Below, piece after piece: positions 1 to 31,103 of a stretch of DNA of 31,103 nucleotides; position 1 is the stretch's first letter; each line of letters begins with the position of its first letter. Below the pieces are notes generated by a model that worked only from the letters and a program-made list of their open reading frames with translations, was not told the origin of the DNA and made no database searches. A program made the translations under genes and the position numbers. This DNA is from Elusimicrobiota bacterium (GTDB taxonomy: Bacteria; Elusimicrobiota; Elusimicrobia; Elusimicrobiales; UBA9959), in assembly GCA_027340875.1 (NCBI GenBank), contig DAIENX010000112.1, forward strand, positions 1 through 31,103, written 5' to 3'.

Positions 1-134
1 GACAATAATTCGGTTCGCATTTAATCATGGGCGGGAAAAAAATAAATTTAAAATTTAATTTTCCGGCGGAGAAAACGCGGGAACTGCGGGAACTAGCGGA
101 GTTTTCAAGTGCCAAATTTCTCCGGGGAGAAATT

Positions 135-212
135 TGGCGGGGTCAACGGGATTCGAACCCGCGGTCTTCGCCTTGACAGGGCGACGTGTTAACCAGGCTA
201 CACCATGACCCC
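135..212 (-). tRNA. tRNA-Asp (anticodon GTC)
   Basis: Reverse complement GGGGTCATGGTGTAGCCTGGTTAACACGTCGCCCTGTCAAGGCGAAGACCGCGGGTTCGAATCCCGTTGACCCCGCCA: acceptor stem GGGGTCA/TGACCCC, anticodon loop CT-GTC-AA, T-loop GTTCGAATC, encoded CCA. Confidence 0.97.
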
Positions 213-261
213 GCGGTAGATAAAGAATAGCAAAAAAGCGGGATGCATTTCCATCCGGCGG

Positions 262-1281
262 TCAGTTCCCGTCGGCGGGAGCGGTGGAACCGTAGATCAG
301 CTCGAAGCCGCGCGGGGCCGCGCAGGCGGCGTTCCCCGCCTCCGCGTCCACGGGGAAAGTCCCGGTCTTCCTGAAGGCCTCCAGCTCGGCCTGGGCCTCG
401 CAGGGGCGCAGGCTGCCGGGAGCGGAATACTCCCGCGCCCGTTCGTCCTCATAGCCGTAGCGGAACACGCGGTACGGCACTCCGGCCTTGCCGAGGGCCG
501 CGGCCATGTCGCGGGCGTTCTTCTCGGTGTCGTCCACGAAGAAAACTATGTCGGGGGAATAGCCGGCCTCTTTAAGAACGTAAAGCAGCTGCTCGCCCTT
601 GTTCTGGCCCGCGGTCTGCAGCACGCCCAGCCGGTACAGGGAGGGCCTGGCGGCCGGACCGACGCGGAAGCCCTGCAGGGCGAAGCCGTAGCCGCCGGGC
701 GCGGAGCTGGAGAAGTCCACCCCCAGGTCCCCGCGCAGGTCCTGCAGGGTCGCCTTTTCCATTTCCGGACCGCGCGCGGTGACGGCCATCATGGCCACTC
801 CCGCTCTCTGGGCCTTCTTTATGGCCTTGGGCACGAAACTCTCCACGGGGAGCAGGGTGATGCCGGCGTGCAGCGTGCCGTTAAGCGCCACCAGCCTTGA
901 GAAGCGGCTGCGGTACAGCGCTTCGGCCTCGGCCGGCCAGAGCGGTGACCCGTCCGGTCCTTTGCGGGGGCCGTATTTTTCCGCGAAGGCGGCGTCCAGG
1001 GCTTTCACCTGCTCGTTCCACCAGGGGTCGCTGGCCAGCGAGACGCGGCGGTTCCCGGAGAGCGGGGTGCCGAGCGTGAGGTCTATGTCCCAGGCCACCA
1101 GCACCTTGAGGCCCTGCCTGCTCAGGCGGGTGGCGGCTTTGAAAACGTCTCGCTTCAGGCTGAAGTCCTTGATATAGGCCGGGTCGGTGGTGTTGGCCGT
1201 ATCCGCGTAGAGGGAGGCTGGCGGTTCGGCGCGCAGCGGGGCGGACAGCAGTGCCAGGGAAAGAAGCAGGGAATAACTCAT
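262..1281 (-). CDS. Secreted HAD-superfamily-like protein (DUF2608-like)
   Basis: Start moved to ATG 1281 (MSYSLLLSLALLSAPLRA, signal-peptide-like). HAD-type motifs WDIDLTL (DxD), VTAR, NKG and FFVDD. Confidence 0.7.
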   Translation of the reverse strand: MSYSLLLSLALLSAPLRAEPPASLYADTANTTDPAYIKDFSLKRDVFKAATRLSRQGLKVLVAWDIDLTLGTPLSGNRRVSLASDPWWNEQVKALDAAFAEKYGPRKGPDGSPLWPAEAEALYRSRFSRLVALNGTLHAGITLLPVESFVPKAIKKAQRAGVAMMAVTARGPEMEKATLQDLRGDLGVDFSSSAPGGYGFALQGFRVGPAARPSLYRLGVLQTAGQNKGEQLLYVLKEAGYSPDIVFFVDDTEKNARDMAAALGKAGVPYRVFRYGYEDERAREYSAPGSLRPCEAQAELEAFRKTGTFPVDAEAGNAACAAPRGFELIYGSTAPADGN

Positions 1282-1372
1282 GCTATCAGGATATAAAATC
1301 GGCGGCCTGCGGCGCATGAGGCATAAGTACCAGGGCCGGCCAGGGACATACGGCCCATATATAAGGAAGGAC

Positions 1373-1429
1373 TTGACAGGTCGCGCGCCTGTATGCTAAA
1401 AAATGAATACTGAACCATTATTCACTTTT
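1373..1429 (+). promoter_or_regulatory. Sigma70-type promoter plus palindromic putative TetR operator for the fabG operon
   Basis: TTGACA at 1373-1378, TGcTAAAAA at 1394-1402, and inverted repeat TGAATA(1404-1409)-N9-TATTCA(1419-1424) with flanking AAAA/TTTT. Confidence 0.6.
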
Positions 1430-1518
1430 GTTCCGGACGCGGCGCGGGGTGGGGACGGTTCTGGGTAAGGGGAAGAACTCCCGGCGGTAGGGCGGGGGAA
1501 CTCAAAAGGAGAATTGGA

Positions 1519-2262
1519 ATGAACAAGAAGACTGCTGTTATAACCGGCGCGGCCCGCGGCCTCGGCTACGCGGGTGCGGAGAGGTTCCTGAAGTCCGGCC
1601 AGTGGAAGGTCGCGCTGTTCGACGTGAACGAGGAGCTGCTGACCCAGGCCGCCCGGAAGCTGGGCGACGCCTACGGCCAGGAGAACGTGCGCTGGTACAA
1701 GGTGGACGTGACCAACCAGGCTTCCGTTGAGGCCGCGATAAAGCAGGTCATCACCGACCTGGGCGGCGTGGACACGCTGGTCAACAACGCCGGCATCACC
1801 CGCGACGCGATGCTGCACAAGATGGCTGAGAACGACTGGGACGTCGTCATCAACGTGAACCTCAAGGGCGCCTTCCTCTGCACCAAGGCCGTGGCTCCCC
1901 ACATGAAGGAGCGCAAGACCGGCACGATCGTGAACACCTCCTCGGTGGTCGGCGTGTACGGCAACATGGGCCAGAGCAACTACGCCGCTTCCAAGTTCGG
2001 CATCATCGGCCTGACGAAGACCTGGGCCAAGGAAATGGGCCGCGACGGCATACGCGTGAACGCGGTCGCCCCGGGCTACACGATGACCGAGATGCTCGGC
2101 ACCGTGCCGGAGAAGATCCTGACCGCGATCTCCGAGAAGACCCCGCTAAAGCGCCTCGGCAGGCCCGAGGACATCGCCAACGCCTACTACTTCCTCGCCA
2201 ACGAGGAGTCGGCCTTCGTGACCGGCCAGGTGATCTCCGTAGACGGGGGGCTCGTCATATAA
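1519..2262 (+). CDS. fabG: 3-oxoacyl-ACP reductase / acetoacetyl-CoA reductase-like SDR
   Basis: TGAARGLG, NNAGITRD, YAASK, VNAVAPG and C-terminal VDGG motifs; RBS AAGGAG upstream. Confidence 0.88.
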   Translation: MNKKTAVITGAARGLGYAGAERFLKSGQWKVALFDVNEELLTQAARKLGDAYGQENVRWYKVDVTNQASVEAAIKQVITDLGGVDTLVNNAGITRDAMLHKMAENDWDVVINVNLKGAFLCTKAVAPHMKERKTGTIVNTSSVVGVYGNMGQSNYAASKFGIIGLTKTWAKEMGRDGIRVNAVAPGYTMTEMLGTVPEKILTAISEKTPLKRLGRPEDIANAYYFLANEESAFVTGQVISVDGGLVI

Positions 2263-3431
2263 TGACCTCCCCGGCCACCCCGAAAGGTCAGAAGACCCGC
2301 GAGCGCCTGATAGCTGCGTCCGGGGCGGTGTTCGCCCGCAAGGGCTGCGCCGCCTCGGGCGTGGCCGATATCTGCGCCGCGGCGGGGCTGGCCGTAGGCG
2401 GCTTCTACCGCTACTTCGCCTCGAAAGAGGAGATAATAAAGGCCCTGTCGGAGGAGCTGCGCGATGAACTGGTGGGGGCCGTAGGCGGTCTGCCGGGGCA
2501 GAGCACCGCCGCTAAGGAAGCGGCGGCGGCCGCCGGGGCCTTCTTCTCGGTGCTGTCGTCCAGGCTGGAAGCTTTCAGGGCCCTGCGCGAGGCGGAGGCC
2601 GGCGACGAGGCTCTGGCCAGGACGTTCTACGGACCGGTGGCCGACGCTTTCGCCGCGCGCCTGGCCCGCTTCACGGACCCCAGGAAAGCCTCCGCGCACG
2701 CCTGGGCGCTGCTCGGCACGCTGTATTTCTACGCCGTGAAGTACCTGGTCTGGGAGAAGGGCGTGGTCCCGGCCAGCGCGTCGGCGGCGGCCGCGGTGCT
2801 CTGCGCCGAAGGCATAAGCCCGAGGCCTTTCCCGTGGTGGCGTCCCGCCCAGTCCGGACCGTCGGCCGCCAGGCCCGCGCCCGGGGACACCGGCGGGCTC
2901 ATGCTGGCCGCGGCCGAGGAGACTTTCGGGCGCTGCGGCTATAACCGCGCGCGCGTTTCCGAGATAGCGCGCAAGGCCGGCTTCGCCGCCGGCACTTTCT
3001 ATCTCTTCTTCAAGTCCAAAGAGGATGCGCTGGAGAAGGTTGTCATGCGCATGCGCGACTGCCTGGTGCGGAAGGCCGCGCAGTACTCGGCCGGCGCGGG
3101 CAGCCGCCTGGAGACCGAGGCGATGGCCTTCAGGGCGCTGTTCGACTTCATCCGGGAGCACCCTTACGGCTACCGCATCATGCGCGAGGCCGAGTTCACG
3201 GACCGGAAGCTGGCGGACGCCTACTACGGCTACATACTCCGCAACTATTCCGCCCAGCTGAAGAAGGCCGCGAAGCCGGGCGAGTTCACTCTCGGCGACC
3301 CCGGCCTGCTCGCGCTGGCGCTGATGGGCATGGGGCACATGCTCGGCATGAAGCGGGTGCTGTGGGGCGGCTTCCGCGGGATGGACGAGGAAGAGCTGCT
3401 GAGGACGATATTCGAAGGGATAAGAAAATAA
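2262..3431 (+). CDS. TetR/AcrR-family regulator with two tandem TetR domains
   Basis: Two HTH units: VADICAAAGLAVGGFYRYFASKEEI and VSEIARKAGFAAGTFYLFFKSKEDAL. TAATG stop/start overlap with fabG. Confidence 0.88.
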   Translation: MTSPATPKGQKTRERLIAASGAVFARKGCAASGVADICAAAGLAVGGFYRYFASKEEIIKALSEELRDELVGAVGGLPGQSTAAKEAAAAAGAFFSVLSSRLEAFRALREAEAGDEALARTFYGPVADAFAARLARFTDPRKASAHAWALLGTLYFYAVKYLVWEKGVVPASASAAAAVLCAEGISPRPFPWWRPAQSGPSAARPAPGDTGGLMLAAAEETFGRCGYNRARVSEIARKAGFAAGTFYLFFKSKEDALEKVVMRMRDCLVRKAAQYSAGAGSRLETEAMAFRALFDFIREHPYGYRIMREAEFTDRKLADAYYGYILRNYSAQLKKAAKPGEFTLGDPGLLALALMGMGHMLGMKRVLWGGFRGMDEEELLRTIFEGIRK

Positions 3432-3444
3432 GAGAGGGGAAATT

Positions 3445-4422
3445 ATGTTCAAGATAGCTGGAACGGGGATGTACCTCCCCAAGAACCTCGTGACGAACGA
3501 GTCTTTCATACAGAAATTCGGGCCGGACCCGCTCAAAGTGGTGTTCGAGCGCATAGGCCACGGCGCCCGCTACTATTCCGGCAAGGACGAGTCGTCCGCC
3601 ACGATGGCCGTGCAGGCCGGGCGCGAGGCGCTGGAGAACGCGGGACTCAAGGCCGAAGATATAGACCTGCTGGTGATCTCCACCGATACCCCGTCGCAGT
3701 TGTCGCCGGCGACCGCGGCCCAGGTTGGCCACGACCTCGGCATAAAGAGCAAGGGCGCGTTCGACGTGAACTGCGCCTGCGCCGGCTTCGTGACCGCAGT
3801 GGACATGGCCTCCCGCTACCTGGACGGGACCGAATACAGGCACGCGCTGGTCATCGGCACCTACGCGATGAGCAAGCACCTGGACCCGGATGACAATATC
3901 GCCACGCCGCTGTTCGGCGACGGCGCCGGCGCCTTCGTGCTCAGCTACGCGCCGGAGCAGAAGGGCAAGACCGCCTCCACGCTGAAGTCGGACGGCTCCT
4001 TCTGGGACTTCATGGGCATCTACGGCGGCGGCACGGCCCTGCCGGTGGACGAAGAAGTGCTGGCCAAGCGCGCCCACAAAGTGAAGATCCCGAAGAAGTT
4101 CCCTGCCACGCTGAACTCGGAGGAATGGCCGCCGCTGATAGAGAAGACCCTGGCCAAGCTGGACCTGAAGCCGCAGGACGCGCAGGCCTACGTGTTCACC
4201 CAGATCCGCAAGCCCACCATAGTGGAGGTCATAGAGAAGTTCGGCCTGCCGATGGAGAAGACGCATACGATCATGGAGAAATGGGGCTACACCGGCAGCG
4301 CCTGCGTGCCGATGGCGTTCCACGACATGGTGAAGCACGGCAAGGTGAAGCGCGGCGACCGGGTGGTGCTCTGCGCCTCCGGCGGCGGCTATTCGATGGC
4401 CGCGATGACGTTCATCTATTGA
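3445..4422 (+). CDS. FabH (KAS III)-family thiolase-fold enzyme with atypical active site
   Basis: IAGTGMYLP, FDVNCACAGF (Cys112), LFGDGAGAFVL and GDRVVLCASGGG motifs; the usual His and Asn positions read Thr252 and Tyr282. Confidence 0.88.
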   Translation: MFKIAGTGMYLPKNLVTNESFIQKFGPDPLKVVFERIGHGARYYSGKDESSATMAVQAGREALENAGLKAEDIDLLVISTDTPSQLSPATAAQVGHDLGIKSKGAFDVNCACAGFVTAVDMASRYLDGTEYRHALVIGTYAMSKHLDPDDNIATPLFGDGAGAFVLSYAPEQKGKTASTLKSDGSFWDFMGIYGGGTALPVDEEVLAKRAHKVKIPKKFPATLNSEEWPPLIEKTLAKLDLKPQDAQAYVFTQIRKPTIVEVIEKFGLPMEKTHTIMEKWGYTGSACVPMAFHDMVKHGKVKRGDRVVLCASGGGYSMAAMTFIY

Positions 4423-4534
4423 GCTGGAGGAGCCGCCCCCCGGCAGGGTGCCGGGGGGCCCGGCCCGGACTAGGTCCAAAGCCACTAGCCGGGACCCCGG
4501 TACGATAGTAGAATATCTTCACGTGGAGGACACG

Positions 4535-5830
4535 GTGAAGCTTTTTGCCTTTATTGCCATAGTGCTTAATATTATGCCCGTGACAGCCGATGCCGGCCAG
4601 GCCGGCGCCTTCGCGCAGCTTTCCGATACTGTCCCTTCCGCCGCGGCCCCTGCGGTGCCTTCTCCGGTCTCCGGGCCGGAAAGGTCGCCGGCCGGCCTGT
4701 CGCTGGTCCGCTCCATAGCCTCTAAATACTGGGAGAGGATAGAATGCTGGCGCGACACGGCCAGGCCTTTCGTCCGGGAGAGCATGCTGAGCAAGTCCCG
4801 CCACGACACCCAGGAGATCATCTCCGCTTTCGGCTCGGCCATGCCGGAGACGTCTAATTTCCTGCTGCATTACGGCCCGAAATGGAATTCCAACACCGGC
4901 AAGGTGGTGGTGCTGGTGCACGGGGCCTCCGACAACGCCGACCGCGCCTGGGCTACGCCGGCCATCCTGCTGGGCGACGCCTCGAAGCCGGGCCTGCTGC
5001 AGAAGCTGGAGGCCGCGGGCTACAGGGTCTTCGCGCTGACCTTCCCGCACAAGCACGGCAGCCTGTTCTACGAGGCCCAGTACCTGGCCGACGCCATAGA
5101 GATAATAAAGCGGCAGGCCGGCGCGGGCAGGGTGACGCTGGTGGGGCACAGCGCCGGCGGCCTGGTGGCGCGGCTTTACGTCTCGGGCTATCGCCAGGGA
5201 CAGGGCTGGACGCCGTACCGCGGCGACGTGGAGAACCTGATCACGATGGCCGCTCCGCACCGCGGGCTGGACTTCGCCTTCCGCCACCCGGAGTTCAACT
5301 ATTACTTCATGAAGGACGAGCTGGCCGCCAACGCGCCGATGAGCTGGGACAAGGTGCTATACTACGGGGCTTGGAAGGACACCTTCGAGTTCAGCGTCTA
5401 CAGCGACAACTTCCCGATGCAGCAGCAGGTGCTCACCGACTGGAGCGGCCGGTTCCCGGTCAGCCTGAATTCGCCGGACTACTACACAACGGTGCACGGC
5501 GGGCAGGGCTATGTCAGCCATTCGCAGGGGATAGAGAACGCGATGATGCGCGGCGGCAACTTCATGAACACGCTGAAGCGTTACCCGGTGCCTGCGGATA
5601 TAAAGGTGTCCGTCATAGCCGGGAACGATAATAAGATCGAGAACGTGCCGCAGACCGAGACCGACGGCCCGTCCGACGGCCTGGTCTTCCTGGAGAGCGC
5701 TTCCAATACCTCCGACATGACGGCGGCCGGCAGGACGGACCCGATACGGCAGTACATCGTGCACGAGAACCACGTGACGATAACCTTCAGCCCTTCGGTG
5801 ATGGACCTGGTGGCCGGCCTGGTGAACTGA
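4535..5830 (+). CDS. Secreted alpha/beta hydrolase (lipase/esterase, PGAP1-like)
   Basis: GTG 4535 with GGAGGA RBS; signal-peptide-like N-terminus; VVLVHG, nucleophile elbow GHSAGG, SDGLV and C-terminal NH motifs. Confidence 0.85.
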   Translation: MKLFAFIAIVLNIMPVTADAGQAGAFAQLSDTVPSAAAPAVPSPVSGPERSPAGLSLVRSIASKYWERIECWRDTARPFVRESMLSKSRHDTQEIISAFGSAMPETSNFLLHYGPKWNSNTGKVVVLVHGASDNADRAWATPAILLGDASKPGLLQKLEAAGYRVFALTFPHKHGSLFYEAQYLADAIEIIKRQAGAGRVTLVGHSAGGLVARLYVSGYRQGQGWTPYRGDVENLITMAAPHRGLDFAFRHPEFNYYFMKDELAANAPMSWDKVLYYGAWKDTFEFSVYSDNFPMQQQVLTDWSGRFPVSLNSPDYYTTVHGGQGYVSHSQGIENAMMRGGNFMNTLKRYPVPADIKVSVIAGNDNKIENVPQTETDGPSDGLVFLESASNTSDMTAAGRTDPIRQYIVHENHVTITFSPSVMDLVAGLVN

Positions 5831-5842
5831 ATCGGAGTCCCG

Positions 5843-5880
5843 GAAAAGAGAAGGCCCGGTAATACCGGGCCTTTTTCTTT
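5843..5880. terminator. Intrinsic terminator, probably bidirectional
   Basis: AAGGCCCGGTA/TACCGGGCCTT hairpin with a T-run after and an A-rich run before; lies between the convergent hydrolase gene and tRNA-Val. Confidence 0.85.
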
Positions 5881-5896
5881 GGTTCTTAAGGGGGTA

Positions 5897-6034
5897 TGGG
5901 CAGTGCAGGATTCGGTCACGGGTCCTCCGTTCGCCGTCGCTCACTACGGCCCGCGACCCCGGCGGGGACCTGTCGCTTCGCTCCATCCGGTTCTGCGGCC
6001 TGCTGGCCTCGAACCTCCGCCTTTCGAATCCTGC
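5897..6034. repeat. tRNA-linked structured element carrying a copy of the tRNA-Val 3' end
   Basis: 5897-5914 matches 6103-6120 at 17/18 nt; terminal inverted repeat GCAGGATTCG(5905-5914)/CGAATCCTGC(6025-6034); core TGTCGCTTCGCTCCATCCGG (5971-5990) shared with other repeats in the window. Confidence 0.65.
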
Positions 6035-6099
6035 CGCGAGCCATTATTATGGCTCGCTAATACCTCACCGTACGAATACTTCGCTCTGGCTCTGATATT

Positions 6100-6174
6100 T
6101 GGTGGGCAGTACAGGATTCGAACCTGTGACCCTTCGCGTGTAAGGCGAATGCTCTACCGCTGAGCTAACTGCCC
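6100..6174 (-). tRNA. tRNA-Val (anticodon TAC)
   Basis: Reverse complement GGGCAGTTAGCTCAGCGGTAGAGCATTCGCCTTACACGCGAAGGGTCACAGGTTCGAATCCTGTACTGCCCACCA; full cloverleaf with CCA. Confidence 0.97.
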
Positions 6175-6411
6175 CTCTGTCGCACCTCGCGCTTCTGCGC
6201 GAGGCGGTTTTACACATTCCGCCCAGCCTTCGTCGGCTGGGTGCTCCACAAGGGGAACCTAAGGTTCCCCGTTTCGTCGTCGCTGCGCTCAGGCCTTGCG
6301 GCCCTCGCTTCGCTGAACCCCTCCTAAGAGGAGTTGCTTATTGTCGCACCCCGTCCCTCTACGGGGTATTTTTCACGGAAACTATTCTACAATTTTTTAT
6401 AATAGGGATAT

Positions 6412-6945
6412 ATGGACAAGAACGACGCGGAACTGGTGGAGAAGGCCAAGGCCGGGGATACCGGCAGCTTCGAGGCGCTGGTGAAGAAGTACCAGGACAA
6501 GATCTACGGGCTGGCCAACTACGTCTGCATGGGCCTGAAGTCGGAGGCCGACGACGTCTACCAGGAGACCTTCATCTCCGCTTTCAAGAACATAAAGAAG
6601 TTCCGGGGCAAATCGGGCTTCGGCACCTGGCTGTACCGCATAGCGGCCAACAACTGCTGGATGAAGTTCCGCAAGAAGAAGAGCGAGAAGCTGGTCAGCC
6701 TGGAGGACGTGCGCGAGCTGAAGGACATCACCCACGCCGACGAGGTCGCCAAGAGCGAGCTCTCGGCCAGCGTCGCCAGGGCCCTCTCCAAGCTTTCGGT
6801 GGACTACCGCCTGGCCGTCACGCTGGCGGACATACAGGGGCTCAGCATGGAGGAGGCGGCCAGGGTGCTGAAGATCACGGTGCCTGCCTTCAAGACCCGC
6901 CTGTTCCGCGCCCGGCAGAAGCTCAAGCAGGAGCTCGGCGAATAA
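6412..6945 (+). CDS. ECF-family RNA polymerase sigma factor
   Basis: Region 2 (ADDVYQETFI...FGTWLYRIAAN) and region 4 (GLSMEEAARVLKITVPAFKTRLFRAR). Confidence 0.93.
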   Translation: MDKNDAELVEKAKAGDTGSFEALVKKYQDKIYGLANYVCMGLKSEADDVYQETFISAFKNIKKFRGKSGFGTWLYRIAANNCWMKFRKKKSEKLVSLEDVRELKDITHADEVAKSELSASVARALSKLSVDYRLAVTLADIQGLSMEEAARVLKITVPAFKTRLFRARQKLKQELGE

Positions 6946-6963
6946 CGGGCCTACCCGGAAAGG

Positions 6964-6993
6964 AAAGAGCCGCTTCCAGCGGCTCTTTTTTTA
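6964..6993. terminator. Intrinsic terminator between the convergent ECF sigma and ispH genes
   Basis: AAAGAGCCGCT-TCC-AGCGGCTCTTT followed by further Ts. Confidence 0.85.
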
Positions 6994-7008
6994 TGCGCCC
7001 GTTCAGGC

Positions 7009-8724
7009 CTAGACGTTGTGGGCCAGGAGGGCCAGCAGTATGAACTGGGAGTCTATCAGGGTCTCGGCGGTGGTGCGCTCCGGTATCCTGCCGAAGAAGA
7101 ACGTCAGCATCAGCACCATGTAGTACATCATGCCGGTCAGCAGCTCGGAGGCCAGCACCGGCTTCCAGCCGGTGCTCTTCAGGGTCAGCAGGATGGCCGA
7201 GAGCAGGACGAAGATGGAGAACAGGGTGAAATAGGTCAGCTTAGGTCCCGCCGCCTTGTAGAAGTTCTCGTTGCCCACTATCATGTCGCTGTGCGCGTGG
7301 CAGATGCCGAAAAGGACGGAGCGGATGAACACCAGCAGGAAAGCGAAGAAGACCGCCAGGTGGGTGGAATTGTTGAGCTCTCCGCCCCGCCACAGCGCCG
7401 GCACGTAGGCGCACATAAAGGCCCAGCCGAGGGCGGTCACTATGTCCTTCGACGCGGTGAAGCGGCCGAGCTTGTCGAAGCCCAGCGGCAGCTTGTAGGG
7501 GTACATCATGCCGATGAACCAGAAGAAGGCCGCCGTCAGGAAGACCTTCCAGCCAAGCGCCGCCGAAAGGAAGATGGCCAGAGCCCCGCTTATCATGGCC
7601 GCGAAGCGCGACTGCGTCCGGTAGCGCACGAACAGCAGCTTCCTGGCCCTGTCCGGCGCCGCGGCGCCCTTCTCCACGGCGCGGTTGGCGCTGTGCAGGC
7701 TGAAGGCGAACAGTCCGGCCATCAGCAGCAGCTCGCCCGACACCGGGGCGCCCTCCAGCTTCATGCAGACGTAGGTCAGCGCGGTCGCGGCTATGGCGGT
7801 GTAGAGCGAGGCCGTGGTGAAAAGCTTCCAGGCGAAGGAGACGCTCTCGAGGAGATGGTTCTCCTCGCGTTCGGCCAGCCCGTGGGCCTTTTCCAGGACT
7901 TTCTCTATCATCCAGGTGGGAGTGGACGCGCCGGCGGTTATGAAAACGCTGTAGATGCCGTCGAACAGCTCAGGCCGCAGTTCGTCCTCCTTCTCGATAT
8001 GAATAGCCTTTTTCGCCTGCCTTTCGCAGATCTGGAAAAGGCGGGCGGTGTTGGCGGAGTTCTTGCCGCCGACCACGATGACCAGGTCGGACTTGCTGGA
8101 GAACTCGACCGTCTCTTTCTGGCGCTGCTTCGTGGGATTGCAGATGGTGTTGGAGACGACCAGCTCGCCGGCTATTTTCCTGGCCTCTTCAGCCGCGGCG
8201 AGGAAGACGTCTCCCTCCTGCGTGGTCTGGGCTACTATGTTCGCCTTCTCCAGGCGGGGGAGCTTCTTAACTTCCTCGGGGCCGTCCACCACGAAGCCGC
8301 GCCCTCCGGTATAGCCCATCAGGCCCACCACCTCGGCGTGATCGCGGTCGCCTACGATTATGGTCGAGTAGCCCTGCTGGGCGTGCTTGCGGATGTTCTC
8401 CTGCACGTGCTTTACCAGCGGGCAGGTGGCGTCCACCACCTCCAGGTCCAGCGCGCGGATGCGGGCTTCCTCTTCCGGCGGTATGCCGTGCGCCCGGATG
8501 ACGAGGATGGCCTTCTTTTCCTTTATCTCGTCCGTGGACTTCACGGAGAGGACGTTCTTTTCCTTGAGGGTCTCGATGACCTGCTTGTTGTGGATAAGCG
8601 GTCCGAGGGTGTAGATGGTGCGCTGGCGGCTTTTGGCCAGCTCCAGCACCTTGTCTATGGCGTTCTTCACGCCGGGGCAGAACCCGGCGCTCCTGGCCAC
8701 GGTTATCTGGACTTTTCCGGACAT
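7009..8724 (-). CDS. ispH: 4-hydroxy-3-methylbut-2-enyl diphosphate reductase fused to a C-terminal UbiA-like membrane domain
   Basis: AGFCPGV, GPLIHN, IRAHG, DATCPLV, HAEV, QTT, NTICN, NSANT and TAGASTP motifs in about the first 285 aa; the remainder is multi-pass hydrophobic with KDIVTALGW. Confidence 0.92.
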   Translation of the reverse strand: MSGKVQITVARSAGFCPGVKNAIDKVLELAKSRQRTIYTLGPLIHNKQVIETLKEKNVLSVKSTDEIKEKKAILVIRAHGIPPEEEARIRALDLEVVDATCPLVKHVQENIRKHAQQGYSTIIVGDRDHAEVVGLMGYTGGRGFVVDGPEEVKKLPRLEKANIVAQTTQEGDVFLAAAEEARKIAGELVVSNTICNPTKQRQKETVEFSSKSDLVIVVGGKNSANTARLFQICERQAKKAIHIEKEDELRPELFDGIYSVFITAGASTPTWMIEKVLEKAHGLAEREENHLLESVSFAWKLFTTASLYTAIAATALTYVCMKLEGAPVSGELLLMAGLFAFSLHSANRAVEKGAAAPDRARKLLFVRYRTQSRFAAMISGALAIFLSAALGWKVFLTAAFFWFIGMMYPYKLPLGFDKLGRFTASKDIVTALGWAFMCAYVPALWRGGELNNSTHLAVFFAFLLVFIRSVLFGICHAHSDMIVGNENFYKAAGPKLTYFTLFSIFVLLSAILLTLKSTGWKPVLASELLTGMMYYMVLMLTFFFGRIPERTTAETLIDSQFILLALLAHNV

Positions 8725-8766
8725 CTCAGGTCAATTCTATCATTTTGGGGAGAACTCTCTCTGTGT

Positions 8767-8921
8767 CGGGTCCTGTCGGCGGTTTGCCTCGTCAGGCACG
8801 CTATCGGCCGCATAGCGGCCGCGCTCGCGCACTGCGGTGTTGCTTCGCTCCACCCGGTCCTCACGCTTACGCAAGTTCGGACCTGCGCGACGGCCTTCCG
8901 AGGCAAAGCCGCCGGCACCCG
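8767..8921 (+). repeat. Structured intergenic repeat, copy 1
   Basis: Long terminal stem 8767-8791/8899-8921; shares blocks with 16882-17084 and with 17225-17368 on the minus strand. Confidence 0.8.
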
Positions 8922-8963
8922 CCAAGTCAAAATGCCTTCCGGCAAACTTTGTAGAATCTTGGT

Positions 8964-10982
8964 ATGGAAGGCAGGTTCAAGCTGGAGGCGCCGTTCAAAG
9001 CGTCGGGGGACCAGCCGGCAGCTATAGAAGCGCTGGCGAAGGGCGTGCTGGGCGGCAAGGCCAACCAGACCCTGCTGGGAGTCACCGGCAGCGGCAAGAC
9101 TTTCACTATGGCCGCGCTGGTGCAGAAGCTGCAGCGCCCGGCGCTTGTGATCTCGCCCAACAAGGTGCTGGCGGCCCAGCTCTATTCCGAGTTCAAGACC
9201 TTCTTCCCCGAGAACGCCGTGGAGTACTTCGTCTCGTACTACGACTATTACCAGCCGGAAGCCTACATCCCGTCCACCGACACCTACATCGAGAAGGACT
9301 CCTCGATAAACGACCATATCGACAAGCTGCGGTTGAAGGCCACAACGTCCATCCTGACGCGCAAGGACACGTTGGTGGTGGCTTCGGTCTCTTCCATCTA
9401 CAATATCGGCTCGCCGGAGAACTTCTCCGAGCTTTGCCTGCACCTGAAGGTGGGGAACAAGGCCGACCGCAGAGAGCTGACCCGCTTTTTGGTGAGCATC
9501 CACTACGACCGCAACGAGACCGCCTTCGAGCGCGGTACTTTCAGGATGCGCGGCGCCAACCTGGACATCTTCCCCGGGGATTCCGACACCGCGTGGCGCG
9601 TGCAGCTGGGCGATACGATAGAGGCGGTCAAGGAGATAGACCCTCTCACCGGCGACACCATACGCGAGCTGAAAGAGACCTGGATCTTCCCGGCCACGCA
9701 TTTCGTCTCCACGGCGGGCGAGGTGGAGACCGCCGCGGCCTCCATAGAGGCCGAGCTGGCCGAGCGCCTGAACGTGCTGAAGGGGCAGGGCAAGCTGCTG
9801 GAAGCGGAGCGGCTCTCCCAGCGCGTGCGCTACGACCTGGAGATGATACGCCAGACCGGCTTCTGCTCCGGCATAGAGAACTATTCCCGCCATCTAGCCA
9901 ACCGCGCGCCGGGCAGCAGGCCGGACTGCCTTTTCGATTATTTTAAAGATGATTTCCTGCTGTTCATAGACGAGTCGCACGTGGCGGTGCCGCAGATACG
10001 CGGCATGTACGAGGGCGACCGCGCGCGCAAGCAGACGCTGGTGGACTTCGGCTTCCGGCTGCCGTCGGCGCTGGACAACAGGCCGCTGAAGTTCGACGAG
10101 TTCGAGACGCTGCGGCCCTCCACCGTCTTCGTGTCGGCCACGCCCGGGCCCTACGAGCTGCAGCACTGCTCCAAGGACGACATCGTGGAGCAGATCATCC
10201 GCCCGACGGGCCTGGTGGACCCGGAAGTGAAGATCATGCCGGTGACCGGCCAGATCAAGTCGCTCACCGAGGAGATAGCCAGGCGCGCGGCCAAGAAGGA
10301 GCGCACGCTGGTACTGACGCTCACCAAGAAGACGGCCGAGGACCTGAGCGACTACCTGAAGGAGAAGGGCCTGAAGGCGCGCTACATGCACTCCGACATG
10401 GACACACTGGAGCGGCTGGACATCCTGGGCGACTTCCGCAAGGGGGAGTTCGACGCCCTGGTGGGCATCAACCTGCTCCGCGAGGGCCTCGATATTCCCG
10501 AGGTCACGCTGGTAGCCATACTCAACGCCGACAACGAGGGTTTCCTCCGTAGCGAGACCACGCTGATACAGATCTCCGGCCGCGCGGCCCGCAACCTCTG
10601 CGGAGAGGTGATACTTTTCGCCGACCGCATGACCGGCTCCATGGAACGCGCGATAGCGGAGATGAAGCGCCGCCGCGACAGGCAGGTCGCCTTCAATAAG
10701 AAGCACAATATTAAGCCGCAGAGCATCGTGAAGAAGTTCGTCGAATACGAAGAGCTGCGCACGCAGGCCAAGCGCCAGGGCATAGCCGTGGCCGAGCCGC
10801 TGCCGAAAGGCCTCTCAAAGTCCGGAGCGCAGGCCATGGCCGGCGAGCTCGAGCGCCGCATGCGCGACGCTGCCGACAACCTCAACTTCGAGTTGGCCGC
10901 CGATCTGCGCGACCGCCTGATGGAGCTGCGCGAGATGTCCGGCATAAAACTGAAAGCAGTGAAGTCCCGCGGGAAACGCTAG
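8964..10982 (+). CDS. uvrB: Excinuclease ABC subunit B
   Basis: GDQP, LGVTGSGKT, YFVSYYDYYQPEAY, IDESH, GINLLREGLDIPEV, GRAARN and C-terminal UVR domain. Confidence 0.98.
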   Translation: MEGRFKLEAPFKASGDQPAAIEALAKGVLGGKANQTLLGVTGSGKTFTMAALVQKLQRPALVISPNKVLAAQLYSEFKTFFPENAVEYFVSYYDYYQPEAYIPSTDTYIEKDSSINDHIDKLRLKATTSILTRKDTLVVASVSSIYNIGSPENFSELCLHLKVGNKADRRELTRFLVSIHYDRNETAFERGTFRMRGANLDIFPGDSDTAWRVQLGDTIEAVKEIDPLTGDTIRELKETWIFPATHFVSTAGEVETAAASIEAELAERLNVLKGQGKLLEAERLSQRVRYDLEMIRQTGFCSGIENYSRHLANRAPGSRPDCLFDYFKDDFLLFIDESHVAVPQIRGMYEGDRARKQTLVDFGFRLPSALDNRPLKFDEFETLRPSTVFVSATPGPYELQHCSKDDIVEQIIRPTGLVDPEVKIMPVTGQIKSLTEEIARRAAKKERTLVLTLTKKTAEDLSDYLKEKGLKARYMHSDMDTLERLDILGDFRKGEFDALVGINLLREGLDIPEVTLVAILNADNEGFLRSETTLIQISGRAARNLCGEVILFADRMTGSMERAIAEMKRRRDRQVAFNKKHNIKPQSIVKKFVEYEELRTQAKRQGIAVAEPLPKGLSKSGAQAMAGELERRMRDAADNLNFELAADLRDRLMELREMSGIKLKAVKSRGKR

Positions 10983-11218
10983 GCTGTTTTTCGGTCCGTC
11001 ATTCTTTAATTCCGGAACTATTAATTAAGAAATGTATCCCGTAGAATCCTCTCGTTTTTTGTTATTATGGATAACATCGGGCGCGCTTACAGCCGCGAAA
11101 TTCAAAAAATAGCGCCGCCGGAAGGGTGAAAAAACCGGGGGAAGTGACGGTAACCGCTTGTGCTCCTGCGGGTATGTGCGGTTCCATTAAGTTATACTTG
11201 CAGGGAGGAGAATGACCC

Positions 11219-11995
11219 ATGAAAGGACTCTGGAACGATCTGCTCCGCAGGCCCGGCGCGGCTCTCCGCTACGGAGCGATCCTTGCCTGCCTTGCCGTGC
11301 CCATGACGGGGCGCGCCCGCGCCGACAGCGCTATTGACCCGGCCAGGCAGATCATGGGGCGGGTGACCTACCCGGCAAAGGCCTGGACCATAGATTCCTG
11401 GCTGGATTATCACCTCAACAAGTTCAAGGACGAAAATCGGGACACCCTCAGTCACACTCTGGAGCTCGGCTATGGATTCACCGACAGCCTGAGCATGGAG
11501 TGGGGCATTGAATCACGGGAAGGGCCCAGGCGCTCTTTCATCTACGACCGCCTGCAGTTAGAAGCGCGCTATCAGGTACTGAAGCGGCCTTTCCAGCTGG
11601 CGCCTGTTTTGGGATACGCTCCTTCCCTGCGCGGAGGGCCGGACAGACTGGAGCTTGCCCTGGAGGCGATAAAAAATTCAGGCGACTATTTCTTTCAGTT
11701 CATGGGAGGCGCAGACTCGGAGAACGAGGGCTCGGGCCGCGAGCTCGGGGGCTCCGTGCAATTAGGGGTCTATCATCGCTTCGGCGCGGGGAGCGTGGTG
11801 GGCGGAGCGTGGAAATATCAAAGCGACGGCGAACAGGAACTGAGCGTTCCAGTGTCCGTGGTCCTGGGAAAGGACGTGTTTTTCGGTTTCACCCCGTCGT
11901 TCGGGCTTTCACGGCGCGCGCCGGAGCTGAGCGCGCTGTTCCTGGTCGATATCTATTTCGGACCTTACGCCCTGCTGGACTGGATGCTTGAATGA
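11219..11995 (+). CDS. Hypothetical exported protein, probable outer-membrane beta-barrel
   Basis: Signal-peptide-like segment ending ARA; alternating amphipathic strands (LELGYGFTD, LQLEARYQ, VQLGVYHRF, FLVDIYF); GGAGG upstream. Confidence 0.6.
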   Translation: MKGLWNDLLRRPGAALRYGAILACLAVPMTGRARADSAIDPARQIMGRVTYPAKAWTIDSWLDYHLNKFKDENRDTLSHTLELGYGFTDSLSMEWGIESREGPRRSFIYDRLQLEARYQVLKRPFQLAPVLGYAPSLRGGPDRLELALEAIKNSGDYFFQFMGGADSENEGSGRELGGSVQLGVYHRFGAGSVVGGAWKYQSDGEQELSVPVSVVLGKDVFFGFTPSFGLSRRAPELSALFLVDIYFGPYALLDWMLE

Positions 11996-12549
11996 AGCGC
12001 CTGGCTGTCTTGATAACGGCCGCGGCCCTGGCCTTTCCGGCGCCCGCGCTGCCGGCCGGGGCGGCCCTGCCCGTGCCGCCACAGCAGATGTTCGAGGCCA
12101 TGCAGCTTTATATAGAGCAGGGCGATTTCGACAAGGCCGGCCGCATCCTGGAAAAAATGGTCCCCCTGCTTGACGAACTCAAGACGGCTTACGGAACCGA
12201 CCTTTACGGAGAAACCCGCCTGGCGCTGAAAAAGAACGACGCCTGGGAAGCCCAGTCCGCCGTGCTTAAAGTGGTGTATTTCCACATGAAGAGCGAACTC
12301 TCCAGGGCGATCGTGCAGAGCGGCCGGTCCGCGGCGGTGGCTGTCCGGGTGGCCTACCTGGATTACCTCTTTCTCGCTCCACGCGTTTCGCGCAAAAACT
12401 CCGGGCTCGCGGGCGAGGCCGAGCGGCGCTTCAAAGCGGTCTACGAACTGGTATCTTCCGGCCGTGCCGGCCCGGAGCGAGAAAAGGAAACCTGGGCTCA
12501 CGTCCGGGAAATAGAGCGGATCTGCCTGCTGGCGCTGGAAACGGGATAG
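11992..12549 (+). CDS. Hypothetical secreted alpha-helical protein
   Basis: ATGA overlap with the upstream gene; signal peptide MKRLAVLITAAALAFPAPALP; helical composition. Confidence 0.7.
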   Translation: MKRLAVLITAAALAFPAPALPAGAALPVPPQQMFEAMQLYIEQGDFDKAGRILEKMVPLLDELKTAYGTDLYGETRLALKKNDAWEAQSAVLKVVYFHMKSELSRAIVQSGRSAAVAVRVAYLDYLFLAPRVSRKNSGLAGEAERRFKAVYELVSSGRAGPEREKETWAHVREIERICLLALETG

Positions 12550-12555
12550 GACCAT

Positions 12556-14463
12556 ATGAAATTCCGCACAAAGCTGACTCTGGGTATGGCGGCTGTTCTA
12601 TTCGGAACGGCGCTGGCCTTTTTAGCGTTCTTCTCGGTGCTGGCGCGGAACCTGGCCGTGGAAAGGATGGAGGAGAAGGCCCTGGCCCTGGCGCGGAACC
12701 TGGCCTCCAACAGCAGCGAGGCCGTCTACACCGATGACCTCTACAAGCAGCTCGCGCCTCTTCTCAAAAGCATGCTGGCCACCCCGGACGTGCTCGCGGC
12801 CTCGGTGCTGGACGCCTCTGGCAGGGTCCTCGCCTCGGCCGGGGAGGCCGCCCCCGGAGCGGCCGAATCCGGCTGGCGCGACGCGCCCGGCGGCCGGGTG
12901 TTCGCTGCGACGGCGCCGGTATCCCCGCCCGCTGCCGGACTTGCACGCAAGGACAAGCCCGTAGGCTACGTACGGGTGGCGGTCTCGTTCAAGAGGCTCC
13001 GGGCCGGCATCCGGCGCATGCTGCTGCGGAGCGCTGCCTTAGCGCTTTTAATGGCCGCCACCGGCCTGCTTCTGGCGGCTCTCCTGTCCCGGCGCCTGAC
13101 GCGGCCGATAGTAAGGATCCTGGAGGCCGACGAAGCGGTGGTGCGCGGCGACAGGGAGAAATCGGATATTCCGGAAGCCGAGATCCCGGACGACGAACTG
13201 GGCCGGATCATGCGTTCGCGCTCGGTCATGATAGCGGCCACGCGCCGCTCGGAGAAGGAACTGCAGACTTTAGCGGAAAATGAGCGGAACAGGGCCGCCG
13301 AACTGGAAAAAGCCTATCTGGAACTCCGGGGCCTGAGGGAACAGCTTACACAGTCGGAAAAACTTTCTCTGCTTGGACAGGTGGTTTCCGGGGTCGCGCA
13401 CGAGATCAACAATCCGCTGTCTGGCATCATGGGATTTTCCGAGCTGCTCCTGAAGGAACAGCTCGTTCGGGAGCAGCCCCGGATGCGCGAGGACGTGGCC
13501 TCCATCCTGCACGAAGCCAAACGGTGCCAGGCGGTGGTCAAGGGGCTTACCGGCTTCGCACGCAAGCGCAAGCCGGAAAAATCACTGCTCTCCGTCAACG
13601 CCGTGCTTGAGCAGTCCCTGAAATTCGAAGCCTCCCTGCTGAAGACCCGCAATATCCTGGTGAAACGGGAGTTCGACCCCTCCCTTCCATACACCTTGGC
13701 CGACTACTACCAGCTGCAGCAGGTCTTCATGAACCTTTTCGTCAACGCCCAGCAGGCCATGGCGGAGCAGAAAGGCGGCGGGACCCTGACGGTCCGCACG
13801 CGCCTGGCCGGCGGCCTGATACGCGTGGAGGTCGAAGACGACGGCCCCGGCATCCCCCCGGAGAATCTGTGCCGCGTGTTCGAGCCTTTCTTTACCACCA
13901 AGGAGCCGGGAAAGGGGACCGGCCTTGGCCTTTCGCTTTCCTACGGGATCGTTTCGGAGCACGGCGGGACGATCCGGGCCGAAAGCCGGCCCGGGAAAGG
14001 GGCGCTCTTCGTGGTCGAACTTCCGGTGCTGAAGGAAGCCCCGGCAGCGGGCGGCGCGGAAAGCGCGGCCGCTTCGCCGCTCGCCGGGCTTAAGGTCCTG
14101 GTGGTGGACGACGAAATACTGATCCGCAACGTTTCAGTAAGGCTCCTGCGCGCCATGGACTGCGACCCCGACACGGCCGCGGGGGGCGCGGAGGCGATGC
14201 GGAAACTGAAAACGAACGATTACGACGTGGTCATCTCCGACATCCGCATGCCGGATATGGACGGCAGGGAGCTCTATCACTGGGTCCGTGAGAACAAGCC
14301 GGAATTCGCCTCCAGGTGGATCTTTATGACGGGTTCCACGAGTTCCGACGAGCTGGTCAGTACCGACGGAACAGGAAGGCCCAGCATCCATAAGCCCTTC
14401 ACCTTCGAATCCCTTCAGCAGCGGCTCCAGAGCATGCCGCGCGCCGCCCGACGGCCGCAGTAA
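12556..14463 (+). CDS. Membrane-bound hybrid sensor histidine kinase (2 TM, periplasmic sensor, HAMP, HisKA, HATPase, receiver)
   Basis: H-box [11 protein letters not shown]-box [29 protein letters not shown]; receiver VLVVDD...SDIRMP...KPF. Confidence 0.93.
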
Positions 14464-14491
14464 TATGGAAAAGGTGGCTTCCTTCCGGAAT

Positions 14492-14541
14492 TTATGGGGG
14501 ACAAGTATTTAATTTCGGAATTAAGTATTATGTCCCCATAA
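14492..14541. repeat. AT-rich imperfect palindrome (REP/MITE-like)
   Basis: TTATGGGGGACAAGTATTTAATT-TCGG-AATTAAGTATTATGTCCCCATAA. Confidence 0.65.
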
Positions 14542-14584
14542 CTGTCCGCGCTTATGCTGCCTGCAGTTTGGTAAAATTTAAGGG

Positions 14585-15433
14585 ATGAAGCAGTTCGACG
14601 CGGTCATAAAGGCGGCGCTGAGGGAAGATGTCGGTACGGGTGACGTCACCACCCGTTTTTTTGTGCCGCTCGGGACCAGGTTCAAGGGCAGGATATTCGC
14701 CAAGGACAGCGGCGTGGTCAGCGGCCTGGAAGTAGCGAAGCGCGTCTTCCAGCTCGCCGCCAAAGGCTCCAAAGTAAAGCTGGTCAGGAAGGACGGCGCC
14801 CGTGTAAAGAAGGGCGACTCCCTGATGCTGGTAGAAGGCCCCGCTTCCATACTCACCGCCGAGCGCACCGCGCTCAACTTCATGCAGCATATGAGCGGCG
14901 TGGCCACGAAGGCCGCGCAGTTCTCCGCCGTTATCAGACATCCCCGCACCAAGATCTACGACACCCGCAAGACCCTGCCGGGGCTTCGCGCGATAGAGAA
15001 GTACGCCGTGCTCTGCGGCGGCGGCCGCAACCACCGCCTGGGCCTCTACGACATGGCCATGATCAAGGACAACCACGTCGCCTTCGCCGGCAACGACCCC
15101 GCCGTCCTGGGCGGCCGCATAAAGGCCATGCGCCGCGCCAATCCTCGCGTCAGGATAGAGATAGAGGCGGATACGCTGGCCCAGGTGAAGGCCTTCCTGC
15201 CGCTAGGAGCCGACGTGATAATGCTGGACAATATGCCTTACGGCGAGATGAAGAAGGCCATCGCCTTCATCCGCTCCCGCAAGGGTAAAGTGCCGGAAAT
15301 AGAGATCTCGGGCGGAGTGGACCTGAAGATGGCCGCCCGCTATTCGAAGCTGGGGGCCGACCGTATCTCGGTAGGCTCCATCACCAGCGGCGCCAGGCCG
15401 CTGGATATCTCTTTCGAGGTGAAAACGAAATGA
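14585..15433 (+). CDS. nadC: Nicotinate-nucleotide pyrophosphorylase (quinolinate phosphoribosyltransferase)
   Basis: EDVGTGDVTT, ERTALNF, DTRKTLPG, NHRLGL, IKDNH, IMLDN and ISGG motifs. Confidence 0.96.
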   Translation: MKQFDAVIKAALREDVGTGDVTTRFFVPLGTRFKGRIFAKDSGVVSGLEVAKRVFQLAAKGSKVKLVRKDGARVKKGDSLMLVEGPASILTAERTALNFMQHMSGVATKAAQFSAVIRHPRTKIYDTRKTLPGLRAIEKYAVLCGGGRNHRLGLYDMAMIKDNHVAFAGNDPAVLGGRIKAMRRANPRVRIEIEADTLAQVKAFLPLGADVIMLDNMPYGEMKKAIAFIRSRKGKVPEIEISGGVDLKMAARYSKLGADRISVGSITSGARPLDISFEVKTK

Positions 15434-16035
15434 AAACCTGCAAATGCGGTCTCAGCCTGGACGGTCTGCCGGGCATCAGCAAGATAGTCTGTCTGGAGGA
15501 GGTGGAGTCCACCCAGGCCGTGGCCCGCGAGCTGGCCGAGGAAGGCAGCGCCGAGAGGACCGTAGTGCTGGCCGAATGCCAGACCGCCGGCAAGGGCCAG
15601 CCCGGCAAGGACTGGGAGGCGGCCGAGGGCGGCATCTACCTGACGCTGCTCCTGAAGCCCGAATCCGACCTGAAGTTCCTGCCGGACCTCGGCGTGCTGG
15701 CCGGCAAGGTGGTCGGCGAGACCCTTACCGGGCTTTACGGCATCAAAACCCGCATCAAGAAGCCCAACGACGTCTACGCCTGGCACCCGCGCCGCCGCAA
15801 GTGGCTGAAGATAGCCGGCATACTCACGGAGTCCTCCTCCAGCGGCGGCGAGACCAGCTGGCTGCTGCTGGGGATGGGCGTCAACCTGAACAATACCCTG
15901 AAGCTCGACACCGCCGTCAGCGTGAAGGCCCTCCAGGGCGCCGACGTCAAGCGCGAGGATTTCCTCGGGAAGTTCTTCGAACTGTTCTGGGTGCGGTATT
16001 CCGAGTGGGAATACTCCAGCCGGGCGCGCTCGTGA
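15430..16035 (+). CDS. birA: Biotin--protein ligase-like protein (catalytic domain only)
   Basis: STQ, QTAGKG...W, PNDV, KIAGILTE and GMGVNL motifs; ATGA overlap with nadC. Confidence 0.78.
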   Translation: MKTCKCGLSLDGLPGISKIVCLEEVESTQAVARELAEEGSAERTVVLAECQTAGKGQPGKDWEAAEGGIYLTLLLKPESDLKFLPDLGVLAGKVVGETLTGLYGIKTRIKKPNDVYAWHPRRRKWLKIAGILTESSSSGGETSWLLLGMGVNLNNTLKLDTAVSVKALQGADVKREDFLGKFFELFWVRYSEWEYSSRARS

Positions 16036-16859
16036 ATCCTTCCCGGCTGAAGGAGATAGCCCTCTCAGCCGGGGCCTCCGCGGCCGGTATAGCGCCGGCC
16101 GCTTTCCTTGCTGAAATAACCCGCTTTTCCGGCGCCCTGGAGGGCCGACCGCGCGGACTGGCCTACCTGGACCGCGACCTCTCCCGCCGCGAAAATATAA
16201 GGAACTGGTATGCGGAAGCGCGCTGCGCGCTGATGTGCGCATTCCGCTACTGGACGCCGGGTATGGACTATTCTTCGGAGCTGGCGAAGGCCGGCGAGCC
16301 GATGTCCTACCTGAGGAATTCCGGCCGTAAGCTTTACCAGCCCGTCCTGCTGGCGAGGGCCGGGGCGAAGCTGTCGCGCTATGTGCTCTGCAGGGACTAC
16401 CATATAGCCGTCAAGGAGAAGCTGGCCGCTATACTGGAGGCGATAAGGAAGGAAGCTCCCGCGGCTGACGGGAAACTTTTCTGCGACAGCTCGCCGGTGC
16501 TCGAGAAGGAGCTCGGCCGGCTGGCGGGGCTGGGCTTCAGGGGGAAGAACACGCTGCTGATCTCCCCGGGGCAGGGCAGCTATTTCTTCCTGGGCGGGAT
16601 AGCGCTGAACTTCGAAGCGGAGGCGGACGCCCCGTGCGCCGGCTCCTGCGGCTCCTGCGACGCCTGCGAGCGGGCCTGCCCGACCGGCGCTCTCAAAGGC
16701 GGGACGCTGGACGCCTCGCGCTGCATCTCGTACTGGACCACGCAGGCCAAGGAAAATATCCCTCCCGAGATAGATGCCCTAAACCCCGGCTGGGCCTACG
16801 GCTGCGACATCTGTCAGGAAGCATGCCCGTACAACGCGAAAAGTAGCAACTATCGGTAG
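16032..16859 (+). CDS. queG: Epoxyqueuosine reductase
   Basis: GTG 16032 overlaps the birA stop (GTGA); SRY...DYH, CDSSPVLEK, GKNTLLI, CGSCDACERACPTGAL, CISYWT and YGCDICQEACPYN motifs. Confidence 0.92.
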   Translation: MNPSRLKEIALSAGASAAGIAPAAFLAEITRFSGALEGRPRGLAYLDRDLSRRENIRNWYAEARCALMCAFRYWTPGMDYSSELAKAGEPMSYLRNSGRKLYQPVLLARAGAKLSRYVLCRDYHIAVKEKLAAILEAIRKEAPAADGKLFCDSSPVLEKELGRLAGLGFRGKNTLLISPGQGSYFFLGGIALNFEAEADAPCAGSCGSCDACERACPTGALKGGTLDASRCISYWTTQAKENIPPEIDALNPGWAYGCDICQEACPYNAKSSNYR

Positions 16860-16861
16860 TG

Positions 16862-17106
16862 GGCCGGCGCACTGCAGGTTCGGGGTCCTGTCGAGGGTTT
16901 GCCTCGTCAGGCACGGCGTCACGCACTGGCCTTTGGCCGTGCCGCATCAGGAGCTATGCTCATCAAGCGGCCACCGTGCCTGTCTCCTCACGCAGACCTG
17001 GCCGCTCCGCGGCCATCCGGCCTCGGCGCTTACGCAAGCCTCGGCCTGCGCGAAGGCCTTCCTTGGCAAAACCCTCGCCACCCCTCCAGCTATTCTTGCG
17101 CCGGCC
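16862..17106 (+). repeat. Structured intergenic repeat, copy 2, with an extra 10-bp outer inverted repeat
   Basis: GGCCGGCGCA(16862-16871)/TGCGCCGGCC(17097-17106) encloses a 16882-17084 unit homologous to 8767-8921. Confidence 0.8.
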
Positions 17107-17224
17107 TTCGTCCCCGCACCCCACCGCGCCCCTAAAACGTCTCTTCTGTGTTTTGAGCCTGTGGACTGAAATCGTGAAAACAGAAGCCTTTCGCTTTGTG
17201 TAGGGATTTTTAGTGCAGCGGGAT

Positions 17225-17368
17225 GGCCGGGAGATGGGTTCTGAGTGCCCTCGCGGAGGGAGGAGCTTGCGTAAGCGCGACGACTGAGTGGAGCGAAGCG
17301 ACACCGCAGTGTGAGGAGGGGCGGCCACGGTGTGGCCGACCCCGTGCCGAAGAACACATCTCCCGGCC
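17225..17368 (-). repeat. Structured intergenic repeat, copy 3 (inverted orientation)
   Basis: Terminal stem GGCCGGGAGATGgGTTCT/AGAACaCATCTCCCGGCC; 17288-17311 reverse complement matches 8830-8853 at 23/24 nt; CGCTTACGCAAG block at 17266-17277 on the minus strand. Confidence 0.8.
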
Positions 17369-17394
17369 TAGTCCCGCTTAGGTTGGCTGATAAT

Positions 17395-17430
17395 AAAAAA
17401 GAACAGGGGAGCTTGGGGCTCCCCTGTTCT
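17395..17430 (-). terminator. Intrinsic terminator of the response regulator gene
   Basis: GAACAGGGGAGC/GCTCCCCTGTTC 12-bp stem preceded by A6 on the plus strand (U-tract on minus). Confidence 0.85.
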
Positions 17431-17450
17431 CTTGGTGGTGCGGACGACGG

Positions 17451-17822
17451 TTACGGTTTCTTCGCCAGGCCGTTCTTGACGGCTTCCATCAGGTCGTCGG
17501 TGTTGAAAGGCTTGGTCAGGAAGGCCGCCACCTGCGAGAAGCGCTGGAACATCGTGCGTGAAGGCTCCAGGGCGGAGAGCACCACTATGGGCATGCTGCC
17601 CAGCGCCTCGTCCTCGGAGATCTGCGTCGCCAGCGAGTAGCCGTCTATGCCGGGCAGCATGACGTCCAGCACCAGCAGGTCCGGCTTGTAGGAGCGCAGC
17701 ACGTCCATCACCTCGCGGCCGTTGTCGCAGACCTTTATCTGGTGGCCCAGGGACTCCAGCGTGTACTGCACCAGGCTGGATATCTCGGGATCGTCATCAA
17801 CTACTAGGATCTTGTTCCCCAT
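17451..17822 (-). CDS. Single-domain response regulator (CheY-like receiver)
   Basis: KILVVDDD, LLVLDVMLPGIDG, LSA and FLTKPF motifs; no output domain. Confidence 0.93.
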   Translation of the reverse strand: MGNKILVVDDDPEISSLVQYTLESLGHQIKVCDNGREVMDVLRSYKPDLLVLDVMLPGIDGYSLATQISEDEALGSMPIVVLSALEPSRTMFQRFSQVAAFLTKPFNTDDLMEAVKNGLAKKP

Positions 17823-17842
17823 AGAGTTAATTTAACAAAATC

Positions 17843-19045
17843 TCACTTGTAAAGCAAGAATTTGGCCGCCTCCGTCCTGAAGGCGGCGTTCTCCTTTCCG
17901 AACTCGGCTATGATCTCCTCCGGAGAGGCCCCTGCCTCCAGCATCCTGAAGAGCGACGCCGAGCCGGTCATCTTGCGTATCTCCAGCGGATTCAGGATGA
18001 AGTCCTTCGAGTTATATTTCCGCAGCAGCCAGGCCGCATGGACGAAGATGTCCAGCGCCCGGACTTTGGACTTGTCCGTGACCTCCATGCTTATCCCTTT
18101 GCACTTCTTGCCGCCGTACATGTCGTAGGAGGGCTTTATGGTCTTGGTATGGAACTTCACGCCTTTCAGGCCGGCCTTGTTCAGCTCACGGGCTATTTTG
18201 CCGGCCTTCATCCACGGCGCGCCGAACCAGAGGAAAGGCGTATCCGTGCCGCGTCCTACGGAGATGTTAGAAGCCTCGAAGCAGCCCAGGCCCGGGTAGA
18301 GCACCTCGGCGTCCACCGAGCGGATGTTCGGGGAGGGGTTTATCCAGACCACGCCGGTCTGGTCGAAGAACATGGAATGGTCCCAGTTCTCCATCTTCAC
18401 CACGTTCAGCACCAGGTCCAGTTTCTTGTCCGCCTTGTGGAAGGCGGCCATCTCGCCGGCGGTGAAGCCGTGGCGGGTGGGCACCGGGAAATAGGCCGTG
18501 AAGTAGCTGATGTCGGATTCCAGCACCGGGCCTTCCACCGCTCCGCCTATCGGATTGGGCCTGTCCAGCACCATGAAAGGCAGGCTGGCCTTCGCCGCCT
18601 CCTCCATCGCGTAGCCCATCGTGGTCAGGTAGGTGTAGAAACGGGCGCCTATGTCCTGTATGTCGAAGACCAGGATGTCCAGGTCCTTCAGCATCTCCGG
18701 GGTGGGGCGCTGTCTGTTGCGGCCGTAGAGGCTGTAGACCGGGACGCCTGTCGCGGGGTCCGTGGAGTTGTCTATCATAACGCCGCCCTCGGCCTTGCCC
18801 CTGAAGCCGTGCTCCGGGGAGAAGATAGTCGCCAGCCTGAAGTTGCCGGCCTTGCTGAAGACGTCCACCGCGTTGACGCCGTTCTGGTCCACCGAGGTCT
18901 GGTTGGTGATAAGGCCCACGCGCTTGCCCTCCAGCTGGGCGAAGTGGTCGCGCTCCAGGACGTCCAGGCCGGTGAGCGTAAGGCTGGCGGCGGAAGCGGA
19001 CACGGCCAGCAGCAGGGGGATGACGGCGGCGAGTTTTTTAGTCAT
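17843..19045 (-). CDS. namZ: Exo-beta-N-acetylmuramidase NamZ/YbbC family (DUF1343)
   Basis: GKRVGLITNQTS, FSPEHGFRG, FDIQDIGARFYTY, LDRPNPIGG, RHGFTAGE, PSPN and SVGRGTDTPF motifs; signal peptide. Confidence 0.9.
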   Translation of the reverse strand: MTKKLAAVIPLLLAVSASAASLTLTGLDVLERDHFAQLEGKRVGLITNQTSVDQNGVNAVDVFSKAGNFRLATIFSPEHGFRGKAEGGVMIDNSTDPATGVPVYSLYGRNRQRPTPEMLKDLDILVFDIQDIGARFYTYLTTMGYAMEEAAKASLPFMVLDRPNPIGGAVEGPVLESDISYFTAYFPVPTRHGFTAGEMAAFHKADKKLDLVLNVVKMENWDHSMFFDQTGVVWINPSPNIRSVDAEVLYPGLGCFEASNISVGRGTDTPFLWFGAPWMKAGKIARELNKAGLKGVKFHTKTIKPSYDMYGGKKCKGISMEVTDKSKVRALDIFVHAAWLLRKYNSKDFILNPLEIRKMTGSASLFRMLEAGASPEEIIAEFGKENAAFRTEAAKFLLYK

Positions 19046-19048
19046 AGG

Positions 19049-20350
19049 TTAGTTGGCGGCAACCGCGGGCCTGGACGCGCCGTTCTCCTTGAGCAGCAGC
19101 AGGTAGAGCTGGCCCTGGTTCCAGACCTTGAAGGCGAACGTGCGGGCCTTCTTGCCGGCGCCGGCGAAGAAGTCCACGCGGCCCGGGCCCTTGATGGCGC
19201 CGCCGGTGTCCTGGCAGAAGACGAAGCGGCTGTCCGGCTTGTAGCCGTGCAGCTCGCCGTCGTCCGTCACGTCCGGCATGTCGGAGCGCAGGAAGGCCAG
19301 CGCGCCCATCGGCACCAGGTTGTTGTCTATCGCTATCGAACGCCAGCCGGTCAGCGGCAGGCCGTAGGTGCCGGTGGGGCCGGTCTCCGGGTCGATGTCC
19401 AGGTCCAGCTTGAAGAAGGTGTAGCGCTTATTGGCGCTCATCACGGGACGCTCGCGCTCGGGGTGGTCCAGCAGGTACTGCAGGCCCTTCTCGTGGCTGA
19501 TGCCCTCGCGCGGCAGGTCGCCGGCCTCCACCATGGCCGACAGCCAGCCCTTGAACTTCAGGCTGTTGGTGGCCGCGAAGTTGGCCTTTATCACCTTGCC
19601 GTCCGGCAGCTGCAGGCGGCCGGAGCCCTCTATGTGCAGGTCCATGATGTCGGCGCGGTTCTTGAACCAGGCCAGCTCCAGGCCCTTGCCCTCCAGGGCG
19701 CCCTTGAAGTCTATCTCGTCGCGCTCCATGTACGGCACCAGCGCTCCGCTCTGCAACTGCCCGCTTATCTTCTCGCCCTTGAACTTGGGATTGAAATCCT
19801 CCAGGTTCACGGTTATCAGGTCCTGCGGCTTGCCGTATATCGGATACTTGTACACCTTGGTCTTCTTGAGGCTCGCTTCCAGAGTGGGCTCGTAATAGGA
19901 GCTGAAGACCACGGTACCGGTGGAATCGCGGCCAGCCATTTCGTAGATGTCGAATTTCTCCTTTATGGCCCGGTCCAGGTCCGCCGCGGTGGGGGAGGAC
20001 TGCAGTATCTTTATGAACTCCTCGTTGGTGTCGGACAGCTCCCTGGCGGTCACGATGCGGCCGCCGAAAGGATATGGTATTCCGCCGTTACCCAGGCCCT
20101 GGAAGTACTGCCTGTTGAGAAGGGCGGCCTTCATCAGCCTGGCCGTATCCCCCAGATCAGCGAAAACGGGCAGGTCGGCGGTAGCCGGCACGAACATGGC
20201 CGGGGGAGCCAGCGGCACGGCCGAGACCGGGACGGTGGAGACCGGCACAGGAGGGCAGGGGGGGCAGGGCGGGCAGCCTTCGGGCCTGGGTTTCACCCCG
20301 GCGCAGCCGGCCAGGGCCAGCGCGAATGTAATTAAAGTAACTTTCCTCAT
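19049..20350 (-). CDS. mltA: Membrane-bound lytic murein transglycosylase A (lipoprotein)
   Basis: Start at ATG 20350 (MRKVTLITFALALAGC lipobox); SYYEP, YPIYGKP, IEGSG, RYTFF, RSIAID and 3D-domain QDTGGAIKGPGRVDFFAG. Confidence 0.93.
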   Translation of the reverse strand: MRKVTLITFALALAGCAGVKPRPEGCPPCPPCPPVPVSTVPVSAVPLAPPAMFVPATADLPVFADLGDTARLMKAALLNRQYFQGLGNGGIPYPFGGRIVTARELSDTNEEFIKILQSSPTAADLDRAIKEKFDIYEMAGRDSTGTVVFSSYYEPTLEASLKKTKVYKYPIYGKPQDLITVNLEDFNPKFKGEKISGQLQSGALVPYMERDEIDFKGALEGKGLELAWFKNRADIMDLHIEGSGRLQLPDGKVIKANFAATNSLKFKGWLSAMVEAGDLPREGISHEKGLQYLLDHPERERPVMSANKRYTFFKLDLDIDPETGPTGTYGLPLTGWRSIAIDNNLVPMGALAFLRSDMPDVTDDGELHGYKPDSRFVFCQDTGGAIKGPGRVDFFAGAGKKARTFAFKVWNQGQLYLLLLKENGASRPAVAAN

Positions 20351-20542
20351 GTTGTCCCTCCGCGGGCCGGGAATCCCCTGTACGTGCCGGGCCGCGCCTT
20401 CCCCGTCGGGGAGGCCGGCCGGGCCCCGGCTGTGCAGGGGCAGTCTCGGTAACAAAAATCAAAGTTGACCGCGGTTACAGCGGGGACGTTTCCCCTATGA
20501 AAACCGGCGGTCCGGATTCACAATTATCCCAAATAACCTTCA

Positions 20543-20571
20543 TTGACACAAGGCGGTTTATCTACTAAACT
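20543..20571 (+). promoter_or_regulatory. Sigma70-type promoter 7 nt upstream of the ATG (leaderless geometry)
   Basis: TTGACA(20543-20548)-17 nt-TAAACT(20566-20571)-7 nt-ATG(20579); no Shine-Dalgarno. Confidence 0.8.
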
Positions 20572-20578
20572 CTCCCCT

Positions 20579-22411
20579 ATGAGGAACCACATCCTTTCAT
20601 TATTCCTTCTTTTCGCGCTGCCGGGGGCGGTTTTGGCGGGGGAAGCCAAGATACTCTCTCTTAGCGGCGCCGTGGAGGCCCGCCTGTCCCGCGAGGGGCA
20701 GTGGGTTTCCGCTACCGCGGACATGGAGATACCAGAGGGGGGCGGTCTCCGCACCAAGGCCGGGGGCGAAGCCGTGGTACTGATGCCCAATAAGACCAAG
20801 GTCTGGCTGAAGGAAGCCACCGGCCTAGAGATAGAGCAACGGCAGACGCTGGCCTCCAGGCTGGCCCTTATATTCGGGAAGGTAAAACTGCGCGTGCCGC
20901 ACCTGATGCGCAAGGAGAAGTTCGAGGTGCGCACCCCGGCCGCGGTCTGCGCCGTGCGCGGCACCGAGTTCACTATGGGCACCACCGAGGACGGCAAGAT
21001 GGACCTGCAGGTGCTCTTCGGAGAGGTAAAGCTGAAGTTCACCGTGCCGCCCGCCAAAGGCCCGTCAGAGTTCAGCATACCGCAGGGCCAGGGTCTGGCC
21101 AGCGCCGAAGAAGGCAAGGCCAACAGACCCGTGCTGCTGACCGCCAAGCAGGAGCGCGCCGCGCTCGAGGACTGGAGCCCCGGCCTGAAGCCCTCCGAGA
21201 GGGAGGCCGGCCTGATCCAGAAGGAGAACGACAGGGCACAGGTGCAGAGCTTCGCCAAGGCCACCAACAACGCCGAGAGCGCGGTGAAGAGCTTCACCAA
21301 CGTGGTCAAAGAGTCCGACCTCGAGGCCGGCCGCACGCTGACCGATGTGCACGGCAACCTGGTGCGCGTGGACCAGCGCATGGTGCGCCCCGACGCCAGC
21401 ACCATACAGTTCATGAACCTGGTGAAGAGACCCACCTATAACGCCGCGGTTACCTCCGCGCACGGCTTCGACTATAACGGCGGGGCGGTGTCCAACAGGC
21501 TGGACATGGCGCAGATGACGATGGGCTTCAACAAGGACCTTCCTCAGCGCATAGAGGAGTGGCCTTCCTTCTTCAACGGCAACAGCGTCAACCCTACCTA
21601 CGCCTCCTTCGTCCTGGCGAACAGGACCAACGAGGCAGCCGACGGCATCTTCTTCGTGGCCGAGGGCTATCGCTACGACGCTATCCGTGACGAGCTGGTG
21701 GACAACCTCAGCGTGTTCGCCCCCAACAGGACATTCCTGGCCACTGACCCGAACGACAAGCATACCATGATCACCGGCGTGCTGAAGGACGGCGGCGCTC
21801 TCGGCAGCGGCCTCACCGCGCAGGACATGTTCAACGCCGTCTCCCGGCTGCAGATAAAGGACCCCACAATCGCCGGCGGCGCCAATACTTCCGCCGGCAA
21901 CCTGGAGTACCTGAACCCTGTGACCCACGCCTACGTGGCCATGGACAACGCCGGCACCAGCGCCACCAACGTGGACTGGGGCATGCGGCTGACCCAGACC
22001 GTCAACAGCGGCAAAGGCTATACCTTCGACTCGGGCTCCGGCGGGCCGCTGGCCCAGTTCCAGGCCGACCCGTATTACATCGGCAACAACCCGTCCAACT
22101 TCATGATGTGGTACGCCCGAGAGAACTACGTGATAGGCAACGGCGGCGGCCTCAAGACCGCGAACGATATAACCAACTCCTCGCAGGACCCCTTCACGCT
22201 GCTCAAGAGCCTGGCGGCCGAGACCGTGGTCTATGTGAAGCAGTCCAACACCGCGCTCGCTTCGGCTCTGACGGATAACACGGCAGCCAAGAGCGCCGTG
22301 AGCGGCCTTGACCATCTGAGCAGCCGGAACATAGACGTGGTCTTCATACCCGACCTGATGGTCGCCGCGGTGCAGCGCATGCTGCCCGCCGTCACGAATC
22401 TGGGGAAATGA
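20579..22411 (+). CDS. Secreted FecR-domain protein with a long uncharacterised C-terminal region
   Basis: Signal peptide MRNHILSLFLLFALPGAVLA; FecR motif FEVRTPAAVCAVRGTEF...VLFGEV; N/G/T/S-rich C-terminal half. Confidence 0.82.
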   Translation: MRNHILSLFLLFALPGAVLAGEAKILSLSGAVEARLSREGQWVSATADMEIPEGGGLRTKAGGEAVVLMPNKTKVWLKEATGLEIEQRQTLASRLALIFGKVKLRVPHLMRKEKFEVRTPAAVCAVRGTEFTMGTTEDGKMDLQVLFGEVKLKFTVPPAKGPSEFSIPQGQGLASAEEGKANRPVLLTAKQERAALEDWSPGLKPSEREAGLIQKENDRAQVQSFAKATNNAESAVKSFTNVVKESDLEAGRTLTDVHGNLVRVDQRMVRPDASTIQFMNLVKRPTYNAAVTSAHGFDYNGGAVSNRLDMAQMTMGFNKDLPQRIEEWPSFFNGNSVNPTYASFVLANRTNEAADGIFFVAEGYRYDAIRDELVDNLSVFAPNRTFLATDPNDKHTMITGVLKDGGALGSGLTAQDMFNAVSRLQIKDPTIAGGANTSAGNLEYLNPVTHAYVAMDNAGTSATNVDWGMRLTQTVNSGKGYTFDSGSGGPLAQFQADPYYIGNNPSNFMMWYARENYVIGNGGGLKTANDITNSSQDPFTLLKSLAAETVVYVKQSNTALASALTDNTAAKSAVSGLDHLSSRNIDVVFIPDLMVAAVQRMLPAVTNLGK

Positions 22412-22424
22412 TAGGGGAGAATTG

Positions 22425-23177
22425 ATGAAGAGAACCATACTGATCCTCCTGGGGCTTTTTCTCATAAAGAGCTCCGCCTTCGCCGCCATAGACTGGGAGT
22501 CGAAGGGAATGCAGATAGCCGGCGAAATACTCGCCAACCCCGCGGGGTTCTTCTACGACTTCCAGCAGGACCTGGAAGGGACCACCCCGCTGCCGCCTGG
22601 AAAGAGCTTCGGCATACAGACGGGCCTGTTCCCGACCACGATACCGATGACCTACACCAACGTGTCCGCCAAGCTGCGCCTGCACCCCGAGGGCCGCATA
22701 GCCCCGGGCGTGCCGCAGCTGGACCTGATAGGCGGCTACTGGGACATGCTGGCGGCCAAGCTGGCCACCAAGAATTCCGACACCATCGATGACGCGAAGT
22801 TCGGCGGCTACTACGCGGGCGGCATACTGAGCACCTCGGTGAGCCCGCGCGTGCGCACCTTCTGGGGCTACAAGCGCAGCGTGCTCAGCGCGAAGGCCAA
22901 GTTCCTTCCCAACAGCCGGGGCAAGTATCCGGAACTGCTGGGTACCCCGGTCAAGGACTTCGACACCGGCTTCAAGGACGACTTCTTCATAGCCGGCATC
23001 GAGACCCCCAAGGGGATAGGTAAGCTCTGGAGCATACAGCTCAACTACGGCATCAAGACCAAGATCTTCTCCAGCAAGGTCAGCTGGTACGGCAAGCTGT
23101 TCGAGCTGGGCTTGAACATCTACCCGGAGGGCGTGCTGGTGTTCCACCCCGTCTGGAACTTCCACCTTAACTTTTAA
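22425..23177 (+). CDS. Hypothetical exported protein, probable outer-membrane beta-barrel
   Basis: Signal peptide ending AFA; amphipathic strands; C-terminal WNFHLNF; GGAG RBS. Confidence 0.65.
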   Translation: MKRTILILLGLFLIKSSAFAAIDWESKGMQIAGEILANPAGFFYDFQQDLEGTTPLPPGKSFGIQTGLFPTTIPMTYTNVSAKLRLHPEGRIAPGVPQLDLIGGYWDMLAAKLATKNSDTIDDAKFGGYYAGGILSTSVSPRVRTFWGYKRSVLSAKAKFLPNSRGKYPELLGTPVKDFDTGFKDDFFIAGIETPKGIGKLWSIQLNYGIKTKIFSSKVSWYGKLFELGLNIYPEGVLVFHPVWNFHLNF

Positions 23178-23186
23178 GGACCGAAA

Positions 23187-24389
23187 ATGAAAAAGACGAT
23201 ATTAAGCGCATTCATAGCGGCGGCGATGGCCGGCAGCGCCTGCGCCACCGTGGCCGAGGATTCCAAGATCTTCACGCCGTACTTCGACATGACGCTTTCC
23301 GAGGCGGCTTTCCTGCCTTCGGAGGGCAACATCTTCAGCGGCGGCAACATCAATACCCAGGTCGGCCTGCTGTCGAAGATCACGCGGAAGGACCACCTGT
23401 TCGGCCTGTACACGTTCAACTACGCCGGCCAGGGCTTCGCGCCGCAGGACTCCAAGCAGTTCACGGACCGCTCGATGTCGCACGGCTTCAACTTCGAGTA
23501 CCGCAGGAGCCTGACCGACAGCCTCAGGGTGCGGCCCGGCATAGCCTTCAGCAAGGAATACCGCCGCACCGGCGCCAACGAGGCGTGGGACAACGGCCTC
23601 TACAACATGAACTCCTCGGGCGGCCAGCTGGCGCTGGACTACTCCTTCGATATGGAGAGGAACGGCTACGTCACGATGCAGTACCTGTTCAGGAACGTCA
23701 AATTCCCCAACTACACGGACCTGCTGCGCGAGTTCCAGAACGCCGGTAACACCGCCGAGACCTCGGGCGGACTGCAGGACCAGACTATGGGCCAGGTCAG
23801 CCTGCGCCCCAACTGGAACAAGTTCTTCGGCGGCGTGACCTACACGGTCCAGAACTACAAGAACCAGAAGGTCGTGGCCGATACAGGCGTGTACGGCGAT
23901 ACCAAGCAGAAGGACACCGACACCGCGTTCGACTTCGGCTTCCACCACAGCCTGTGGATACTGGAAATGTACCCGATGGTGTCCTACACGATGCACAAGT
24001 CCAACCAGAACTTCATGAAATATAAGTTCCTGGGCGACACGGCCCCCGAATTCGGCAAGGACTACTACAGCTTCAAGGAGTTCGCCCTCAGCGTGCCGCT
24101 GGACCTGAACATCACCAGCAAGTGGGCCATCGGCGGCGCCTTCAACATACAGCGCCGCGCCTACGACAGCCGCTACGCCCGCAACGAGACCAACGACTTC
24201 ACCACGGCGAAGCAGGTGAACACGATGACCACGCTGACCGGCTCCATCCGCAAGCGTATCAACGAGGTGGCTATGGTCAGGCTGTTCGGCTCCGTTATAG
24301 TGGCGAGCTCGAACAACAAGTTCGAGAAGTACATGCCGTACAACTATACCGGCAACAGCTTCGGCATAGCTTACAACCTGTCGTACTGA
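23187..24389 (+). CDS. Hypothetical outer-membrane beta-barrel protein
   Basis: Signal peptide; many Tyr/Phe-rich alternating strands; C-terminal beta-signal-like FGIAYNLSY; AAGGA RBS. Confidence 0.75.
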   Translation: MKKTILSAFIAAAMAGSACATVAEDSKIFTPYFDMTLSEAAFLPSEGNIFSGGNINTQVGLLSKITRKDHLFGLYTFNYAGQGFAPQDSKQFTDRSMSHGFNFEYRRSLTDSLRVRPGIAFSKEYRRTGANEAWDNGLYNMNSSGGQLALDYSFDMERNGYVTMQYLFRNVKFPNYTDLLREFQNAGNTAETSGGLQDQTMGQVSLRPNWNKFFGGVTYTVQNYKNQKVVADTGVYGDTKQKDTDTAFDFGFHHSLWILEMYPMVSYTMHKSNQNFMKYKFLGDTAPEFGKDYYSFKEFALSVPLDLNITSKWAIGGAFNIQRRAYDSRYARNETNDFTTAKQVNTMTTLTGSIRKRINEVAMVRLFGSVIVASSNNKFEKYMPYNYTGNSFGIAYNLSY

Positions 24390-24505
24390 GCGGGGCCGAG
24401 GCGCAGGCGGGGCCCGGGATACCCCGGGCCCCGGCCCTTTAAAGGGACCGGCGTGCTCCGATTTAATATAATGTGAGGGGGCAGGGAAACCGCGCTCCGG
24501 GAATA

Positions 24506-25870
24506 ATGCGACTCTTAAGAATAGGAACGCTGCTGCTGATGGCCGCGCCCGCCTGCGCGGGAGGCCCGGGCACCACCGCGGCCAATTTCCTGAAGATACC
24601 GGTGGGCGCCAGAGAGACGGCGCTCGGAGGGGCCTTCACGGCCGTGGCGGAGGGCCCGGGCGCGGTCTTCTACAACCCGGCCGGACTCTCGCAGCTCGAC
24701 GTGATGGAGCTCGGTTACTCCTATAACAACTATTTCTCCGGAATTTCCCAGCACACGGCCTCCGCGGCGCTGCCGCGCGGCAGCGGCGCCTGGGGGCTGG
24801 GGCTGAACTATTTCCAGGTGGGGGCCTTCGATTCCTACGACGCGGCGGACAACAGGACCGGCAGCGTGTCCGCTTACGGCGCCGAGGTGGTCCTGGGCTA
24901 CGGCGGCGCGCTGCGCACCGGCCTGGCCGCCGCTCCCTCGCTGCGCTACGGCGCGGCCGCCAAGTACTTGCTGGAGAGCCTCGACGACAAGAGCGCCGAC
25001 GGCGCCGCGCTGGACGCCGGCGTGCTGCTGCAGGCCGGCCTGCCGGGGCTCGGTTTCGGAGCGGCGGTGCAGAACGCCGCGGCCAGCCGGCTCGACTTCT
25101 ACGGCTCCGGCGCCAGGCCGGCCCGGACGTTCAAGACCGGCCTTTCCTACCGCGCCGGCGGCAAGCCGGTGTCGGGGCTGCTCACGGCCGAGCTGGCCTT
25201 CCCGGAGGACGGGAAACAGTACTTTTCCGGCGGCGTCGAGGGCAGGCTTTACGGCGCCGTCTACCTGAGGGCCGGCTACACCGCCTACGGCGACGTCTCC
25301 GGCGGGCTCACCTTCGGGGCCGGCATAGACATGCCGGCGCGCCTGGGCCGCGGAGTGCGCCTCGACTATTCCTTCGGCTCCACCTACGACCTCGGCAATA
25401 TACACCGGTTCGGCCTGACCTACCGCTTTGACAAGCTGCCCGGCGGGGCGCTTACCGAGGCCCTTGCCAGCGAGCCGGTCCCGAAGGACCCGGCGGCCGT
25501 GCCTCCTTCCAAGCTGGACGACCTTTACGGCTACGACCTGGACAAGTCCATAGCCGCAGCAGAGGCCCTGGCTGCCGACTGTACACCCAAAATACTGCAG
25601 CATTTCTCGTCGCTACTTAACTCGGGCCGCGCCGAATGGAAGAAGTCCGCCCTGCGCGGCCTGGCGGTATGCGGCGCCCCTGGGGCGGCGGACCTGCTCA
25701 AGACCGGTCTGCGCGACCAGAACCCGGGAGTGCGCGCCCAGGCCGCCGCGGCCCTCGGCGCGAAGGGTGGGGGCGACAGCGTAGCCGTGCTGCAGCAGGA
25801 CCTGAAGGACGAGGAGTCCGACGAGGTTAAGGGGGCCATCCTGGAAGCACTGGGGAAGGCCCAGAGATAA
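24506..25870 (+). CDS. PorV/PorQ (UPF0164)-like beta-barrel with C-terminal HEAT repeats
   Basis: FLKIPVGARETALGGAFTAVA...FYNPAGL N-terminal signature; barrel end LGNIHRFGLTYRF; HEAT-like LRDQNPGVRAQAAAALG and LKDEESDEVKGAILEALG. TATAAT at 24467-24472. Confidence 0.82.
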   Translation: MRLLRIGTLLLMAAPACAGGPGTTAANFLKIPVGARETALGGAFTAVAEGPGAVFYNPAGLSQLDVMELGYSYNNYFSGISQHTASAALPRGSGAWGLGLNYFQVGAFDSYDAADNRTGSVSAYGAEVVLGYGGALRTGLAAAPSLRYGAAAKYLLESLDDKSADGAALDAGVLLQAGLPGLGFGAAVQNAAASRLDFYGSGARPARTFKTGLSYRAGGKPVSGLLTAELAFPEDGKQYFSGGVEGRLYGAVYLRAGYTAYGDVSGGLTFGAGIDMPARLGRGVRLDYSFGSTYDLGNIHRFGLTYRFDKLPGGALTEALASEPVPKDPAAVPPSKLDDLYGYDLDKSIAAAEALAADCTPKILQHFSSLLNSGRAEWKKSALRGLAVCGAPGAADLLKTGLRDQNPGVRAQAAAALGAKGGGDSVAVLQQDLKDEESDEVKGAILEALGKAQR

Positions 25871-25871
25871 T

Positions 25872-26396
25872 ATGAGGATACTGCTCATCTCCCTTTTCGC
25901 GATCGCGGCGAACCCGGCCGGCGCGGCCATGACCGGCGGGGTCTTCAGCGTGCCGCTGGTGTCTCCGCTTTCCGGAGGCGGCTCGTCCTCCGGGGGCGCT
26001 TACTCTGTATCCTCCAGCGTCGGCGCACCCGCATATTCTTCCTCGTCCCCGTCCGGCGGTTCCTTCACCCTTTATTCCGGCGGCGGCTCGGCCTTGCTGG
26101 TCATAACCGATACAGCCAGGGGTGACCTTGGCGCCGCGCACTGCTACCCTGTGCCTTTCAAGAGCGCCCTCGGGCATACGAAGATAACCTTCACCGGCCT
26201 CACCCGCTCGGCGGTAGTGCGTGTCTACACCGTCAGCGGCGAGCTGGTGCGCACGCTGGAGAAGAACGATAACGGCGAGACGCTGGACTGGGACCTGCGG
26301 AACTCGCGCGGCCAGCAGGTGGCCAGCGGGGTCTACGTCTACGTGGTGAAGAGCGGCTCGCAGAAGAACAACGGCAAACTGATGGTCATCTGGTAG
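25872..26396 (+). CDS. Small secreted protein with a T9SS type-A CTD / FlgD-Ig-like C-terminal domain
   Basis: Signal peptide, G/S-rich N-terminal half, then YPVPF...VRVYTVSGELVRTL...WDLRNSRGQQVASGVYVYVV...GKLMVIW. Confidence 0.8.
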   Translation: MRILLISLFAIAANPAGAAMTGGVFSVPLVSPLSGGGSSSGGAYSVSSSVGAPAYSSSSPSGGSFTLYSGGGSALLVITDTARGDLGAAHCYPVPFKSALGHTKITFTGLTRSAVVRVYTVSGELVRTLEKNDNGETLDWDLRNSRGQQVASGVYVYVVKSGSQKNNGKLMVIW

Positions 26397-26412
26397 GGAT
26401 AGCGGAGACAAT

Positions 26413-27768
26413 ATGAAGAACAGAGCGTCATACATTAAATTCCTGGCCCTGGCCGCGCTGCTGGCGGCGCCGCAGGCGCGCGCCGGAGCGCCGCTGAAGC
26501 TGAACTTCCAGGGGCGCCTGGACCAGAGCGGCCAGCCCGCCGAGGGCAGCAAGACCTTCGTCTTCAAGATCTACGACGTGATCTCCGGAGGTACGGCCCG
26601 CTGGACCAGCGCGTCGCAGGCCATAGACGTCTCCAACGGCCTTTTCAGCGCGGTGCTCTCCACCGGCACCCCGGCCGATCTTTCCACCGCCACCTTCTCG
26701 GGGGCCCGCTACATAGAGATAGCCGTGGACGGGGTGCCGCTCTCCCCGCGCCAGGAGCTGGTCTCCGCGCCTTACGCGCTGGTGGCGCAGTCCCTGGCTC
26801 CGGACGCGGAGCTGCCGCCGGCCGCCATAACTGACGGTTCGGTCACCGACGTTAAGGTGCTGCTGACCACGGCCGCTATAAGCTCCGGCAAGTTCGGCAA
26901 CGACCGGGTGGCGATAACCACGAACGCCGTCAGCGGCCTCAGCGCCCTGGCAACTGGCGGCTCGGAGATCGACCCGGTCTTCACGGCCGCGCCGGCCTAC
27001 GCTATAAACGCCTCGAGCGTGACCAACTGGAACGCGGCGTACGCCTGGGGCAGCCACGCCGGCCTGTACCTGGCCGCGCCGGCCACGTTCACCTATGTCT
27101 CCGCCGAGACCGACCCGGTCTTCACGGCCGCGCCCGCCTACGCGATAAACGCCTCGAGCGTGACCAACTGGAACGCGGCGTACGGCTGGGGAAACCACGC
27201 CGCCGCGGGCTACGCCACTACTACGCAGGTCAATACCGCGCTGGCCTCCTACGCCGCCCTCTCCGCCACGCAGACGTTCACCGGGGTAAATACGTTCTCC
27301 TCCACTGCGGCCTTCACCTCCCAGTCCGGCTCTCAGCCGGGCGTGACCATCTCTTCCGGACTTGTCGTTTCGGCAGGGAGCGTGGGCGTGGGGACCGCTT
27401 CCCCTAACTCCGCGCTTACCGTCAACGGTTCCATGTCGCTGCCGATAAAGACCATAACGATAACGAACTCTCCGTACGCTGTCACGGGAGCGGACAGCAC
27501 CATACTGGTGAACGCAGCGTCCTCCGGTGCCGAGCTGTTCCTGGACCTGCCGGACGCCGCCGGGGTCAAGGGCAGGATCTACACGATGAAGCGGCTGGAC
27601 GATCCCGCGGCGATCGGGGCGTTCCCGGTCACCATACGGCCCTCCGGGGTGCAGACCATAGACGGGCTGGCGACTCTGCAGCTGGTCGCCATGCAGTGGG
27701 TGTCGGTGGTCATCCAGAGCACCGGCTCCAACTGGGTGATCCTGTCCGTCTACGACGTGGCGATCTAG
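26413..27768 (+). CDS. Secreted fibre/adhesin-like protein with internal repeats
   Basis: Signal peptide; LNFQGRL...FKIYD...NGLFSAVL...PRQELVSAPYAL N-domain; two ExDPVF...WNAAYxWGxHA repeats; VGVGTASPNSALTVNGS motif; tail-fibre-like C-terminus (LPDAAGVKGRIYTMKR...QTIDG...SNWVI). Confidence 0.75.
   Translation: MKNRASYIKFLALAALLAAPQARAGAPLKLNFQGRLDQSGQPAEGSKTFVFKIYDVISGGTARWTSASQAIDVSNGLFSAVLSTGTPADLSTATFSGARYIEIAVDGVPLSPRQELVSAPYALVAQSLAPDAELPPAAITDGSVTDVKVLLTTAAISSGKFGNDRVAITTNAVSGLSALATGGSEIDPVFTAAPAYAINASSVTNWNAAYAWGSHAGLYLAAPATFTYVSAETDPVFTAAPAYAINASSVTNWNAAYGWGNHAAAGYATTTQVNTALASYAALSATQTFTGVNTFSSTAAFTSQSGSQPGVTISSGLVVSAGSVGVGTASPNSALTVNGSMSLPIKTITITNSPYAVTGADSTILVNAASSGAELFLDLPDAAGVKGRIYTMKRLDDPAAIGAFPVTIRPSGVQTIDGLATLQLVAMQWVSVVIQSTGSNWVILSVYDVAI
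26965..27201 (+). repeat. Intragenic 96-bp direct repeat, two copies, 141-bp period
   Basis: 26965-27060 versus 27106-27201, 90/96 identical and in frame. Confidence 0.92.
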
Positions 27769-27931
27769 CGGTCCCGCGCCGGAACGGTCCGCCGCCGCCT
27801 TTCCCGGCCAGGTTGACGGAGACAGTCGGTCGTCTTTATTTATATAATTTGTGAATGTGCGGACGCGGCGGGACCGTAATGCCCGCCGGGTTTCCGCTGT
27901 TCAAACTCTATCCCGGAACTGGAAACTCTAA

Positions 27932-30900
27932 ATGTACCTCAAAGCGCTCGAGATCTACGGTTTCAAATCCTTTGCCAACAAGGTCAAGCTGCCGCTGAAA
28001 CCCGGCATCACCTGCATAGTCGGCCCCAACGGCTGCGGCAAATCCAACGTGGTCGACTCGATCAAGTGGTGCATAGGCGAGATGAGCTGGAAGTCGCTGC
28101 GCATGCCGTCCATGATGGACGTGATCTTCGCCGGCACGACCAAGCGCCAGCAGCTCAATATGGGCGAGGTCTCGATGACCTTCGATAATTCCTCGCGCAA
28201 GCTGCCTCTCGATTTCGAAGAGGTCTCGGTCACCCGCAAGATCTACCGCTCCGAGGAGTCGGAGTACTTCATCAACAAGGTGCAGTGCCGCCTGAAGGAC
28301 ATCCGCGAGATGTTCCTGGACACCGGCATCGGTACGGACGGCTACGCGATCATCGACCAGGGCGAGGTGGAGACGGTGCTGAACGCCACCGCCGAGCAGC
28401 GCCGCGAGCTGTTCGAGGAGGCCGCCGGCGTCTCCAAGTACAAGGCCAAGCGCGAGGAGGCCGGCCGCAAGCTGGAGAAGGTGGATGCCGACCTGAACCG
28501 CCTCGCCGACAGCATGGTGCTGCTGGATGAGCAGATCAAGAAGCTCGACAAGGAGGCCGCGAAGGCCCGCCTGCAGGCCAAATACAAAGACGAACTGACC
28601 GGCGCCGAGGTGGCGGTGCTGCTGAAGGACAGCGACGATTTCGCGGCGAAGTCCGCTGCGGCCGCCGAGCGGCTGGAGCCCGTGAAGAAGGAGCTCGAGG
28701 AGATCGCGGTGGCGATAACCGGCCTCGAGGGCGAGATAGCCGCCCTGAACCTCACGCTGACACAGAAGACCGAGGAACAGCGCGTGCTGAAGGAGGCCAT
28801 CAGCACGGTCAAGACCGACAAGGTGCAGGCCGAGGGCAAGATAGTCCACGGCGAGGAGACGCTGGCCGACATAGCCAGGCAGCGCGAGCAGCTCGAGGTC
28901 TCGGAGAAGCGCAACGCCGAGAAGCTGGCCGCCACCGAACCGCGCATCGAGGAACTCCGCGCGAAACTCTCCTCCGACGAAGGCGGGCTGCCGGCCCTGC
29001 AGGCCGAATACGACGCCGCGGCCAGGGCGCTGGCCGAGGTCAGCACGCAGATGCAGGCCGCCGACGAGGCCGCCGAGAAGCTGGGCCGCGAGATGAACGA
29101 GGCCTATTCCCGCGAGGTTGACATCTCCAACAAGATAGCCGTGACAGGCTCGAATATAGGCCATTTCAACGAGGCCAAGGGAGGCCTCGAGAAGGACATG
29201 GAGGAGATCGGCGCAGCCGTGGCCGCGATAGAGGCCCGCATAGCCGGCCTCAGGGAGCGCTCGTCCGTCCTCACGGCCGAGCTTGCCGCCGAGAAGGGTA
29301 AGGCCGCGGCCGCCGAGGCCCGCGCCAGGGAACTCGCCGCCAGGCTGGACCAGATAGACGCCAGACAGGCGGAGATACGCGAGAGGAAGGCCTGGGACCA
29401 GAGCCGCCTGGAGGCGATACTCGCCCAAGGCGAGCACGATTCCTACTGGGTAGGCATCAACAGCGTGCTGAACTCCGGGGTTGCCGGCGTCAGGGGCACG
29501 CTGCGCCACCTGCTGTCCATGCGCAAGGAGGACCGGGTGCCCGTGGACGAGGCCCTCGGCCGGTTCATGGACTCCATAGTCTGCGACACCGCCGCCGCCG
29601 CCGAGGAGGCCATAGGCTACCTCAGGCATATAGGCAAGGGCCGCTGCCGCTTCCTGATACTCGAAAAGGTCCCGGCCCCCGCCGCCCAGGACGCCTGGAG
29701 CGCGCCCGGCACGCAGAAGGTGCTGGACAAGATCTCCTGCGACCCGCAGTACCGCCCGCTGGTGGAGGGCCTGCTCTCCGGGGTCTACGCCGCCGGCGGC
29801 GCCGTGCACGGCCCGTTCTGGATGACCGGCGGCGTGGAGGAGGTCGTCTCCAACGAGCCGTACTGGGAGGAGGGCGACGACCTCAAGGAGCAGATCAGGA
29901 AGCTCGAGGAGGAGAACCAGGCCCTCGAGGCGGAGAAGGCCTCGCTACAGCCGCGGCTGGAGACCGCCCGCGCGGAGGAGGCCGCCGCGGAGGAGAAGGC
30001 CAGGACCATAGACATAGAGTTCCACAAGAACGGCACCGAGGTGACCGGCGCCGAGGAAGACCTTAAGCTCAAGCGCGAGAACCTGGCGCTGGCCCGCTCC
30101 GAGAAGGAGAAGGCCGAGAACGACATAGTGCGGGCCGAGGCCGAGTTCGCGGCCCTGCAGGAGGACAAGCAGGCAGCTGCCGCAGCCACCGAGACCAGGC
30201 GGGCCGAGCAGGCCGCGCTGGGCGAGCGCAAGGACGCGCTGCACCAGGACTTCGCGCACAAGAAGGAGGAGCTGGGCACCCGCAAGGCCAACCTGGACAA
30301 CTACCGCCAGAACCTCGAGGCGCTGAAGGGCGAACTGGCCCGCGCCGAGGGCGACCTGGCCTCGCTGACCGAGGAGAAATCCCATTTCGAGGGCCAGCGC
30401 GCCGAACTGGCCGCACGCTCGGCCAGGTATTCCGCCGAGATAGAGGCCGCGAAGGTCAGGAACGCGGAACTGATGCACGACCTGGCCGAGAAGGAGATCA
30501 TCGACCGCGCGATGGAGGACGAGCTCAACGTGATGCGCGGCGACCTCGCCCGCCTGAACGCTAACGTCAGCGATAACCGCTCCCTCTCGGCTGAGAACGA
30601 GCGTATCCGCTACCAGATAGAGACCGAGCTGGCCACGATAGCCGCGCGCGCCGAGGAGACCGCCAAGCGCATGCAGGAGGAGTGGAACGTGACGCCGGCG
30701 GAGGCCCGCGAGCGCTACGCCGGGGTGGCGGCGGACCACGACCGCGTGCTGTTCCTGCGCCGCCGCATCCAGGAGATGGGCAACGTCAACATGACGGCCC
30801 CGGAGGAGTACGAGGCGCTGACGCAGCGCTACAACTTCATGAACTCGCAGGTGGAGGACCTGAACCGCGCGAAGGCGGACCTGCGCTCGGCCATCAACAA

Positions 30901-31103
30901 GATCAACGACACCACCCGCGAGAACTTCAAGGCCACGTACGACAAGGTGCGCGGCTACTTCAAGGAGATATACTCGCTGCTGTTCAACGGCGGCGAGGCG
31001 GACCTGATCCTGACGATGCCGGACAACCTGCTGGAGACCGGCGTGGAGATCATGGCGCATCCGCCCGGCAAGAAGCTCGTCAGCATCTCGCAGCTCTCCG
31101 GCG
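27932..31103 (+). CDS. smc: Chromosome segregation protein SMC (runs off the window end; absent from the ORF track)
   Basis: ATG 27932 MYLKALEIYGFKSFA, Walker A IVGPNGCGKSNVVD, DVIFAGT, Q-loop IIDQG, coiled coils, hinge (GKGRCRFL), MGNVN, and PPGKKLVSISQLSG signature at the window edge. Confidence 0.97.
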   Translation, partial: MYLKALEIYGFKSFANKVKLPLKPGITCIVGPNGCGKSNVVDSIKWCIGEMSWKSLRMPSMMDVIFAGTTKRQQLNMGEVSMTFDNSSRKLPLDFEEVSVTRKIYRSEESEYFINKVQCRLKDIREMFLDTGIGTDGYAIIDQGEVETVLNATAEQRRELFEEAAGVSKYKAKREEAGRKLEKVDADLNRLADSMVLLDEQIKKLDKEAAKARLQAKYKDELTGAEVAVLLKDSDDFAAKSAAAAERLEPVKKELEEIAVAITGLEGEIAALNLTLTQKTEEQRVLKEAISTVKTDKVQAEGKIVHGEETLADIARQREQLEVSEKRNAEKLAATEPRIEELRAKLSSDEGGLPALQAEYDAAARALAEVSTQMQAADEAAEKLGREMNEAYSREVDISNKIAVTGSNIGHFNEAKGGLEKDMEEIGAAVAAIEARIAGLRERSSVLTAELAAEKGKAAAAEARARELAARLDQIDARQAEIRERKAWDQSRLEAILAQGEHDSYWVGINSVLNSGVAGVRGTLRHLLSMRKEDRVPVDEALGRFMDSIVCDTAAAAEEAIGYLRHIGKGRCRFLILEKVPAPAAQDAWSAPGTQKVLDKISCDPQYRPLVEGLLSGVYAAGGAVHGPFWMTGGVEEVVSNEPYWEEGDDLKEQIRKLEEENQALEAEKASLQPRLETARAEEAAAEEKARTIDIEFHKNGTEVTGAEEDLKLKRENLALARSEKEKAENDIVRAEAEFAALQEDKQAAAAATETRRAEQAALGERKDALHQDFAHKKEELGTRKANLDNYRQNLEALKGELARAEGDLASLTEEKSHFEGQRAELAARSARYSAEIEAAKVRNAELMHDLAEKEIIDRAMEDELNVMRGDLARLNANVSDNRSLSAENERIRYQIETELATIAARAEETAKRMQEEWNVTPAEARERYAGVAADHDRVLFLRRRIQEMGNVNMTAPEEYEALTQRYNFMNSQVEDLNRAKADLRSAINKINDTTRENFKATYDKVRGYFKEIYSLLFNGGEADLILTMPDNLLETGVEIMAHPPGKKLVSISQLSG

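Follow-up and report, generated by a model that had tools for sequence, protein, structure and literature searches.

How a fibre protein without an attachment signal of its own could be mounted on a cell is the question raised by three neighbouring genes in the 31,103-nt window analysed here (contig DAIENX010000112.1, assembly GCA_027340875.1). A sequence-only reading of the window proposed a dedicated surface-display unit in which a small protein with a type IX secretion system (T9SS) sorting domain acts as an adaptor, holding a phage-fibre-like adhesin on a cognate PorV-like barrel.

Host, gene order and cellular origin

The source organism is an uncultured member of the Elusimicrobiota and its relatives carry Elusimicrobiota names, in agreement with the earlier suggestion of a host outside the Bacteroidota. 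The three genes are co-oriented and closely spaced, as originally described, separated by only 1 and 16 nt (Table 1); the signal peptides of their products were judged by eye only. A promoter scan of the locus found a sole site, before smc, and none before the barrel gene.

Table 1. Features of the three-gene locus (positions in the window)
Feature	Position	Strand	Details
PorV/PorQ-family outer-membrane barrel with HEAT tail	24506..25870	+	454 aa from ATG; NF033709, HEAT_2
Secreted candidate adaptor of 174 aa, with signal peptide, three-repeat segment and type A T9SS-like sorting domain	25872..26396	+	
Three-repeat G-rich segment, candidate fibre-binding part	25926..26096	+	motifs at 25932, 25989, 26052
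Type A sorting domain (CTD), nearest to that of PorZ	26124..26393	+	TIGR04183, NF052228, 5m11_A
451-aa MAT-like fibre with signal peptide, conserved N-domain, a stalk that varies and a tip; without sorting domain	26413..27768	+	
Fibre N-domain (xNFQGRL), predicted Ig-like beta-sandwich	26485..26802	+	Bdello_MAT_N sub-cut-off match; AlphaFold2
Two near-identical stalk repeats	26971..27183	+	26971-27042 and 27112-27183
Fibre tip region, weakly T4 gp9/10-like	27403..27765	+	PF07880, under cut-off

The arrangement exceeds chance, because in a survey of 30 related loci, which takes in the source genome and close kin that are not independent, the fibre gene lies 3' of the small gene in 29 and the barrel gene lies 5' of it in 22. 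The conserved adjacency on which the idea of a unit depends is thus present, and the adaptor-fibre pair is kept in other phyla. Among 17 related loci, selected for possessing the barrel, the flanks vary while the three genes stay together (an upstream FecR cluster in 9/17, smc in 7/17), and the same gene order was found in another family (L230).

A prophage or phage origin was considered and rejected. Housekeeping genes adjoin the locus, and searches of phage and viral collections found no relatives of the fibre N-domain or of the adaptor; a search of plasmids found none of a YLP-type adaptor, a kind described below. The fibre gene is cellular, not phage.

A barrel of its own lineage

The first gene product matches the PorV/PorQ family at 110.6 bits (NF033709, cut-off 90) over residues 23-308 (nt 24572-25429; model positions 1-326), and lies under the equivalog cut-offs for PorQ (84/220) and PorV (33/250; NF033710, NF033711). 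Identity as a FadL/TodX transporter, which would have undone the PorV-like assignment, was rejected, as FadL/Toluene_X (PF03349) scores 15.4 against 29.7 and covers residues 38-72 only. The PorV/PorQ-type description therefore holds, but it had missed C-terminal HEAT repeats at residues 368-450 (nt 25607-25855; HEAT_2, 43 bits against 27.7), which are preceded by a linker and likely periplasmic.

The barrel is one of about 19 paralogues in the source genome. In a quick tree, 16 barrels taken from these loci group on a single branch (SH-aLRT 96), from which 19 other paralogues are separate; the row for locus L229 is a second, unrelated barrel instead of the right one. The barrels at these loci are a lineage of their own that travels with the adaptor-fibre pair. 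Most PorV genes of the source genome follow a cargo gene, while at the studied locus the barrel precedes it, and a PorV gene lies upstream in only 4/16 phylum-wide adaptor loci. Since two paralogous adaptor-fibre pairs of the same genome (C107 and C111) have no adjoining barrel, and other phyla have other anchors and no PorV, the barrel is not the core of the unit and would be the anchor used in this bacterial lineage (22/30 loci). The notion of a dedicated barrel unit survives as regards the barrel's own lineage, but not as regards its central place.

The small protein and its three-repeat segment

The 174-aa protein had been described as a G/S-rich stretch followed by a type A sorting domain. 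The latter is borne out by TIGR04183 (30.9, cut-off 23). The best whole-family match is the PorZ C-terminal domain (NF052228, E 2.8e-13), alongside a match to PDB 5m11 (5m11_A, E 0.004) and a FlgD_ig match slightly below cut-off. All 36 of 36 same-genus genomes contain a match to the protein, some of them to the sorting domain only. One adaptor gene, G061:C7, is broken.

The G/S-rich stretch needs a different description. Residues 19-72 are 56% G+S, with (T/S)GGx(F/Y)(S/T) motifs at residues 21, 40 and 61, and alignment marks this segment as a conserved three-repeat domain without a model of its own rather than a linker. The three-fold GGx-aromatic pattern is retained across 146 segment sequences. 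Distant matches score at least 35 bits and the same proteins reversed at most 7 bits, so composition does not account for them; the conserved positions and this reversed control led us to reject a plain low-complexity linker. The broad profile excludes P0123, P0124 and P0127, which were judged false matches, and the studied segment is a divergent member of the family (21-42% identity outside close kin).

Across the family, the segment follows the signal peptide and precedes varied C-terminal tails: a T9 tag, a dockerin, or FYRL, YLP, IFxDGFE and membrane-tail endings, these last four assigned by eye. For example, P0135 ends in a GC-type dockerin (43.5, cut-off 29) and P0177 in a Dockerin_1 domain (28.1, cut-off 22.9). 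In hhalign comparisons, a C63-type neighbour is probably a family member (54%, E 1.3e-4; 0.07% when reversed), while the C76-type, the neighbour of fibre C76 in the source genome, has no detectable relation to the segment (1%). Folded alone from 146 aligned sequences, the segment reached pLDDT 45 with no fold, a prediction that fits folding on a partner and that a plain linker would give likewise. An ESM Atlas search returned nothing informative.

A mosaic fibre without a sorting domain

The 451-aa protein has the xNFQGRL N-domain and repeats attributed to it, and a profile search found no sorting domain on it; none of 120 fibre relatives has one either, by a sorting-domain profile built in this analysis. 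Its stalk contains two near-identical 24-aa repeats (residues 187-210 and 234-257). The tail-fibre-like character of the tip is weak, with a match to PF07880 (T4 gp9/10) at E 3.2e-4, under cut-off. The N-domain matches Bdello_MAT_N (NF053851) at E 1.3e-5 over the first half of the model only (25 bits, cut-off 60), and 40/72 related N-domains match this model at E <= 0.01. The fibre thus weakly matches, and may be a relative of, the MAT fibres of Bdellovibrio. Patescibacteria, Calditrichota, WOR-3, Chloroflexi and Betaproteobacteria also appear by name among the sources of fibre N-domain relatives.

AlphaFold2 predicts an Ig-like beta-sandwich for the N-domain (pLDDT 86.5). Structural comparison of this model (VIA) gave a generic best Z of 6.8; the Z scores of T9 sorting domains (6.2 and 5.6) fall within the generic range, and the N-domain is therefore not claimed to be the tag itself. 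Foldseek found nothing for the model at E <= 0.001 in PDB or BFVD, and a search of solved structures by fibre sequence gave no match. In the 17 barrel-selected loci, the tip is swapped for other ends in six, and six end types occur (275-1166 aa), including one C1q-like tip. The build of the fibre is mosaic, with a constant base and exchanged tips.

Coupling of adaptor and fibre genes

To survey coupling, loci were picked for the segment alone and then checked for genes encoding the fibre N-domain (fibre-N genes). A co-oriented fibre-N gene occurs in 55/80 genome loci (45 directly adjacent; 38/49 among well-flanked loci), a set that is mostly Verrucomicrobiota, nearly all one phylum, with kin that are not independent. 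Metagenome loci gave 36/79, rising to 19/23 where at least 4 kb lay upstream, with coupling across tails (FYRL 17/41, dockerin-like 8/20, YLP 5/9) and no fibre-N gene on the opposite strand among the 79. No PorV gene was found at the 80 genome or the 79 metagenome loci.

In five whole genomes, 17/20 adaptor genes have a fibre-N gene no more than about 6 kb away (12/15 minus index loci), where about 1.6% would be expected for a random 12-kb window, as counted from coordinates. In the other direction, an adaptor gene is found at up to about 6 kb from only 18/35 fibre-N matches, and the DNA retrieved around two of the adaptors contains no fibre. Within Elusimicrobiota, the fibre-N gene is directly downstream in 14/16 adaptor loci, and the other two have a fibre lacking the N-domain in between. 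Of the six fibres of the source genome, C9, which is truncated by the end of its contig, is not preceded by an adaptor. Fusions of segment and fibre N-domain were absent from 231 adaptor and 184 fibre ORFs and from 120 fibre proteins.

Because the segment, on swapped tails, adjoins fibre genes without PorV, the conserved unit is adaptor plus fibre. Likewise, as the fibre is a probable MAT relative and the barrel one of many paralogues, the locus would be one instance of a wider pattern.

Secretion components

The genome was also searched for T9SS genes. An SprA-like ORF, mostly of about 1,800 aa, is present in 59/61 related genomes with colinear matches, 0 of them above cut-off; by these sub-cut-off matches the source genome appears to have a divergent SprA-like gene. 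One SprA-like protein is encoded at G000:C14:47514-52868. In the same 92% complete genome, GldL, GldM and GldN gave no match, nor did any control genome, and GldK gave one partial match far below cut-off (44/350 bits). The PorU model matched only C-terminal tag regions and no C25 peptidase was found, both in searches without a positive control. Literature searches found no paper combining SprA, T9SS and Elusimicrobi*.

Comparison with known systems

MAT fibres of Bdellovibrio bacteriovorus (PMC10769870; NF053851) are likewise chromosomal, with a signal peptide, a constant N-domain and exchanged tips. According to that paper, the N-domain of MAT fibres would attach to a surface element, which the paper does not name (PMC10769870); the locus studied here, by contrast, encodes a candidate adaptor and a barrel next to the fibre. 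The studied fibre also differs in its sub-cut-off N-domain and in its Elusimicrobiota host, which is not a known predator.

PorZ has a beta-propeller fold. The cargo studied here is a 55-residue segment, not a beta-propeller enzyme partner, and its barrel differs from PorQ in its HEAT tail and numerous paralogues. Nevertheless, the PorV/PorQ-family barrel, the PorZ-nearest type A sorting domain and the SprA-like gene recall the PorQ-PorZ and PorV-CTD pairings of the Bacteroidota T9SS, in which the PorZ sorting domain is uncleaved and PorQ and PorZ form a complex (PMC10947112). GldL, GldM, GldN and PorU were not found in the Elusimicrobiota genome, and GldK only far under cut-off, a possible further difference. 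In Flavobacterium johnsoniae, type B CTD cargo genes are also linked to their own barrel genes (PorP/SprF shuttles), and stoichiometric surface retention has been proposed (PMC12618676); in the present case the tag is type A, the barrel PorV/PorQ-type and the adhesin a separate untagged chain.

A further likeness is to PamT, a subunit predicted to sit at the tip of the CPR Pam pilus; its model (NF058579) weakly matches the segment family in its N-terminal part; a tail-fibre-like gene is consistently close to the pam operon (PMC13278184). The model matches 7/40 segment proteins (best E 1.5e-7, model positions 6-95 only) and 19/146 bare segments at E <= 0.05, and neither the 174-aa protein nor the source genome. 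The 174-aa protein differs from PamT in lacking a pilin domain, and a search for longer, PamT-like relatives of P0195 found none.

How the fibre may be mounted

The reading that we favour, and hold to be probable, is that the three genes build a surface-mounted adhesive fibre, the segment clamping the fibre base and the tag docking on the barrel. Judging from its kinship, the fibre protein would assemble as a MAT-like trimer, whose conserved base the three-repeat segment would clamp; the three repeats suggest one adaptor per trimer. The adaptor would be exported through the SprA-like pore, and its sorting domain would stay attached, uncleaved, to the co-encoded barrel; on the example of PorZ and PorQ, no sortase would be needed to retain it there. 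The untagged fibre possibly crosses the outer membrane riding with the adaptor, and lineages without PorV must use another route. Adhesion is the presumed function of the unit.

Alternatively, the small protein could be a transient folding chaperone or export pilot, escorting the fibre as far as the SprA-like pore or across it, after which the fibre is released or attached otherwise. The untagged fibre does need a route out, PorV works as a shuttle in Bacteroidota (PMC12618676), and about half of the fibre genes have no adjoining adaptor, which would allow many fibres to share one. Dockerin-type tails, however, serve for attachment and are not export signals. The dedicated lineage of barrels that accompanies the pair is in keeping with a stoichiometric anchor, and neither a PorU sortase nor a C25 peptidase for cargo release was found (92% complete genome, no positive control); we regard this pilot role as unlikely. 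Slightly less likely still is a reading in which the small protein acts at the surface independently of the fibre, its segment self-associating into an oligomer, coat or thin filament; the two would be co-encoded because both serve adhesion, and would make no direct contact. G/S-rich beta-repeat segments can self-assemble, and the lack of a monomer fold, the two adaptors without a nearby fibre and the absence of fusions would suit such a protein. Yet adjacency is maintained across four tail types and many fibre tips while the N-domain stays constant, a pattern expected of touching partners.

If adaptor and fibre are partners, the barrel could still be a mere neighbour; the HEAT-tailed protein would then have another job, and the sorting domain would dock on any of its PorV paralogues. 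The C107 and C111 pairs and the unusual position of the barrel before its cargo speak for this, as does the single PorV that serves all type A cargo in F. johnsoniae (PMC12618676). The 1-nt gap between barrel and adaptor genes, the persistence of the trio amid changing flanks (in loci chosen for the barrel) and the shared order in L230 speak against it, and we consider it very unlikely.

Implications

The finding of the segment with other anchors beside fibres in other groups suggests an undescribed general way to mount adhesive fibres; literature searches found no paper describing such adaptor-fibre mounting, and nothing on the adaptor among the matches listed. With somewhat better than even chances, the segment is a universal clamp for MAT-like trimeric fibre bases, fused in each lineage to its own attachment signal: a T9 tag with the PorV barrel at this locus, dockerin, FYRL or YLP endings in others, and perhaps the CPR Pam pilus tip subunit. 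Such a display system, made of two parts, would be undescribed, and the clamp would be a candidate for the MAT anchor.

For the question of how MAT fibres are held, the locus offers a small soluble candidate, a 55-residue segment plus a 106-residue domain, together with a candidate membrane route. The coupling of adaptor and fibre reaches Verrucomicrobiota and lineages with dockerin and YLP tails. If the proposed binding is true, it would account for gene pairs that make up a large, unannotated class, and the Elusimicrobiota type IX-like system, for which no motor genes were found, would gain a concrete job. If the clamp reading is also true, anchorless fibres with exchangeable tips could be plugged into unrelated envelope systems.

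The three-gene locus

As the sequence-only reading had claimed, the locus consists of three closely set genes in one orientation, separated by 1 and 16 nt; housekeeping genes, among them uvrB and smc, adjoin it. The first product is indeed a PorV-like barrel, which passes the PorV/PorQ family cut-off (110.6 vs 90), falls below those of both the PorV and the PorQ orthologue models, and bears HEAT repeats at its C-terminal end. FadL identity was ruled out (15.4 vs a cut-off of 29.7). The second, here called the adaptor, has a glycine-rich segment of three repeats (aa 19-72) and a C-terminal tag, which scores over cut-off as a type A sorting domain and is nearest to that of PorZ. The third, the fibre, has a conserved xNFQGRL N-domain that weakly matches the N-domain of Bdellovibrio bacteriovorus mosaic adhesive trimers (MATs). 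It contains two stalk repeats and, as proposed, a tail-fibre-like tip (a weak T4 gp9/10-like match); a sorting-domain search of the fibre gave none, again as expected. Signal peptides were assigned by eye.

Elsewhere in the window, a biotin-ligase-like ORF overlaps the start of the long frame containing queG, which probably puts the true queG start downstream of the listed one.

Coordinates of features in the window and on other contigs (C) of the same genome (G000)
Feature	Sequence	Position	Strand	Remarks
Barrel	window	24506-25870	+	454 aa
Adaptor	window	25872-26396	+	174 aa
Fibre	window	26413-27768	+	451 aa
GC-rich inverted repeat, then TATAAT hexamer	window	24409-24472		just upstream of barrel; by eye, not called by consensus scan
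Secreted FecR-domain protein, then two unannotated barrel-like proteins	window	20579-24389	+	barrel-like proteins 250 and 400 aa
Biotin-ligase-like ORF	window	15430-16859		by eye
SprA-like ORF	C14	47514-52868	-	1,784 aa
PorV gene, fibre, tagged protein with probable distant segment	C63	43501-60941		fibre 2,592 aa, tagged protein 1,537 aa; MotA/MotB-like genes (by eye) 3' on opposite strand
Protein with little beyond a tag-like domain, then PorV-like gene with long extension	C76	36039-38426	+	first protein 135 aa; an adaptor-like gene and its fibre gene lie divergently to this set
FecR/barrel-like set comparable to that of the window	C102	8884-14619		3' of a PorV gene
N-domainless fibre-like protein	C111	38514-39440	-	308 aa; another locus, L131, arranged alike

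Conservation within Elusimicrobiota

A non-Bacteroidota host had been claimed, and the named relatives of the adaptor are Elusimicrobiota. Among 30 loci fetched with this protein, this genome included, the fibre lies 3' of the small gene in 29 and a co-oriented barrel 5' in 22, which bears out the expected adjacency. In 17 longer loci, selected for having the barrel, the three-gene order is kept and the flanks differ: the FecR trio lies upstream in nine and smc downstream in seven. Their fibres have mosaic tips, with six kinds of end and lengths of 275-1166 aa from the N-domain. In a quick tree, 16 barrels of these longer loci share a branch that excludes 19 other paralogues (SH-aLRT 96), with one row a wrong barrel and the position of the other-family barrel not fixed. 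Sampled across the phylum, 8 of 201 genomes gave a segment match, most of them in this family; of the 16 loci concerned, 14 have a fibre-N gene directly downstream and 4 have a barrel upstream.

Six fibres of the host genome have this N-domain. Those on C44, C107 and C111 have an upstream gene with segment and tag, and neither C107 nor C111 has a barrel alongside; on C111 an N-domainless fibre separates the adaptor gene from the N-domain fibre. On C63 the start of the tagged neighbour is probably related to the segment (54%, E 1.3e-4). The C76 fibre also has a tagged neighbour, in which comparison of profiles detected no kinship to the segment. The C9 fibre has no adaptor upstream, and the contig end cuts that locus.

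Around 19 PorV-family genes exceed the cut-off in this genome, many directly 3' of a large tagged gene. One ORF has colinear, sub-cut-off matches to SprA, as have 59 of 61 related genomes, and GldK is matched partially. GldL, GldM, GldN, PorU and the C25 peptidase gave no match, which does not establish absence, since the genome is 92% complete and the control genomes also lack matches to these families. In the order's small-genome family, 21 of 22 genomes have the SprA-like match and only one the small protein.

The segment on exchanged tails

Judged from its sequence, the G/S-rich segment is a domain. The motif (T/S)GGx(F/Y)(S/T) recurs three times at a spacing of some 20 residues and is kept across the alignment, and forward matches reach at least 35 bits vs at most 7 for reversed sequences. 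A profile of 30 Elusimicrobiota segments found 79 cluster representatives, three judged false by eye; in about 60 of the remainder the segment follows a signal peptide, but the C-terminal tails differ. Two tails are dockerins over cut-off. Others, under our own labels FYRL, YLP and IFxDGFE, presumably belong to Verrucomicrobiota, Chloroflexota and xanthomonad-type hosts; FYRL-type loci carry Verrucomicrobiota record titles. Neither Pfam nor NCBIfam has a model for the segment. The family's sole recurrent match, a weak one, is to the start of CPR PamT (7/40 proteins, 19/146 segments). PMC13278184 reports that a tail-fibre-like gene is consistently found close to the pam operon, which would agree with this match.

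Coupling across phyla

The coupling of adaptor and fibre extends across phyla. A genome-contig scan gave at least 573 relatives; by record title, 68 of the best 80 belong to Verrucomicrobiota lineages, and the other 12 carry different names. Ten loci titled Bifidobacteriaceae or Saccharimonadales (L042, L046, L071, L072, L077, L087, L099, L110, L112, L116) are probably mislabelled, their adaptor matches ranking with the Verrucomicrobiota type. A fibre N-domain profile made from Elusimicrobiota sequences only matches 56 of these best 80 loci (55 co-oriented, 45 directly adjacent; 38 of the 49 well flanked). No PorV-like gene was found in these 80 loci. Of the 20 adaptor genes in five whole genomes (26 Mb), 15 have a co-oriented match no more than ~6 kb away, and another two adjoin fibres with a split N-domain (17/20). 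Without index loci the figure is 12/15, against a chance expectation of ~1.6%. Conversely, of the 35 fibre matches in these genomes, no more than 18 have an adaptor gene close by. Among 79 mostly short metagenome loci, 36 have a co-oriented fibre-N gene (FYRL 17/41, dockerin-like 8/20, YLP 5/9); none has one on the opposite strand, and none has PorV. Because kin are not independent, all these figures describe a pattern only; they are no test statistic. In four Verrucomicrobiota fibres (L051, L069, L234, L235), a domain inserted after the YQGR motif splits the N-domain.

Proposed mechanism and alternatives

The adaptor would be exported by Sec and then, by means of its tag, through a SprA-like pore. 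The co-encoded barrel would then retain it, with the three repeats of the adaptor gripping three N-domains of the fibre, tip outward. Domain content, gene order, mosaic tips and coupling across phyla are observed; we infer all of these contacts, and the mechanism as a whole is probable. The fibre N-domain is confidently predicted as a beta-sandwich (pLDDT 86.5), and its structural matches are only generic Ig-like. Modelled alone, the segment reaches pLDDT 45 despite 146 sequences. No natural segment-fibre fusion occurs among the adaptor and fibre proteins examined.

The adaptor may instead be a transient chaperone or pilot, which is unlikely, or an independent self-assembling protein, slightly less likely still. 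A barrel unrelated to the adaptor-fibre pair is the most improbable reading.

Relation to known systems

The proposed adaptor, exported by its tag and held on its barrel, has likenesses in three sources: its anchoring is proposed to act like that of PorZ on PorQ (PMC10947112), its pairing with the barrel resembles cognate cargo-shuttle pairs (PMC12618676), and the unit would carry a fibre as MATs do (PMC10769870). The partner of the MAT N-domain 'awaits further study' according to PMC10769870, and the 2026 review PMC13689555 leaves the anchor unnamed in the three places found. A literature search, with most subscription journals outside it, listed nothing that describes either the adaptor or an Elusimicrobiota type IX-like system.

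The locus is real and conserved, and no publication appears to describe it. The dedicated display unit originally claimed is partly supported, in modified form: its novel core is the pairing of adaptor with fibre, for which the PorV barrel would be the anchor in this lineage.
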